Shown piece by piece: positions 1-64,000 of a stretch of 64,000 nucleotides of DNA (the first letter of the stretch is position 1; every line of letters begins with the position of its first letter). The notes beneath the pieces were generated by a model. The model was not told the origin of the DNA. It saw nothing but the letters and a program-made list of their open reading frames with translations, and did no database searches. A program made the position numbers and the translations under genes. The DNA is from Acidobacteriota bacterium (GTDB lineage: Bacteria; Acidobacteriota; UBA890; WLXD01). The DNA lies in assembly GCA_965205505.1 (NCBI GenBank), contig CBDBHB010000009.1, positions 608,001-672,000 of the forward strand, read 5' to 3'.

Positions 1-746
1 AGCTCGGCCAGTGTGCCCAGCAGGGCCTGCGTCCGGACGTCGAGCGTCAGCTCGCGGTCGGCAAGCAACCGTTCGACGGTGCCGTCGATCTCCAGCTGGG
101 CTGCGGTGCTGTCGAAGCGCAGCTGGTCGATGCCGAGGTTGCGCCCATCCCAGCTAAGCGGGCCTCCGGAGAGTTCGATCTCCGCCTGGCGATGGCCGAC
201 GCGCAGACTTGCCGTACCCGGCATCTCGAGCCGTGGCTCTATCGCATCTCCGAGATCGAGCCGGATGTCGCCGGCGTCGAATTCATAGCCCACCGCCGCA
301 TCGCGCCACTCGATCTGGAGCTCGGAGATACGCAATCGCTCGACCGGCACTGTCGCGTCGACACGCATTCCGCCACCCTCGAAGTTGCTGGAACCGTCTG
401 CGGCCACGAAGACGGTGAGGCGTGGCTTTCTCAGCTCGACGTGTTGAAAGGCCAATCCCCGCCAGGCGGAGCTCCACGGCAGGTCGAGGGTGAGCTCGTC
501 GACATCGAAATACGAACGCTCTTGGCCCGGAGTACGCAGTTGCAGCCCGTGCAATCGAAACCACAGCGTCGGCAGCCGGTAGTCGAGCCGATCAACATGC
601 ACGCTCCCTTCGGGGACGATCCGTGCCAGCACGGCGGCGAGTACGCGTGCCCGCGCCCACGGCGTGTGCAGGGCGGCGATTCCGGCGACCGCCGCTAGAG
701 CTGCCAGAGCACAGAAGACCAACAACCGGCGGCGCCGACTCGACAT
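1..746 (-). CDS. AsmA/TamB-like membrane-anchored beta-rich protein, N-terminal part (runs off window edge)
   Basis: Manual translation from ATG 746: MSSRRRRLLVFCALAALAAVAGIAALHTPWARARVL...FDVDELTLDLPW...QHVELRKPRLTVFVAADGSSNF; open to position 1; N-terminal TM anchor and 'PxLxVxxxxDGxSN' typical of AsmA-like proteins. Not in ORF track. Confidence 0.65.
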   Translation of the reverse strand, partial: MSSRRRRLLVFCALAALAAVAGIAALHTPWARARVLAAVLARIVPEGSVHVDRLDYRLPTLWFRLHGLQLRTPGQERSYFDVDELTLDLPWSSAWRGLAFQHVELRKPRLTVFVAADGSSNFEGGGMRVDATVPVERLRISELQIEWRDAAVGYEFDAGDIRLDLGDAIEPRLEMPGTASLRVGHRQAEIELSGGPLSWDGRNLGIDQLRFDSTAAQLEIDGTVERLLADRELTLDVRTQALLGTLAE

Positions 747-786
747 GCGTATCATTCTGCCAAATCCTCGTTTGCGGAGTCTGACC

Positions 787-1329
787 ATGGAAACGGCCTG
801 GATCGACACCATCAGCGACGAAAGCGCCTCTCCGGAGCTCGCCAAGCTGTACGATCGTGCGCTCGACCCTGTCTCCGGCGAGCTCGACAACGTTCTCCGG
901 GTGCACTCGCTGCACGCCGCTGGACTCAGCGCCCACCTCGAGCTCTATACCGCGGTGATGCGCGGTACACCGGGGTTGCGCACCGTCGAGCGCGAGATGA
1001 TCGCGCTCCTGGTGTCGCAATTGAACGGCTGCGGCTACTGAATCACCCATCACCGGCGTGGTTTACGCCGGCTGCTGCGTGACGACGAGCTCGCTGGTCG
1101 CATCGAGTCGAACTACCAGAATGCGGATCTCGGCGGCCGTCGCCTGGCTATGCTGCGCTTTACGGAGAAGCTCACGCTGCGCCCCTCAGAGATGCAACGC
1201 GCCGACGTGCTCACCTTGCGTGCGGCCGGCTTCGGCGACCCGGACATTCTGGGCATCGTCGAGGTAGTCTCCTACTATGCCTACGTGAACCGCATCGCTG
1301 ACGGTCTGGGAGTTGCACTTGAAGGCTGA
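787..1329 (+). CDS. AhpD/carboxymuconolactone-decarboxylase-like peroxidase-related protein; probable selenoprotein (UGA 1039-1041 = Sec, motif CGYU)
   Basis: EREMIALLVSQLNGCGY-UGA-ITHH: UGA sits at the second Cys of the family CxxC. The frame continues with family-typical AMLRFTEKLT...LRAAGFGDPDILGIVEVVSYYAYVNRIADGLG to TGA 1327-1329. Confidence 0.85.
1053..1071 (+). promoter_or_regulatory. Putative bacterial SECIS hairpin
   Basis: CCGGCGT-GGTTT-ACGCCGG: perfect 7-bp stem starting 11 nt after the UGA, with a G-led loop. Confidence 0.7.
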
Positions 1330-1345
1330 TCCCCCTCTGCTGACG

Positions 1346-1891
1346 ATGGTGCCGGAATGGCGCCACGAAGATGATTCGGTGATCGCCGAGACCCGGATCT
1401 TCACGCTGCGGCGCCGACTGGGCGTGTCGCCAAGCCGGCCGCAGCAGCCTGGCGAATTCTTCTATATCGACTCCGCTGACTGGGTGAACGTGATCGCCTT
1501 GACGGCGGCGAACGAAGTGGTAGCGATCGAGCAGTTCCGGCATGGCAACGGCGAGGTCACGCTGGAGATTCCCGGCGGCATGGTCGACCCCGGTGAGGAG
1601 CCGCTGGTGGCGGGGGTGCGCGAGCTGGCCGAGGAAACCGGCTACGTTGGCCATGAGGCGCGCCTGATAGGTAAGGCGACCCCGAACCCGGCGATCTTCA
1701 ACAATCACTGCCATACGGTGCTGGTGCGCGACGCGGTCGTAGCACATAAGCCGACCCCCGAGCTACACGAGGAGATCGGCATCCGGTTGCTGCCGTTGGC
1801 GCAGATTCCCGAGCTGATCACCGCCGGCGTAATCCATCACGCGATGGTGGTCGTCGCGTTCCACTTCCTCGCCCTCCAGGGGACCAAGTGA
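1346..1891 (+). CDS. NUDIX hydrolase (ADP-ribose pyrophosphatase-like)
   Basis: Nudix box PGGMVDPGEEPLVAGVRELAEETGY; QFRHG...LEIPGG. Confidence 0.9.
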   Translation: MVPEWRHEDDSVIAETRIFTLRRRLGVSPSRPQQPGEFFYIDSADWVNVIALTAANEVVAIEQFRHGNGEVTLEIPGGMVDPGEEPLVAGVRELAEETGYVGHEARLIGKATPNPAIFNNHCHTVLVRDAVVAHKPTPELHEEIGIRLLPLAQIPELITAGVIHHAMVVVAFHFLALQGTK

Positions 1892-2841
1892 CGCCGCTGG
1901 GCCGGCACTCGAAGAGCGTGGCTTTCAGTGTCGTGACGATCAGCGCCATGGTTCTGGCGTGCCAGCCACCCCCTGGCGACCTGCGCATTGCTTGGGCGCC
2001 GGTGGAGTCGTTCAACCGCGAGTTGCCGGACCGAATTCGTGTGTATGCTGGCGCCGATCCCAGCATCCCGTTACGCGCTTGGTACGTAAGGGTGCAGCGA
2101 CACAGCGGCGGCCAGCTCGCCCGGGTATCGATCTCCACCGACGACGACGGCGTGGAGACGATTTCGGAGTTCGCGGCCCGGACATCGGCGCGTGTGGCCA
2201 TTAATGCGGGATTCTTCCGCACCGACACCGAGCTACCGCAACACATCGGCCTCTTGCTGATCGATCAAGTGCTCCTACAGTCGCCGCTGACGTCGGTCAT
2301 CTACGACGAGCAGCGCTACTACGTGGCACGTGCGGCGCTCGGTTTGATGCTTGACGGTTCGGCTGACGTTGCCTGGGTCACCGGACATGAAGGCTTGCTT
2401 TACGAACAATCGGAGCCACCGCAGAATGTGCCGAACGCGCCGGCGGCGGAACCGCAGGCTGATTCCTTGGTCGAGTGGCCGGTGCGCGACGCGGTAGCCG
2501 GGGGGCCGGTCCTGGTTGACGCTGGTGAAGTGCGAGTCACGAGTCATCAAGAAGTTTTCTTTGGCACCGCTAGCGATGAGGCGCATCCGCGGTCAGCGGC
2601 GGGCGTAACCGCCGCGGGAGAGTTGATCGTCATGGTGGTCGATGGTCGCCAACGGGAGAGCCGTGGGGTAGATCTGCGGGAACTGGCCGAGCTGATGCGC
2701 GACGTCGGCTGCGTCGAGGCGCTCAATCTCGACGGCGGTGGCTCGTCGACGCTGGTCGTTGACGGCGCACTGGTAAACCGGCCGCTAGGGAGTGAGTCGC
2801 AGCGCGAGGTCATGTCGGCGCTGATGGTCATGGAACCTTAA
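1888..2841 (+). CDS. Phosphodiester glycosidase (NAGPA-like) family lipoprotein
   Basis: AINAGFF, GGPVLV, HPRSAAG, VVDGRQ, ALNLDGGGSSTL motifs; lipobox VLAC. Confidence 0.85.
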   Translation: MTPLGRHSKSVAFSVVTISAMVLACQPPPGDLRIAWAPVESFNRELPDRIRVYAGADPSIPLRAWYVRVQRHSGGQLARVSISTDDDGVETISEFAARTSARVAINAGFFRTDTELPQHIGLLLIDQVLLQSPLTSVIYDEQRYYVARAALGLMLDGSADVAWVTGHEGLLYEQSEPPQNVPNAPAAEPQADSLVEWPVRDAVAGGPVLVDAGEVRVTSHQEVFFGTASDEAHPRSAAGVTAAGELIVMVVDGRQRESRGVDLRELAELMRDVGCVEALNLDGGGSSTLVVDGALVNRPLGSESQREVMSALMVMEP

Positions 2842-2878
2842 GGCCTGCCGGGCTGCTGAAGATGGAGGGGATCAGACA

Positions 2879-4180
2879 ATGTCGAGGGGTTTTTGGTCGG
2901 TGGCGGTGTCGGGGTGGCTCGTGGTCGTTGCGGGGTGCTCCGCCCCTGAGCCGATCGAGGTTACTGAAGCCGATTTCGGGGCTGTGGCGCGTGGCATCCA
3001 CGAGCGCGTCATAACAATCGATACTCACGACGACATCCCCGCGAACTTTGCCACCGCCGAGGTCGATCCGGGCGTTCGTGGCGATCGGCAGGTCGACCTG
3101 CCCAAGATGCGCGAGGGCGGGCTCGATGTGGCGTTCTTCGTCGTCTTCGTGGGTCAAGGCAACAACGACGCCGCCGGATACACCGGCGCCTACGAACAGG
3201 CGATGACGAAGTTCGAAGCGATCCACCGGCTGACCGAGCAGATGCACCCGGACTTGATCGAGTTGGCGACCAGCGCCGCTGATGTGGAGCGCATCGTCGG
3301 CGAGGGCAAGCTGGTGGCGGCAATCGGTATCGAGAACGGCTGGCCGGTAGGCGAGGACCTGACGAACGTCGCCAAGTTCCACGAGCTGGGTGGAGGCTAT
3401 TTTGGATTGGTACACAACGGGCACAACCAGATCGCCGACTCCACCAATCCGCGCGACGGCGAGCCCGCCGAGCTGCACGGTGGTGTGAGCGATTATGGCG
3501 CCGAGGTGATCGCCGAGGTCAACCGCGTGGGCATGATGATCGACGTGTCGCACGCCTCCAAGGCAGCCATGCTCGAGGCCCTAGAGCTGTCTCAGGCGCC
3601 AGTGATCGGGTCGCACTCGGGATGCAGCGCCCTGTGCGACGTGAGCCGCAACATGGATGACGAGCAGCTGCTGGCACTGAGGGAGAACGGCGGGGTGATT
3701 CAGATGGTTGCGCTGGGCGACTTCGTGAAGGTCACGTCGGAGCGTGAGGCGGCGATCAACGAGCTGGCGCGCGAGATCGCCGGCATGGACAGCATGCGGG
3801 CGGTATCCCGTAGCCGTTTCTCCGCCCCCAAGGAGGAGCGTGCCGCGATCGAGGAGCAGCTGGCCGAGATTCAGGCGAGAGTGGCGGCGGAGGTCGATCC
3901 CGTGCATCCAGCGGCGGGCGTGGCCGATTTCGTCGACCACATCGACCACGCGGTGAATTTGATCGGCCTAGAGCATGTCGGTATCAGCTCCGACTTCGAC
4001 GGCGGCGGCGGCGTGGTCGGCTGGAACGATGCCAGCGAGACCTTGAACGTGACGCTGGAACTTGTCCAACGTGGTTATAGCGAGGACGAGATCCGCGCTC
4101 TCTGGGGCGGCAACCTGCTGCGCGTTTGGCGGGAGGTAGAGGAGGTGGCGTGGAGCATGCAGGCGTCAGGAGCCAGCTGA
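2879..4180 (+). CDS. Membrane dipeptidase (M19), lipoprotein
   Basis: IDTHDD, GIENG, IDVSH, SHS, GISSDFDGGG; lipobox VAGC. Confidence 0.92.
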   Translation: MSRGFWSVAVSGWLVVVAGCSAPEPIEVTEADFGAVARGIHERVITIDTHDDIPANFATAEVDPGVRGDRQVDLPKMREGGLDVAFFVVFVGQGNNDAAGYTGAYEQAMTKFEAIHRLTEQMHPDLIELATSAADVERIVGEGKLVAAIGIENGWPVGEDLTNVAKFHELGGGYFGLVHNGHNQIADSTNPRDGEPAELHGGVSDYGAEVIAEVNRVGMMIDVSHASKAAMLEALELSQAPVIGSHSGCSALCDVSRNMDDEQLLALRENGGVIQMVALGDFVKVTSEREAAINELAREIAGMDSMRAVSRSRFSAPKEERAAIEEQLAEIQARVAAEVDPVHPAAGVADFVDHIDHAVNLIGLEHVGISSDFDGGGGVVGWNDASETLNVTLELVQRGYSEDEIRALWGGNLLRVWREVEEVAWSMQASGAS

Positions 4181-4362
4181 GGCAAGACCCGTGCAGTCGC
4201 GTCGGCCCGTTTCGCCCGATTTGCACGACTGCTGGTGGCGGCGGACACTGGTGCGGTTGGACTCAACGTCGAGCTGCCGAATGGTGGCGGCTCCATGCTC
4301 CTGAACAGGTCGAGTCGCAGGTAGCTTGACGGCCCCGCGTCTCCGGTAACCGAGGACGAGAC

Positions 4363-4761
4363 ATGCGTGGCTTTGTGTTCATGGCCCATTCGGGCGTTCG
4401 CTATCTGGTGCTGTTGGCAGCGATCGTTGCCATCGCCTATTTGCTGATGGCCGTAATGCAGCGCCGGCCATTCGGCAAGGCATCACGCACGCTCAGCGCG
4501 ATCTACACTGGCCTGCTTGATTTGCAGACACTGCTCGGCCTGATCAACATGATGGTGGTGCCGATCTACCCGCAGCTACTCGGCCACATCTTCGTCATGT
4601 TCGGGGCGGTCTTCGCGGCCCACGGCTTCGTGATGACCAATAAGCGCAAGCCGGAAGCCGAGCAGACCAACCTCGCCCCGCTACTTGGTGTGGTGGTATC
4701 GGTTGGTCTTATCATCCTGGGCATCATGGCGATTGGTCGGCCGATCTTCGGCTCGTCCTGA
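4363..4761 (+). CDS. Four-TM hypothetical membrane protein (possibly heme-b binding)
   Basis: Four hydrophobic segments, His in AHSG/GHIF/AHG; stop overlaps next ATG (TGATG). Confidence 0.65.
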   Translation: MRGFVFMAHSGVRYLVLLAAIVAIAYLLMAVMQRRPFGKASRTLSAIYTGLLDLQTLLGLINMMVVPIYPQLLGHIFVMFGAVFAAHGFVMTNKRKPEAEQTNLAPLLGVVVSVGLIILGIMAIGRPIFGSS

Positions 4762-6260
4762 TGGAGGCGTTCGACCAGCTGCGCGAGCTGCTCGGACAGG
4801 TCGTCGACCTCAACGCTGCTCAGGCATTGCTCTCCTGGGATCAAGAGACCTACATGCCGCCCGGTGGCCTGAACGCTCGTGCGCAGCAGCTGGCCACCCT
4901 CGGGAAGCTGGCACACGAACGCTTCGTCTCCGACGAGGTCGGCCGATTGCTCGAGGAGCTAGAGCCTCTGGCCGCGGAGCTTGACGCCGATTCCGACCAG
5001 GCTCGGATGATCAGCGTCGTCCGTCGCGATTTCGACAAGGCTACCCGGCTTCCGGCGACGCTGGTCGCCGAGCTGGCGCGAAGCAGGGCAATGTCGCAAC
5101 AGGCCTGGAAGGGTGCCCGCGAGGACTCGGATTTCGCACGACTCCGACCACATCTGGAGCACGTGGTAGACCTCCTGCGCCGCAAGGCCGAGGCGCTGGG
5201 CTACGAGGATGTCCCCTACGATGCGCTGCTCGACGAATACGAGCCCGAGATGCGTACCGCGCGCCTGCGGGTCGTCTTCGCGGCCCTCCGCAAGGAGCTC
5301 GTGCCGATCGTTCAGGCGATCGCCGAGAGCCCGGTTGCCGATGACAGCTTTCTTCATCAGGAGTTCGACGAGCAGCTGCAGTGGGAATTCGGCCTGCGTG
5401 TAGCACGCGATTTCGGTTTCGACCTCGAGCGCGGACGCCAGGACAGATCGGCACATCCCTTCTCGACGAGCTTCTCAATCAACGACGTTCGCATAACCAC
5501 GCGTGTGCAGTTGAACTTCCTGCCATCGTGCCTGTTCGGAACCCTGCACGAGGCCGGACACGCGATGTACGAACAGGGCGTCGACGCGACGCTCGAGCGC
5601 ACCCTGCTCGCCAGCGGTACTTCGCTCGGCGTGCACGAATCGCAGTCGCGGCTGTGGGAGAATCTCGTTGGGCGCTCGCGACCGTTCTGGTCGTTCTACT
5701 ACGAGCTGTTGCAACGAGCGTTCCCTGCTCAGCTCGGCGGCGTCTCCGTCGACCAGTTCTACCGCGGTATCAACAAGGTGGAGCCTTCGCTGATTCGGGT
5801 GGAGGCAGATGAGGTGACCTACAACCTTCACATCATGCTGCGCTTCGAGCTCGAGACGGCACTGTTGGCGGGTGATCTGACGGTACGCGATCTGCCGGAG
5901 GCGTGGAACGAGAAGAGCCGCGAGTACCTTGGTCTGGCGCCTGCCGACGACGCCAGCGGCGTGCTCCAAGACATCCACTGGTCAGCGGGTCTGATCGGTT
6001 ACTTCCCGACCTATGCCCTTGGCAATCTGATCTCCGCGCAGCTGTTCGAGCGCGCCACGCTGGAGATCACGGACCTGGAGGATCAGATCGCCTCGGGCAA
6101 CTTTGCTGAGCTCCTCGGCTGGTTGCGCGAGCACATCCATCGACCCGGTCGAAAGTTCACCGCCAGCGAGCTCCTGCGGCGCATTACCGACTCGGACATC
6201 GACGCTGGCGCTTGGCTCGGGTACGTGCGCGCCAAGTTTGGCCGCCTGTACGATCTCTAG
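4761..6260 (+). CDS. Carboxypeptidase M32 (Taq family)
   Basis: HPF, DVRITTR, HEAGHAMYEQG, HESQSRLWEN, IRVEADEVTYNLH, QDIHW, GYFPTYALG. Confidence 0.96.
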   Translation: MEAFDQLRELLGQVVDLNAAQALLSWDQETYMPPGGLNARAQQLATLGKLAHERFVSDEVGRLLEELEPLAAELDADSDQARMISVVRRDFDKATRLPATLVAELARSRAMSQQAWKGAREDSDFARLRPHLEHVVDLLRRKAEALGYEDVPYDALLDEYEPEMRTARLRVVFAALRKELVPIVQAIAESPVADDSFLHQEFDEQLQWEFGLRVARDFGFDLERGRQDRSAHPFSTSFSINDVRITTRVQLNFLPSCLFGTLHEAGHAMYEQGVDATLERTLLASGTSLGVHESQSRLWENLVGRSRPFWSFYYELLQRAFPAQLGGVSVDQFYRGINKVEPSLIRVEADEVTYNLHIMLRFELETALLAGDLTVRDLPEAWNEKSREYLGLAPADDASGVLQDIHWSAGLIGYFPTYALGNLISAQLFERATLEITDLEDQIASGNFAELLGWLREHIHRPGRKFTASELLRRITDSDIDAGAWLGYVRAKFGRLYDL

Positions 6261-6448
6261 CAGGGTGCTGAAGAACTCTGGTGGGTCTGGCGCGTGGGTC
6301 TTGCTGGCGAGATCAAGAAAGAGCGGTGGCGCCACGCTCTCACGGCGTGGGCTCGAGCCTGCCACCCTACACCCGACCGCATGGCTCCGATAAGGTTCGA
6401 GCCTGAATCCCTATCACCAATAAGCACCGTCGTACCCGGAGGTCTGCC

Positions 6449-8593
6449 ATGCATCGACGCGCACTCACGCTGTTGACGCTCATCCTCAGCCTGGGGGTGA
6501 CCCTGGATCCTGCCTCGAGTCTGGCTCAGGAGGCGGCGTCCGCAGCAACGGAGCCCGGCCGTCTGGCTGCCGAAGACACCCTGCGGATCAGCAACGTCGG
6601 CAACCCGCGCATCTCGCCGGACGGCGAGTGGGTGCTTTACACGGTGGCGAGCCGCGATATGGATGACGACGAGCTGTCGCGCCACACGCACTTGTATCGC
6701 GTACGTGTTGACGGCACCGGGGGGAGGCAACTCACCCGGGGAGACAGCTCCGCCAGCTCGCCACAGTGGTTTCCGTCGGGCGACAAGTTCGCCTTCCTTC
6801 GCGAGGTCGACGAGGAAAGTCAGGTATTTGCCATGCACACCGATGGCGGGGAGGCCTGGCAGGTGACGGATTCCGAGGAAGGGGCTGGCAGCTACGGGCT
6901 CTCTCCGGACGGCAGCAAGATCTGGTTCGTGGCGCGTGACCCCGAGACCGCTGAGCAGAAGCGGCGCGCCAAACAGCACGACGATGCCGTCGTCGTCGAT
7001 GCCGAGTTCCGCTTCAGTCACCTCTGGTTGCACGATATGGAGGCGGGCGAGTCGACGCGGCTGACGGACGGCGACTTTACCGTCAGCGACCCACGCTGGT
7101 CGCCTGATTCCAGCCGTATCGCCTTTGTTACGCGACCGACGACCAAGGTGAACGACGGCTGGAACAGCGACATCCGCGTGGCCGACGTTGCTTCGGGCGA
7201 GTCGCGGGTGTTGTTCCAGAACCCAGGGCCCGATACCTCTCCGCGCTGGTCGCCGGACGGCGACAAGATCGCGTTCACCGCCAACACCCACTCCGGAACA
7301 ACCGTCTGGCACAGCAAGCTCTACCTGCTGCCGGCGGATGGCGGTGGCGAACCCAAGATCTTGCTCGAGGACTTCGACCTGAACGCCGGCGCGCCGATCT
7401 GGGCTCCCAACGGCGCCGATATCTATTGGGCCACCGGTGAGCGCACCGACGTGGCGCTCTACTCGGTGCAGCTAGCTACCGACGAAGTTCTGCGGCACGG
7501 TGTGCCCTCGGGCGCCAACTTCCAGTTCCAGCTGTCGCACGACGGCGGTCGCTGGGTATGGGTGCACTCCAACCCGGCGCATCCGTCCGAGCTCTACACC
7601 GCGCCGTCGAACGATCTTTCGCAGCTCACTCGTCTCACCACCCACAATGCCTGGTTGGCGGAGTCGTTCGAGCTCGCCGCCGCCCGCCCCATCACCTGGA
7701 CCAACTCCGACGGTCAGGAGATCGAGGGCGTGGTGCACTTTCCGATCGGGTATCGGGAGGGGACGGCGTACCCGCTTATCGTCCACCCGCACGGTGGTCC
7801 CAGCGGCGCGGTGATGACGTCGTTCAACTCCACCAACCAGATGCTCGCCGCCAACGGCTTCCTGGTGTTGCAGCCCAACTTCCGCGGCAGCTCCAACTAC
7901 GGTCAGGAGTTCCTCAACGCCAACCGTGACAACTGGGGCACACGCGACTACGACGACATCATGACCGGGGTCGACGACCTCATCGCGCGCGGCTGGGCCG
8001 ATGCCGATCGGATGGTCGCGTACGGTTGGAGCTACGGTGGCTACATGACCTTTTGGATGTCCACCCAGACCGATCGCTTCAAGCTGATCTCACCGGGTGC
8101 CGGGCTCACCAACTTGTACTCGATGTACAGCACGACCGACATTCCGGGATACATGGGGTGGTTCTTCGGCACGCCGTGGGACGACGAGGACGCGTACCGA
8201 CGCCACTCGCCCATTCGCCACGTGAAGAACGTCACCGCCAAGATGCTGATCATGCACGGCGCGAACGATGCCCGCGTGCCACCGGAGCAGGCGGTGGAGT
8301 TCTACCAGGCGCTGCGCGACCTGGGTAAGGACGTCACGTACATTTCCTATCCGCGCCAGGGACACGGCATCGGTGAGCCGCGACTGCAAGTGGACCGCCT
8401 GCGTCGTTATGTGTGCGCGTTCACCGATGCTGTAGGGATGGACGCTACCACCGAGGATTGCGACGGCGGCGTGCCGGCGGTGCCTGCCGAGCCTGCCGAA
8501 GAGAGCGAGGACACGGCAGCGGGCAGCAGCGCCGACGATGACAACGATGCGCTGGGAGACGGTACTTTCCGTGTCGTCGAGGCGCACGAATAG
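6449..8593 (+). CDS. S9 family (acylaminoacyl/dipeptidyl) peptidase with PD40 beta-propeller, secreted
   Basis: Signal peptide, WSPDG repeats, HGGP, NFRGS, GWSYGG nucleophile, HGANDARV, GH; acidic tail. Confidence 0.93.
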   Translation: MHRRALTLLTLILSLGVTLDPASSLAQEAASAATEPGRLAAEDTLRISNVGNPRISPDGEWVLYTVASRDMDDDELSRHTHLYRVRVDGTGGRQLTRGDSSASSPQWFPSGDKFAFLREVDEESQVFAMHTDGGEAWQVTDSEEGAGSYGLSPDGSKIWFVARDPETAEQKRRAKQHDDAVVVDAEFRFSHLWLHDMEAGESTRLTDGDFTVSDPRWSPDSSRIAFVTRPTTKVNDGWNSDIRVADVASGESRVLFQNPGPDTSPRWSPDGDKIAFTANTHSGTTVWHSKLYLLPADGGGEPKILLEDFDLNAGAPIWAPNGADIYWATGERTDVALYSVQLATDEVLRHGVPSGANFQFQLSHDGGRWVWVHSNPAHPSELYTAPSNDLSQLTRLTTHNAWLAESFELAAARPITWTNSDGQEIEGVVHFPIGYREGTAYPLIVHPHGGPSGAVMTSFNSTNQMLAANGFLVLQPNFRGSSNYGQEFLNANRDNWGTRDYDDIMTGVDDLIARGWADADRMVAYGWSYGGYMTFWMSTQTDRFKLISPGAGLTNLYSMYSTTDIPGYMGWFFGTPWDDEDAYRRHSPIRHVKNVTAKMLIMHGANDARVPPEQAVEFYQALRDLGKDVTYISYPRQGHGIGEPRLQVDRLRRYVCAFTDAVGMDATTEDCDGGVPAVPAEPAEESEDTAAGSSADDDNDALGDGTFRVVEAHE

Positions 8594-8693
8594 CTGATCC
8601 GATGGTCGGCGCCCACGACGGCGGTGTACCCGAGCGCGCTGTGGACGCCGCCATGCTCCACGAGCGGCTGGGACCCGTGTCTTCTGGCCCCCC

Positions 8694-8753
8694 GAAAAAT
8701 CCGTACCGAACTGGCTTTCAGTGACTTTTATAATGGGACACTATCCAGAAGTG
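8694..8753. repeat. Direct repeat A1 (60 bp), left boundary of island
   Basis: Hand alignment to 10923-10982: 51/60 identical, last 38 bp 36/38 (tttcagtgacttt[t/c]ataatgggacacta[t/c]ccagaagtg). Confidence 0.9.
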
Positions 8754-8930
8754 GGTGGTGTCATAATATCGTTTTCTTTCATCTGTTCTGATGTTGAAGT
8801 TTAGTCACCATGGTGAAATAATCCAAATCAACTTCAGAAGCATAGCCCGGCGGAAGCTCCGGTAGACACCTGTTTGGCCCGAAACAACTCAGGCCGGACG
8901 GTCGGCGCACCCGCCGGGCGTTCCTGTGTC

Positions 8931-8959
8931 TTAACGTGAATCGATTCGCGTCATATGAT
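8931..8959 (+). promoter_or_regulatory. Putative sigma70 promoter with palindromic spacer for gene 8983
   Basis: TTAACG-N17-TATGAT; imperfect palindrome cgtgaatcgattcgcg overlaps the spacer; GGAG SD before ATG 8983. Confidence 0.4.
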
Positions 8960-8982
8960 CTTTCTGTCTGCCGGAGATCATC

Positions 8983-9522
8983 ATGAGCACCGACAAAGAG
9001 TTCGCGTCCACGCTGGTGGAGCAGTACCACCAGCTCACCAGTCGCGCCGACGAAATCAAAGTCGAGCGGTCGAACCTACACGAGCAGCAGGAAGCGCTCT
9101 CCACCGAGCTAACCAAGGTCGAGAACCTGCTACTCGGGATCTGGGACCTACTCGATGAGATCGGCGACTCCAGCAAGCTCCTCGGAGCGGATCTTCCGTT
9201 CAAAATCCCCGAAGAGGACGTGTCGGCCGACGAAGCGATTCTGACGCACCTTGCCAAGCGCTCGGAGCCTCGCGCCGTGCAGAAGGTCGCCATACTCATC
9301 TCCGCGAAGGGACTCCTCGGGCTGGGCGAGTACACGGATTCCGGTATTCGGTCAGCCATCGCCCGCGCTTGCAAGCGTGGCGATCTAGAACGTGTGGGGC
9401 GGGGCAGGGTCCGATTATCAGAAGAGGCGGTTGAGAAGTACGAGCCCAAGTCAAGTGGCGGTGGTGCTGGTGTTGTCATTCATGGAGGCGCCCTCGTGAA
9501 TGACGACGACATTCCGTTCTAG
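8983..9522 (+). CDS. Hypothetical protein: N-terminal coiled coil, probable winged-helix domain, Gly linker and SSB-like C-terminal DDDIPF
   Basis: Heptad-rich N-terminus; ILTHL...SGIRSAIARACKRGDLERVGRGRVRL resembles a wHTH recognition helix plus wing; ends SSGGGAG...VNDDDIPF. Confidence 0.75.
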   Translation: MSTDKEFASTLVEQYHQLTSRADEIKVERSNLHEQQEALSTELTKVENLLLGIWDLLDEIGDSSKLLGADLPFKIPEEDVSADEAILTHLAKRSEPRAVQKVAILISAKGLLGLGEYTDSGIRSAIARACKRGDLERVGRGRVRLSEEAVEKYEPKSSGGGAGVVIHGGALVNDDDIPF

Positions 9523-9559
9523 AAAAAGAGCCCGCCGCTGCGGTAACAGCGACGGGCTC
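9523..9559 (-). terminator. Intrinsic terminator (minus strand)
   Basis: 13-bp stem gagcccgccgctg/cagcgacgggctc; the single C-A mismatch becomes G-U on the minus strand, which is followed by U5. Confidence 0.7.
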
Positions 9560-9573
9560 CAACTACTCATGAT

Positions 9574-9647
9574 GGCACCGTAGACAAACTGGCAAAGTCG
9601 CCCGGCTAGCAAACTGGGAGATCCGGGTCCGAATCCCGGCGGTGCCT
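9574..9647 (+). tRNA. tRNA-Cys-like cloverleaf with 8-nt anticodon loop (CUAGCAAA); atypical or pseudo-tRNA
   Basis: GGCACCG/CGGTGCC acceptor, UA, D-arm GAC..GG..GTC, CCCGG/CTGGG anticodon stem, 4-nt variable loop, CCGGG-TCCGAAT-CCCGG T-arm, discriminator U; no encoded CCA. Confidence 0.8.
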
Positions 9648-9685
9648 CACTTGTTTCACTCCCGCTAGCAAACAGGAGGTAGCTC

Positions 9686-9730
9686 ATGAGCTACACGCGG
9701 ATTCTACCGCGTGGCCCGCCAGCCGCGTAA
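9686..9730 (+). CDS. Possible 14-aa peptide MSYTRILPRGPPAA
   Basis: Perfect SD AGGAGGT (9674-9680) 5 nt before ATG; otherwise unsupported. Confidence 0.3.
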   Translation: MSYTRILPRGPPAA

Positions 9731-9885
9731 CCCTGAAACGCGCAAGGGGCCGGGGTTGCGTCTCGCGATTGCGCCCCGGCCACCTAAAAGTCGCCCGGCC
9801 CGCTGCCGTTAAGGTTGCGGCGACCGAGTGGGCGCTTGACGACCTGCTCGTGTGGGAAGCGCCTTACTGAGTAGCGTGGCCAGAC

Positions 9886-10443
9886 CTAGCAGCACTGCCG
9901 CGCAGCGCGACTATACGAGCTGTAGATTTCGACCTGTGGCGGCCGAGGGCGATTTATCCAATTGGCTAGACGCCGCAGTAGTCTGCGCAGCCAGGCATGA
10001 TCAGCGAGCAAACGGATCAGCACGCTGTTATCGTAGATGATCTTCAAAATCGCGTCGAAATACGAGGAGACAACCCTCTCCACCCGTTCATCTCCCAGAG
10101 ACCTGATCTGGTGTCGTAGCTCAGCGAGCCTCTTCTGCTCCGCAGGGTCTTTTCCGGAGCGCCGCCCCTCTTCGATTACGGCTACGAAGTTCCGAAAGTT
10201 CAGGTGATCTACGTTTCTTACTAGCTTGTTGGTGGTCCCATAGAACGTCGTAAAGATCATGTTGTCTTCTGACAGGCGCTTTTCTGCGACCAGTTGCACC
10301 AGCTCATCACGTACCGCATACAACCCATATGCTCTTATCTCTCGATCAACGCGGCGTAAGCGCCACCGCGCAACCACGAGTGACGCCGCTAGGACGAAAG
10401 CGACCACCGTCAAAACTGCGATGTCAGCCAGACTCATCGTCAT
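9886..10443 (-). CDS. Hypothetical protein, N-terminal TM anchor plus helical domain
   Basis: 185 aa ORF with AT-richer codon usage, TM segment, GGAG SD; overlaps upstream ORF by 20 nt. Confidence 0.75.
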   Translation of the reverse strand: MTMSLADIAVLTVVAFVLAASLVVARWRLRRVDREIRAYGLYAVRDELVQLVAEKRLSEDNMIFTTFYGTTNKLVRNVDHLNFRNFVAVIEEGRRSGKDPAEQKRLAELRHQIRSLGDERVERVVSSYFDAILKIIYDNSVLIRLLADHAWLRRLLRRLANWINRPRPPQVEIYSSYSRAARQCC

Positions 10444-10714
10444 CTCCCTCGCTAAGGGGAAGGTCGCTCTGGTACCTAGAGTCGCTCGACAGCCTCTCTC
10501 TTAGTATGACGTCCTGGAGCTTGTTCCGGTTCTCCACGAGGCGCGTGATTTCCGCGTTTTTGTCTTCCAATCGCCGCTCATACATTCGATGAAACTGGTA
10601 GACGTACAACGCCAACAGGAGAAAGAGCAGTGCTGCGAAAGGCTCGTATTGGGTCCAAACATCCTCGATGATTCGGCGCAACAAGTCTGCCCAGCCGGAT
10701 GAAACTTGCTGCAT
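10424..10714 (-). CDS. Hypothetical small membrane protein (1 TM plus coiled coil, acidic tail)
   Basis: FAALLFLLLALYVY then RRLEDKNAEITRLVENRNKLQDVIL; coupled to the 9886-10443 ORF. Confidence 0.7.
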   Translation of the reverse strand: MQQVSSGWADLLRRIIEDVWTQYEPFAALLFLLLALYVYQFHRMYERRLEDKNAEITRLVENRNKLQDVILRERLSSDSRYQSDLPLSEGDDDESG

Positions 10715-10922
10715 CGAGAGTCCGAGACTTGGTGACTGGAGACGGTCGATAGCGCGCCGCTTGCCGGCCTACCATCGGTCACGGTCAGCATCGGAGTGGG
10801 CGATTCTCCTCGGAAATGGATCACGCGAACTGTTGCATCGATTTTCGCAGCCCGCAAGGTGCGGAGTGTCTGTAGTTTGAACAGAAGAGGCACGAAATTG
10901 TCTCCTTCCGTATCTGAGCCGA

Positions 10923-10982
10923 GAAAAATCCATGCCGGTCTACGTTTCAGTGACTTTCATAATGGGACACTACCCAGAAGTG
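10923..10982. repeat. Direct repeat A2 (60 bp), right boundary of island
   Basis: Copy of 8694-8753 (51/60). Confidence 0.9.
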
Positions 10983-10984
10983 AC

Positions 10985-11014
10985 TTGACATTAACGTTTG
11001 ATTTGTCGTACAAT
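10985..11014 (+). promoter_or_regulatory. Near-consensus sigma70 promoter
   Basis: TTGACA (10985-10990)-N18-TACAAT (11009-11014). Confidence 0.65.
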
Positions 11015-11038
11015 CTTCTGATTGATGCTGTAAACGCT

Positions 11039-11069
11039 CCGTCCGGGCAGCCGCCGGGCGGTTTTTTTT
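11039..11069 (+). terminator. Intrinsic terminator
   Basis: Stem ccgtccgg/ccgggcgg (one G-U), 7-nt loop, followed by T8. Confidence 0.8.
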
Positions 11070-11333
11070 GTCCCACGGACGGACGTCGCCGGCACGCGCG
11101 TAACCCGGATCTGATCGTCGTTCTCTTCCAGGGACCAGACTCGTGACGCGATGGACTTCTGTGGATCCTTCTCGGGTGTTGCCATTGCTATGGCGCTGAG
11201 CACGCCCCCGAGCGGCCGCTTCAGCCGCGGATCATCACGAATCCGTCGCCGTGAAGGGGGGCGCGGACTCTAGCATGCTCGGTCTCGCCGCCTGCCAGCC
11301 CGGCTGGTAGACGAGCATTGCCGCGGATGCCGG

Positions 11334-13163
11334 CTAGCTGAGTGAGAGCACACGTTCGACCTCTGCCGCGACCTCGGTGGCGAGCTCGGCGCACTCGGCC
11401 AGCGCGTTCCCGATGTCGCTCCGCATCTCGGCGCCGAATTCAGCGTCGTCGATGTGCCGCAGGTTGATGCGCACGTTGTAGGCCGCCGCCTGCGCCCCTG
11501 CGTGTGCCAGCAGCGCACCGGTGCCGGCGTCGCTGATCATCTCGGGGTCGGCCATCGCGGCGATCTCACGGCAAACGCGAAGCGCATCGCGACACTGCTG
11601 CACGGTGGCCAGCGGTACGCGGGTGGCAGCCTTGTAGCCCTCCTGCATGGATTCGGCGCGCTCTGCCTGCTGGGCTTCGGTGTCGCGCGGCATACGCATG
11701 GCGTCGAGCACCTTGTCGAAGGCGCTGGTGTCGGCGTCGACGCCACGCAGCAGGGCGTCCTTGACGGCCTGGCCGCGCTCGGCGATCGAGCAGAGCTCGT
11801 CGTACCGGTCGCTAAACTCTCCCTTGCCGACGCTGAGGTTGGCCACCATGGCGGCGAGGGCGCCGCCCAGCGCGCCTGCCAGTGCAGCGACCGAGCCGCC
11901 GCCCGGCGCCGGCGTGTCGCGCGATACCTCGTCGACGAAGTCAAAGGTGGTGCGGTTCACGAGCGGGCCGTCGATCAGCGGCATCGCCAACACCTTTTCG
12001 CCGGCCTCGAACGGCGCCACGTCGCGCAGCCCCATCGATTGAATCGCCGTCTCCATCAGGTCGGGCACCGGCGCGCCGGTCGATTTGCGCATGCGGCGCA
12101 CGTAGAACAGCGCCGCCTCGCGCATGACCTCGTAGGGCACCACGCCGACGATCTCGGAGCCGGTGATCACGATGCCCCGCTCACCGGCCACTTCACGCGT
12201 TGCCTCGAACACCTCGTGCAGCGGCGCCTCCTTGGTGTTGGTGAGGTTCATGCTCACCTGGGCGCGCTTGAACTCCTCGATCACCCAGCCGATGCCCTTG
12301 ACGTGGGTGAACAGTCCGTCCGTGTAGACCGGACCGGTCGGGTTGTCGGGATCGATGCCCAGGTCGTCGTAGCGCTGGCGCAGATCGCCACCGTGCTCCT
12401 TGCAATAGTGGGCCGCGAGCTCATCGAACGACTTGCCGACGAAGTCGCAAGGGCCGCACGGGTAGGTGCCATCTTCGGGAAACTTCACCACCGTGCCCTT
12501 GTAGTAGAAGGGCTCGATGTTGCCGGTGCGCTTCCAACGTCCGCGCTCACGCACCGCGTAGGCAATCTCATTGGCATAGCGCCGGTCGGTGGTGTTCAGA
12601 TCGACGTTGTAGGCGACGAGGAACTCGCGCGCTCCGACCGCGGTGGCGCCGGCACCGGCGTTGAGCTCGGAGGGACCGAAGTCGGGCGCCCACTCCGGGT
12701 CGGCCAGCTTGTCTTCGAGTCCCTCGTACTCTCCCGCTCGCACCCGCGACAGGTTGCGCCGCTGCGGACGGCTGGCGGCGTTCTCGTACAAGTACACGGG
12801 GATTCCCAGCTCGGTACCGATGCGCTCGCCCACCTGCCGCGCGATCTCGGCGCAATCCTCCATGGTGACACCGGAAACCGGCACGAACGGCAACACGTCG
12901 GTGGCGCCGAAGCGCGGATGGGCGCCGGAGTGCTGGCGCATGTCGATCAGCTCGGCGGCGCGCCGCACCGACTGGAACGCGGCCTCGGCAACGGCTTCCG
13001 GCTCGCCGACGAAGGTCACCACCGTGCGGTTGGTATCGGCGCCGGGGTCGACGTCGATCAGCCGCACGCCGGAAACGCTCTGGATGGCGGAGGTGATCTC
13101 CTGGATAACGCTCTCGTCCCGACCCTCCGAGAAGTTGGGGACACACTCGACGATGCGATCCAT
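11334..13163 (-). CDS. ftcD: Bifunctional glutamate formimidoyltransferase / formiminotetrahydrofolate cyclodeaminase
   Basis: MDRIVECVPNFSEGRD, NRTVVT, HPRFGATDV, AREFLVAYN, AQVSMNL; C-terminal TPAPGGGSVAA...ISDAG...NVRINL. Start set at ATG 13163. Confidence 0.95.
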   Translation of the reverse strand: MDRIVECVPNFSEGRDESVIQEITSAIQSVSGVRLIDVDPGADTNRTVVTFVGEPEAVAEAAFQSVRRAAELIDMRQHSGAHPRFGATDVLPFVPVSGVTMEDCAEIARQVGERIGTELGIPVYLYENAASRPQRRNLSRVRAGEYEGLEDKLADPEWAPDFGPSELNAGAGATAVGAREFLVAYNVDLNTTDRRYANEIAYAVRERGRWKRTGNIEPFYYKGTVVKFPEDGTYPCGPCDFVGKSFDELAAHYCKEHGGDLRQRYDDLGIDPDNPTGPVYTDGLFTHVKGIGWVIEEFKRAQVSMNLTNTKEAPLHEVFEATREVAGERGIVITGSEIVGVVPYEVMREAALFYVRRMRKSTGAPVPDLMETAIQSMGLRDVAPFEAGEKVLAMPLIDGPLVNRTTFDFVDEVSRDTPAPGGGSVAALAGALGGALAAMVANLSVGKGEFSDRYDELCSIAERGQAVKDALLRGVDADTSAFDKVLDAMRMPRDTEAQQAERAESMQEGYKAATRVPLATVQQCRDALRVCREIAAMADPEMISDAGTGALLAHAGAQAAAYNVRINLRHIDDAEFGAEMRSDIGNALAECAELATEVAAEVERVLSLS

Positions 13164-13283
13164 TTGAAGCCTCGTATTCACTGGGCTGGTTGGCGTTTCG
13201 GTCGGCCCATGATGCCCATGGAAACTCGAGGGCACAAACACCGCGTCCGACTAAATGGTGCCGGCTACGATATCAACCGGGTG

Positions 13284-13712
13284 CTAGCCCCCGGGAGGGT
13301 GGGGGAGTGAGAATTCCAGGCTCGGCCCGGCCAAACGGCGCGACGCTGGCATCGAGCCCGACAGGGCTTCACCGATAAGCGGCATCAGCTCGGGTGCCGC
13401 GAAGAAGATGAAACCCTCGTGGCCGACCTGCTCCACGACGATGTGGGCGCTATTCGGAAACCCTTGCATCACCTCTTCGGCGTTGGTGATCGGCGTTCGA
13501 CCGTCGAGATCGCCACTGACGAACAGCACGGGTATCGGCGATTCGATCGGCGCGCGGAACGCTTCACCGAGATCTTCAACACCCCATGCCGCACAGACAT
13601 CGGGATAGGGGAAGTCCGCGAGCGTTCCCAGCAGCGATGACTCCGATTCCTGCTGAATGCGTCGAGCGCGCTCTGCGGAAACCCCGGATGCACAGTCCAT
13701 CGCCCAGCGCAT
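13284..13712 (-). pseudogene. C-terminal fragment of an alpha/beta hydrolase (TAP-like)
   Basis: PVLFVSGDLDGRTP...VVEQVGH carries the catalytic Asp/His region, but there is no GxSxG part and no room upstream (GST ends at 13767). Confidence 0.65.
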
Positions 13713-13766
13713 GCATCTGGCCCCACGACACCGTAACCAGACCCGCCAGAGTCCTTCAGCACCCTG

Positions 13767-14399
13767 CTAGGGCGCGGTTGGAGCGTACCGTTGCTCGTAC
13801 CGTCCCACGGTGACCTCACGATCTGGCAGCGTATCCCGGATTGCCTCGGTCTCGAGGGTGCGTTGCAGCCAGGCACGCAGGTCGGGCCGCTCGTCGACCA
13901 GCTCCGCCAGACTGGTAAGCTAGCGTAACCAGTCCATGCGCGCCCAGTGCGGTGCGCAATGAAACGCGAGCAACGTGTGGACGCGCCCCTCGTCGGCGTC
14001 GACTGTGATCGCCAGCTGATCGAGCTCGCGCCCGATACGATCACGACGCTCGGGGTCGACCATTCCACCCGCCCGCATCGAATCGTAGAAGGTCTCGACG
14101 ACGATCTCGTCCCATTGCTTCATCGCCAGTCGTTGGCGGGCGCGAAGCCGCGCGTCGGATGCAAGGGCGCCCGTCCACCCACGCGTCTCGGCCAGGTACT
14201 CGTTGATCACCTGCGACTCGTACAGCGTGAAGTCGTCGTCGACCAGCATGGGCACGCGGCCGGTCGGGCTCAGAGCAAGGAACTCGGGGTCGCGATTATG
14301 CAGATCGATCTCGTGCAGCTCGAAGGGGATGTCGAGGTGGGCCAGCAGCGCCCGGATACGCTGTGCGAACGGGCACACCTGAGCGCTGTAGTGCTTCAA
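13767..14399 (-). pseudogene. Glutathione S-transferase with in-frame TAG at 13920-13922
   Basis: CPFAQR, SPTGRVPML, LYESQVINEYL; after the TAG the frame continues LTSLAELVDERPDLRAWLQRTLETEAIRDTLPD (GST C-terminal helices) to TAG at 13767. Confidence 0.75.
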
Positions 14400-14447
14400 C
14401 GCGCGGCGACTCCGAGTGCGCTGCCCTGAGGCCGCCGGGCCGGCATC

Positions 14448-16220
14448 CTACTGCCCTCCCAGCCAGGCCCGGTCGGCGCCAGTCGGAGCGCGTTCTTCGA
14501 GGTACTCGGCCACGACTTGCACGAACTCCGAGTTGGTCAGGTCGTCGCCGGAGCCCGAGGGGCTGTAGCCGATCCAACAATGCGGCTTACGCCACCCGTA
14601 CTCGAACGACGCCTCGGCCGGCGGGTTGTCGACCCGATCGAGGAAGTCTTGCAGCAGGAACACCGCTTCCTCGAGGTAGTAGGTGTCCATGTCGCCGGTT
14701 GCCACATGCAGCTTGCCGCGCAGCGACGGGCCGATGCTCGGCCATTGCTCGCGAAGGTAGCGGTGTAGGTCGAAGTTCTCGCGCCAATACTCGGCAACCT
14801 CGCGGTCGATCACGCCGCTGACCGGGTCCCAGATTGGAGCCGGGTAGCCGTCGTCGCCGACGGGGCCGAAGACTGCTTCCCAGATCGCCCACTGGCCACC
14901 CGAGCGGCTGTTGGGTCCGCGCGCCTGCTCCATGGTGTTTTCCATGCGCACGGTCGACCTGATGTTGCCGTCCGGCCGGCGCGCGTTGGGTCGCTCTATT
15001 CGATGCCATTCGTTGCCCGTGGTATAGGCGTTGTCGTCTTCGTAGATGCCGACGATCTGGTAATAGTTGAAGTCGACCGGATCGGGGCACCAGCCCCAGG
15101 TTCCGCCGAAGACCTCAGGGTAGAAGATCTGCGCCGCAAGAGCCTCCCAGCCTCCCGTGGAGCCCCCGGCGGTGACCCGTGCCCAGGTCTCTGGAATCAT
15201 CCGGAACTGACGCTCGAGGTACGGCATCAGCTCCTCGGTTATCGCTGTGCCGTAGGGGCCGACGTTGGCGGAGTCGACGGAGTACGAGGTGTCGTAGTAC
15301 GGGTTGGCGTCGCGCAGTGTGACGGCGAACATGCGCGGGGTATCGTCGGAATCCCATAGCTCGGTGAAGCCCGCCGCCCGAGCGCGCGGAGCCTCGTCGC
15401 CATAGCCGAGCGGTGCGGCGCGCCCCGGAAAGTGACCTTGCAAGTAAAGGGTCGGGTAGCGGGTTCCCGAGCTCGCGTCATAGCCGTACGGCAGCAGCAC
15501 GTTGGCGCCGATGTACATATCGCGGCCCCAGAACTTGCTCAGCACCTCGCTACGCATCTTGACGAACTTCACGCGATCGCTGTCGCGCGGGTTGCCCTGC
15601 TGCAGCACCTCGCCGTCGCGCAATGGCTCGATCGGCGGAATGACCTGGTCGATCACCAGTTCGATGCTGCCGCCCGCCGCCGCGTCGATCCGTACACGGG
15701 TCGGTGTGCCGTAGGCGTTGCCGGGGGCGCGAAACGCCTGCTGTCCGGCTCCGGAATTCAGATGCATCTCAACAACGTGTCCGTCGTGGCGTTCGAGTCG
15801 CGTGTACACGCTCAGGAACGGCTGAACGACGTATTCTCCAGGCGGGATGGCGTCGAAGCTCGCCAGCGGATAGCCGATAACGCCACCCTCGGACATCGTG
15901 CCCGATAGGCGCGCTCCACTGGTATCGAGCGTCACCGCGTCGTTGTCGCCGAAGCCCCGCACGTCCATGCCCCAGAGCGGCACCCCGGTGACCCCTATCT
16001 GCAGGCGTGGCTCGGTGCTGGCGTCGCGCGAGAGGATCAAGAACACGCGCCCGGTGACCGGTACCGCCAAGCCGAGGGCGGCGATCCCTGTTGCCGCGTC
16101 GGTGGACAGCCGAATCTGAACGCGCAGCGCCGCGTTGGCCGGCACAGACATCGACAGGCCGGTCAGTGCCAGGACTACGGCCACCGACACCATTGCTACA
16201 ATCCAGGTCGATCGTCGCAT
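14448..16220 (-). CDS. Secreted putative esterase (alpha/beta hydrolase, enterochelin-esterase-like)
   Basis: Signal peptide; VLLPYGY, DSANVGPYG, GGSTGG nucleophile elbow, GDMDTYYL, KPH. Confidence 0.8.
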   Translation of the reverse strand: MRRSTWIVAMVSVAVVLALTGLSMSVPANAALRVQIRLSTDAATGIAALGLAVPVTGRVFLILSRDASTEPRLQIGVTGVPLWGMDVRGFGDNDAVTLDTSGARLSGTMSEGGVIGYPLASFDAIPPGEYVVQPFLSVYTRLERHDGHVVEMHLNSGAGQQAFRAPGNAYGTPTRVRIDAAAGGSIELVIDQVIPPIEPLRDGEVLQQGNPRDSDRVKFVKMRSEVLSKFWGRDMYIGANVLLPYGYDASSGTRYPTLYLQGHFPGRAAPLGYGDEAPRARAAGFTELWDSDDTPRMFAVTLRDANPYYDTSYSVDSANVGPYGTAITEELMPYLERQFRMIPETWARVTAGGSTGGWEALAAQIFYPEVFGGTWGWCPDPVDFNYYQIVGIYEDDNAYTTGNEWHRIERPNARRPDGNIRSTVRMENTMEQARGPNSRSGGQWAIWEAVFGPVGDDGYPAPIWDPVSGVIDREVAEYWRENFDLHRYLREQWPSIGPSLRGKLHVATGDMDTYYLEEAVFLLQDFLDRVDNPPAEASFEYGWRKPHCWIGYSPSGSGDDLTNSEFVQVVAEYLEERAPTGADRAWLGGQ

Positions 16221-16317
16221 GGGGGGATCTTACAGTGGTCGACGGGATCGTTCCGGAACCCCGCCACTGATTCATGACCGCCAACTGACCACGGTGTAAC
16301 GGGAGAGTGATCGGCAG

Positions 16318-16833
16318 ATGGGTAGCTACGCAGAAGTGTTCTTCGATATCACCATCGACGGCGAGCCCGCCGGGCGCGTGGTCATGGAGCTGAGCGACGA
16401 GACTCCCAAGACCTCGGAGAACTTCCGTGCCCTGTGCACCGGCGAGAAGGGATTCGGATACGAAGGATCGGGCTTTCACCGCATCATCCCCAACTTCATG
16501 TGCCAGGCTGGCGACTTCACCAACCACAACGGTACCGGCGGCAAGTCGATATACGGCGACCGGTTCGACGACGAGAACTTCACGCTCGCGCACACTGGCC
16601 CGGGTATCCTTTCGATGGCCAACGCCGGTCCCAACACCAATGGCTCGCAATTCTTCATTTGCACCGGGGACACGGCATGGCTGGATGGCAAACACTGCGT
16701 CTTCGGGCGGGTGACCGAGGGAATGGACGTGGTCCGCGCCTGTGAGGCGGTCGGCAGTGGATCGGGGAGTGTGTCGGTGCCGGTGGTCATTGAGGCCTGT
16801 GGAGAGGTAGAGGCCTGCGGAGAGGTCTCGTAA
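16318..16833 (+). CDS. Cyclophilin-type peptidyl-prolyl isomerase (CypA-like)
   Basis: [61 protein letters not shown]. Confidence 0.97.
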
Positions 16834-16847
16834 ACCCGGCCTGAAAA

Positions 16848-17636
16848 ATGTACGAGCGCATCGTCTGTATGACGGAGGAGACCACCGAGTCTCTGTATCT
16901 CATGCAGGAGGACTGGCGCATCGTGGGCATCTCCGGATTCACCGTACGACCGCCACGCGCCCGCCAGGAGAAGCCCAAGGTCTCGGCTTTCACCAGCGCC
17001 AAGATCGACAAGATTCTCGAGCTCGCACCCGACCTGGTGCTCGGCTTCTCCGACCTCCAAGCCGATATCGCCGCCAGCCTGATCAGGGCTGGGGTCGAGG
17101 TGCATGTGTTCAACCACCGCAGCGTTGCCGGCATCCTGCGTATGGTGCGCGCCCTGGGCGGCTTGATCGGCTGTGCCGACAAGGGCGAGGAGCTAGCGGC
17201 GGAGCTGCAGTCGGGGGTCGACGAGATTCGCTGTCGGGCCGCCAGGCTACCGGCCCGGCCGCGTGTGTACTTCGAGGAGTGGGACGATCCCATGATCTCG
17301 GGAATTCGCTGGGTGTCTGAGCTCATCGGCATCGCCGGGGGCGACGAATGCTTCCCCGAACTGAGCCGCGAGTCGCTCGCCACCAACCGTATCGTTGCTG
17401 ACATGTCGGAGGTCGTGGCGCGCGCCCCCGACGTGATCCTGGGCTCTTGGTGCGGCAAGAAGTTCCGCCCCGAACGGGTCGCCGCCCGCGACGGTTGGGA
17501 CGCCCTGCCGGCGGTGCGCGACGGGCACGTGTACGAGATCAAGTCGGCGGTGATCCTGCAACCGGGGCCAGCGGCGCTGACCGACGGCGTGCACCAGATA
17601 CACGAGATCATCGCGAATTGGGCGGAGTCGCGCTGA
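16848..17636 (+). CDS. BtuF-like cobalamin/iron-complex binding protein (no signal peptide)
   Basis: RIVCMTEETTE, PDLVLGFSDLQ, VYFEEWDDP, PDVILGSWCG, LQPGP. Confidence 0.85.
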   Translation: MYERIVCMTEETTESLYLMQEDWRIVGISGFTVRPPRARQEKPKVSAFTSAKIDKILELAPDLVLGFSDLQADIAASLIRAGVEVHVFNHRSVAGILRMVRALGGLIGCADKGEELAAELQSGVDEIRCRAARLPARPRVYFEEWDDPMISGIRWVSELIGIAGGDECFPELSRESLATNRIVADMSEVVARAPDVILGSWCGKKFRPERVAARDGWDALPAVRDGHVYEIKSAVILQPGPAALTDGVHQIHEIIANWAESR

Positions 17637-17850
17637 TGTGCCGTCGTCGCCGCTCCGCGGACTCTCCCCGTCCCGCTCGCTACAAAGTTCAAGCCTTCGG
17701 AGACAGGACGCTAGTAGGACACTAGTTGGCGCGACCGCCCGCATCTCGGTACCCTCTGGCGCGGCGCGCCGTGTGCATCCGCGGCGCGCGCCGCCCGAAT
17801 CCAAGTCGACCCATGCGACGCACCCGTGCCGTCGCTCCCCGGAGCTGCCG

Positions 17851-20490
17851 ATGAACCGTCGCCCTTGGCCGGCCCGCAGGCTGGTGCCGATCGTCGCCCT
17901 GTCCCTCGCCGCCGTCATCGTTGCCGCCAGCGCCCAGGCGGCGTGGCCTCAGCGGTCGATCGTGTCGCCGGAGGAGTACTTCGGCTTTCAGATGGGCGCC
18001 GATCGAAAGCTAGCGCGTTGGGACAAGCTGGTGACGTACTACGAGCAGTTAGCTAGTGCCAGCCCGCGGATGCTGGCGATGAATGTCGGCCCGTCGACGC
18101 TGGGCAACCCGTTCCTGATCCTCTTCATCTCGGCGCCGGAGAACCTCGAGCGCGACAGGTTCATGGAGTTGCAACGGTTCAACGCCACGCTCAGCGACCC
18201 TCGCGATGCAACCGAGGCGGCGATTGAGCAGGCGATCGCCGATGGCAAGGCGGTGGTCGTGCAGTCGATGGGGCTGCATTCGACGGAGGTGGGTGCGAGC
18301 CAGATGGCCGCCGAGCTCACCTATGACCTCGTTACGCGAAACGACGACGAGGTCATGCGCATCCTCGACAACACCATCTCGATCATCATTCCTTGCTTCA
18401 ATCCTGACGGCGAGATCATGGTGACCGATTGGTACAATCAGACTCTCGGCACCGAGTACGAGGGTGTCTCACCGCCCGGCCTCTACCACCACTACATCGG
18501 TCACGACAACAATCGCGACGCCTTTCAGACCAACACCGTCGAGTCGGTATACGGAGCCCAGCTGCTGTTTCGTGACTGGATTCCGCAGGCGTACATCGAT
18601 CACCACCAGATGGGATCGTACGGGGCGCGTATCTACGTGCCTCCCTACGCCGAGCCTATCCGCCCGGCCGCGGACCCGCTGGTGTGGCGCGAGATGAGCT
18701 GGTACGGCGGTCACATCGCCTACAAGGAGGAGGAGGCCGGTGTGGCGGGCGTGGTCAACGCCGCCGTGTATTCCGGCTGGGGACACTTCGGGTTCCACTG
18801 GATCACGCCGTTCCACAACATTGCCGGGATGCTCACCGAATCGGCGAGCGCGCGGCTGGCAACGCCGCTGTTCTTGCATCCCGAACAGCTCAACGGCGGC
18901 ACCCGTGGGCTGCCTGAGTACGAGGCGCAGACGACCTTCCCGAACCCGTGGACTGGCGGATGGTGGCGGGTGCGCGACATTGTCGTGCAGCAGAAGATCT
19001 CCGCCCTGGCGGCGCTCGATCTGGCGGCGCGCAATCGCGAGACGGTGCTCCGCAGCGCCTATCTGAAAGCGAGTCGTCAGACCAAGCGCGGCGCCGAGGG
19101 CAAGCCGGCAGCGTTCGTGATCCCGGCCGCCCAGCACGATCCGCTCACCGCGGTCAAGATGATCAACAAGTTGCGGGTGCAAGGGATCGAAGTTCATCGC
19201 TCTGATCGCCAATTCACCCACGAAGGCCGAGCCTACGACGCCGGTAGCTACGTCGTCTCGATGGCGCAACCCAAGCGCGGCGTGATCCGTTGGCTCCTCG
19301 GTCGCACCTTCTATCCCGACAACACGTACACGCGAACGCGTGACGGCGACCCCATCCGCCCCTACGACATGTCGACCGACAACATGTCGGAGTTCATGGG
19401 CGTGCGCGTAGATGCCATCGATACGCCAGTGGAGTCGGATCTATCGGTTGTCACATCCGACGTCGAGCTTGGCGGCACTGCGGTGCGGGGCCGCCGTGGC
19501 TACGTGATCGATGGCCGGCTGAACGACGCGTTCAAGGCGTTGAACCTGTTGTTGGATAACGGAATCGCTGTGCGTCGCGCCGTCGAGGACATGGCCGGCG
19601 GAGTGCACGCCGGCGACTTCGTCGTATCAGCGGATGCTGCCGAAGACACCGTGAGCGAGATTGCGCAGCGTACCGGCGTGGAGTTCGCCGCCCTGGAAGT
19701 GGACACGACCAGCAGTAGTTATGCGCTCGAGCGCCAGCGCATCGGCATGTACCAGCGCTATTACGGTGGCAACATGGACGAGGGCTGGACGCGACTGCTG
19801 CTCGAGATGTTCGGGTTCCCGTACACCACTCTCATGGACTCCGACGTTACTGGCGGCACCCTGCGCGACAACTACGACGTCATCATCTTGCCGGCTGACT
19901 CTACGAGCGTCATGACCGGCGATGACGAGGACGAGGACGAGGGCGGCTTCCGTGGACGACGCGATGAGTGGCCAGTCGAGTATCGGAGCGGCTTCGGGCA
20001 GGAGGGCGTCGACGCCCTCGAGGCGTTCGTTCAGGCCGGCGGCACGCTGCTCACCTTCGCGCAGGCGGGTGAGTTGGCGATCGAGGAATTCGATCTCCCC
20101 ATCCGCAATGTGGTTGCCGAGCTGCCCTCGCGGCAGTTCTGGTCGCCCGGCTCGACGCTGCGCGTCGAAGTCGACCGCACCAACGCCCTCGCCTATGGCA
20201 TGCCGGCGGCGGCGTTGGCAACTTTCCTGCAAGGCAACCACGTCTATCGTGTGGTGCCGAGCAATCGGAACCATCATGTCGAGCGTATCGTGACCTTCGT
20301 CGACCGCGACATCCTGCAGAGCGGCTGGCTGCTGGGCGAGGAGGTCATCGCCAACAAGGCGGCCATGGTGTCGGTGGGTCATGGAGAAGGCAGGGTCGTG
20401 CTGATCGGCTTTCGGGCGCAGCACCGCGCCCAGACACACGGTACGTTCAAGCTCGTGTTCAACGCGCTGATCAGCGCCCCGTCAGATTGA
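17851..20490 (+). CDS. Secreted M14 zinc carboxypeptidase-like protein with C-terminal GATase-like domain
   Basis: HSTE, NPDG, HDNNRD, DHHQMG, MDEGWTR; signal peptide from ATG 17851. Confidence 0.88.
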   Translation: MNRRPWPARRLVPIVALSLAAVIVAASAQAAWPQRSIVSPEEYFGFQMGADRKLARWDKLVTYYEQLASASPRMLAMNVGPSTLGNPFLILFISAPENLERDRFMELQRFNATLSDPRDATEAAIEQAIADGKAVVVQSMGLHSTEVGASQMAAELTYDLVTRNDDEVMRILDNTISIIIPCFNPDGEIMVTDWYNQTLGTEYEGVSPPGLYHHYIGHDNNRDAFQTNTVESVYGAQLLFRDWIPQAYIDHHQMGSYGARIYVPPYAEPIRPAADPLVWREMSWYGGHIAYKEEEAGVAGVVNAAVYSGWGHFGFHWITPFHNIAGMLTESASARLATPLFLHPEQLNGGTRGLPEYEAQTTFPNPWTGGWWRVRDIVVQQKISALAALDLAARNRETVLRSAYLKASRQTKRGAEGKPAAFVIPAAQHDPLTAVKMINKLRVQGIEVHRSDRQFTHEGRAYDAGSYVVSMAQPKRGVIRWLLGRTFYPDNTYTRTRDGDPIRPYDMSTDNMSEFMGVRVDAIDTPVESDLSVVTSDVELGGTAVRGRRGYVIDGRLNDAFKALNLLLDNGIAVRRAVEDMAGGVHAGDFVVSADAAEDTVSEIAQRTGVEFAALEVDTTSSSYALERQRIGMYQRYYGGNMDEGWTRLLLEMFGFPYTTLMDSDVTGGTLRDNYDVIILPADSTSVMTGDDEDEDEGGFRGRRDEWPVEYRSGFGQEGVDALEAFVQAGGTLLTFAQAGELAIEEFDLPIRNVVAELPSRQFWSPGSTLRVEVDRTNALAYGMPAAALATFLQGNHVYRVVPSNRNHHVERIVTFVDRDILQSGWLLGEEVIANKAAMVSVGHGEGRVVLIGFRAQHRAQTHGTFKLVFNALISAPSD

Positions 20491-20564
20491 ACAGCAGCGG
20501 AGAAGCCGAACAAGCGCGCCGGGCCCGGCGCCTGTGACGGTTTCCGTATCGCGGAGAAGAACAG

Positions 20565-21416
20565 ATGAACGGAAGAAACTTGATGGTCGTGATGACCGTC
20601 GCCGCCAGCGTGCTCATGGGGTCGGCGACCCACGTCGCTATCGCGCAGGTGGGTGTCCAACGATACGTCCGATATAGCTACCAAGGCTCCACGGCCTACG
20701 GCGTCGTCCGCGATGAGGTTGTCCAGCAGCTCGATGGGCCGCCCTACGAATCCCCCATGGCCACGGGCGTCGAGGTTCCTCTCGCCGACGTTACGCTGCT
20801 GGCGCCGGCCGAGCCATCCAAGGTCATCGCGGTGGGGCTGAACTATTTGAGCCACCTCGGGAGCCAGCCGCCCTCCGAGTACCCTGGGCTGTTCGCCAAG
20901 CTACCGACCTCGATCGTCGGCCCCGATGCGGCAATCGAGATACCCGCAGATGCCCACAACGTGCATTACGAGGGCGAGCTCGTGATCGTCATCGGCCAGA
21001 AGGCCCGCGACGTGTCGCCCGAAGACGCTCGCGACTTCATCTTCGGAGTTACGGCGGGAAACGATATCAGCGAGCGTGATTGGCAGGGCGATGACCTGCA
21101 GTGGTTTCGCGCCAAGGCATCGGACACGTTCGGGCCCATCGGACCAGCGATTGTTACCGGGCTCGACTATAACGATCTGCGCGTTCAGACTCGGGTCAAC
21201 GGCGAGTTACGTCAGTCCGAAAGCTCCTCCGACCTGCTGTTCGGGGTCGACGAGATCGTCAGCTACGTTAGTCGCTACGTGACTTTGTTGCCTGGCGACC
21301 TGATCTTCACCGGGACGCCGGGGAGCACGCAGGCGATGCAGCCCGGGGACGTTGTGGAGATCGAAGTTACCGGCGTCGGCGTGCTGCGCAACACCGTAGT
21401 CCGCAAGGGCAGCTGA
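20565..21416 (+). CDS. Fumarylacetoacetate hydrolase family protein with N-terminal signal peptide
   Basis: SKVIAVGLNY, HYEGEL, GNDISERDWQ, KASDTFGP, GDLIFTGTPG; AIA-Q cleavage-like site. Confidence 0.92.
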   Translation: MNGRNLMVVMTVAASVLMGSATHVAIAQVGVQRYVRYSYQGSTAYGVVRDEVVQQLDGPPYESPMATGVEVPLADVTLLAPAEPSKVIAVGLNYLSHLGSQPPSEYPGLFAKLPTSIVGPDAAIEIPADAHNVHYEGELVIVIGQKARDVSPEDARDFIFGVTAGNDISERDWQGDDLQWFRAKASDTFGPIGPAIVTGLDYNDLRVQTRVNGELRQSESSSDLLFGVDEIVSYVSRYVTLLPGDLIFTGTPGSTQAMQPGDVVEIEVTGVGVLRNTVVRKGS

Positions 21417-21429
21417 GAGAGAGGTCGCT

Positions 21430-22182
21430 CTGAGATACGTCCGCTACAGTCACGACGATGCGATCGCGTACGGGCTTCTGCACGGAGATGTCATCGAGGA
21501 GCTCGCCGGCTCACCGTTCGATTCACCGGAGCCTACCGGTCGGACCGTGGACGCGCGGGAGGCCCGTCTGTTGGCCCCGTGTGAGCCGTCGAAGGTGCTG
21601 GCGGTGGGACTCAATTACCGCAGCCACCTGGACGGCCGCCCGTTGCCGGATCCGCCGGGCATCTTCATCAAGCTGCCGACATCAATCGTCGGACCCGGAG
21701 ACCCGATCGTGCTCCCGGCCGACGCCGACAACGTGCACTACGAAGGCGAGTTGGTGATCGTCATGGGACGCCGCGCTCATGAGGTCTCCGCCGCGGCGGC
21801 GGGCGACTATGTCTTCGGCGTTACGGTCGGCAATGACGTGAGCGAGCGCGATTGGCAGCGCGACGATCTGCAGTGGTTCCGCGCCAAGGGCTGCGACACC
21901 TTCGGTCCAATCGGACCGGTCATCGCTACCGACCTCGACTACGACAACCTGCATCTCCAGACGCGCGTTAACGGCGAGGTGCGCCAAGAGCAGAACACCA
22001 ACGATCTCGTCTGCGGAGTCAACGACATCGTCAGTTACATCAGCAGCTACGCGACGCTGTTGCCGGGAGACGTCATCTTCACCGGAACGCCGGGAAGCAC
22101 GCAGGCGATGCAGAATGGCGATGTAGTGGAGGTCGAGATCGATGGCATCGGCGTGTTGAGAAACACTGTCTTGCGGCTCTGA
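21430..22182 (+). CDS. Fumarylacetoacetate hydrolase family protein (tandem paralog), probable CTG start
   Basis: Similarity to the upstream paralog extends to CTG-RYVRYSH at 21430, with GAGG SD 5 nt upstream; in-frame TAG at 21397 and no ATG/GTG/TTG between it and the CTG. Confidence 0.88.
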   Translation: MRYVRYSHDDAIAYGLLHGDVIEELAGSPFDSPEPTGRTVDAREARLLAPCEPSKVLAVGLNYRSHLDGRPLPDPPGIFIKLPTSIVGPGDPIVLPADADNVHYEGELVIVMGRRAHEVSAAAAGDYVFGVTVGNDVSERDWQRDDLQWFRAKGCDTFGPIGPVIATDLDYDNLHLQTRVNGEVRQEQNTNDLVCGVNDIVSYISSYATLLPGDVIFTGTPGSTQAMQNGDVVEVEIDGIGVLRNTVLRL

Positions 22183-22237
22183 TGTCGCTGGCTCGGATGG
22201 ATAGTGTCTTGGCTGGTGTGCGCCAGGAGGCCGCCTG

Positions 22238-22786
22238 ATGTCCCGCCCGCAAGCGAATCGAAGGGGAGCGATGCTACTCGGCGCGCTGCCGTTGCTGCTG
22301 ATCCTGGCCGGATCGGCTTGGCCAGCGCAGTCAGGCGAGCAAGCATCGGTGGTGTACGTGCTACGTCACGCCGAGCGTGCCGATACCGCGCAGCCCGAGC
22401 GCGATCCGCATCTCAGCGCTGCCGGTCATGCCCGTGCCGAACAGCTGGCCGAGCTCCTGGTCGCGGAGCACATCGCCACCATCTTCAGCTCTGACTATCA
22501 TCGCACCCGCGAAACGGCTCGACCGCTGGCGAGCCGCCTCGGCTTGTCGGTGCAGACCTACGATCCGAGCGCCTTGGCCGAGCTTGCTGCCGAGCTCAGC
22601 GAGCTGCCGGGGCGACATGTGGTCGTCGGCCACAGCAACACGACACCGCAGCTCGTTGAGCTGCTGGGCGGCGATCCAGGCGAGCCGATCGACGATGCGG
22701 TGGAGTTTGATCGTCTCTACATCGTGGTCCGGGACGCCGATCGAGTCACCACAGTGCACCTGCGCTATGGAGCACCGTCACGCTGA
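22238..22786 (+). CDS. Histidine phosphatase (SixA/phosphoglycerate mutase family), exported
   Basis: LRHAE, SSDYHRTRETA, VVGHSNT; signal peptide; AGGAGG SD. Confidence 0.9.
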   Translation: MSRPQANRRGAMLLGALPLLLILAGSAWPAQSGEQASVVYVLRHAERADTAQPERDPHLSAAGHARAEQLAELLVAEHIATIFSSDYHRTRETARPLASRLGLSVQTYDPSALAELAAELSELPGRHVVVGHSNTTPQLVELLGGDPGEPIDDAVEFDRLYIVVRDADRVTTVHLRYGAPSR

Positions 22787-22807
22787 GCTCGAGTTCACCA
22801 CGGCCTG

Positions 22808-24115
22808 CTAGGCGCCGGCCGCCGCATCGTCCCGGGGGAGGCTCAAACGCACCAGCCGCGCGCGGCCTTTTCGCACCTCGAGTACCTCCGCGGTGGCGTC
22901 GTCGAACTCGTCAATGTCCCCTGCGTCGACGACTCGAAGCAGCTTCTCGCGCAGCAACCCGGCCAGCGTATCGGCGACGCGTGAGTGCAGCTCCAGGCCG
23001 GTCCATCGATTTACCACCTGCAGGAGCGCACCCCCCTGCACCAGGAACCGGCCGGCGCCGTCGGGCACGACGTCCGGCTCCTCCTGATCGAACTCGTCCT
23101 GCACCGGGCCGACGATCTGCTCGAGCACGTTCTCCAGCGTTACGAGGCCCGAGACGGTGCCGAACTCATCGAGCACGAAGGCCATGTGCTGACGCGTCGC
23201 CTGGAACACGCGTAGCAGTCGTGCAATGCGCAGCGTGTCGGGCACGAACCGCGGTGGCCGCATCAGCGACTCCACGCGGGTCTTGCTGTCGGCCGAGATC
23301 CCGGGTAGGTCGCGCGTATGGAGCACCCCCACCAGCTCGTCCAGCGACCCCCGGCACACCGGATAGCGACCGTGCTTGGTGGCGCGCACCTTGCGGATGA
23401 TCTCGCCGATCGAATCGTCTACGTCGACATAGGCGATCTCGCGCCGCGGCACCATGACCTGCCGGCAGGTGATCTCGTCGAACTCGAACACCGCGTCGAT
23501 CAGCCGATGCTCCGCCTTGGTGAGCTCACCGTGGGCGTGAGCGTGGCTGAGCAGCCGGCGGATCTCCTCCTCGCTGTGCAGCTCATCGTGCTCGGCGCCA
23601 CCCTCCACGCCGAGTCGCTTGAGCAGGGACGACGTAATCGAATCGAGCACCACCAGTAGCGGATAGGCGAGAATATAGAAAGCTCTCAGTGGCAGCGCAC
23701 ACCACAGCGCCATTTGCTCGGGGCGCCGGATCGCGAAGATCTTCGGGGCCTGTTCGCCGATTACCAGGTGCAGCGCGGTGATCACGCTGAACGCGATCGT
23801 GAACGAGGTCGTGTGGAGAACCGCCGACGAGGTGATCCCGACGGCGTGCAGCCATGGCTCCAGGAGCCGCGCGATCGCCGGCTCACCCACCCAACCGAGC
23901 CCAAGCGATGCCATCGTGATGCCCAGCTGACACGCCGACAACGACCGGTCCATGCGGGAGAACAGCCACTGGGTGGTCGTTGATAGCAAGCTATCACGGC
24001 CGGCAATCTCGCTCAGCCGACTGGGCCGCATCTTCACGAGCGCGAACTCGGCCGCCACGAAGAAGCCGTTCAGGACTACTAGAATCGCTGTCAGAAAGAC
24101 GAGAAAGAGATCCAC
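22808..24115 (-). CDS. Hemolysin/CNNM-CBS-CorC family protein
   Basis: NGFFVAAEFALV, QLGITMASLGLGWVGEP, GEQAPK, MVPR, DEFGTVSGLVTLENVLEQIVG; start GTG 24115 or ATG 24157. Confidence 0.93.
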   Translation of the reverse strand: MDLFLVFLTAILVVLNGFFVAAEFALVKMRPSRLSEIAGRDSLLSTTTQWLFSRMDRSLSACQLGITMASLGLGWVGEPAIARLLEPWLHAVGITSSAVLHTTSFTIAFSVITALHLVIGEQAPKIFAIRRPEQMALWCALPLRAFYILAYPLLVVLDSITSSLLKRLGVEGGAEHDELHSEEEIRRLLSHAHAHGELTKAEHRLIDAVFEFDEITCRQVMVPRREIAYVDVDDSIGEIIRKVRATKHGRYPVCRGSLDELVGVLHTRDLPGISADSKTRVESLMRPPRFVPDTLRIARLLRVFQATRQHMAFVLDEFGTVSGLVTLENVLEQIVGPVQDEFDQEEPDVVPDGAGRFLVQGGALLQVVNRWTGLELHSRVADTLAGLLREKLLRVVDAGDIDEFDDATAEVLEVRKGRARLVRLSLPRDDAAAGA

Positions 24116-24301
24116 GCGGCCCACCTTCGGCGCGTATCCATCGCTGCGCGATCGCAACGGCGGCCACCCATCGAGAGCTTACAAGATCGCACGCCGAAGT
24201 GGTCCTCGACGACCACCCCACCCAGCCAGGGTCGCAAAGCGCTACGATCTGCGGTCGGGCTCGGCGAATTCGAAACGTTGATCGACAGGAGATGAACTTC
24301 C

Positions 24302-24910
24302 GTGATCACCTCGCGTACGAGATTTCTGATCATCGCAACGCTCGCCATGACGACCCATCAGGTGGCAGCTGCTGCGCCGCAGCCAGCCGCGCCCGGTCGC
24401 TTGCGGCTCACCGAATCGGCGATTGAGGCGCTACTGACGCGCATGGTGTTCAATCAGGAGGGGCGCTGGAACTTGAAGGAGCCGAGCGACTGCGGCTATG
24501 CCATCGTGCAGAATCACTCCGTCGAGTTGGCGGGCGGGCTGATCGGAATCCGCGCCAAGCTGTACTGGAGCGAGGCAAAACGGATCTTCGGTGAGTGCCG
24601 CGGCCCGAGCACCAACTTCGAGGTCCTTGCCACCGCCACCCCGGTCGCCGGCGGTCCCACGCTTGGCTTGCGCGACATCCAGGTGAGCGCGCCGGATGGC
24701 GACGTGGTTGCCGTTGCCGCGCTGACGCTGCTCAGGAGCAGGATCCCGAGCTCCTACGACGTCGACGTGTCGCTGATGTTGAGCGAGGCGCTGGCGAGCT
24801 CGGAGATGACCGATTTGCTGGCGATCGCCGACTTTCAGGCGACCGACGCGCGGGTTGGCGACGGGACGCTTGATCTCGGCCTGGGATTCACGCTGACGAG
24901 CCGCTACTGA
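24302..24910 (+). CDS. Hypothetical secreted protein
   Basis: Signal-peptide-like N-terminus, host-like codon usage, AGGAG upstream. Confidence 0.65.
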   Translation: MITSRTRFLIIATLAMTTHQVAAAAPQPAAPGRLRLTESAIEALLTRMVFNQEGRWNLKEPSDCGYAIVQNHSVELAGGLIGIRAKLYWSEAKRIFGECRGPSTNFEVLATATPVAGGPTLGLRDIQVSAPDGDVVAVAALTLLRSRIPSSYDVDVSLMLSEALASSEMTDLLAIADFQATDARVGDGTLDLGLGFTLTSRY

Positions 24911-24930
24911 GCCGGCCAGCCCGGAGGCGC

Positions 24931-25573
24931 TCAGAATCCTTCGAGCCAATCCTCGGGGATACCGTATTCACGTGCCCGCGCCATGATGTCGGCGCGTGAA
25001 ACTCCCACTTCCGATAGGCTGCTCAGAAGCTCGTCGAGCATCTTTCGAGCCCCGTCCGGCGATGAAACCGGCTGCTGGAACGCGGCGATCAAACGCGGCA
25101 ACATGGGTAACAGCTGCTCGAGGCCCGCAATCTCCGTTCCTGCGTTGCTGAGCAGTCCGACCATGGAGCCGGGGTCCGAGCCGAGGAGCTCAGAGAGCGC
25201 GCCGAGCGATTCCGGTGCGATCAGGCCGGCAGCGCCCTTCGGCAGGGTCGACTGCGGCTCTGGGGCTTCATGCTCCGCGAGCGTCTCCTCGCGAGCAGGC
25301 GGAACGCGGACTCTGATCGCCCGCGGGGACCCTCGCGAGCTGCGCCGGGCCGAGGCGGTCGTCGACCACGACTCGCTCGACCACAGAGAGCGGGATCGAA
25401 TGCTCCCCGCCGTACTGAGTGAACACGACGTGCTGGCCGTCGACGTGGGCGCGCGCGGTACGAATCACTCGTCCGTTCTTCAGATAGACGCTGTCGGCGG
25501 AGGCGTTCGAGGCGCCGGCCAACGCGCCCATCAGGAACACGACGAGCAGCGGGGACGGTCTGAGCATAGTCAT
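24931..25573 (-). pseudogene. Hypothetical secreted protein apparently split by a frameshift (~25300-25340)
   Basis: Signal peptide plus ADSVYLKNGRVI in one frame; the 24931-25164 frame extends upstream without a stop (REETLAEHEAPEPQ...), offset by one base. Confidence 0.5.
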
Positions 25574-25727
25574 GCGGTGATGCTCTCCGTGGGGGCGCGT
25601 GAGTGCAAGGTGGGGCGCGCCGTTGACCGCGATTGGCGGTATACGTCCGAAGATTCAGGGGGTGGCTCCGTCGAGCTCGTCGCCGTAGCGGCTTGTCCTC
25701 CAGAACGATTACCGGGACCATGGCGTC

Positions 25728-26225
25728 ATGTCCGAGCATCGGGTTCACCTCGTGCAGTTGAATATCGCCCGCATGCGAGCGCCCCTCGACGATCCGCTCA
25801 TGAAAGAGTTTGTCGATCGGCTCGAGCCGCTCAACGCGATCGCCGACGAGGCGCCCGGTTTCGTCTGGCGCCTGCAGGGCGAGGAGGGCAACGCCATCGC
25901 GATCCGCGCTTTCGAGGACGACCGATTGCTCATCAACATGTCCGTATGGACGTCGATCGAGTCACTGCGCGACTACGTCTATCGCGGTGTCCACACCGAG
26001 CCGCTCAAGCGGCGTCAGGAATGGTTCGAGACCATGGATGGACCCACCAGCGTGCTGTGGTGGGTGCCCGCGGGGCATGTTCCGACCGCCGCGGAGGCGC
26101 GCGAGACGCTCGATCGCCTGCGTCGCAACGGCCCGACAGCGACGGCGTTCACCTTCAAGGACTCGTTCGCGCCGCCCGAGACGACACTGACGGCGCACCC
26201 GATTGGCCTGGTTGGGTGTCAGTGA
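25728..26225 (+). CDS. DUF3291 family protein
   Basis: HLVQLNIAR, APGFVWRL, NMSVWTSIESL, VLWWVPAGH, GPTATAFTF. Confidence 0.88.
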   Translation: MSEHRVHLVQLNIARMRAPLDDPLMKEFVDRLEPLNAIADEAPGFVWRLQGEEGNAIAIRAFEDDRLLINMSVWTSIESLRDYVYRGVHTEPLKRRQEWFETMDGPTSVLWWVPAGHVPTAAEARETLDRLRRNGPTATAFTFKDSFAPPETTLTAHPIGLVGCQ

Positions 26226-26271
26226 GCTAAGGTCTGCCTGTTTTCATCAGCTCTCAACCCCAGGGTCGATC

Positions 26272-27084
26272 ATGCGTCGCAACTCTCTGCTGATTGCGTT
26301 GTGCCTGCTGGCGCCGCCCTCGCTGCTGGCCCAGGAGCCCACGGCGTCGCCGGATGTGCACGCCGACCTTGCACGAGGACGCACGCTCTACGTCACCTAC
26401 TGCGCCCGCTGCCACGGGATGACCGGCGGTGGGGGAGAGGGCCCGAGCCTGGCCCGGCGCGAGCTGCCCCGGGCGCCGGATGACGAGGCGCTGATCGCCC
26501 TCATAAGAGACGGGATCCCGGGCACGGCGATGTCGCCCACCTGGTGGCTGGGCGATCGTGAATACGAGCCCCTGACGGGGTACGTGCGGTCGCTGGCCCC
26601 GGCCACGGCGGCGGTCGACGATAGCGTGCGTGGCGATGCCGTGCGTGGTCAGCAGTTGTTCGAAGGCAGCGGCGGGTGTGCGAGCTGCCACACCGTCGGC
26701 GGCTTCGGTACGAACCATGGTCCTGATCTCACCACCGTCGGTTCTCGCCGTGGCACCGCATTCATCCGCGAGGCCATCCTCGACCCCGAGGCGGCGCTAC
26801 CGCGCGGCCTCACCGAGGTCGGTCTCAACTTCATCGACTACCTCGTGGTTCGGGTGGTCGACCGTGACGGTCGCGAGCTGGTGGGGACGCGGCTGAACGA
26901 GGACTCCTACACCATTCAGGTTCGCGATCTGCTCGGGCAGCTGCACTCGTTCTACAAGCCACGCCTTCAGACGCTCGAGAAGCAGTTCGATCAAAGCCTC
27001 ATGCAGAGCTATCGCGAACAGTTCTCCGATGCGGAGATCGACGACCTTGTTGCTTACCTGACCACGCTGGGAGGTGCGGGATGA
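26272..27084 (+). CDS. Diheme c-type cytochrome partnered with a quinoprotein
   Basis: Signal peptide, CARCH and CASCH, GPDLT, SLM...DLVAYL; overlaps the next gene. Confidence 0.9.
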   Translation: MRRNSLLIALCLLAPPSLLAQEPTASPDVHADLARGRTLYVTYCARCHGMTGGGGEGPSLARRELPRAPDDEALIALIRDGIPGTAMSPTWWLGDREYEPLTGYVRSLAPATAAVDDSVRGDAVRGQQLFEGSGGCASCHTVGGFGTNHGPDLTTVGSRRGTAFIREAILDPEAALPRGLTEVGLNFIDYLVVRVVDRDGRELVGTRLNEDSYTIQVRDLLGQLHSFYKPRLQTLEKQFDQSLMQSYREQFSDAEIDDLVAYLTTLGGAG

Positions 27085-28721
27085 GCCTGCAGTGCGTGTC
27101 TCGAGGCGGTTCGGCGGCTCACGTCAGACGAGCAGCCCTGATTGTCGCCGCCGCGCAGCTGCTGACGGTCGGTTCGCTGTCAGCCCAGCAGGTGCCCTAC
27201 GAGCGACTCAAGCGTGCCGCAGAGGAGCCGCACAACTGGCTCACCTATTCGGGAACCTACAACTCCGAGCGCTTCTCTCTGTTGAACGAGATCACGCCGG
27301 CCAACGTGACCGGCTTGGGCGTCGTTTGGGTCTATCAGACCAGCCCCGGGTTGGTGGAAACGACTCCGCTAGTGGTGGACGGCGTCATGTACCTGACCGA
27401 GCCACCGAGCACGGTCACGGCGCTCGACGTGCGCACCGGTCGGCGTATCTGGCGCTGGAGGGCGTCTGTCCCGGCGGAGGTCAAGCACATCGGCTTTCCG
27501 GCGGTGAATCGCGGCGTGGGGATCCTCGACGAGACCGTGTACGTGGGCACGCTCGATGGTCGAACGGTGGCCCTCGACGCGGCCTCCGGGGTTGAGCGCT
27601 GGAGCGCCCAGGTTGCCGACAACGACCTCGGTTTCTCGGTCACGGCGGCGCCGCTGGCGATCGACGGCAAGGTGATCATCGGCGTGAGCGGCGCCGAGGC
27701 CGGCATCCGTGGCTTCATCGACGCCTACTCCACCGAGGACGGCTCGTTGCTGTGGCGCACCCATACAGTGCCGGCGGTCGGAGAAGCAGGGAGTGAGACT
27801 TGGGGTGGCGACAGCTGGATGACCGGTGGTGGCTCCACCTGGCTGACAGGCTCCTACGATCCCGACCTGAACCTGCTGTACTGGGGGATCGGCAACCCTG
27901 CACCCGACTGGAACGGCGACGACCGGCCCGGCGACAACCTCTACACCTGCTCGTTGCTGGCGCTCGACGCCGACACCGGCGAGATTCGCTGGCACTTCCA
28001 GTTCACCCCACACGACACGCACGACTGGGACGCCAACGAGATCCCGGTGCTCGTCGATCTGGAGTGGGACGGGGAAATGCGGAAGGTGGTGACGATGGCC
28101 AACCGCAACGCCTTCTACTACGTGCTCGACCGAGAGACCGGGGAGTTTCTCCACGGCAGCGAGTACTCCAAGCAGACCTGGGCCGAGGGGCTCGACGATG
28201 CCGGCCGTCCGATCGTCATTCCCAATACCGAGCCGACCGAGGAAGGGACTCTCGTATGGCCCAGCCTGCAGGGCGCGACCAACTGGTTCAGCCCCAGCTA
28301 CAGTCCGCTTACCGAGCTCTTCTACGTGGCCGTGCGGCATATGGGCGCCGTCTACTACAAGGGCGAGGCCGAGTACGAGCCCGGCATGCCGTTCATGGGC
28401 GGCGGCGAGCAGGCGCTCAGCGGCGACGATGCTGGCGGCTTCGTCAAAGCGCTCGACGTGCGTACCGGGGAGCTGCGCTGGGAGTTTCCGTTGTTGACGC
28501 CTCCCTGGGCGGGCGTCATGGCGACCGCCGGCGGGCTGGTGTTTGGCGGATCCGAAGAGGGCAACTTCTTTGCTCTCGATGCCAGCACCGGCAAGACGCT
28601 ATGGGATTTCCAGGCCGGGGCGGCGGTGCGGTCCAACCCGATGGCCTTCGAGGTCGACGGCAAGCAGCGAATTGCGATGTCGGCGGGTGACGCTGTCTTC
28701 GTGTTCGGACTTCGTGACTGA
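27081..28721 (+). CDS. PQQ-dependent dehydrogenase (alcohol/methanol dehydrogenase-like fold)
   Basis: ETTPLVVDGVMY, NRG, GGGSTW, GNPAP, FQFTPHDTHDWD, NRNAFYYVLDR, Trp-docking repeats. Confidence 0.92.
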   Translation: MSLQCVSRGGSAAHVRRAALIVAAAQLLTVGSLSAQQVPYERLKRAAEEPHNWLTYSGTYNSERFSLLNEITPANVTGLGVVWVYQTSPGLVETTPLVVDGVMYLTEPPSTVTALDVRTGRRIWRWRASVPAEVKHIGFPAVNRGVGILDETVYVGTLDGRTVALDAASGVERWSAQVADNDLGFSVTAAPLAIDGKVIIGVSGAEAGIRGFIDAYSTEDGSLLWRTHTVPAVGEAGSETWGGDSWMTGGGSTWLTGSYDPDLNLLYWGIGNPAPDWNGDDRPGDNLYTCSLLALDADTGEIRWHFQFTPHDTHDWDANEIPVLVDLEWDGEMRKVVTMANRNAFYYVLDRETGEFLHGSEYSKQTWAEGLDDAGRPIVIPNTEPTEEGTLVWPSLQGATNWFSPSYSPLTELFYVAVRHMGAVYYKGEAEYEPGMPFMGGGEQALSGDDAGGFVKALDVRTGELRWEFPLLTPPWAGVMATAGGLVFGGSEEGNFFALDASTGKTLWDFQAGAAVRSNPMAFEVDGKQRIAMSAGDAVFVFGLRD

Positions 28722-29529
28722 TCTCGCCGACTACTACGGCGCCGGTTACGCGGAGTTCGCCTCCGATCTCTACACCGCCATTCGCGCCGAGGCGTTCGAC
28801 GATGACATTGGCCAGCACAGCTGGCTCACCGCGGCGGAGCAGGACCTGTTCATCGCGTGGCTCGAGGTCGACGCGAGCTCGCGGCTGCTCGACGTCGCCT
28901 GCGGGTCGGGCGGACCGACCCTGCGAATCGCCCACCGAAGCGGTTGCCGTGTGCATGGAATCGACATCGAAGGCGCTGCTGTGCGGGCGGCGAATCGACA
29001 GTCGGAGGACGCCGGCCTGGCCGAGCGCGTCCGCTTCGATACCCAAGATGCGGGTGAGCAGCTGCCGTTCGCGAACGAGGCGTTCGATGCGCTGATCTGT
29101 ATCGACGCGGTCACGCACCTGCCCGATCGGAGCCGTGTGTTCTGCGATTGGGCGCGTGTCCTGCGCCCTGGCGGGCGCCTTGTCTTCACCGACGCCGTCA
29201 CCGTCAGCGGTGTGCTCAGCGCGGAGGAAATACGGGTGCGAGCATCCATTGGCAGCGTGTTCTTCGCACCTCCGGGGCTCGACGGCGACCTGCTCGACGC
29301 GGCCGGGTTCGAGGTCGATCGTGTCGAGGACCGCACGGAGAACGTGGCGAGCACAGCGGCACGGCGACACACGGCGCGCGCCGCGCACGAGGCGGACCTG
29401 CGACAGATCGAGGGCGGCGCGACGTTCGAAAGCCAGCAGGAGTTCCTGGCCATGGCGGCAAAGCTGGCTGCCGAGCGACGGCTGTCGCGTTTCGCGTTTC
29501 GCTGCCTGCTTCGACGGACCGACGCCTGA
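28714..29529 (+). CDS. Class I SAM-dependent methyltransferase
   Basis: LLDVACGSGG, GIDI, LPFANEAFD, RVLRPGGRL; GTG start overlapping the upstream stop. Confidence 0.88.
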   Translation: MTDLADYYGAGYAEFASDLYTAIRAEAFDDDIGQHSWLTAAEQDLFIAWLEVDASSRLLDVACGSGGPTLRIAHRSGCRVHGIDIEGAAVRAANRQSEDAGLAERVRFDTQDAGEQLPFANEAFDALICIDAVTHLPDRSRVFCDWARVLRPGGRLVFTDAVTVSGVLSAEEIRVRASIGSVFFAPPGLDGDLLDAAGFEVDRVEDRTENVASTAARRHTARAAHEADLRQIEGGATFESQQEFLAMAAKLAAERRLSRFAFRCLLRRTDA

Positions 29530-29569
29530 TCGCTGGCTCGCCCAGCGTTATTGTTAGCGATGCGCGAGA

Positions 29570-30421
29570 CTACTGGAAAAACTGCAAGCCGTGCCACACC
29601 GATGCCAGGATGGCGATGGCGTTCAGCCCCAAGCACACGAACGCGGCGACGAAGTGGCCGGCGTGCTCGTCGCTTCTCGGATCGAGGAGCCGCGCCGCCA
29701 GATAGCCGCCGCCGAAGCCGCCCAGATGCGCCCAGTTGTCGATGAACGGCACGATCAGCCCGATCACCACGAAGATGCCCACCCAGCGCCACACTTGCTG
29801 CCCGATGCTGCTGGGACCGCCGAGCCGGCTGTAGACGACGAGCGCTCCGAACAGGCCGAACAGCGGCGCCGACGCACCGATGGTAAAGCCGGCGCCGGCG
29901 AGCGGGCCGAGGAAGGGGAACAGGCCCATGATCGAGGTGGCTGCGAAGCCGGCGGCGGCCGACGCGGTGTAGATGATCACCAGTCGGCCGACGCCGTAGA
30001 ACTCGCTGACCGCCGGCATGAGCTGGCGTAGCCACATCATGTTCATGACGATGTGTAGCAACCCGCCATGCAGCCACGCTGCGCTCAGCACGGTCCACCA
30101 ACGGCCGTAGCCGAAGACCGGCAAGGCACCGCTGGCCCCGAACAGGAAAAGCGGCCGCTGGCCGGGCGACAACATCGACAGCAAGCCGCCGCGGCCGATC
30201 GCCGACGGATCGCCCAGCAGCGTGATGACGAACAGAGCGGCGCAAACGAAGAGCACGATCTCGGTGAAGCCGAGGCCGTGACCGAGCTTGTTGAGTAGCG
30301 GAGCGAACCCCCACAGGCCGGGGTTGAAGCGGCCGCAGCGGAAGCAGCGATCGTCGCGCACCCCGACCAGGCTGCCGCAGCTGGGGCAGACGACGGAACC
30401 GCTAGTCGGTCGGTTGAACAA
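29570..30421 (-). CDS. Rhomboid intramembrane serine protease with N-terminal Cys4 zinc ribbon
   Basis: CPSC...CFRC; WLHGGLLHIVMNM, GASA, DNWAHLGG. Confidence 0.92.
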   Translation of the reverse strand: MFNRPTSGSVVCPSCGSLVGVRDDRCFRCGRFNPGLWGFAPLLNKLGHGLGFTEIVLFVCAALFVITLLGDPSAIGRGGLLSMLSPGQRPLFLFGASGALPVFGYGRWWTVLSAAWLHGGLLHIVMNMMWLRQLMPAVSEFYGVGRLVIIYTASAAAGFAATSIMGLFPFLGPLAGAGFTIGASAPLFGLFGALVVYSRLGGPSSIGQQVWRWVGIFVVIGLIVPFIDNWAHLGGFGGGYLAARLLDPRSDEHAGHFVAAFVCLGLNAIAILASVWHGLQFFQ

Positions 30422-30443
30422 TCGTGGGTGTCCTAGTTGGGCG

Positions 30444-33080
30444 CTATCGATCGCTCCATGAGCAGGCGGCGCTTGCGGGGAAGAGTGAATCGAGCATCGA
30501 GCCGACGGGCGGTAGGTCGGCGCTCATCAGCGAGGGGTCGAGCCACGAAGGTGCGGGCTGTCCGATCGGCGCGCCAGGTGGGGCGGTTTGCTGACGAGAC
30601 TGCGAGTAGGCTGCGGCCGGGCGGGTCAGAAACCGTTCGACGTCGCGCTCCAGCAGCGCGAAGTGTGCCTGGCTGGGTCCGATCATCTCGTCGGCTTGCC
30701 CAATCCGGGCGGCAATGCGCAAGCTCATCGTGGCCAACTGGGAGGTGGCGATCGCCCGCACCTGAGGCATGGGCGCGTTGGCGGCCAACGACATCACCTG
30801 TTCGACGACGGCGCGCTGAACGGCGCGAACAATCTCCTGCTCATAGCCGTCGTCGGTCTCCATGGTGAACACCGTCTGGAAGGTGTGGGCGAGCACCTCG
30901 ACGAGGCCCGGCAGCGAGCTGTCGAGCGCGTGCTGCTGCACCATTCGCGCAGCGCGGGCCGGGTTGAAGATGTTCGCGGCCACGTGCTGAGCTGCCACCA
31001 CCGCTGGTGTGATGGCGTCGAACGTCATCCCGGTGTAGCGCGGAAACAGCTCGCGGTGGCGGCCGTAGCCCGATGGCCTGGGTGGTAGCTGTGCCAGGAC
31101 CGAGCGCGGCACGGCCAACTCAGCGGGTTGCAGCGTCGCCAGCAGGGCTTCGAGTGCCGCCATCTGCTCGATGCCGGGCACGGCCCCGGTGGCGTTGCCG
31201 TGGCCGTCACCGCGTAGTGCGTAGTGGTAGTTCGAGCCGCCGATGGCGGAGGCCGTCGCCTCTATCTGATAGCGATGATGCAGGTACAGCGGCACCAGCG
31301 CCTCTTCGATGGTCGCCAGCGGCGCTCCGAGCGTGATGGCGTTGTCGCCCAAGCGATCGAGCGCGTGCCGGCGAACCGCCATCATGCGGTTGAGCTCGGC
31401 GGCCGGATCATCGCCGTTGGCCCACTGGTGTACGCGCGGCTGCGCCGACATGTCCTGGTTGGTCATGTAGATGACGTCGCGCTCCCAGGCCTCGTCGAGG
31501 ATGGCGCGGAGCTCCTCTGCCTCGTCGGCCCCAGGCGGGAAGTCCTGGTAGGCGTACGTCACCGCAACCTTGTCCCATTCGCCTATCTTGTCGTCGTAGA
31601 CGGCCGAGTAGTCGAGCTCGCCGTCGTCGGTGAGCTCGATCAGCGGATGCGGGTAGTCCATCACCGAGATGCGGCCCAGGCTGCTGGCGTAGTAGTTGTG
31701 GCCGAAGCCAAGCGTGTGGCCGACCTCGTGCGCCGACAGCTGCCGTAGTCGGGCAAGCGCCCACTCAGCCAACTCGGGAGGGGTCTCGGTGCCGTTCTCG
31801 TAGGGCGACAGCAGCCCCTCGGCGATCAGGTAGTCCTGGCGCACACGCAGCGACCCGAGCGTTACCCGACCCTTGATGATCTCGCCGGTGCGCGGATCGC
31901 TGACCGATCCACCGTAGCTCCAGCCGCGCGTAGAGCGATGCACCCACTGGATGATGTTGTAGCGCACGTCCATGTTGTCGGCGCCCTCGGGCAGCATCTC
32001 CACTTGGAAGCCATTGCGATAGCCGGCCGCCTCGTACGCCTGGTTCCACCAGCGTGCTCCATCCAGCAGCGCCGAGCGGATGGGCTCGGGGGTGCCCCGG
32101 TCCAGGTAGTAGACGATGGGCTCGACGGCGTCCGAGACCGCGGCGCTGGGGTCGACCTTCTCCAGCCGGTGACGGTTGACGAACCGTTTGGTCAACGATG
32201 TGCCGAGCGGCACCGCGTAGTCCTCGTAGGTGAGGCCGAAGGCGCCGGATCGCGGGTCGAAGGCGCGGGGTTCGTAGCCGCCGTCGGGTAGCTCCACGAA
32301 CTGGTGATGAGTGCGGACGGTCACCGCCTCGGTGCTCGGGGTTACCGCCGATAGCGAGCCCCGCCCGAAACCACCGCCAGGCCCAGGCTGCGTCCCGAAC
32401 CCGCCGAAGCCGCTACTTCCACCGCCCTGAGTGGTAAATGTGAGGGTGGCGTTCATGATGATGTTCTTCGGGAAGGCCTTGGTGTGTTCCCTCGAGATGG
32501 CGCTGCGCGAGCTGTCGAGCCGATACTGGGCCGGTTGCAGGTTGACCGCGACACCGTGAGTGTCGCGCAACAGAAACTCGGTCATATTGACCAACGCGCG
32601 GTCGTCGGTCTCGGCGGCGACCGTGAAGCCCCAAAGCACCGACTGCGCGAACGCTTCCTCGACCGCCACGCGCTCATCGGCGTTGTCGCTGTCGGCGCGG
32701 TATCTCAGGTTGGGCTGCAGCATCAGGATCTTGGGGCCAACACGCTCGAACCTGACGAGATTACTGCCGCCGCCCTGTCCTCGATCGAGTCCGATGTCGT
32801 TGGAACCCAGCCCCGCCGCCAGGCCGCGGACGTACAGGACGTCCTCGTCGAACCTGGCGATCTCCATGTAGAGCGTGCCCGCGGCGACATCCCAATAGAG
32901 TGGGAAGAGGCCGTCGAGCTTCTCCATCGCGGCGACCTTCTCCTCGATCGAGGGCGGTGATTCAGAAGCAGCCGCGGTGAGATCGTCGGGCTCCTGGGCC
33001 AGGGTGGGCGTCGGAGCGCTCATGAGCACGGCAAGCAGGCAAGCGATGCGTCGGGCGCCCAGCCATCGACGTTCGATCAA
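30444..33080 (-). CDS. Secreted zinc-dependent metalloprotease (EcxA/DUF5117-DUF4953 type)
   Basis: HEVGHTLGFGHN, SVMDYP Met-turn, DPRTGEIIK; TTG start after GGAGG. Confidence 0.9.
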   Translation of the reverse strand: MIERRWLGARRIACLLAVLMSAPTPTLAQEPDDLTAAASESPPSIEEKVAAMEKLDGLFPLYWDVAAGTLYMEIARFDEDVLYVRGLAAGLGSNDIGLDRGQGGGSNLVRFERVGPKILMLQPNLRYRADSDNADERVAVEEAFAQSVLWGFTVAAETDDRALVNMTEFLLRDTHGVAVNLQPAQYRLDSSRSAISREHTKAFPKNIIMNATLTFTTQGGGSSGFGGFGTQPGPGGGFGRGSLSAVTPSTEAVTVRTHHQFVELPDGGYEPRAFDPRSGAFGLTYEDYAVPLGTSLTKRFVNRHRLEKVDPSAAVSDAVEPIVYYLDRGTPEPIRSALLDGARWWNQAYEAAGYRNGFQVEMLPEGADNMDVRYNIIQWVHRSTRGWSYGGSVSDPRTGEIIKGRVTLGSLRVRQDYLIAEGLLSPYENGTETPPELAEWALARLRQLSAHEVGHTLGFGHNYYASSLGRISVMDYPHPLIELTDDGELDYSAVYDDKIGEWDKVAVTYAYQDFPPGADEAEELRAILDEAWERDVIYMTNQDMSAQPRVHQWANGDDPAAELNRMMAVRRHALDRLGDNAITLGAPLATIEEALVPLYLHHRYQIEATASAIGGSNYHYALRGDGHGNATGAVPGIEQMAALEALLATLQPAELAVPRSVLAQLPPRPSGYGRHRELFPRYTGMTFDAITPAVVAAQHVAANIFNPARAARMVQQHALDSSLPGLVEVLAHTFQTVFTMETDDGYEQEIVRAVQRAVVEQVMSLAANAPMPQVRAIATSQLATMSLRIAARIGQADEMIGPSQAHFALLERDVERFLTRPAAAYSQSRQQTAPPGAPIGQPAPSWLDPSLMSADLPPVGSMLDSLFPASAACSWSDR

Positions 33081-33510
33081 GGTGAACCTCCGGAGGAATG
33101 GGTCCCGCGGGCACCTGGCTCCGGCCGGCCGGGTCGGGCAAGGGCGCTCGGGAAGGATGTCAGTTAGCGGAAGTCGCCAGTGTGCCAAGAGTGGCGCCAA
33201 TCACCAAGTCGGGGCCGAGGTTGCCATGGAGAGCGCCCCGACGATGCCGACAGACCGGTGTTGTCCAGCGGAACCCGTCGCCCGGCCCTTCTGGGGTCCC
33301 CGACACCGATCCCGTCTGCCATCGTTGATCGGGACCAGAACACGTTGATTCACGCCGCCGCAGGTTTCTCCAGCGGTGGTGGTTATCCGGGTTTGATGGT
33401 GCTCGCCGGGCTAGATCCGGCAAGCTTCGATCGGTCGCTGCGCTCCGTCTGACGTAGTGCTGAAGCAGCCAGTCGCGCTGCGGCGAGCACCACCAGTTCT
33501 CAACGGCCGG

Positions 33511-34494
33511 TCAGCCCGACGGGGCGCGCATCCGTGCCACTTCCGCCTCGGCAGCGATGTATCCGAAGGCGGCCCAGCTGGTGCCCTCGAGAATGCGCTC
33601 GAAGATCTCGAGGGCGCGCGTCTCGTTGCCGTTGTAGAGGTACCAGTTGCCCACGCCGTATCCCTGCGTGGCGATGTTCAAGGCGACATCCGGATCATCG
33701 ACCGCCCGCAGGTCGAGTAGGTCATCGGGGTCCACCTCGCCCTTGTACATGAGCAGGCGCTGGTGGTACGCGTCGTTTTCCACCACCTCCAGGTCGGCCG
33801 TGATCGGGGCGAGTAAGTCGATGGCCTCAGCGTCGCGTCCGAGCCGCCGCAAGCTCATGTACATCCAGTCGCTGGTGGCTACGAGCAGATCGGGGTTGTC
33901 GGAGACCTGCATGCAGCTCCGGTATGCCTCCAGCGCCGCCTCGAAGTCGCCGCGCAAGTAATGGGCGAGTGCGAGGTGGTACCAGATGTTGAACTTGTCG
34001 GTCGACAGCGGCGTGTTGAGACGGTTGGGGATGCCGTCCGGCTCGATGGCGTCGTCGAAGCCGGATGCGAGCCGTGCGGCCACCTCGAGGTCAGCCATGG
34101 CGTCGTCGAATCGCCGTAGCGAGATGAATCGGTGGCCTCGGTGGCGGCGCAAACGGTACGAGTCGGGATACATCTGCAGCCCGTCGCCATAGATCGCCAC
34201 CGCATCGCCGAAGCGACCGGCGTAGGCGACGCGCCTGCCGAGCCAGATGAGCGTGTCTTCATCGGGGTCGGCCTCGTGTGCAGCTCGCGCACTCTCGATG
34301 TTGGCATTGAGCTCCGCAAGACGCTCGGCCGTCGGCCGGGCAGCGTACAGGGGCTTGCCGAGCAACGATGTGGCTTCGGGCGCGGCGGTCGTTGTGGCGC
34401 CCGCGACAGGGTCTCCGGCGCGCCCACCGTCGTCGGTTGGTGAGCCGCCGCAAGCAGCAAGGAACAGAGCGAGCAAGCAGGTGAACGATCGCAT
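33511..34494 (-). CDS. Tetratricopeptide-repeat lipoprotein
   Basis: Lipobox LAAC; TPR-like helices (WYHLALAHYLRGDFEAALEAY). Confidence 0.82.
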   Translation of the reverse strand: MRSFTCLLALFLAACGGSPTDDGGRAGDPVAGATTTAAPEATSLLGKPLYAARPTAERLAELNANIESARAAHEADPDEDTLIWLGRRVAYAGRFGDAVAIYGDGLQMYPDSYRLRRHRGHRFISLRRFDDAMADLEVAARLASGFDDAIEPDGIPNRLNTPLSTDKFNIWYHLALAHYLRGDFEAALEAYRSCMQVSDNPDLLVATSDWMYMSLRRLGRDAEAIDLLAPITADLEVVENDAYHQRLLMYKGEVDPDDLLDLRAVDDPDVALNIATQGYGVGNWYLYNGNETRALEIFERILEGTSWAAFGYIAAEAEVARMRAPSG

Positions 34495-34590
34495 CGTCGG
34501 TTCCTCGTGCTCAGAGGGGCGGATTGGTCCGGGAGCCGGCAGGGTGTCGCAGCGCCGCGGGCGGATAGCTCCTTGTCTTACACAATGACC

Positions 34591-34869
34591 CTAATGGTCG
34601 GGACGCAGCGAAACCAGCGTTGCGCCCCAGCTCGATGCGTCGCCGGCGAGGCGATAGGAGGCAACATCGTCGCGGCGTTCCAAGGCGGCGTGGACGATGC
34701 GTCGCAGCGTGCCGGTGCCCTTGCCGTGAATAATGCGGATCTCGGTGATGCAGTGTTCGCGGCAGGCGTCGAGGTAGTCGTCAACCAGCTCCTTGGCGTC
34801 GCGTGGGTGGAATGTGTGCAGGTCGAGAACGCCGTCGATCGGTAGCTCGATGGCGTCATCGTCGTTCAA
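34591..34869 (-). CDS. Smr/MutS2 domain protein
   Basis: LDLH, IIHGKGTG.LR, WGAT. Confidence 0.92.
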   Translation of the reverse strand: MNDDDAIELPIDGVLDLHTFHPRDAKELVDDYLDACREHCITEIRIIHGKGTGTLRRIVHAALERRDDVASYRLAGDASSWGATLVSLRPDH

Positions 34870-34883
34870 CTCGACCCCCGGGG

Positions 34884-35060
34884 TCAGGGAGGCGCGGCCG
34901 CGCCTTCTTCGTACAACGTCAGCTTGTCGAGCTCATCGGCAGCGGTATGCGCGCCGATCATAACCGGTCTCTTGGCCGTCGCGCCGGCGATGATCTCGCC
35001 GACCGTGTGGCGCGGGCGCGGGATCGCATCGCTGCCGTCGGCGCGATCGCGATCCGCCAT
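34884..35060 (-). CDS. Small hypothetical protein (58 aa), below the ORF-track cutoff
   Basis: MADRDRADGSDAIPRPRHTVGEIIAGATAKRPV...; strong GC3 bias; co-oriented just upstream of the Smr gene. Confidence 0.45.
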   Translation of the reverse strand: MADRDRADGSDAIPRPRHTVGEIIAGATAKRPVMIGAHTAADELDKLTLYEEGAAAPP

Positions 35061-35252
35061 CACGACGAGTCTCGTTGACGATCGATACCTGCGGTACGCT
35101 AACGGCTACTTGTGCAGATGCTGATGCCGAAGGATCCACGGTTGGCCTCGCCCGGCGGCAGGTTTTGGGCCATTTGAACGCGCCCTGCACACCGGGTCGG
35201 GTCGAGACCGACAGAAAGGGACGCCGAAATGCATTCGAACGAACTGGAGACG

Positions 35253-36131
35253 GTGACCGTCGACCTCGCGTACGGAAGTCAGAGCATGGTCGAGTCGCTG
35301 CGCCGCGTTGCGGTCCGCATACCCGGCGAGGCGTTCGCTCATGCCGACCCGTTGACCTGGCACTACAGCTCAGCGCCCGACCTCGGTGAGGCGCGTGCCG
35401 AGCACGCGGCTCTGGTGGAGATTCTGCGCGACCACGGCGCCGAGGTGATCGAACACGCGCGACCCGCTGATGGCCTGGCCGACGCTATCTTCGTACACGA
35501 TCCGCTGTTGGTGACCGACCACGGAACGGTCGTTCTGCGTATGGGGAAGGAATTGCGGCGTGGCGAGGAGGAACCGCTGGCGGCTACGCTCGAGGACGCC
35601 GGCGTGCCGATCCTCGGCCGCTTGTCGGGCAGCGCCACGGCAGAAGGCGGCGATCTTGTTTGGCTCGATCACGACACGTTGGCAGTAGGCCAGGGGTTCC
35701 GCACCAACGCAGAGGGCCTCGCCCAGCTCGAATCTATCCTCGCACCGATCGGCGTGGCATGCGTGCCGGTGCCGCTGCCGTTCCACGATGGCGCCGCCGC
35801 ATGTCTGCACCTGATGTCGATCATCAGCATGCTCGACGACGATCTCGCGGTGGTCTATGAGCCGTTGCTTCCGGTTCCGTTCTGGCGCCTCCTCCAGGAT
35901 CGAGGCATCGAGCTCGTGCCCGTGCCGGACGAGGAGTTCCCCACCCAGGGGCCCAACGTATTGGCGCTTGCCCCGCGGCGTTGCGTGATGGTCGAGGACA
36001 ACACGCAGACGCGGGCGCGTCTCGAGGCGACCGGATGTGAGGTGCTTACGTATCGTGGGCGTGAGCTGTCGCTCAAGGCAGAGGGTGGCGCCACCTGCCT
36101 GACTCGGCCGGTATTGCGCTCTGCCTCGTGA
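35253..36131 (+). CDS. Amidinotransferase / dimethylarginine dimethylaminohydrolase / arginine deiminase superfamily enzyme
   Basis: IFVHD, RRGE, EGGD, RTN, LHL, GGATCLT; start GTG 35253 or ATG 35229. Confidence 0.88.
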   Translation: MTVDLAYGSQSMVESLRRVAVRIPGEAFAHADPLTWHYSSAPDLGEARAEHAALVEILRDHGAEVIEHARPADGLADAIFVHDPLLVTDHGTVVLRMGKELRRGEEEPLAATLEDAGVPILGRLSGSATAEGGDLVWLDHDTLAVGQGFRTNAEGLAQLESILAPIGVACVPVPLPFHDGAAACLHLMSIISMLDDDLAVVYEPLLPVPFWRLLQDRGIELVPVPDEEFPTQGPNVLALAPRRCVMVEDNTQTRARLEATGCEVLTYRGRELSLKAEGGATCLTRPVLRSAS

Positions 36132-37396
36132 GCTCGGTGCTCACGTCGCTGGAGCAGCGGGCGCTCGAGGCGCTCGATCTGGATGGCATGGTCGAACTGC
36201 TCGATCGTCTCGTGCGGGTCCGTAGCATCGGCGGCAAGGAGTTGCCGGCGCAGCAGCTCGCCGCCGACTTCATGGCAGCGTCCGGGCTGGACGTCGACAC
36301 CTGGTCGATCGATCTCGACGCACTGCGCCGTCATCCCTACTTCTGCGAGGAGATTCAGCGCGATTGTGCCCTCGGTGTGGTCGGGCGGCTGGGATCCGGC
36401 GACGGGCCGACGTTGCTGTTCAATGGCCATGTCGATGTCGTCGGCGCCGGCGATGAGTCCGACTGGAGCTCGCCGCCCTGGCAAGCGACCCTGCGCGACG
36501 GCGCGGTGTACGGTCGCGGGGCAGTAGACATGAAGGGCGGTGTATGCGCCGCAATGTGCGCTGCCAAGGCTCTGGTGGACGCGGGCGTGCGCCTGCGGGG
36601 ACGCCTATTGGTAGCACCCGTCGTGGGTGAGGAGGACGGCGGTACCGGAACGCTGGCTGCGATCGAGCGCGGTCACGTCGCCGATGCCGCGGTCATCATG
36701 GAGCCCACCCGCATGCGGATCGCGACGACGCACGCCGGTGCGTTGAATTTCCGAATTCGTCTCAAGGGGCTCTCGGCGCACGCCTGCATGCGTGCGGAGG
36801 GTGTCAGCGCCGTGGACAAGCTGCCGCCGTTGTTAGCCGCGCTCGCCGCGTTGGAGCAGCGCCGCACCGATCGCTACGACAATCCACTGTTCGCCGCGTA
36901 CGGCATCCCGTTTCCGCTTTCCGTTGGTCGTGTGCAAGCCGGCGACTGGCCATCGTCTGTCCCGGACTGGCTGGAGATCGAGGGGCGGTACGGTGTTGCC
37001 CCGGGCGAAAGCCTGGAGTCGGCGCGAGCGGAGTTTGAAGACACCCTCGCGTCGCTCGGCGAGCAAGATCCGTGGCTTGCCGAGCACCCACCCGCCCTGG
37101 AATGGTGGGGAGGGCAGTTCGAGCCCGCCGAGGTCGACCCGCAGGCGCCCATCGTCGATGCGGTCGCCGACGCCTATCGGGCCGTCAGCCAGCGCGACGC
37201 GGTGCTCGAAGGTATGACCTACGGCGCCGACATGCGGCTACTGGTCAACGTTGCCGGCATTCCCACGGTGATGTTCGGAGCGGGCGATGTTCGCCAGGCG
37301 CACCGGCCCGACGAGTTCGTGCCGTTGGACGAGTTGAAGGACCTAGCGCAGACGCTGTGCCTCACCGCGATGCGCTTCTGCGGCGTCGAGCGGTGA
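36128..37396 (+). CDS. ArgE/DapE family M20 deacylase
   Basis: NGHVDVV, GRGAVDMKGG, GEEDGG, EP, AHRPDE. Confidence 0.93.
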   Translation: MSSVLTSLEQRALEALDLDGMVELLDRLVRVRSIGGKELPAQQLAADFMAASGLDVDTWSIDLDALRRHPYFCEEIQRDCALGVVGRLGSGDGPTLLFNGHVDVVGAGDESDWSSPPWQATLRDGAVYGRGAVDMKGGVCAAMCAAKALVDAGVRLRGRLLVAPVVGEEDGGTGTLAAIERGHVADAAVIMEPTRMRIATTHAGALNFRIRLKGLSAHACMRAEGVSAVDKLPPLLAALAALEQRRTDRYDNPLFAAYGIPFPLSVGRVQAGDWPSSVPDWLEIEGRYGVAPGESLESARAEFEDTLASLGEQDPWLAEHPPALEWWGGQFEPAEVDPQAPIVDAVADAYRAVSQRDAVLEGMTYGADMRLLVNVAGIPTVMFGAGDVRQAHRPDEFVPLDELKDLAQTLCLTAMRFCGVER

Positions 37397-37405
37397 CCGG
37401 TCCGG

Positions 37406-37900
37406 CTAGCTGTTGAGGAGACGCACCATGGTCAGCGCGTCCTCCCGCGGATTCGGGTAGTAGCCGCGTCGCACGCCGGCGCTGTGGAACCCGAGACGCT
37501 CGTAGAGGCGCTGGGCAGCGGTGTTCGACATCCGCACATCAAGACGACAGCTGTTGGCGCCGCGCTTCTCGGCCCAGCGGAGCGCTGTCTCGATGAGACG
37601 CTGGCCGAACCCGAGGCGCCGATGGTCGGAGGCCACGGCGACGTTGGCGATCAGCGCGTCCCGGCGATCGGGACAGGCGATCAGGTAACCGGCAACACCG
37701 CCGGCGTGTGCGACCAGACAGAGCAGCTCAGGTGCCGTCAATGCCAGCTCGAATGCCGAGCGCGGCCACGGGGCGGCGAAGCTGTCGTTCTCGATGACGA
37801 GAATGGTGTCGATGTCGGCGTCGCACATGCGTCGCAGCTCGACGGCTTGCCCTGTGGTAGTGGGCGCGGTGCCGGCCCCTCCACCGACCAGCGCGGGCAT
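37406..37900 (-). CDS. rimI: Ribosomal-protein-alanine N-acetyltransferase
   Basis: SFAAPW, NVAV, RRLGFG, VRMSN..AQRLYERLGF, YYPNPREDALTM. Confidence 0.88.
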   Translation of the reverse strand: MPALVGGGAGTAPTTTGQAVELRRMCDADIDTILVIENDSFAAPWPRSAFELALTAPELLCLVAHAGGVAGYLIACPDRRDALIANVAVASDHRRLGFGQRLIETALRWAEKRGANSCRLDVRMSNTAAQRLYERLGFHSAGVRRGYYPNPREDALTMVRLLNS

Positions 37901-39591
37901 CAGCTCGCCGTATACTTGATGATCATCAGCGTGAGGTCGTCGTGCTGCGGGGCGCCGGTGCTGAAAGCTGAGACGGCGTCGAACACGGCCTTACCCATGG
38001 CGGCCGCGTTCTCGTGGCGCTCCGCCACCACCACTGAAGCGAGCGCCTCCTCTCCGTACTCTTCCTCAGCCGGGTTGTTGGCCTCGGTAATGCCGTCCGA
38101 GAACACCACCACCACATCATCGTCGTTGAGCTGTATGGTCTGCACCTCGTAGTCACGGTCGGCGAATAGCCCCAAGGACAGGCCGCCGCCCATCAGACGC
38201 TCGGGTTCTGCGTCGCCGCGTACCAGCAAGGCGGGGTTGTGCCCGGCGTTGACGAACTGCAGCTGCCCATCGGGTCGCAGCAGCCCCACGAAGAATGTCG
38301 CATAGCGCTCGGGTGAAGTGCGCTCGACCAGGAAGTTGTTCACATGGCTGCAGACGAACGCCAGGTCTTCCGAGGTCTGGGTGGCCGCCAAGAAGGCCGC
38401 TTGCAGCGTGGCCATCAACATGGCGGCCGGGATGCCCTTGCCCGAAACGTCACCGACGGCGAACCCGAGCGTGCCCCATTGCGTTTCGAAGAACTCGTAG
38501 TAGTCGCCGCCGACGCCGCGCGAGGGAACGTTGAGAGCGTGAACGTCGTACCAATCTGACTCCGGGAAGTCCGACAGGAGCAAGCTTTGCTGGATGCGGG
38601 CGGCGACGAGCAGCTCGTCCTCCATGCGCCGCTTCTCGAGCGCTTCTTCGTAGAGGCGGGCGTTGTCGATGGCGATCGCCGCATGGCTGGCGAACGACTC
38701 GAGCATCGACAGATCCTGATCGCCGAAGTTGCGTGTCGGCGTCCGTCGATCGACGTAGAGCACCCCGAGGATTCGCGGCGACGAATTACCGCCATCGCTG
38801 CTCTGCAGATCCCCCAGGTCGGAATCCTCCACGCGGGAGAAGTGCGAGAGTCGCAGCGGTACGCACATGACGGTCCGCAGATGCAGCCCGACGATGCTCT
38901 GCTGGGCGCTGAAGTGCTCGTCCTCGGTGACGTCGGTGAGGATTTGCGCCTTGCCATTGCCGAAGACGGCCCTCACGACGCTCTGGCTGTATTGGGTCGC
39001 CAGGGCGTCGCTGGTGAGGTTGCGCTGGGCAGCGATCTCGAGCGCCTCGGCCTCGCTTCCCATCAGCATCATGCAGCGCTCGCCCTCGGTGAGGGCGATC
39101 ACTGCGTCCATGACCTTCTCGAGCACGTCGTTCAGGCGCAACGACGAGTTCAACGCTTTGCTTATCTCCAGTAGCGCCTCCAGGTTTCGGGTGCTGTTCC
39201 GTTGCTCCCTGGCCACGCTGCCGCCGTCCATCGTCGTCGCCTTACCGGTGCTGGCGATCATCATCGTGAACTCGCCTCCCGAGCGGAAGGTGAGCAAGTG
39301 GTTTGTGGCACCACCCAGGCGAATCCGATCGTTCGGCCCGAGCACATGACGCTGGATGCGCTTTTGGTTCACGAACGTGCCGTGAGTGCTGCCGAGATCT
39401 TCGATGACGAAGTCGGCGGCGTCGCACAGAATGCGGGCGTGATCGCGCGATACAGTCGGATCGAGCACCTGTATCTCATTGGTGCTCCGGCGACCCAGAG
39501 TGAGCGGCAGGTTCTCTAGCGCCACCCTGGTCATATCGCCGTCCGGATCACGGAACGTCAGGTACGGCTGGGCCGACAAGTCCTCGGACAT
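37900..39591 (-). CDS. FHA-GAF-PP2C (SpoIIE/RsbU-type) phosphatase
   Basis: FHA GR/SRDHA/STHGTFVN; GAF; VGGDYY, GDVSGKG, NAGH, SDG, DDLT. Confidence 0.93.
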   Translation of the reverse strand: MSEDLSAQPYLTFRDPDGDMTRVALENLPLTLGRRSTNEIQVLDPTVSRDHARILCDAADFVIEDLGSTHGTFVNQKRIQRHVLGPNDRIRLGGATNHLLTFRSGGEFTMMIASTGKATTMDGGSVAREQRNSTRNLEALLEISKALNSSLRLNDVLEKVMDAVIALTEGERCMMLMGSEAEALEIAAQRNLTSDALATQYSQSVVRAVFGNGKAQILTDVTEDEHFSAQQSIVGLHLRTVMCVPLRLSHFSRVEDSDLGDLQSSDGGNSSPRILGVLYVDRRTPTRNFGDQDLSMLESFASHAAIAIDNARLYEEALEKRRMEDELLVAARIQQSLLLSDFPESDWYDVHALNVPSRGVGGDYYEFFETQWGTLGFAVGDVSGKGIPAAMLMATLQAAFLAATQTSEDLAFVCSHVNNFLVERTSPERYATFFVGLLRPDGQLQFVNAGHNPALLVRGDAEPERLMGGGLSLGLFADRDYEVQTIQLNDDDVVVVFSDGITEANNPAEEEYGEEALASVVVAERHENAAAMGKAVFDAVSAFSTGAPQHDDLTLMIIKYTAS

Positions 39592-39784
39592 CGTTGCTCG
39601 TGTGGTTTGCCGGAGCGGGGCGAGCCAGCGGCACCGACGAGCGCGTCTCGGTCGCCGACCCGAGAAGGGGACGAGGCCGTACGATCAACTGGTCAGACCG
39701 CGAGAGGCATTCTACTTCGCGTCTGCTGGTGGCGTCACGATGGGCGCCGCCGACGGCGCGGTTGTGCCCATCTCGATCCAGTGA

Positions 39785-39801
39785 CATTGTCAGACAAAGT
39801 A
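39785..39801. promoter_or_regulatory. Possible operator upstream of the membrane protein/regulator pair
   Basis: Imperfect dyad acattg-tcaga-caaagt about 30 nt upstream of ATG 39831. Confidence 0.3.
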
Positions 39802-39830
39802 CTCGTCGGAACGAATTCGAGGCACCGCGG

Positions 39831-40406
39831 ATGGAATCCTTACAGGCTCGGGCAGAGCAGCACCTGCAAGTGATTCGTGCGGCCATGGAGCGCGCCGCTT
39901 CGTTCACTGCGTTACCGGGCTGGGGCGGCGTGATCATGGGAGCGGTTGGCCTGATAGGGGCGCTGGCCGCCGCGCGGATGACAGATCCGCGGCAGTGGGT
40001 GTTGGTTTGGCTCTTTGCAGCGGGCGTTGCCGTCCCTGTCGGGGCGTTCACCATGTGGCGTAAGGCGAGCAGGGCCGGGGTCGACCTTTATTCGGGCACC
40101 GCGCGTATGTTCGTTGGCTGCTTGGCAACGCCCATCGCGGCCGGCGCCATCCTTACGGCGGCGTTGATCGAGCGGCAGGCATATGCGGCGCTGCCAGCCG
40201 TGTGGCTGACCTTGTACGGCACCGCAGCGGTCGTCGGCGGCGTATTCTCGGTACGCCTCGTGCCGATGATGGGGGTGGCGTTCATGGTGCTGGGTGGACT
40301 CGCCGCCTTCGCGCCGCTGGCGGTTGGCAACGCGCTCATGGGTGTCGGCTTCGGCTTGCTCCATGGGGTGGTCGGGCTGGTCATCGTTCGCCGCTTTGGC
40401 GGCTGA
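39831..40406 (+). CDS. Six-TM hypothetical membrane protein paired with a wHTH regulator
   Basis: A..HL..IR..MER...FTA..GWG N-terminus, GFG.LH C-terminus; multiple TMs. Confidence 0.8.
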   Translation: MESLQARAEQHLQVIRAAMERAASFTALPGWGGVIMGAVGLIGALAAARMTDPRQWVLVWLFAAGVAVPVGAFTMWRKASRAGVDLYSGTARMFVGCLATPIAAGAILTAALIERQAYAALPAVWLTLYGTAAVVGGVFSVRLVPMMGVAFMVLGGLAAFAPLAVGNALMGVGFGLLHGVVGLVIVRRFGG

Positions 40407-40421
40407 CGCAAGAGAGGCGAT

Positions 40422-40799
40422 ATGAAGGTGAAACGACAGCGTGACCGTTCTAGCGGAGCCCGGTCTCCGGTGTTGCCCAGGCTAATCGAGGGTGGCGTCG
40501 ATGCCGCCGCGCCCCTCGACCGGATGATTCATCAGCCCGTGCGCCTGGCGATCGTCAGCTCGTTGGCGGTGAACGATGCGCTGAGCTTCAACGAGCTCAA
40601 GCAGCAGCTCGAGTTGAGCGACGGCAACTTGAGCGTGCACGCGCGCAAGCTCGAGGACGCCGGGTACGTCGCTTGCGACAAGAAGTTCGTGGGGCGTATG
40701 CCACGTACGCAGTACCGACTGACCGGCTCAGGGCGCAAAGCGCTCGAGCGCTATCTGGAGCACATGGAGGCGCTTATCGCGGCCGTGCGGCAGTCGTAG
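40422..40799 (+). CDS. Winged-helix transcriptional regulator (ArsR/MarR-like, HTH_34 type)
   Basis: LDRMIHQPVRLAIVS.L, F..LK..L.LSDGNLSVHARKLE.AGYV, T..GR. Confidence 0.9.
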   Translation: MKVKRQRDRSSGARSPVLPRLIEGGVDAAAPLDRMIHQPVRLAIVSSLAVNDALSFNELKQQLELSDGNLSVHARKLEDAGYVACDKKFVGRMPRTQYRLTGSGRKALERYLEHMEALIAAVRQS

Positions 40800-40863
40800 C
40801 AGGCCCCGCCACACTGTCACCACGGCCCGCTAGCAGGCCCGCCACACTTCCATCACGGCCTGC
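40797..40863. repeat. Imperfect 33-34 bp tandem duplication
   Basis: tagcaggccccgccacactgtcaccacggcccgc / tagcaggcccgccacacttccatcacggcctgc. Confidence 0.75.
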
Positions 40864-40909
40864 CCGACGCAAGGAGTCGCCGGCGCTGCGTGGCATAGTT
40901 GAAAGCACC

Positions 40910-43399
40910 ATGGCCGGCAATTCGATGCATTCCAATCTGTTGTCGCTGCGCCTCCTGCTGCTGGCGCTGGCAGCGGCTGCTCCCGTTGGCCTGCTGTCGC
41001 TCGGCTGGGCGGCTGGCGGCCCCACGCAGCAGGAGGACTATCGCGACCCGACGCAATTCCCCGCCTACTTCGAGGCGGGGCCACACGTGGAGGGTTATCG
41101 GTTCACCGAGCTGCCGCTCGATCGCGACTCGCCCTTTTACCCGTCGTCGGCCACCACGCGGTCCGAGGGCTTCTACTCGCAAGAACAGCTCATGGATGTC
41201 GAGCGCTGCGGTGACGTTGGGTGTCACCCCGACATCTACGACATGTGGTTCGAGTCGGCACACCACCTTGCCTCGATGAGCGACCCTTGGTACCAGCGTA
41301 CGGTGAAGTTCTTTCAGGAGCGGGCGGGGGTGCGCGCCTCACAGTGGTGTGGCGGTTGTCACGACCCGGCGCTGATGATGACCGGCAAGATGCAGGGAGA
41401 GGCGCCCATCGACTTCGAGGGTGCCGGCGCCAACATCGGCATCTCGTGTCAGTTCTGTCACAGCGTCGACCGGGTGCACTCGGCCCGGGCCAACGGCTCC
41501 TACCGGCTGGCGCCGGCCGCCGCGTTGCCCTATTCGGGTACCACCGATCCAGAGCTCCGGCAGCGCGGCAACGACGAGCTGCTTGCCGACCCCGAGTTGA
41601 TCAGCCGTCACAAGGCACGTCGCCGCAGCCCGTTTCATTCGTTGTCGCTGTTCTGTGGTACATGCCACAAGCAGAGCCTGATCACGCCAGTCAACAACTA
41701 CAAGTGGCTGCGCGGCTTCGACGAGTACGACGGTTGGCAGGCGAGCGGCATCTCGGGCGGCTCAGCGCGGTCGTTCTACTACCCGGAAAAACCCCTGCAA
41801 TGCCAGGACTGTCACATGCCCGAGGTGCCGTCGAACGATGCCGGTAACGATGACGGCATGGTCAACTCGCATCGCTTTCTGGGCGCCAACACTGCATTGC
41901 CGGCGGTGCTCGGCTACGAGGCGCAACTGCGAGCTACAGTGCAGTTCTTACAAGACGATCAAGTCACCGTCGATATCTTCGCTCTGCGACTGGGGCTACC
42001 GGGGGCGGCAGCACAGCTCATCGCCCCGGCCAACACCGCCCCCGTCAGCGTGGCGCCCGGCGAGTTGGTCGGTGTGGAGATCGTCGTACGAACGCGCGGC
42101 GTCGGGCATCAGTTCACGGGTGGCACGACCGACAGCAACATGAGCTGGCTCGAGGTGAGTCTCGTTGACGATCAGGGCCGGCCGGTGCTGATGTCGGGAG
42201 GGATGAACGAAGAACGCGAGGTCGATCCGAGCTCCCACTTCTATCGTGGTCTCTTCCTCGACGAGGCCGGCCAGGAGCTCGACAAGCGCAATGGCTGGGA
42301 TCGTCGGACGCCGGTCTATGTGCGCGCCATCCCACCGGGCGCCGCCGACACGGTGCACTATCGGTTCAGAGTTCCCGATGAGGCTCGCGGCGCGCTGCGG
42401 CTACGAGCCCGGCTGAACTACCGGAAGCACAAGCAGGCCTACAACCGTTGGGCTTTGGGGGCAGTTCCAGCCAACGCGCAACCGACCGAGGCGGTCAGTC
42501 GCCCGGAAGTTGACACTCGCCGGTGGGAGTACGACGACACCAAGGTTGCCGATTTGCCGACGGTAATTCTCAGCGAGGCCGATCTGGAGCTGGCCGTCCG
42601 TGCCGTGTCCACCAACGACACTCCTGGCTCACCGATCCCGCAGCGCGACGATTGGATGCGCTTCAACGACTACGCCATCGGCTTGTTGCGCCAGGGCGAC
42701 TCCCGCGCTGCGATCGAAGCGTTCCGAGTGGTGCAGCGGGTGTATCCGGAGTACGCGGACGGGTTCGTGAACGAGGCCAGGGCGCATCTGAGCGAGGGTA
42801 ACCTGGCCGAGGTCGAGGCAGTTCTCGAGCGGGCCACGGCGCTCGAGCCCGGCTATTTCAAAGTCGCATACTTCCAGGCACAGGCGGCGCGTGGCTTCGG
42901 GGAGTACGAGCGCGCCGCCGAGCTTCTCGAGCGGGTTGCGGAGGAATTTCCCTACGACCGAGTCGTGAGGCTCGATCTCGGCAACGTCTACTACTTGCTG
43001 GGAAAGTACGACGACGCCATTCGAGACCTCCTGTTCGTGCTCGATCAAATCGACCCGGAGGAGCTCGGCGCGCACTACAACCTGATGCTCAGCTACCGCG
43101 CGCTTGGCGACGACGCCAAGGCCCGGGTACACGAGTCACGCTATCTACGCTATCGCGAGGACGAGGACATCCGTCAGCTCACTGGGCAGCACAAGCGCGA
43201 GCACCCACACGATAACAACGAGGCACAGCCCATTCACTTCCACGAGCTGTCGGAGGTGTCGGGCTGGTTCAGCGCGCCGGAACGTGACCCGTGGACCGAT
43301 TGGCTCGAGGGTGGTACCCGCGCCCGGCCGGCGCGCGAGTTCCCAGGGCCGACACCACCGTGGCGGCGTACCGACCGCGCCACCGGCGAACAACCGTGA
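40910..43399 (+). CDS. Multiheme c-type cytochrome fused to an Ig-like region and TPR repeats
   Basis: Signal/TM; CGDVGCH (CX4CH), CGGCH, CQFCH, CGTCH, CQDCH; C-terminal TPRs. Confidence 0.88.
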   Translation: MAGNSMHSNLLSLRLLLLALAAAAPVGLLSLGWAAGGPTQQEDYRDPTQFPAYFEAGPHVEGYRFTELPLDRDSPFYPSSATTRSEGFYSQEQLMDVERCGDVGCHPDIYDMWFESAHHLASMSDPWYQRTVKFFQERAGVRASQWCGGCHDPALMMTGKMQGEAPIDFEGAGANIGISCQFCHSVDRVHSARANGSYRLAPAAALPYSGTTDPELRQRGNDELLADPELISRHKARRRSPFHSLSLFCGTCHKQSLITPVNNYKWLRGFDEYDGWQASGISGGSARSFYYPEKPLQCQDCHMPEVPSNDAGNDDGMVNSHRFLGANTALPAVLGYEAQLRATVQFLQDDQVTVDIFALRLGLPGAAAQLIAPANTAPVSVAPGELVGVEIVVRTRGVGHQFTGGTTDSNMSWLEVSLVDDQGRPVLMSGGMNEEREVDPSSHFYRGLFLDEAGQELDKRNGWDRRTPVYVRAIPPGAADTVHYRFRVPDEARGALRLRARLNYRKHKQAYNRWALGAVPANAQPTEAVSRPEVDTRRWEYDDTKVADLPTVILSEADLELAVRAVSTNDTPGSPIPQRDDWMRFNDYAIGLLRQGDSRAAIEAFRVVQRVYPEYADGFVNEARAHLSEGNLAEVEAVLERATALEPGYFKVAYFQAQAARGFGEYERAAELLERVAEEFPYDRVVRLDLGNVYYLLGKYDDAIRDLLFVLDQIDPEELGAHYNLMLSYRALGDDAKARVHESRYLRYREDEDIRQLTGQHKREHPHDNNEAQPIHFHELSEVSGWFSAPERDPWTDWLEGGTRARPAREFPGPTPPWRRTDRATGEQP

Positions 43400-45141
43400 G
43401 CCATTTCTGGGCACTGCTGGTCGTTGCGATCGCCGTCGCGCTTACCCCAGCCGTGCCACGAGCCGAAGAGTCGACGCGCTTCATCGATCATACGGCTGCT
43501 GCCGGGCTCGATTTTCGACACGTCAGCGGCGCGTTCGGTAACAAGTGGATGCCCGAGAGCCTGGGAGCAGGCGTAGCACTGTTCGACGCCGACGGCGACG
43601 GCTGGACGGACATCCTGTTCGTTCAGGGAACGACATGGCCGGGACACGAGACGGCGGTGCCTGTGGAGTTGCGCGGATCTACGATGCAGCTGTACCGCAA
43701 TCGCGGCGACCGCACGTTCGAGAACATCACCCCCGGCTCAGGGCTCGAGGTCCCGCTCTACGGATTCGGCGCAGCCCCTGCCGACTACGACGGCGACGGC
43801 GACACCGACCTGCTGATTACCGCTTACGGTGCGAACCGCATGTTTCAGAACACCGGTGACGGTTCGTTCGTGGACGTGACCGAGGTGTCTGGCATGGGAC
43901 ATCCGGGCTGGAGCACTTCGGCGGCCTGGCTCGACTACGACCTCGACGGAGATCTCGACGTCTACGTAGCGAACTATGTGAAGTGGACGCCAGGAAACGA
44001 TATTTGGTGCTCGCTGGACGGCATCAACAAGTCCTACTGCACGCCTGAATCGTATGAGGGTGAGCCCTCGGTCCTGTATCGCAACGAGGGCGACGGCACC
44101 TTCACCGACGTCAGCGTCGAAGCCCGGGTGTTCGTACCGGGCGGTAAGTCGCTGGGCGTCACGGTGGCCGATTTCAACGCCGACGGACGACCAGATTTCG
44201 CGGTTGCCAACGATACCGAGCCCAACTTCCTGTTCGAGAACGCCGGCGACGGCACCTTCACCGAGGTGGGCTTGCTGTCGGGCATGGCGTTCGATGCCAC
44301 CGGCCGGGCGCGGGCCGGCATGGGGATCGACACCGCCGACCTGACCAACACGGGTCGTTTGGCGCTCGCCATCGGCAACTTCAGCAAGGAGATGATCGGA
44401 CTGTTCGAACAGGGCCCGAGCGGTCTTTTCGTCGACATCGCGGGACGCGCCGGGGTGGGACGGTCGAGCTTTCCGTTTCTTACATTCGCGCTCTTTTTCT
44501 TCGACCATGATCTAGATGGCTGGCTCGACCTCTTCACCGTCAACGGCCATCTGGAATCCCGTATTGCCGAGGTCGAGGCCAGTATCGCCTACGAGCAACG
44601 CCCCCTGCTGTACCTCAACCGCGGCGATGGAACGCTACAGGAAGTAGGGGAGCGCGCCGGCGAGGCCATGACCCGCGGCATCGTCGGGCGTGGAGCGGCC
44701 TACGCAGATCTTGACCACGACGGTGACCTCGACATCGTGATGACGAGCAACGACGGGCCCGCCTACCTGCTGCTCAGTACCACTCGTGATCACCAGGATC
44801 CGCCGCACGTCGTGCGCATCACGCTCCGTGACGCGGCTCCCAATACGGCCGCGATCGGTGCCGCGGTAACGGTGCGCGCCGGCGAATGGCAACAAGTGCA
44901 GCTGGTGCGCTCGGGCTCGTCATACGCCTCGCATAGCGAGCGCACGCTGACCTTCGGTCTGGGCGCTGGTGAGGTGATCGACACGGTAGAGATCATCTGG
45001 CCCGACGGCGAGCGGCAGGAGCTCGAGGGCGCTGTCCTGGCCGAGGCGGTGGACCATGAGCTGTTGATCCGGCGCGATGGCGTCGAGGCGCGACTGCGTC
45101 TCGAGCCCACGGCAGTCGCGCCGGCGTGGCGCGCTCCGTAG
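43396..45141 (+). CDS. CRTAC1/ASPIC-UnbV family protein with FG-GAP repeats
   Basis: Repeated DxDGDGxxD motifs, NTAAIGA.V.V, SGSSY.S, FGLG, WPDG; GTG start overlapping the upstream TGA. Confidence 0.9.
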   Translation: MSHFWALLVVAIAVALTPAVPRAEESTRFIDHTAAAGLDFRHVSGAFGNKWMPESLGAGVALFDADGDGWTDILFVQGTTWPGHETAVPVELRGSTMQLYRNRGDRTFENITPGSGLEVPLYGFGAAPADYDGDGDTDLLITAYGANRMFQNTGDGSFVDVTEVSGMGHPGWSTSAAWLDYDLDGDLDVYVANYVKWTPGNDIWCSLDGINKSYCTPESYEGEPSVLYRNEGDGTFTDVSVEARVFVPGGKSLGVTVADFNADGRPDFAVANDTEPNFLFENAGDGTFTEVGLLSGMAFDATGRARAGMGIDTADLTNTGRLALAIGNFSKEMIGLFEQGPSGLFVDIAGRAGVGRSSFPFLTFALFFFDHDLDGWLDLFTVNGHLESRIAEVEASIAYEQRPLLYLNRGDGTLQEVGERAGEAMTRGIVGRGAAYADLDHDGDLDIVMTSNDGPAYLLLSTTRDHQDPPHVVRITLRDAAPNTAAIGAAVTVRAGEWQQVQLVRSGSSYASHSERTLTFGLGAGEVIDTVEIIWPDGERQELEGAVLAEAVDHELLIRRDGVEARLRLEPTAVAPAWRAP

Positions 45142-45343
45142 CCGTAGCTCGGATTGCGAGGGCCGCTCACCAGGCGGCTCGGCCCCTGGTGGATAGCCAG
45201 CGCCCGCTCGACGGTTCGTGTCTTGCCCGTCTCGGGACGCCGACGTACGCTGAAAGCTGGTTTCCTGACCTAAAACAGCCTCGAGCCACCTTCGAGTCAG
45301 GCCACCACGCACCCTCCCCCTCGACTCCCCACTAAGCGCAGCA

Positions 45344-46702
45344 ATGGAAACCCCGGATCTCGAGCCCGCCAGGAGAGCCACGTCCAGCGACGTGAACCCG
45401 TCTGGGCCCACGTCACACAAGGTGCCCTCGGCCATCGTCGGCCTCATATTGGTCCTCGGTGTGGCCATCGGTGCGTTGTCGGTAATTGCCGCTGTAGGTT
45501 TCGGTTTGCTCGATGGCAGATCCATGGGCTTCGGATCCGCCGAGATGCCCCTGACGGACCAGGGGGGACCAGGCGACGACCCTGGGGGCGAGCCACCGCT
45601 CGGTCCGATGGCCGCGCCGGTCGAGGTCGTGCCCGCGGTCGAAATCGTGGCGGCAGAAAGAGTCGAGCTGCTCGGTACGGCCGCGCCGGTGCGCGAGTCG
45701 TTGGTGGCCAGCGAGGTCGACGGCCTGCTTTCGGAGCTGCGCGTTCACGAGGGTGACGCGGTCCGCCGTGGTCAGACACTTGTGCGGCTAAGGACCGCGG
45801 CTCTCGAGCAGCAGCTCGCTGCGGCGCGCGCAGCGCGCGCCGAGACTGACGCGCGGCTGGCTCGGGCCAGTGCCGATTTCGATCGCCTTGCCAGCCTGCT
45901 GGAGCGCGCTGCGATCTCGCAGCGCGAGTACGATCAAGCGGTTTCGGACCGAGATGCGTTCGTCCAGGGTGTGGCGCGCCTCGACGCTGAGGTGGCTCGA
46001 TTCGAAGACGATCTCGAGCGTGCCGCCGTGCGGGCGCCGTTCTCGGGACGGGTCTCGGCAGTGCATGTCGAGATCGGTGAGTGGGTCGCGCAGGGGGACG
46101 AGATCGTCTCGCTGGTCGACCTGTCGGAGGTCGAGGTGGCGGTACAGATCGCCGAGCGCTACATCTCGGCGATACAGGTGGGATTCCCGGTCGACGTGAG
46201 GCTGGACGCATTGCCCGGGCGGGACTATGCCGGGACAGTGAAGGCGATCGTCCCGCAGGCGGTGCCAGAAGCGCGTACCTTCCCCGTTCTGATACGCGTG
46301 CAGAATTCGGACTTGGGGATCAAGGGCGGCATGGCGGCTCGCGTGTCGGCGCAGCTCGGCAGCCCCGAGCCGGCAATGCTCGTGAGCAAGGATGCGATCG
46401 TGCGCCGCGGCAACCAGGTGCTTGTCTTCCGCGTCATGGCCATGGGCCCGCCGTCTGAGCCGAGTGGCGTCGGCACGCGTGGCGTGATCGAGCAAGTGTC
46501 GGTTGACATTGGCCCGGCGCGGGGACACTGGCAGGTGGTCTATGGAGCCGTTGCGGAAGGCGATCTCGTGATCGTGCGCGGCAACGAGCGCGTCTTCCCC
46601 GGTCAGCCGGTACAGGTATCCGCCGTGCGCGACCTGGCCGTACCGATGGCCGATCTAAGCAAGCCGATCGCCATCGATCCTCGACAAGAAGCGGGCTCAT
46701 GA
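45344..46702 (+). CDS. RND efflux periplasmic adaptor (MFP)
   Basis: TM anchor, lipoyl halves (V.EGD.V..GQ.L; VRAPFSG.V), hairpin, RTF.V, GM. Confidence 0.93.
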   Translation: METPDLEPARRATSSDVNPSGPTSHKVPSAIVGLILVLGVAIGALSVIAAVGFGLLDGRSMGFGSAEMPLTDQGGPGDDPGGEPPLGPMAAPVEVVPAVEIVAAERVELLGTAAPVRESLVASEVDGLLSELRVHEGDAVRRGQTLVRLRTAALEQQLAAARAARAETDARLARASADFDRLASLLERAAISQREYDQAVSDRDAFVQGVARLDAEVARFEDDLERAAVRAPFSGRVSAVHVEIGEWVAQGDEIVSLVDLSEVEVAVQIAERYISAIQVGFPVDVRLDALPGRDYAGTVKAIVPQAVPEARTFPVLIRVQNSDLGIKGGMAARVSAQLGSPEPAMLVSKDAIVRRGNQVLVFRVMAMGPPSEPSGVGTRGVIEQVSVDIGPARGHWQVVYGAVAEGDLVIVRGNERVFPGQPVQVSAVRDLAVPMADLSKPIAIDPRQEAGS

Positions 46703-49700
46703 AGCTCGTCGACGCGTCGATCAAGTCTCCCGTTAGCGTGACGGTCGTCGTACTCCTAGTGGTGCTGTTCGGCATGTTGGCGCTGCTCCGCATTCCGGTT
46801 CAGCTGATCCCCGACGTCGAGGTGCCGCGGGCGGTGGTGACCACCGTGTGGCCGGGCGCGTCGCCGGAGGAGATCGAGACCGAGATCGTTCAGAAGCAGG
46901 AGGAGCAGCTCAAGTCGCTGGAAGGGTTGGTGAAGATGACCAGCCAGAGCAGCCAATCCACCGGAACGGTGACGCTGCAGTTCCAGATCGGCGTCGAGCC
47001 GGACGCGGTGCTCCTGAAGGTGAGCAACCGCCTGCAGCAGGTGCCGCAATATCCGGCCACGGCGCTCAAGCCGGTGATCACCAGCAAGTCTCCCTTCGAG
47101 CAGAACGTCATCGCCTGGATCGTCCTACAGGCGTTGCCGGACGCGGACGTGGACATCGAGCTGCAGCGCGACTTCGCTATCGAGGTGGTGCAGCGCACCC
47201 TCGAGCGTGTTCCCGGGGTCGCCGTCGCCCAGATCTGGGCCGGCCGCGATCGTGAGCTCCAAGTCACCGTCGACCCGCAGAAGCTGGCGTTGCGTGGATT
47301 GTCCCTGTCGCAGGTGGCCGCAGCGCTCGACGCGGAGAATCGCGACATATCCGCCGGCGACTTCGACGAGGGAAAGCGGACCTACATCGTCCGAACGGTT
47401 GGTGAGTACACTGCGCCGGAGCAGATCGAGGAGGTGGTGCTGGCGTGGCGCGACGGCGGCCCCGTCTACACGCGCGATGTCGCCACGGTCGAGCTCGGCT
47501 ACGCCAAGGCGACGTCGGTCATGCGGCAGCGTGGCCTGCCCACGATCGGTGTTGCCGTGCAGCAGCAGTCGGGCTCAAACACGCTGGTGGTGATCGAGGG
47601 GGTAGAACGCGCGGTGGCGGAGCTGAACGCCGGAAGCGTCGGCGAGCGCGGCATGCGCTTGGTGATCGCGTTTTCGCAGGGCGATTACATCGACGGCGCT
47701 ATCACGCTGGTGCAGCGCAACATCTTCATCGGTGGCTTGCTGGCGCTGATCGTGTTGCTGTTGTTCCTGCGTAGCTTTTCGAGCGCCATGGTGGTGGGGC
47801 TGGCGATCCCGGTCAGCGTGGTGGCGACCTTCCTGGTGATGAGCCTGCTAGGTCGCAACATTAACGTGGTCAGCCTGGCAGGGATGGCGTTTGCCGTCGG
47901 CATGATCGTCGATGCCTCCATCGTCGTGCTGGAGAACATCTATCGCCACCAGCAGATGGGGAAGCCTCGTGCGCAGGCAGCCTACGACGGCACGGTTGAA
48001 GTGTGGGGAGCGGTATTCGCTTCGGTGATGACCACGGTCGCTGTCTTCCTGCCGGTGCTTTTTGTCCAGGAGGAGGCCGGGCAGCTATTCCGTGACATCG
48101 CGGTGGCGGTATGTGCCGCGGTGCTGATCTCACTGGTCGTGTCGGTAACGCTGATTCCAAGTCTCTCGGCCCGCATTCTCGGCAGGGTGGCAGCCGGTGG
48201 GGTCGCGCCCCCAGCGCAGCCCGGCCGGCGTGGCAAGCTCGGCTGGGGCGGGCGACTGAACCGGCGCATCGCCGACTTCACGTACTGGCTTTCGGGGTCA
48301 GCGGTGTTGCGTGTCGTTGCCGTGCTGGTGCTGGCGGGGGGCGCCGTGATCATGGCCTGGTCACTGATGCCCGAGACCGAATACCTGCCTACCGGCAACC
48401 AGAATTTCGCCTTCGGGCTGCTCCTTCCGCCGCCCGGCTACAACATCGACGAGTACTTGTCGATGTCGGAGACGTTGGGTGAGGTGTTGCGCCCCTACCG
48501 CGACGCCCTGCCGGACTCGCCCGAGGCGGCGCAGCTGGACGCACCACCGATCGAGAACGACTTTTTCGCCTCGACCGGGTTCGGGGCGTTCATGGGTGTG
48601 ATCGGCTACCAGAGATACGCCCAGCGCACCGGTGAGCTCGTTCCGGTGCTGCAGCAGGCCCTCGGCCGGCTTCCCGGGACCTTCGGCATCGTGCAGCAGC
48701 CATCGATCTTCCAGCGCGGGCCGGACGCTGGCCGCGCCATCGACATAGATCTAACCGGCCCGGATCTGAACGTGCTCCTCGCGCTGGGCGGTCGGGTGTT
48801 CGGGTCTGTCATGGCGACCCTGCCAGGCGCCCAGGCGCAGCCGATTCCGGGGTTGGATCTGGGCAATCCGGAGGTCCGTGTGATTCCGGATCGCGAGCGC
48901 GCCGCCGAGCTCGGGATGACGGCGTCGGAGCTCGGCTTTGCGCTCAACGCCCTCGTGGACGGGGTGAAGGTCAGCGAGTATCAGTTCGAGGGCAGGGCGA
49001 TCGATCTCGTGCTCAGGGGTGCCACGCCGTACGCGACTCGCTCACAGGATATCGAGGCTCTCAACATCGCCACACCGGCGGGGCGGGTGGTGAGCGTCGG
49101 CGATATCGGCCGTGTCGTCGAGACCAACGGCCCCTCGCAGATCATTCGTATCGAGCGCCAGCGCGCGGTGACCATTCGCGTGCTGCCAGCCCGCGAGATG
49201 CCGCTCGAAACGGCGATGGCGACGATCCAGGACAGCATCCTGGAACCGATGCGCGCCGACGGCTCGCTGTCGCTTCCCTATGAGGCGACGCTGGCCGGAT
49301 CGGCCGACAAGCTCACCACGACACGGCAGTCTTTGCAGGGAAACATGTTGTTGGCGTTGGTGGTGACCTACCTGCTGATGGCGGCGTTGTTCGAGTCGTT
49401 CCTTTACCCGTTCGTCATCCTGTTCTCGGTGCCGTTCGCGGCACTTGGCGGTTTCGTCGGGCTCGCTCTGGTGAATGGATTCATCGCGTACCAGGCACTC
49501 GACGTGATCGCCATGCTCGGTTTCGTGATACTCGTCGGCGTCGTCGTCAACAACGCCATCTTGATAGTTCACCAGACGCTCAACTACATGCGCGATCGCG
49601 GGCTGGGGCACCGCGAGGCGCTGCGCGACGCCGTCTCCGACCGCGTCCGGCCGATCTTCATGAGCACGCTTACCTCGGTCATGGGCATGGCGCCGCTGGT

Positions 49701-49884
49701 GCTTGTGACCGGGCCCGGCAGCGAGATCTACCGCGGCCTGGGCAGCGTCGTGGTGGGTGGGTTGGCGGTCTCGACGATCTTCACCTTGTTTCTCGTACCG
49801 GCCGTGTTCTCGATCGTAATGGACGTGCGCGCCGCGGTGCTGCGGGTGGTGCGAGGTAGCGACGAAGCGCGCGCCCGGGCCTGA
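46699..49884 (+). CDS. RND efflux transporter permease (AcrB/CusA superfamily)
   Basis: PGASPEEIE, GMIVDASIVVLENI, FESF..P, GVVVNNAI, RVRPIFMS; 1061 aa. Confidence 0.96.
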   Translation: MKLVDASIKSPVSVTVVVLLVVLFGMLALLRIPVQLIPDVEVPRAVVTTVWPGASPEEIETEIVQKQEEQLKSLEGLVKMTSQSSQSTGTVTLQFQIGVEPDAVLLKVSNRLQQVPQYPATALKPVITSKSPFEQNVIAWIVLQALPDADVDIELQRDFAIEVVQRTLERVPGVAVAQIWAGRDRELQVTVDPQKLALRGLSLSQVAAALDAENRDISAGDFDEGKRTYIVRTVGEYTAPEQIEEVVLAWRDGGPVYTRDVATVELGYAKATSVMRQRGLPTIGVAVQQQSGSNTLVVIEGVERAVAELNAGSVGERGMRLVIAFSQGDYIDGAITLVQRNIFIGGLLALIVLLLFLRSFSSAMVVGLAIPVSVVATFLVMSLLGRNINVVSLAGMAFAVGMIVDASIVVLENIYRHQQMGKPRAQAAYDGTVEVWGAVFASVMTTVAVFLPVLFVQEEAGQLFRDIAVAVCAAVLISLVVSVTLIPSLSARILGRVAAGGVAPPAQPGRRGKLGWGGRLNRRIADFTYWLSGSAVLRVVAVLVLAGGAVIMAWSLMPETEYLPTGNQNFAFGLLLPPPGYNIDEYLSMSETLGEVLRPYRDALPDSPEAAQLDAPPIENDFFASTGFGAFMGVIGYQRYAQRTGELVPVLQQALGRLPGTFGIVQQPSIFQRGPDAGRAIDIDLTGPDLNVLLALGGRVFGSVMATLPGAQAQPIPGLDLGNPEVRVIPDRERAAELGMTASELGFALNALVDGVKVSEYQFEGRAIDLVLRGATPYATRSQDIEALNIATPAGRVVSVGDIGRVVETNGPSQIIRIERQRAVTIRVLPAREMPLETAMATIQDSILEPMRADGSLSLPYEATLAGSADKLTTTRQSLQGNMLLALVVTYLLMAALFESFLYPFVILFSVPFAALGGFVGLALVNGFIAYQALDVIAMLGFVILVGVVVNNAILIVHQTLNYMRDRGLGHREALRDAVSDRVRPIFMSTLTSVMGMAPLVLVTGPGSEIYRGLGSVVVGGLAVSTIFTLFLVPAVFSIVMDVRAAVLRVVRGSDEARARA

Positions 49885-49899
49885 GTCCGCAGCCGTCTT

Positions 49900-50363
49900 G
49901 ATCCATCCCGGCGATCGTCGCTGATTGCGGATGGCCGCTTGTCACAGGATGACGGGCCGTCGTTTGGAGCCTTGTCTCGCCGCCAGCGCCAATTAGCCGA
50001 TGAGTCAGAATCGCGCCGAGGTTGTCGATCGCCCGACGCGCCGCAGCCGGCGTGACATCAGCACCCCGCAGGTGCGCATCCAGCAGATCCGCGATCCAGC
50101 GTCGCAGCAGCTGCCGGCGGATGGTCTTCGCCTTGGTCTTCGTCGGTGCCAGGATCTCTGCAATAGCACCTAGCGAAGCGCGATCCGGCCGGAGATACTG
50201 ACCGTACCGGCAGCCGCTCATGGCGCCCTGCGTGATGCCGAGCCCGGTAGCGATTGTGCGCATGGAGGCGGGGTGCTCGTCGATGAGCTCGCCGAGGTAG
50301 GAGCCGAACTGGCGGAGCGGGTAGGCGAGGGGGCGGGCGAAGGAGCTGCGGCGACCTCATCAT
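49900..50363 (-). pseudogene. Degraded XRE-family HTH regulator
   Basis: One frame reads FGSYLGELIDEHPASMRTIATGLGITQGAMSGCRYGQYLRPDRASLGAIAEIL (XRE-like). The SD-preceded ATG at 50363 is in another frame, and there is no stop before the RND gene. The 3' bound is approximate. Confidence 0.5.
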
Positions 50364-50400
50364 CGGGCGGCCTTTCGTTCAGCGGCCGGATGACGCGACA

Positions 50401-50910
50401 TCACTCATTCGGTCGCGTGACGATGTCGGCTTTCGTGCTTCCAATGATCTCCAACAGTTCACCTTGTTCTTTCGCCGGCACGTTGAATCCGTCGAGGACC
50501 ATGATGAAATCCTCGACCATCTGATCCCATTCTGTCCCGCTGATGTTCATGTCTGCGTGGGACTCCTTCATGGGCCGACCGGTGTATTCCTGAGGCCCCC
50601 CCGTCACCTGGCATACCAATGCCGTGACCTTGGCCTTGAGTTCGTCTGGGTTGGCCCGATCGCGGGCCTCCTTGATCGCGGGATTCGCATTGAGAACGTC
50701 ATCGCTGCTGAGCACGTCGATGAACTCATCGACGACAGCCGCGATCGCATCTTCACCGCCGAGCCGCTCATAAAGGGATGTCTCCGGCGCAGTGGTGGCG
50801 TCGGGCGAAGGCGTCTCCTCAGCGGCGGGAGCCGCCTGTTGGGCCGGGGAGCAGCTGGCAACGGCGGTCGCTACAACAAGCAGGGCGAGTAGCCTCAGGC
50901 GAGATTTCAC
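50401..50910 (-). CDS. Group 1 truncated hemoglobin with lipoprotein signal
   Basis: SLYERLGG..AI.AVV, GGP..YTGR.M..SH (proximal His); lipobox VASC; AAGGAGG SD before GTG 50910. Confidence 0.9.
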   Translation of the reverse strand: MKSRLRLLALLVVATAVASCSPAQQAAPAAEETPSPDATTAPETSLYERLGGEDAIAAVVDEFIDVLSSDDVLNANPAIKEARDRANPDELKAKVTALVCQVTGGPQEYTGRPMKESHADMNISGTEWDQMVEDFIMVLDGFNVPAKEQGELLEIIGSTKADIVTRPNE

Positions 50911-51021
50911 GGGACCCTCCTTTTCGTGAACTGGGATTTCCCAGATAGCCACTGTCGAGTCGTAGTCGTTGTCCTCGCCTTCGGCAGAGCCGGGACCAGA
51001 GGGCTACTCCGAAGGTGGGTC

Positions 51022-51082
51022 GGCGGTGCTCAGCAAAGGCTGCTCAGCCTAGCGGAATAGATCGGCTCTCACCACGGGAGAG
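51022..51082. repeat. Direct repeat B1 (61 bp)
   Basis: 60/61 identical to 54002-54062. Confidence 0.93.
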
Positions 51083-51107
51083 CGCGCAGCCGGGCGACCT
51101 GCGAGGG
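51081..51107. repeat. Direct repeat C1 (27 bp)
   Basis: agcgcgcagccgggcgacctgcgaggg; 25/27 identical to 51731-51757. Confidence 0.85.
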
Positions 51108-51141
51108 CCTTTCGTGACCCACTCAATCCCTCCCTTCGGGA

Positions 51142-51669
51142 TCAGCGCTTTCGCCAGATAGTCGCTGTTTTCTCAACCCACGAAATACTGTGATCGGGCC
51201 CTAGCTGTTCAATCCCGCGCGCTGCCTCGCGGGCCCCACCGTCTTGCGCGACAAGACGGGCGAGCTCGCTAGCCCGTTCCTGGCCTAACGCGTCAAACAC
51301 TCGGACAACGAAGAGACGGCCCGTCAACCGATCCCGCGCCTCGTACCAGTAGGCCGGCGCAGGCTCGCAGATCCCGCCGGCGATGTACGTCCACGGCTCT
51401 TCGATTGCTGCGTCTAGGGCCTGATCGCCGTAGCAGGTGATTTCGATGAAGCTCAACCAATCGCCGATCCGGCTGTCTTGCGGTGCTGAGCGAGACGCGA
51501 TCGATACGAGTTCGCTTATTTGCAGGTAGTGCACGACCGGGTTGGCGAACTCGGTTCCGTCCTCCAGTAAGAAACGGTCATTCAATACGCGCCCAAGCTG
51601 CAGTCCACGGTTGCGCAGGCACAAGAGAACTGCGTAGTCGCCGGGACCAAGCTCTACGCCGTCCGGCAT
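51142..51669 (-). CDS. Hypothetical protein (orphan-like)
   Basis: 175 aa from ATG 51669 with GGAG SD; less biased codon usage; no recognised motif. Confidence 0.7.
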   Translation of the reverse strand: MPDGVELGPGDYAVLLCLRNRGLQLGRVLNDRFLLEDGTEFANPVVHYLQISELVSIASRSAPQDSRIGDWLSFIEITCYGDQALDAAIEEPWTYIAGGICEPAPAYWYEARDRLTGRLFVVRVFDALGQERASELARLVAQDGGAREAARGIEQLGPDHSISWVEKTATIWRKR

Positions 51670-51730
51670 CTTTGTCTCCCGTTGCCCACGCCTCACGCAC
51701 GCGGAACAGTTTTCTTCCTACCACTACAGA

Positions 51731-51757
51731 AGCGCGCAGCCGGGCGATTTGCGAGGG
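51731..51757. repeat. Direct repeat C2 (27 bp)
   Basis: Copy of 51081-51107. Confidence 0.85.
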
Positions 51758-51953
51758 GAGGGCGTCGCGACCGCTGCGTGCGTCACCGCTGCTTGCTCTC
51801 GGAACAGCAGGGGCTAGCGGTTCTTCAGCGTGCCGTAGAAGGGGAACCGGCTGCCGCGTCGGGACATCGGAAACCGTCCGGGCCGCTCCCATGATGAGGG
51901 CGCGGGAAGGACTGGATCGACACGTGGAGGAGCGTCGACGCTTCTCAGAACCG

Positions 51954-52577
51954 TTAGCTCGTTCCTTCCGCTGAGTCCTCTCGGTCGATTCTCCGGAGGC
52001 CGTGCCAGCGACGGAACCTGTTCACAGGCCGCGCCACCGTGTGCATCGCGCGTCGTAGCGGCCACAACCCGGTCACTTTGACTAGCGCAGGTTCCTCGTC
52101 TCCAGTGTTCCAGCGGTAGCGGTGTGTAATGCGTCGCCGTATCCAGGCCGGGCGTGGATGGCCGAGGCGAATCTCCAGGTATCGGGTGTGGAAGCCGTGC
52201 GCCCAAGGGCCCGGCAGGCGCTCTGAGAACATGCATGCGCTCCCGTAATCGAAGAGGCTGCAATTGCCGGTGATTACTAGCGGCGTTGGACTCTCTGGAT
52301 CCGTAACGGCTAGCGACAGACTGTCGGGACCGCTCGACCTCTGCGTGTCTCCGGCGATGCCGACAGAAAGCGGGTCTGGCTCGTGGGTCGACGCGCCTGG
52401 CTGAACACTGGCACGGATCTCGACGTCAACGCTCGGAGGCCCATGTGTGATGAGCGTGGTCCAACAAACGAACCTGCTCGCGGTGCACTCGCAGAACGTG
52501 ACACAGGGGTGACTCACGCGGAGCCGCGGCCAATCGCGTGTCCATCGTTTCAACCCCGCGGCGACTAAACCGACCAA
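51954..52577 (-). pseudogene. Possible 5'-truncated hypothetical gene abutting the IS
   Basis: 207-codon open frame beginning right at the IS left end; no motif. Confidence 0.35.
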
Positions 52578-52578
52578 G

Positions 52579-53838
52579 TGACCTGACCCCCCAAAACGGA
52601 TCCAGAGGTAATCTCACGATCTGGGTCGAAAAGGGGAGGTCAGAATGCCGACGAAGAGGCACAGCGCCGAGCAGATCGTACGCAAGCTCCGGGAGGCTGA
52701 AGTGGAGCAGGCGCAAGGCGGGACGGTCAAGGATGCCTGCCGCAAGCTAGCGATCACCGAGCACACCTACTATCGGTGGCGGCGGGAGTACGGGGGGCTG
52801 AAGGTCAACCAGGCCAGAAGGCTCAAGCAGCTGGAGAAAGAAAACGCCCGGCTCAAGAAACTGGTGGCGGAGAAAGAGCTCGACCTGTCGATCCTGAAGG
52901 AAGTCGCGGAGGGAAACTTCTGAGCCCAGCTCGACGGCGCGAGGCGGTGGCGCATGTACGGGGGCGGCTGGGCGTCTCCGAGAGGCGGGCGTGCCGGGTA
53001 CTGAAACAACCACGCACGACACACAGGTACATGCCAAGAGAACCGGGCGATGAGCAGATGTTGACGGAGCGGATCGTGGATCTAGCCCGACAATACGGGC
53101 GCTACGGGTATCGGCGAGTGACGGCGTTGTTGCGTATGGAGGGCTGGTGGGTGAACCACAAACGAGTGCAGCGTATCTGGAGGCGTGAGGGGCTGAAAGT
53201 ACCGACAAAGCAGCCCAAACGAGCCCGGCTGTGGCTCAGCGATGGCTCGTGCATCCGGCTGCGACCACAGCGCAAAGATCACGTCTGGGCGTATGACTTC
53301 GTTCATCACCGGACGCACGAGGGTCGGGCTATGAGGCTGCTGACGATCGTCGATGAGTACACACGAGAAAGCCTGGCGATCGACGTGGCACGGAAGCTCA
53401 ACTGTGAGGACGTGCTCGAGCGGCTCGGGTGGTTGTTCGTGCACCGGGGCATACCTGAGCACATCCGGTCCGATAACGGACCGGAGTTCACCGCCGAGGC
53501 GGTTCGCGACTGGCTCGGTAGGCTCGGTGTGGGCACGCTGTTCATCGAGCCGGGCTCGCCGTGGGAGAACGGCTACGTGGAGAGCTTCAACGGCAAGCTC
53601 CGAGACGAGCTGCTCAACGGCGAGATCTTCTACACGCTCAAGGAGGCAAAGGTTCTGATCGAGAGATGGAGGCAGCAGTACAACCGCATGCGACCGCACA
53701 GCTCGTTGGGCTACCGACCACCGGCCCCGGAGGCGCTGTTGTTGAAGCCGGCTACGCTCCGCTTCGCCGGCCTCAACAACCCCTTGTCAGCACCGAGTTA
53801 CTGAGATAAGACGTGGTACTAACCGTGGGGTCAGGTCA
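52579..53838 (+). mobile_element. IS3-family insertion sequence (1260 bp)
   Basis: TG...CA ends with 12-bp perfect IR TGACCTGACCCC; orfA/orfB; flanks aag/aac (no perfect target duplication). Confidence 0.95.
52645..53804 (+). CDS. IS3 transposase OrfA (52645-52923) / OrfB joined by -1 frameshift at GGGAAAC 52911-52917
   Basis: OrfA HTH (EQIVRKLRE...TYYRWR); Orf[36 protein letters not shown]. Confidence 0.95.
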
Positions 53839-53923
53839 AACTCACGGGGCCCCCGCAGTGCGGGCACGCGGCCGCTTTGTCGGAGATCTGGGCTTCGCAT
53901 TCAGAACACGCAATCAGTGCCAT
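53839..53923 (-). pseudogene. Zinc-ribbon protein N-terminus truncated by the IS3
   Basis: GAGGT SD, MALIACSECEAQISDKAAACPHCGGPVS, then the IS right end. Confidence 0.8.
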
Positions 53924-54001
53924 CGCCTACCTCGGTAGGTGGTCGGGGTCATGGTCGATCAGCCTCCGCCATACAGATCGCCGGTCGCGGGTTCCGGAAG
54001 T

Positions 54002-54062
54002 GGCGGTGCTCCGCAAAGGCTGCTCAGCCTAGCGGAATAGATCGGCTCTCACCACGGGAGAG
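54002..54062. repeat. Direct repeat B2 (61 bp)
   Basis: Copy of 51022-51082. Confidence 0.93.
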
Positions 54063-54433
54063 TGTGCTAGATGAATCGAACGACGAGGAGGAGTGCCTCA
54101 GAAGACGCCTGTGCTCCGGTCGCAACTGCCCGAAGGGGACGATTCAGCAGCGGTGGCCATCACATCAGAGGTGTCTTGATTAACTTCGCGAGGGGTATTG
54201 CGACGGGGCGCCGGTGGGAGCGCACTTCTTCGCCCCGATGGGTCAAGAGGCGCGGCTCCTGCGGCTCGCCGGCCAACTCGAGATCGCCGCGCCGTGGGCA
54301 GAGCGTCGGCCGCCGTGCATGTCACCGTCAGCTGAGCCAGCGTCTCGAAAAGGGCAGTGAGCCGCCCCCAACAGGGCGGGAAAATGCCGCGTCGATGCCG
54401 TGAGTGCGTAGCTGCGGAGTGTATCCTCGGTCG

Positions 54434-54997
54434 ATGCGATTGACTCGGCTGTATACGCGCAACGGCGACGGCGGCACGACTCGGCTTGCCACCGGGATCG
54501 ATGTTCGCAAGGACTGTCCGCGGGTGGTGGCATACGGCGAAGTGGATGAGCTGAACTCCCACATCGGAAGCGCGCTCGCCGTCGGCGTCGTGCCGCGATT
54601 GGGCGTTGAGTTGCAGCGACTGCAGAATGAGCTGCTCGATCTGGGAGGCGATCTGGCCACGCCCCTCGACGCCGAGATCGACTTTGTCGTGCCGCGCATC
54701 CAGGCGACGCAGGTGGCGCGGCTGGAGGCGTCGATCGACGAGCTCAACGAGGTAACCGGGGCCCTGGAGAATTTTGTCTTGCCGGGGGGCGCGCCAGGCT
54801 CAGCCGCCCTTCACGTTGCTCGCACTGTCTGCCGACGAGCCGAGCGAGCGGTGATAACGCTTGCCGCCGAAGCGGACGTCGGCGAGGTGGTGATTCCGTA
54901 CTTGAATCGGCTGTCCGACCTGCTCTTCGCTATGGCGCGCTATGAGAATCACGAGCGCGGCGTGGCGGAGCCGCTCTGGAAGCCCGCCGGCGACTGA
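54434..54997 (+). CDS. pduO: ATP:cob(I)alamin adenosyltransferase, PduO type
   Basis: LYTRNGDGGTT, YGEVDELNS, FVLPGG, RTVCRRAER, YLNRLSDLLF. Confidence 0.93.
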   Translation: MRLTRLYTRNGDGGTTRLATGIDVRKDCPRVVAYGEVDELNSHIGSALAVGVVPRLGVELQRLQNELLDLGGDLATPLDAEIDFVVPRIQATQVARLEASIDELNEVTGALENFVLPGGAPGSAALHVARTVCRRAERAVITLAAEADVGEVVIPYLNRLSDLLFAMARYENHERGVAEPLWKPAGD

Positions 54998-55148
54998 TCT
55001 GTAGCGCCGGCAAGCTCCTGGGCCTAGCATGCGGCGTTCTCGCCGTGAGGCGGAAACACCATCCGCAGTCGGCAATGATGTGGGGGTGGACAGGAATCGA
55101 GCGACATGTACGATGGGCGCACCTCAGGCGGCTCCCAGCGGGGTGAGA

Positions 55149-55400
55149 ATGTTCTATAGACCTCGACTAGCGCACCGTGCGTACGCCTCGGTACGCGGCT
55201 ACTTCTGGATTCCCTGCCCGATCTGCAAGCGCGGCTTCGGCGAGCACGAGTGGCTTCCCGGCAACGAGCTGTGGCTCACCGAGCGTGATTCCGTGGCTGT
55301 TTGCCCGGATTGCGGCCCAGAGGCGATCGAGACAAATCGTGAGCGCGGCTTCCCACCGACCGATCGGCCAATCGACGGCGGAGTGTCATCGATCTACTGA
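55149..55400 (+). CDS. Small Cys4 zinc-binding hypothetical protein
   Basis: GYFWIPCPIC...FGEHEW...VCPDC. Confidence 0.6.
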   Translation: MFYRPRLAHRAYASVRGYFWIPCPICKRGFGEHEWLPGNELWLTERDSVAVCPDCGPEAIETNRERGFPPTDRPIDGGVSSIY

Positions 55401-55418
55401 GGCGTTGCTCCGCACGGA

Positions 55419-56018
55419 TTAGTCGACGGCGGCTCCGTCGAGCAATCGATCGATGAGGATTCGGAGCTCCTCGTGCTTGGTCGGTACGGCGCCGATCCAA
55501 CGCCTGCGGACTTGCCACTCCGAATCGATCAGCAGCGTCGTTGGGAGTCCCCATAACGGGCCGAACCGCTCTTCGAACTCGGCCGTGCCCATGACCACCG
55601 TGTAGTCAACGCGGAAGCGGTCGCTGCTTACGAACTGATCCACGGTGGGAGCGCTGCCGGACTGCACGGCAACGCCTATCACCTCGACGGCGCGGTCACG
55701 GTACTCGTCGTAGAGCTTGTTGTAGCGTGGTATCTCGGTCAGGCAGGGTCCGCACCAGGTGGCCCAGACGTCGAGAACGACCACTCGGCCCCGGAGACTC
55801 GACGAGCGTATCGGGGTTCCGTCCAAGCGCTCGAGCACAAACGGTGCAGCGGGTGACGGCTCGTTCAACGCCGCCACCCCGGCCGCGGCGACGGCCGGAT
55901 CTCCACCATACCCGGTGATCGTCAGCGACCACGCCACGAGGGCGACGGTTCCGGCGACGGCTACCGAGGAAACGAGGTTCGGTCGAGGCATGGGCACCAG
56001 CGGCGAGAAGAACGGCAT
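55419..56018 (-). CDS. TlpA/ResA-like thiol-disulfide oxidoreductase
   Basis: TM anchor, WATWCGPC, GLPTT. Confidence 0.9.
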   Translation of the reverse strand: MPFFSPLVPMPRPNLVSSVAVAGTVALVAWSLTITGYGGDPAVAAAGVAALNEPSPAAPFVLERLDGTPIRSSSLRGRVVVLDVWATWCGPCLTEIPRYNKLYDEYRDRAVEVIGVAVQSGSAPTVDQFVSSDRFRVDYTVVMGTAEFEERFGPLWGLPTTLLIDSEWQVRRRWIGAVPTKHEELRILIDRLLDGAAVD

Positions 56019-56081
56019 CCAAAGGCTGTTTTGCCGCTCTCCGCCTCCCGGTTTCCGTCGACCGTGGAGATTTTCTATTGC

Positions 56082-56417
56082 CTATCGCCAGTAGCGATAT
56101 CCGTAGCGCCGGAAACCGTAGTTCCGGTACCCGTACGATCGATAACCGTAGGAACGGTACCCGTATCGCCGTGGCGCATAACCGTAGGAGTACCGTCCCC
56201 CATACAGGCGTGCACCGTATCCGTATGAGCGACCATACCCATACCCGCTGTAGAGCGGACGCCCGTAGTAGGCCACAGGCGGCAGCCCTCCGCGGGCGCG
56301 GATCGAATAGGGAATTGGCTGCCGGGGTCGCATGCGGCGCTCGGCGTAGGCACCGGTCTCGATCGCGAACCCGGCCACCATCAGCAGCGCTGCCAGGATG
56401 ATACTGAGCCTCTTCAT
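56082..56417 (-). CDS. Secreted low-complexity Tyr/Gly/Arg-rich protein
   Basis: AAGGAGG SD, signal peptide MKRLSIILAALLMVAGFAIETGAYA, then YGYRS-type pentapeptide repeats. Confidence 0.8.
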   Translation of the reverse strand: MKRLSIILAALLMVAGFAIETGAYAERRMRPRQPIPYSIRARGGLPPVAYYGRPLYSGYGYGRSYGYGARLYGGRYSYGYAPRRYGYRSYGYRSYGYRNYGFRRYGYRYWR

Positions 56418-56544
56418 ACACGCCTCCTTGGCTGGGGACGCGCACATCATACCCGGACAGCAGCGGACAGGAGCGGACAACGAGGGCCAACACCAGACTG
56501 GCACGCTGGCCACGCGCACGCCTCGGCGCGGATAGAATTCGTGT

Positions 56545-56949
56545 ATGGTCCATCGCCTGGCGACGCGCGCCCCGAGTACAGGGCTGCACGAGATCACCGC
56601 CGATGTGGCAGCCGCGGTACGCGCCGCAGGCATCTCCGAGGGAATCTGTACTCTGTTCGTGCGCCACACCTCGGCGAGCCTGACGATCCAGGAGAACGCC
56701 GATCCTTCAGCCCGCCGCGATCTGCAGGCATGGCTCGAGCGGCTCGTTCCCGAGGGCGATCCACTCTACACGCACACGGCTGAGGGCGCGGACGATATGC
56801 CAGCGCACGTCAAGGCGGCGCTGACGGCCACCTCGCTGTCGATTCCCGTGCTCGATGGACGCCTCGGCCTCGGTACGTGGCAAGGAATCTATCTGTGGGA
56901 GCATCGACGACCGCCGCGGGAGCGCGAGATCCTGATCCACCTCGGCTAG
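56545..56949 (+). CDS. yjbQ: YjbQ/UPF0047 family protein
   Basis: HTSASLTIQENADP, DDMPAH.K, LGTWQGIYL.EHR. Confidence 0.92.
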   Translation: MVHRLATRAPSTGLHEITADVAAAVRAAGISEGICTLFVRHTSASLTIQENADPSARRDLQAWLERLVPEGDPLYTHTAEGADDMPAHVKAALTATSLSIPVLDGRLGLGTWQGIYLWEHRRPPREREILIHLG

Positions 56950-57154
56950 CCACTCGCCGCTGCGGCCGCCTCCACGGCGCGCATAACGCGTTGCCTGATC
57001 TCTTCGCTCATCGTGGGGCTGCGCTCGGCTGCGGCGTTAGGGTACGGACGTCAGAGAGGGAAGATAGGCTACAACGACCCCAGGGAGCTCGACGCAGACC
57101 GCCGCGCTTGCTCCGGCAACTGCCGGTGCACGGTATCTACCGAGTGAGGAACGC

Positions 57155-57826
57155 ATGACCGAGCGGGAAGAGTTCGTGCCGCTGCCGGCGTATGAGGAGT
57201 ACCCGGCGGAGCAGATGCGCCGGCGAGCGCGCGCTTTCTTCGAGAACCTCTCACGCCGCCGGACGGTGCGGGAGTTCGATTCGCGTCCGCTGCCGCCCGA
57301 CGTGATCGACGATTGCATCCGTGCCGCCGGCACCGCGCCGAGCGGCGCCAACATGCAGCCCTGGCATTTCGTCGTGGTGACCGATCCAAAGATCAAGCGC
57401 CAGGTGCGCGAGGCTGCCGAGGAGGAGGAGCGCGAGTTTTACACCCAGCGGGCTCCGCAGGAGTGGTTAGATGCGCTGGCACCCCTGGGCACCAACGAGC
57501 ACAAGCCCTTCCTCGAGGAAGCTCCGGCGCTTATTGCGGTGTTTGTGGAGCGCTGGGGCCTGCTACCGGATGGGCGCAAGGTAAAGCACTACTACGCCCT
57601 CGAGTCGGTCGGCTTGGCCACCGGCATGCTGATCGCGGCAGTGCACGAGGCCGGCTTGGCGTCACTCACGCACACTCCGAGCCCCATGAGGTTCTTGAAA
57701 GAGATCCTCGGGCGGCCCGACAACGAGAGCGCGTTCCTGATCTTGGTAGTGGGGTATCCAGCCAACGACTGCCGCGTCCCCGACATTGGCCGCAAGCAGC
57801 TCGACGAGTTGCGCACCACGATCTAA
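57155..57826 (+). CDS. Iodotyrosine deiodinase-like flavoprotein (nitroreductase superfamily)
   Basis: [26 protein letters not shown]...KPFLE, ESVG.A.G, LTHTP. Confidence 0.85.
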
Positions 57827-57830
57827 CCTC

Positions 57831-58850
57831 TCAGGCTGCCGCCTCCTTTGCCTCGACGGCGGCGGAGTAGTCGCCACTGCGTGCCAGCCCGTTACAGTGC
57901 GCGCGATGGGTGAAGGCGCGTTGCGAAGCCTCCGTGTTCTCGGCTTTTCCGGCCCAGGCCTTCAGGGCCGACGCCTGCAACGCACGTCCGAACGAAAAGC
58001 TGAGCTCCCACGGGTGCGACCCACGGCGGTTCATGGTGTTGAGGAAGTCGGTGGCATGCACCTCCGACAAGCCGCCAGATAGGAACACGATGCCTGGGAC
58101 CGCACCCGGCACGGTGCGCCGGAGCGTGCGAATAGTTGCCTCGGCGACGGCCTCCCGATTGGCCTGTACCGGGCACTGATCGCCCGACACGACCATGTTG
58201 GGCTTCAGCAACGTACCCTCGAGCTGGACGCGCTGAAGGTGGAGCTGGTGGTAGACCTCGGCGAGCGTCGCCTCGGTCACCGTGGCGCAGCGCTCGATGG
58301 TGTGATCGCCGCTCATCAGCACCTCCGGCTCGACGATCGGCACCATGTTGGCCTCCTGAGTCAACGCCGCGAAGCGCGCCAGCCCGTGCGCGTTGGCCTC
58401 GATGCACGTGCGGCTCGGGATGCCATCGCCGATGGTGATGACGGCGCGCCACTTGGTGAAGCGTGCTCCCAGCTCGTAGTACTCGGAAAGCCGCTCGCGG
58501 AGGCCGTCAAGGCCCTCGGCCACCTTCTCGCCGGGACATCCCACAAGATCCTTGGCGCCCTTGTCGACCTTGATACCGGGCACCATGCCCTGGTCCGTCA
58601 GCACCTTGGGGAACGGCACGCCGTCGTCGCTGTGCTGGCGTAGCGTTTCGTCGAAGAGAATCACCCCGCCGATGTATGGCGCGGCGCCGGCCGAGGTGAA
58701 CAGTAGCTGCCGATAGGATCGCCGGTTGTCCTCGTTCGACTCGACGCCGATCGAATCGAAGCGCTTCTTGATCGTTGGCGTGCTCTCGTCGGCGGCGAGG
58801 ACCCCCTTCTGCGGCGCGACGATTTGCTGCGCGATATCTGCCAAGCTCAT
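57831..58850 (-). CDS. Fructose-bisphosphate aldolase class I (eukaryote-like type)
   Basis: KGVLAADES, GIKVDKG, KWRAV, VPIVEPE, LLKPNM, FLSGG, FSFGRALQ. Confidence 0.96.
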   Translation of the reverse strand: MSLADIAQQIVAPQKGVLAADESTPTIKKRFDSIGVESNEDNRRSYRQLLFTSAGAAPYIGGVILFDETLRQHSDDGVPFPKVLTDQGMVPGIKVDKGAKDLVGCPGEKVAEGLDGLRERLSEYYELGARFTKWRAVITIGDGIPSRTCIEANAHGLARFAALTQEANMVPIVEPEVLMSGDHTIERCATVTEATLAEVYHQLHLQRVQLEGTLLKPNMVVSGDQCPVQANREAVAEATIRTLRRTVPGAVPGIVFLSGGLSEVHATDFLNTMNRRGSHPWELSFSFGRALQASALKAWAGKAENTEASQRAFTHRAHCNGLARSGDYSAAVEAKEAAA

Positions 58851-59064
58851 TCGAATGCCTCTTCGGGCTCCGTAGGCCGGAGTGGAAAGGGTAAAGGAAG
58901 CTCGATTGGTGGAATCTTGCGTGCCCTTGCCGGGGGTGTCAAACGACATCGGGCAGCACCCGAGATCGGGGAGGGAACTGTCGCTCGGCGGCGCGATGGC
59001 GCTTAGACTAGCCCTCACCCGGCCGAGCGGCGGACCCACCCCGAAACAGCGCAGGAGACGGTCG

Positions 59065-59865
59065 ATGACCGAGCCCAGCTCCCCGAGCCCATCTCAGGAT
59101 CCGTCGGCAGCTCCTGCGCCCGAAGCCAAGAAGAAGGGGATCAGTCCGCTGATGTGGGTGCTGATCATTCTCGGCAGCATCTTCGCGCTCACCATGGGTG
59201 CTTGCGTGGCCTGCGGCCTGGTTGTGACGCAGATGGGACGAGAGTTGGCTCGCGACTTCGAGACGAATCCCGCCAAGGCGATGGCCGAGCTGATGGTGCG
59301 GGCCAACCCCGACATCGAGCTCGTCGAAAGCGATGACGATGCCGGCACCATGACGGTGCGCGACAGGGAGACCGGCGAGGAATTCAATCTGAACTTCGAA
59401 GATATCGCCGAGGGTCGCTTCACGATCAGCAGCGATGACGGCGATCTGTCGTTCGATACCGATGCCGGCGGCGGCGGTATTACCGTGACCGGAGTCGACG
59501 GAGCCGTCTCACGCGTCGGCGCTCTCGGCGACGAGGATCTTCCCGAATGGATGCTGCTGTATCCGAGCGCCGCGATCGCGCCGGGCGGTTTTCGCGGTGC
59601 CACGGCCGAGGGCGTCGCCGGTGCATTCCAGATGAGCACCGACGACGCCTGCTCGCAGGTAAACGGCTACTTCGCGGAGGTGCTCCCGGAGGCCGGATTC
59701 CGCATCGTCTCGTCCGCCTCGTCGATTGGTTCCGCCGCGGCCACCAGTGCGATGGTCATGCTGCAAGCAGCCATGGACGACCCGGAGCGCTCCGTCACGA
59801 TCACCATGATTGACGCTGATACCGGTGGGTGCACCATCAGCGTCCAGTACGGCGCAGCACCGTAG
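59065..59865 (+). CDS. Hypothetical membrane-anchored protein
   Basis: AGGAG SD; Pro-rich N-terminus, KKK plus TM, LPEW...YP domain. Confidence 0.78.
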   Translation: MTEPSSPSPSQDPSAAPAPEAKKKGISPLMWVLIILGSIFALTMGACVACGLVVTQMGRELARDFETNPAKAMAELMVRANPDIELVESDDDAGTMTVRDRETGEEFNLNFEDIAEGRFTISSDDGDLSFDTDAGGGGITVTGVDGAVSRVGALGDEDLPEWMLLYPSAAIAPGGFRGATAEGVAGAFQMSTDDACSQVNGYFAEVLPEAGFRIVSSASSIGSAAATSAMVMLQAAMDDPERSVTITMIDADTGGCTISVQYGAAP

Positions 59866-59894
59866 GACCAATCTCCGGGGCGGGTCCGCGGCGG

Positions 59895-60194
59895 CTAGTG
59901 TCCTGACTCAGGACACTCGTGCTCCTGATCATAAGTACGGTGACGTTTGCAGGAGCGAGATGCGGGCGAGATCAAGGAAGGGTGAGGAAGGCGATGCCTT
60001 AGCCATCCTCGAGGAGCCCTGACGCCGAGATCGCCCGCATATCGCTCCTGCCCTCCGGGTGGCCGCGGGACCGGCCACCTTGGGCGTCGCGGCGCCTCGA
60101 CGATACACCCAGCATCGCCCTCGTCGCCGCTCCTACAATTCGCCCCGGTCGCGCGCGCCACAAACGTTACCGTACTTATGATCAGGAGCACTAG
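59895..60194. mobile_element. MITE-like non-autonomous element
   Basis: 31-bp inverted repeats 59919-59949 / 60161-60191 (30/31), CTAG at both outer flanks, long internal hairpin, no transposase. Confidence 0.75.
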
Positions 60195-61167
60195 CGGCAG
60201 ACAGCGCCCGCTGGGCGGCTCCGAAGAGCGCGGCGCGTGGCTCCAGGATGACGCCAACGGGTACCTTGCGAACCAGCGGTTCGAAGCGGCCTTTACCTGC
60301 CAAGGCGTCGAGGAACATCGGCCGGCGCAGTGCCGGGAGGATTCGTGGCGGGATGCCTCCGCCGAGATAGATGCCGCCGGTCGCTACAACTTGCAACGCC
60401 AGATTTCCCGCCGCCGCCGCCAACATTGCCACGAAGGTGTCTAGAGCCAGAGCGCACACTTCACAGGCCTCCGATAGCCCGGACTGCAAGATCACCGGGG
60501 TGGCGTCGTCGACCGTTGCAAGGGCCGCCGCGACGTCTTGGTTCGCCAACCCTCGACCAGACACCGACAGGAACTCGTACAGCAACGGCATGCTGCCGCC
60601 CGAGCAGGCGCGCTCCAGGCTCACGTGCCCGAATCGCTGACGCAGGAATAGCAGATACTCGGTCTGCACCTCGCCGTTGGGGGCGAAGTCGGTGTGGCCG
60701 GCCTCCGAGGCCACCGCGATGGCTCCGGCGGCGGTGCGAACCAGAATTGCCTCGCCGATTCCGGTACCCGGGGCTACGACTCCGATCACGCCGTTCGAGG
60801 ACGCCGGCACGTCGTGCAACATCTCGATCTCGCCGTCGTTCAGGTATGGCACGAACGTCGCGGTGGCTTCGAGATCGTTCATTAGCTCCAGCGGTCCGTC
60901 GACCGCCGCCACCAGCGGTTTGTGCTCGATGTCCCACGGTAGGGTGGAGCCCGGGATACGGTCACCGACCACCGGCCCGGCAACTGCCAGCATGCCGCCA
61001 TCGACGTGCTGCCCATCGAGGAAGTCACCCACCAGGGCTTCGGCGCTGGCGTAACTCGATGTCGTCAAGCTGGCGGCGCGCGCCGGAGCACGTGGTCCCC
61101 CCTCCGGGGTGAATAGCCCCAGTAGGCTCTTGGTGCCGCCGATGTCGCCAGCAAGATAGATCGCCAT
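60133..61167 (-). CDS. glk: Glucokinase
   Basis: GDIGGT, AVAGP, MNDLEA, PGTGIGE, SEAGH, GGIYLGGGI; last ~20 codons derive from the MITE. Confidence 0.92.
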   Translation of the reverse strand: MAIYLAGDIGGTKSLLGLFTPEGGPRAPARAASLTTSSYASAEALVGDFLDGQHVDGGMLAVAGPVVGDRIPGSTLPWDIEHKPLVAAVDGPLELMNDLEATATFVPYLNDGEIEMLHDVPASSNGVIGVVAPGTGIGEAILVRTAAGAIAVASEAGHTDFAPNGEVQTEYLLFLRQRFGHVSLERACSGGSMPLLYEFLSVSGRGLANQDVAAALATVDDATPVILQSGLSEACEVCALALDTFVAMLAAAAGNLALQVVATGGIYLGGGIPPRILPALRRPMFLDALAGKGRFEPLVRKVPVGVILEPRAALFGAAQRALSAASAPDHKYGNVCGARDRGEL

Positions 61168-61371
61168 GTCGGGGCGGATCCTAGCAGGCCGCGGTGGGAG
61201 TCTGCCGGGCCGTAGCCAGGCCCGCCACGCTTCCACCACGATAGGCAACGATCATCTGTTACAGGCCACTAGGCGTCGGGCGAGCAACTGGTCGCCGATC
61301 CTGGGAGCGGTATCCTTGCTCGCGCAACCACTCCCCCTAGTTCGCCTTCGTCCGGCTTGCAGTGCACCGCC

Positions 61372-62967
61372 ATGAATGGACGCCCCGAGTACGACGCTAT
61401 CATCATCGGCAGCGGCTTCGGCGGAGCCTGCACTGCCGACGTGCTGGTTCGGGCCGGCAAGCGCGTGCTGATGCTCGAGCGCGGCGACTGGGTCCCCCGG
61501 GGGCCCCACAACTGGGAGCCCGACGGCTCGCTCGACCTGACGCCTTACTACTCGAAGGAAACTCCGTACGAAGTGGCGCCGGGGAGCGACTCCACCGTGT
61601 CGCTGCTGGACCGGCTAGTAACCGGGCGCACCAAGGCCAAGGAGGTGGGGGGCTACTATTGCGTCGGCGGTCCATCGGTGTTCTACGGGGCGGTCTCACT
61701 TCGCCTGCGGACCGAGGACTTCGAGCCCGCCGCCGAGGTCTGCGGTGACTCGGGAGCTGAGTGGCCCTACGGCTACGAGGAGATCGAGCCCTACTACGCC
61801 GCTGCCGAGCGTCTCCTGGGTGTAGCCGGGGTTGCCGGCGAAGATCCCACCGAGCCGCCACGTTCGAGTCCGTATCCCGCCGTGCCGGATGAGCTCTCCG
61901 ACACCTCGAGGATGATCGCCGCCGCCGCCGAGCGCCTCGGCCTGCGGCCGTTTCGATTGCCCCTGGCGATCAACTACGAGGCCACCGATGCACGCGCCGG
62001 CTGCGTTGCCTGTACGACGTGCGACTCTTTCGCCTGCGCCATCGGTGCCAAGAACGACATTGCCACGCGGGTGCTGCCACCGTTGCTCGACGCCGGATTG
62101 GAGCTGCGCCCCGCAACCGTCGTCAAGCGGCTGGTGCGCCAGGGTTCGCGAATCAACGGCGTCGAGTGCGTCGATCGCGCCAGCGGCGAGGCGCTAGTGT
62201 TTCACGCCGAGCAGATCGTTCTTGCTGCCGGAGCGCTGGCATCGCCCTTGCTATTGCTGGCCTCTGGGCTGGAGCAGGTGAATCCCGGCGGCAACGTCGT
62301 GGGGAGGTACCTGACACGACACTCCAACGCCATCGAGTTCGGCCTCTTCCGCAGCCACGTAAATCCGCGCCAGCAGTTCCACAAACAGCTCGGTTTCCAC
62401 GACTTCTATTTCGGGCACACGCTGGTGAGCGATCCACCCGGCAAGCTCGGCGGCATCCAGCAACTGCAGTCGCCGCCCGTTGGCCTAGTCAGGGCGCACT
62501 TGCCTTCTGTGGTCGGTGGGATCGTGGGTGCACTGTTGATTCCACGTTCGACCGGCCTGCTGGTGATGGCCGAGGACGAGCCGCGCTCCGATAACCGAGT
62601 GACCATCAAGCGCTCGCCACCGGACCGCTTCGGCCTACCCCGGGCGGTGATTCAGCACGCCTATACCGAGCGCGACTTGGCGGCGCGCGATGCTCTGCTC
62701 GGGCAGTCTCGGCGCATTCTGCGCGAGGCCGGAGCCATATGGACCCATTCGCACTACATCCACACATTCTCCCATGCTGCCGGCACCGTCCGTATGGGGA
62801 ACGATCCAGCGACTTCGGCCCTCGACGCGCACTGTCGCTTTCGTGGCATCGACAATCTGCGTGTCGTCGATGCGAGCTTCATCCCCGCCGCCGGCGGCTT
62901 GAACCCCAGCTTGACCATCGCCGCGAACGCACTCAGAGTAGGCGAGCACCTTCTCGGCGACCTCTGA
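61372..62967 (+). CDS. GMC family FAD oxidoreductase
   Basis: IIIGSGFGG, VGGPS, CxxCxxC, H.AGT.RMG, VVDASF, NPSLTI.ANALR. Confidence 0.92.
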   Translation: MNGRPEYDAIIIGSGFGGACTADVLVRAGKRVLMLERGDWVPRGPHNWEPDGSLDLTPYYSKETPYEVAPGSDSTVSLLDRLVTGRTKAKEVGGYYCVGGPSVFYGAVSLRLRTEDFEPAAEVCGDSGAEWPYGYEEIEPYYAAAERLLGVAGVAGEDPTEPPRSSPYPAVPDELSDTSRMIAAAAERLGLRPFRLPLAINYEATDARAGCVACTTCDSFACAIGAKNDIATRVLPPLLDAGLELRPATVVKRLVRQGSRINGVECVDRASGEALVFHAEQIVLAAGALASPLLLLASGLEQVNPGGNVVGRYLTRHSNAIEFGLFRSHVNPRQQFHKQLGFHDFYFGHTLVSDPPGKLGGIQQLQSPPVGLVRAHLPSVVGGIVGALLIPRSTGLLVMAEDEPRSDNRVTIKRSPPDRFGLPRAVIQHAYTERDLAARDALLGQSRRILREAGAIWTHSHYIHTFSHAAGTVRMGNDPATSALDAHCRFRGIDNLRVVDASFIPAAGGLNPSLTIAANALRVGEHLLGDL

Positions 62968-62980
62968 TTCGCGAGCTCCA

Positions 62981-63937
62981 GTGCCCTCTCCCGACACCCT
63001 CAAGCTGGCCTTTCTCGGCTGCGGCGGAGTAGCCCGCAAGCACAGTGCCACCCTCAAGCGGATCGGCGGCGTGGAGCGCTACTACGCCAGCCGCAGCGCC
63101 GGACGCGGCGCTGAGCTGTGCAGAAGCACCGGAGGCGCGGGTGCATACGACAGCTATGCCACCGCTCTCGACGACGAGGCCATCGACGTGGTGCTGGTGG
63201 CCACCCCGCCGAGCTCCCATCTGCAGTTGGCGATGGCGGCGCTGGAGGCTGGCAAGCACGTCATCGTCGAGAAGCCGCCGTTCCTTCGCAGCACCGACTT
63301 CTACTCCGTCAACAGCGCGGCGCAGCTTGCCAACCGGCAGGTATTCGTGGCGGAGAACTACTTCTACAAGCCGTTGCTCGCTTGTCTGCGCGATGTCATT
63401 GCGGAGGGTGACATCGGCGAGCCTCTGTTCGTCTTGCTCAATGCCCTCAAGACCCAGGCGGTCGATGGCTGGCGCGACGATCCGGCGCTGGCGGGCGGTG
63501 GAGCGTTGTTCGAGGGCGGCATCCACTGGGTCAATTTTGCCGCCAACCTGGGGCCGCCTCTGCGCGCCGTGCGCGGCACCCGCCCGGGCAAGCATGCAGG
63601 CCTCGAACGGAGCATGATGCTGACGCTCGACTACGACGGGCCGGCCGGCGCCTTGCTGTACTCGTGGGAGGTCCCAGCGCTGTTCAAAGGCCTGCGAATC
63701 TCGCGCATCTGGGGCCGCGAGGGCAGCATAACGTTCGAGTCCAACGGGCTGTTCGTGATCGTGCGCGGGCGGCGTCGGCGAGTGCTGTTCCCGGGAATTC
63801 GCGATATCTCCGGCTACCGCGCCATGTTCGAGGACTTCCTCACCGCTATTCGTAGCGGCACTGACCCGGCATTCGATCTCGAAGCTGCCCGCCGTGATCT
63901 CGAGTTCGTCGAACAGGCCTACGAAACGGTGGTGTAG
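62981..63937 (+). CDS. Gfo/Idh/MocA family oxidoreductase
   Basis: GCG, VATP...H, GKHVIVEKP, GGGAL.EGGIH. Confidence 0.92.
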   Translation: MPSPDTLKLAFLGCGGVARKHSATLKRIGGVERYYASRSAGRGAELCRSTGGAGAYDSYATALDDEAIDVVLVATPPSSHLQLAMAALEAGKHVIVEKPPFLRSTDFYSVNSAAQLANRQVFVAENYFYKPLLACLRDVIAEGDIGEPLFVLLNALKTQAVDGWRDDPALAGGGALFEGGIHWVNFAANLGPPLRAVRGTRPGKHAGLERSMMLTLDYDGPAGALLYSWEVPALFKGLRISRIWGREGSITFESNGLFVIVRGRRRRVLFPGIRDISGYRAMFEDFLTAIRSGTDPAFDLEAARRDLEFVEQAYETVV

Positions 63938-64000
63938 CAGCTCCAGGACAGCTCCGGAGGCCTGCGTGGTGGTACATTTCCCCATCGAGATGTGTTCATC

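Follow-up and report, generated by a model that had tools for sequence, protein, structure and literature searches.

IS1 target duplications measure 8–9 bp. Classical IS1 encodes InsA and InsAB′ with a −1 frameshift, and its InsA is a zinc-finger/HTH protein. In the account given in PMC12428005, IS1 is 768 bp long, and InsA binds its inverted repeats (IRs) and represses it. A second point of comparison lies in prophages: PMC13687109 describes DUF669 proteins that are not OB-fold SSBs yet end in DDDIPF, and its authors propose that mimicry of the SSB tail gives these proteins access to host partners. The locus described here shares features with both systems and differs from each.

We analyzed a window of 64,000 nt from an Acidobacteriota genome, in which positions 8694–11069 span a ~2.3-kb segment of lower GC content. 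GC across 8600–11150 is 0.52–0.60, against 0.63–0.71 in the flanks, and the segment lies between an S9 peptidase gene (6449–8593) and a minus-strand formiminotransferase-cyclodeaminase (FTCD) gene (11334–13241). The first-pass annotation had described an AT-richer island bounded by 60-bp direct repeats and lacking an integrase, with a DDDIPF-tailed protein, a tRNA-like RNA and a micro-ORF on the plus strand and two TM proteins on the minus strand. GC profile, repeat comparison and domain scans recovered every listed feature at its annotated position. Scans of three island ORFs (WH, TM185, TM96) detected neither an integrase nor a recombinase domain, and the neighbors are the peptidase and FTCD. 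Terminal inverted repeats, an 8-bp duplication within the direct repeats and a transposase remnant at 9799–9870 had not been listed. We conclude that the segment probably derives from an IS1-family transposon and became non-autonomous through deletion of the transposase gene. A decayed transposon would explain the apparent orphan island, including why it looks repeat-bounded and integrase-less.

The remnant comprises the last 23 codons and stop of an IS1-family transposase (9799–9870, plus strand), the rest of the gene being deleted. Window positions 9799–9867 align with residues 266–288 of the intact transposase in a related genome, G005 (14/23 identical, E 2e-6), and the alignment of the window with a second relative, G003, breaks at this remnant. 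The intact relatives share one arrangement of parts: winged-helix protein, hairpin, tRNA-like RNA, proline-rich leader peptide, hairpin and IS1-family transposase. This arrangement was seen in three genomes of the same taxonomic order as the host, namely G003 (L022 7664–10488), G005 (L008 252–2156) and G020 (L060). The mobile cassette proposed in the first-pass annotation holds up, and its combination of parts is found again elsewhere.

Several features tie these relatives to IS1. Their DDE transposase has an N-terminal helix-turn-helix and fits the IS1 family model better than any other, their terminal inverted repeats begin with GGT, related elements have 8-bp target duplications, and a separate small DNA-binding regulator lies upstream of the catalytic part, analogous to InsA. 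Among NCBIfam models, NF033558 ‘IS1 family transposase’ is the best match for the intact G003 and G005 transposases (E 2.5e-17 and 1.3e-17), although their scores of 63–64 bits fall under the curated NCBI cut-off of 100; Pfam DDE_Tnp_IS1 matches the intact relatives at 24.6 bits, where the cut-off is 24.1. Other features set them apart. The elements measure 1.9–2.8 kb, compared with the 768 bp given for IS1 in PMC12428005, and in place of the InsA/InsAB′ frameshift arrangement they carry one transposase ORF of ~290 aa with no frameshift (single ORFs of 276–291 aa in G003, G005 and G000-C4). Their regulator, a coiled coil plus winged helix that in the window’s copy bears an SSB tail, is unrelated to InsA, and a tRNA-like RNA and proline-rich leader peptide stand between regulator and transposase. 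The window’s copy differs further from IS1 in having no transposase gene of its own; it would now be mobile only if a related transposase acted in trans.

The two direct repeats (8694–8753 and 10923–10982) are 60 nt long and 85% identical. Searching the window’s own genome with 8694–8800 (107 nt) gave five matches, of which the two significant ones are the repeats themselves (E 2.5e-50 and 1.2e-12) and the other three have E > 0.5. Each repeat can be divided into an IS-end-like motif of 52 nt and a target duplication of 8 bp. The left motif copy (8694–8745, plus strand) ends like an insertion sequence (...ATAATGGGACACTATC), and the last 18 nt (10957–10974) of the right copy (10923–10974, plus strand) form the right terminal inverted repeat. 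The duplication, CAGAAGTG, was read from the sequence at 8746–8753 and, identically, at 10975–10982 (both plus strand). The left terminal inverted repeat, GGTGGTGTCATAATATCG (8754–8771, plus strand), agrees with the family consensus GGTAGTGTCCTAATTTGA at 13/18 positions and the right one at 15/18, both counted manually. GGTGGTGTC... begins at 8754 and ...GGACACTACC stops at 10974, with CAGAAGTG on the outer side of both.

The consensus was derived from perfect 18-bp IR pairs in L036, L049 and L008; such pairs bound elements of 1.9–2.2 kb, each with an IS1-family transposase. The 8-bp duplications of related elements are identical in L008, L049 and L051 (8/8) and nearly so in L036 (7/8), which belongs to the same genome as the window. 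A target duplication was sought for the G003 element and found to be absent; a right-type 52-nt end also closes that element, at a place free of the small RNA gene described below (L022 10439–10490). The window’s own inverted repeats are imperfect, which counts against the transposon reading, and its 8-bp duplication sits inside the 60-nt repeat and is not independent evidence here.

Direct repeats and a missing recombinase would also suit a site-specific island, with the 60-nt repeats as attL and attR and a recombinase supplied by the host or a helper, for example Xer, as in IMEX elements, which are flanked by 28-bp dif-like sites where chromosome dimers are resolved, or the integrase of a helper phage, as in satellites. 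The junctions can be read as arm, 6–8-nt spacer and arm (GGACACTATCC AGAAGT GGGTGGTGTCA), and an 11 + 6 + 11 palindrome is present at the small RNA site of G003. The arms, however, are the inverted repeats of a transposase-bearing element that has 8-bp duplications at unrelated sites (L049, L051, L036), and the segment itself contains a transposase remnant. The element is also found in both orientations at one target, an outcome that site-specific crossover would not yield. Nor are there phage-like genes: PHROGs matches are weak (best E 0.0034), and two DNA patterns had no match in viral contigs. We therefore consider a site-specific island quite unlikely, and the phage or satellite remnant entertained in the first-pass annotation does not hold up.

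Returning to the transposon, it was inserted right at the −35 box of a small RNA (sRNA) gene that is conserved and lies outside the element (10985–11069, plus strand). This gene has a TTGACA-18-TACAAT promoter, matching at 11 of 12 positions, and an intrinsic terminator at 11039–11069; no Rfam family matched it. It is kept in G001–G006 and G008 and adjoins FTCD in four genomes of the same genus (G001–G004). The G005 copy occupies the same target position in the opposite orientation, with the duplication CACCAGTG. In a 151-nt metagenome contig, the left flank of a G005-type copy is fused to the sRNA promoter with nothing between, which corresponds to the empty site predicted for that copy. The same-genus genome G004 has S9 peptidase, sRNA and FTCD in succession, with the island absent. 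The first-pass annotation had called for a search for an empty site in related genomes, and the metagenome contig supplies one for the G005-type copy; within the host species itself, two DNA runs carry the island intact and contain no empty-site joint, and thus show no sign of recent movement. The accessory winged-helix protein was matched in 3 of 41 related genomes, this genome included, and its profile reached E < 1e-9 in 4 of 401 genomes of the phylum.

In G008 (L020), and likewise in the G005-like organism’s empty-site contig, the sRNA promoter is immediately preceded by the 52-nt motif, and the likeness of the left copy to these two sites extends over 68–72 nt. The left copy, in front of the sRNA promoter, is probably a solo-end sequence that is either native or ancient, and we lean slightly toward its being native rather than the element’s own. 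Exact and repeated targeting of the sRNA −35 edge, in both orientations and beside a solo IS end, offers a clean natural case of target choice directed by IS ends.

We also considered a local tandem duplication of the sRNA locus, with unrelated genes trapped later between the copies and no mobility at all. Past the 60 nt the left copy is faintly sRNA-like (TTCTGAT...), and a left-side hairpin (8901–8920) is 85% like the sRNA terminator at 11041–11060. That degree of likeness is at chance level in GC-rich DNA, a third copy at 79% falling within a coding region, and the left copy has no sRNA promoter. Other loci and other genomes, moreover, have the internal module together with a transposase. 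A trapped duplication is very unlikely.

Within the transposon derivative, the first gene encodes the accessory protein (179 aa; 8983–9522, plus strand), with promoter-like sites upstream at 8794–8822 and 8931–8959. It consists of a long N-terminal helix, a winged helix-turn-helix, a Gly-rich linker and an NDDDIPF tip at the C-terminus; the structure model places the helix at residues 3–60 and the winged helix at 82–153, followed by a disordered tail. Its end, ...ALVNDDDIPF, is identical over the last seven residues to that of the host SSB, ...APINDDDIPF. As in bacterial SSB, including that of this genome, a Gly-rich flexible linker leads to NDDDIPF. SSB has an OB fold, whereas the accessory protein is modeled as a long helix plus winged helix; PF00436 (SSB) gave no match in it at E up to 1, and the model contains no OB fold. 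The DUF669 proteins of PMC13687109 offer a parallel, as mobile-element proteins other than OB-fold SSBs that end in DDDIPF. That family is described there as prophage-borne, while the accessory protein is a transposon-borne winged-helix protein with no DUF669 match. Among five homologues, the tail is DDDIPF in two, PPF in one and absent in two. Accessory ORFs found in other phyla are not demonstrably homologous to the window’s (hhalign E 9e-4 for L121, no match for L136).

We infer that the accessory protein would bind DNA and recruit SSB partners. It would dimerize through the long N-terminal helix, and its winged helix would bind DNA, most likely the element ends or its own promoter, which would parallel InsA of IS1. 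The copied SSB tip may possibly dock host SSB-partner proteins (replication-restart, repair, nuclease) at the element, or compete with SSB; we regard this role as open to considerable doubt. How transposons tap host replication-restart and repair proteins is poorly understood for most insertion sequences, and an SSB-tail copy on a transposon protein would, if true, be a new way of doing so.

Two membrane-protein genes on the minus strand complete the segment. TM185 (9886–10443) has one N-terminal membrane helix, a remainder that is also helical and a C-terminal RQCC; its start is probably the ATG at 10437, giving 183 aa, and a homologue (P0006) is 63% identical with the same end. TM96 (10424–10714) overlaps the start of TM185, has a single hydrophobic helix in its middle and an acidic C-terminus, and matched no family above threshold. 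The first clear terminator of this strand had been placed beyond the tRNA, and the only strong terminator-like hairpin is indeed at 9560–9527, past the tRNA-like RNA. Co-occurrence of the three proteins and the RNA elsewhere, proposed in the first-pass annotation as a check, is seen in part: the winged-helix protein, tRNA-like RNA and leader accompany the transposase in G003, G005 and G020, but TM185 was found in none of ten other same-family genomes, G003 and G005 included. For the core, then, the refuting outcome named in that annotation, components that never co-occur elsewhere, did not materialize. The membrane genes, as judged from these genomes, do not appear to travel with the winged-helix/tRNA-like/leader core, and the regulator travels with the transposase. 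Both membrane genes would be cargo, acquired in the interval from the transposase to a surrogate right end.

The overlap of TM185 and TM96 resembles an operon pair, and a defense or toxin–antitoxin core could be imagined in which an AbiEi-like regulator and two membrane effectors ride on or beside transposon debris. PADLOC AbiEi models do match the accessory protein (best E 3.1e-5, residues 99–152), Pfam AbiEi_4 does so at E 0.0024, and the PADLOC ‘1TM-TIR’ model matches TM185 (E 3.6e-6, residues 41–143 of a 186-position model). These matches are short and weak and cover a generic winged helix only, and Foldseek on the accessory protein likewise returned only generic wHTH regulators; TM185 is modeled as entirely helical, with low confidence (pLDDT 46). 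Scans of the three island ORFs revealed neither of the partners that define AbiEi and Rst_2TM_1TM_TIR systems, an AbiEii nucleotidyltransferase and a TIR protein, and the regulator keeps company with the transposase rather than the membrane genes. A defense core is unlikely, and the anti-phage or toxin role suggested in the first-pass annotation is not supported, the PADLOC matches being weak and partial (E 3e-5 for the AbiEi-like wHTH) and lacking partner genes.

Between the accessory gene and the transposase remnant, the transposon retains a series of RNA features. A 15-bp GC-rich hairpin (9527–9560) stands 3′ of the accessory gene, with a T-run on the minus strand only, and the surrounding stretch, AAAGAGCCC...GGGCTCC, is the same letter for letter in G003. 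The tRNA-like RNA follows (9574–9648, plus strand), a cloverleaf with an 8-nt anticodon loop CUAGCAAA, discriminator U and no encoded CCA. The Rfam tRNA model scores it above the gathering score (47.6 bits, E 2e-8), and ARAGORN calls it ‘tRNA-???’, reading a 4-base anticodon in the 8-nt loop. Downstream, a leader micro-ORF, MSYTRILPRGPPAA (9686–9730, plus strand), is preceded by AGGAGG, with its Shine-Dalgarno sequence placed in a CUCC-N12-GGAG hairpin (9661–9684); the leaders of the window, G005 and G020 have ILPRGPP or ILPRPPP in common. In what was once the transposase leader, a GC-rich hairpin (9746–9781, plus strand; GGGGCCGGGG...CCCCGGCC) is conserved in G003.

The cloverleaf is maintained by compensatory changes. 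Across all four stems, 14 of 21 pairs have changed on both sides and 91% of cells are paired, which none of 500 shuffles equaled. The RNA shares the cloverleaf and the T-loop GTCCGAATC with canonical tRNAs. It departs from their 7-nt loop and kept anticodon, the window’s loop being 8 nt and those of relatives 7 or 9 nt, with unrelated anticodons (GGA, UGA or 4-base ‘anticodons’). Relatives with a GGA anticodon are 76 nt long and have no long variable arm, whereas the real tRNA-Ser genes of this genome have that arm and measure 90–98 nt. The setting of the RNA, within a transposon and on the 5′ side of the transposase leader, also separates it from canonical tRNA genes. A processing signal of tRNA-like shape, mascRNA, gave a weak sub-threshold match (24 bits).

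Tentatively, the tRNA-like RNA, the leader (ILPRGPP) and the hairpins would represent the former 5′ control region of the transposase mRNA; the fold would be a signal for processing or insulation, and the proline-rich leader would attenuate translation. Among 80 transposase relatives in other phyla, four have a tRNA-like RNA no more than 250 nt upstream on the same strand (L118 and L136, Acidobacteriota; L121, Zixiibacteriota; L126, Solirubrobacterales) and 76 have none upstream. These four suggest that the RNA part may be ancient and functional. Together with the proline-rich leader, tRNA-shaped RNAs upstream of related transposases in distant phyla point to an unstudied RNA-level control of transposase expression. 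More speculatively still, and with a low probability, the window may hold a relic of an undescribed IS1-family subgroup encoding its own host replication/repair adaptor and an RNA-based control unit. The dimeric winged-helix protein on the element would be the adaptor, its SSB-tip mimic bringing SSB partners, e.g. the PriA restart primosome or enzymes of gap repair, to intermediates of transposition. The tRNA-shaped RNA and the ILPRGPP arrest-type leader would gate transposase synthesis, e.g. through RNase P processing and EF-P or proline-tRNA status. RNA-library contigs span 8993–9227, in the accessory gene, and 9480–9683, in the region of the tRNA-like RNA, a hint but not proof of island transcription, since RNA libraries can contain DNA. 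One strain variant, T9615C, turns a G-U pair of the tRNA-like RNA into G-C.

The segment at 8694–11069 of the window is most probably an IS1-family transposon in decay, lodged at an insertion hotspot, an already known kind of element. It lies between an S9 peptidase gene on its left (6449–8593) and a formiminotransferase-cyclodeaminase (FTCD) gene on its right (11334–13241, minus strand), and its GC content is 0.52–0.60, against 0.63–0.71 in the flanks. Two direct repeats of 60 nt, 85% identical to one another (8694–8753 and 10923–10982), have no other significant copy in the 5.98-Mb source genome (G000). Enclosed by them are a 179-aa ORF with the C-terminus NDDDIPF, here called the accessory protein (8983–9522), a GC-rich hairpin (9527–9560), a tRNA-like RNA with an 8-nt anticodon loop (9574–9648), a 14-codon leader ORF preceded by AGGAGG (9686–9730), a second hairpin (9746–9781) and, on the minus strand, two overlapping ORFs with one hydrophobic helix apiece, TM185 (9886–10443) and TM96 (10424–10714). 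Scans of the accessory protein, TM185 and TM96 returned no integrase match. The first-pass annotation therefore described the island correctly, as a low-GC segment holding repeats, an NDDDIPF-tailed protein, a tRNA-like RNA, a micro-ORF and a membrane-protein pair but no integrase. The phage or satellite remnant that it had considered is rejected: PHROGs matches were weak (best E 0.0034), and viral contigs contained neither the hairpin pattern nor the repeat pattern. The exact 34-nt hairpin pattern had 0 matches in metagenome contigs.

Directly after the right repeat stands a promoter that matches the consensus at 11/12 positions (TTGACA-18-TACAAT, 10985–11014), separated by a short transcript region from an intrinsic terminator (11039–11069). 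The near-consensus promoter and strong terminator mark a small-RNA gene of ~50 nt (10985–11069). It is kept in genomes G001–G006 and G008, which represent four or more genera within the family (loci L012, L013, L014, L015, L016, L020 and L023), and adjoins FTCD in all four other genomes of the genus. Its 5' part is conserved (GAUUGUUGCUGUAAAC-like), and no Rfam family matched it. The left repeat region was considered as a paralogue of this small RNA and rejected, the likeness being judged chance-level. In G004, of the same genus, the order is S9 peptidase (95% identical), ~700 nt of other DNA, small RNA and FTCD, with none of the island genes between peptidase and FTCD. Given this locus and the conservation of the small RNA, the island is an insertion upstream of the small-RNA gene. 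At the corresponding place between peptidase and small RNA, G004 has a MITE-like unit of ~270 nt (L014 798–1070) with inverted ends of ~30 nt (CAGGCCGTGGTGAAAGTGTGGTGGG...). Farther upstream of the small RNA in G003 (L023), also of this genus, lie IS3-, IS1595- and IS256-like genes, which argues that the site is an insertion hotspot. The same locus carries a 33-nt palindrome, GGGTAGTGTCCTAATTCAAATTAGGACACTACC (2291–2337), composed of a left and a right IS end with 4–6 nt between; it looks like an element shrunk to its two ends.

Intact relatives identify the type of element. In G003, G005 and G020, the accessory homologue is followed in order by a hairpin, a tRNA-like RNA, a short ORF preceded by a Shine-Dalgarno sequence, a GC-rich hairpin and a transposase of ~290 aa; the tRNA-like RNA of G020 is degenerate and was read by eye, with no ARAGORN or Rfam call. 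The intact transposases match Pfam DDE_Tnp_IS1, and their best NCBIfam match is 'IS1 family transposase' (E 2.5e-17 and 1.3e-17, under the curated cut-off). Alignment of the window with G003 spans the hairpin (AAAGAGCCC...GGGCTCC identical), the tRNA-like RNA and the leader. After the leader, the window alignment skips to the final 23 transposase codons, of which 14/23 residues are those of G005 (E 2e-6). Thus, the transposase gene has been deleted from the window copy. In G003, a 2.56-kb piece of the element occurs twice in inverted orientation at 99.96% identity (contig 1, 3–2561; contig 2, L022 7933–10490) and runs up to a contig end; around it lies a mosaic region that includes two more odd tRNA calls (Arg-CCU, 72 nt; Ala-UGC, 87 nt).

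Elements of 1.9–2.2 kb on G000 contig 4, in G003 and in G005 have perfect 18-bp terminal inverted repeats, GGTAGTGTCCTAATTTGA, and encode paralogous transposases, 42–55% identical. Direct duplications of 8 bp accompany them, matching at 8/8 positions in L008, L049 and L051 and at 7/8 in L036. The accessory-bearing element of G005 (L008 252–2156) has the inverted-repeat pair and the duplication CACCAGTG, with a 52-nt motif immediately on one side and the small-RNA -35 box immediately on the other. In the window, the ends read GGTGGTGTCATAATATCG at 8754 and ...TCATAATGGGACACTACC finishing at 10974, with CAGAAGTG on both sides; the window and G005 elements occupy one target position in opposite orientations. 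Each 60-nt repeat consists of the 52-nt motif with an IS-end-like finish, then the 8-bp duplication. The G003 element (L022 7664–10488) shares its 52-nt right end with the window copy and has two mismatches in its left repeat; no target duplication flanks it, and its locus differs from the window's.

In a 151-nt contig that comes from an unrelated DNA run, the small-RNA promoter directly follows the 52-nt motif of the G005 type, which is the predicted empty site of the G005-type copy; in G008, the arrangement of motif and small RNA is likewise uninterrupted. The mobile cassette proposed from sequence in the first pass is borne out. Two DNA runs from other studies, which hold the whole stretch in one contig (12 and 18 differences), showed no island-removing joint.

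Which 52-nt copy belongs to the host site can be approached by comparison. Against uninterrupted sites of other genera, the left copy matches over 68–72 nt and the right copy over just 34–42 nt, and the end of the right copy matches the repeat consensus at 15/18 positions. On the longer match, we lean slightly towards a native left copy; the right copy would then be a surrogate end belonging to the element. Junctions of the form 'end, 8 bp, opposite end' occur at the window's left boundary and in G003 (L024), G005 and G007, as well as between two elements on G000 contig 4 and in the tandem arrays of G004; their recurrence indicates that these elements often insert right beside an existing end. 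The G004 array (contig 2, 987–6906; L043, L048, L050) contains three transposase copies of a related element at a 2555-bp period, with abutting ends 8 bp apart. On G000 contig 4 (77909–82205; L036, L037), two related elements abut, also 8 bp apart. The first, an intact copy of 2205 bp, is bounded by perfect 18-bp inverted repeats and encodes a 276-aa transposase; ORFs of 251 and 99 aa lie on its opposite strand. The second has a lipoprotein-like ORF, a small Lys/Ala-rich ORF and a 76-nt GGA tRNA-like RNA, and its transposase gene is cut by the contig end. A contig 4 transposase might act in trans on the window copy.

Extra genes between transposase and right end were found only in the two elements with the long right end: TM185 and TM96 in the window, and an unrelated 153-aa ORF in G003. 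This restriction leads us to infer that all three are captured cargo. TM185 has a homologue 63% identical, with the end RQCC common to both, and only unnamed hypothetical look-alike clusters in the ESM Atlas; its AlphaFold model is poor and all-helical (pLDDT 46). TM96 had no match in the family and profile searches run, PADLOC and PHROGs included, and the PADLOC match of TM185, '1TM-TIR', was weak (E 3.6e-6). A defence role for the pair is possible but not supported. The module envisaged in the first pass thus holds in part: the accessory protein travels with a tRNA-like RNA in G003, G005 and G020, but TM185 was found in none of 10 further genomes from the family.

The tRNA-like RNAs of the elements are not ordinary tRNAs. 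Across five sequences, the cloverleaf is kept by compensatory changes, with 14/21 pairs altered on both sides; 91% of cloverleaf cells are paired, a value equalled by 0/500 shuffles, and slid controls gave 39–52%. Anticodon loops measure 7, 8 or 9 nt, the 'anticodons' are unrelated among relatives, and the discriminator is U in 5/5. Those with a 'Ser' anticodon lack the long arm, whereas the five real tRNA-Ser genes of G000 (90–98 nt) have it. The leader peptide contains ILPRGPP or ILPRPPP in three of four elements (window, G005, G020) and has ARAPP in G003; comparison by eye of the 'anticodon' with leader-ORF codons found no link. With low confidence, we propose a past role in cis-acting control of the transposase mRNA for the tRNA-like fold and for the proline-rich leader.

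The transposase family has at least 520 relatives in many phyla, the best 80 of which were kept for a survey of loci. In four of these 80 (L118, L121, L126, L136), a tRNA-like RNA is encoded on the transposase strand no more than 250 nt upstream, compared with a roughly estimated ~0.1 per 80 by chance; at a fifth, L125, the RNA precedes the upstream ORF. By a loose motif count, a small Lys/Ala-rich ORF lies upstream in 28 of the 72 loci with a recognisable transposase, at 0.7–2.4 kb and mostly 1–1.6 kb; the window has none. In several phyla, a small protein upstream of these transposases bears the motif GGLKGGKARA...RSEIA(R/K)KAA.ARW, with examples at L121 1563–1838, L126 1759–2226, L136 2043–2267 and G000 contig 4 80911–81159.

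The accessory protein is very rare. It was found in three of 41 related genomes, G000 included, and in two clusters of 5.8 billion and four of 1.84 billion representatives. Its profile matched 12 of 401 phylum genomes at E up to 0.001, with only G000, G003, G005 and G020 below 1e-9; the other eight matches were partial (50–80 residues), and one of those genomes, unpublished, was left out. Too few relatives were found to build a deep alignment, and a pattern search with a three-protein alignment gave 298 matches, 0 encoding a relative. ORFs upstream of the best 80 transposase loci are heterogeneous. A profile HMM from hand-picked accessory ORFs recovered among these loci its own seeds and one weak match only, no SSB-like tail occurred among 44 listed upstream ORFs, and homology of upstream ORFs in other phyla to the window protein was not demonstrable. 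For the upstream ORFs of L121 and L136 in particular, sequence homology to it is not supported.

The predicted structure (mean pLDDT 75) comprises a long helix (3–60), a winged helix-turn-helix (82–153) and a disordered tail. Pfam and PADLOC give a partial AbiEi-type wHTH; Foldseek returned no match at E up to 0.001, and its weaker matches (E 0.01 or weaker) were generic winged-helix regulators only. The single SSB of G000 (148 aa) ends in GGGGDAPINDDDIPF and the accessory protein in SSGGGAGVVIHGGALVNDDDIPF; the last seven residues, after a Gly-rich linker, are common to both. Two of the five homologues carry a DDDIPF terminus and a third finishes in PPF behind an acidic stretch; the other two are tail-less. 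A recent paper reports prophage DUF669 proteins with DDDIPF ends and proposes that they mimic SSB (PMC13687109); InsA of IS1 is described as a small protein that binds the inverted repeats and represses transcription and transposition (PMC12428005). The SSB-identical tail and these precedents suggest, by analogy, that the accessory protein may be an InsA-like DNA-binding regulator or adaptor, predicted also to dock SSB-partner proteins.

In open-access text, none of the papers listed described an SSB-tailed transposon protein, ISMhu11 with IS1 had no paper, and nothing relevant stood among the matches listed for an IS1-family passenger gene or tRNA. Within open-access article text, the SSB-tail-copying winged-helix accessory protein on a transposon, the tRNA-like RNA ahead of a transposase leader and the ILPRGPP leader peptide each appear undescribed. 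Metatranscriptome contigs from two libraries cover 8993–9227 and 9480–9683, hinting at transcription of the island; gaps in these libraries outside the two intervals are uninformative on expression. One of the differences in the two DNA runs from other studies, T9615C, replaces a G-U pairing with G-C in the anticodon stem.
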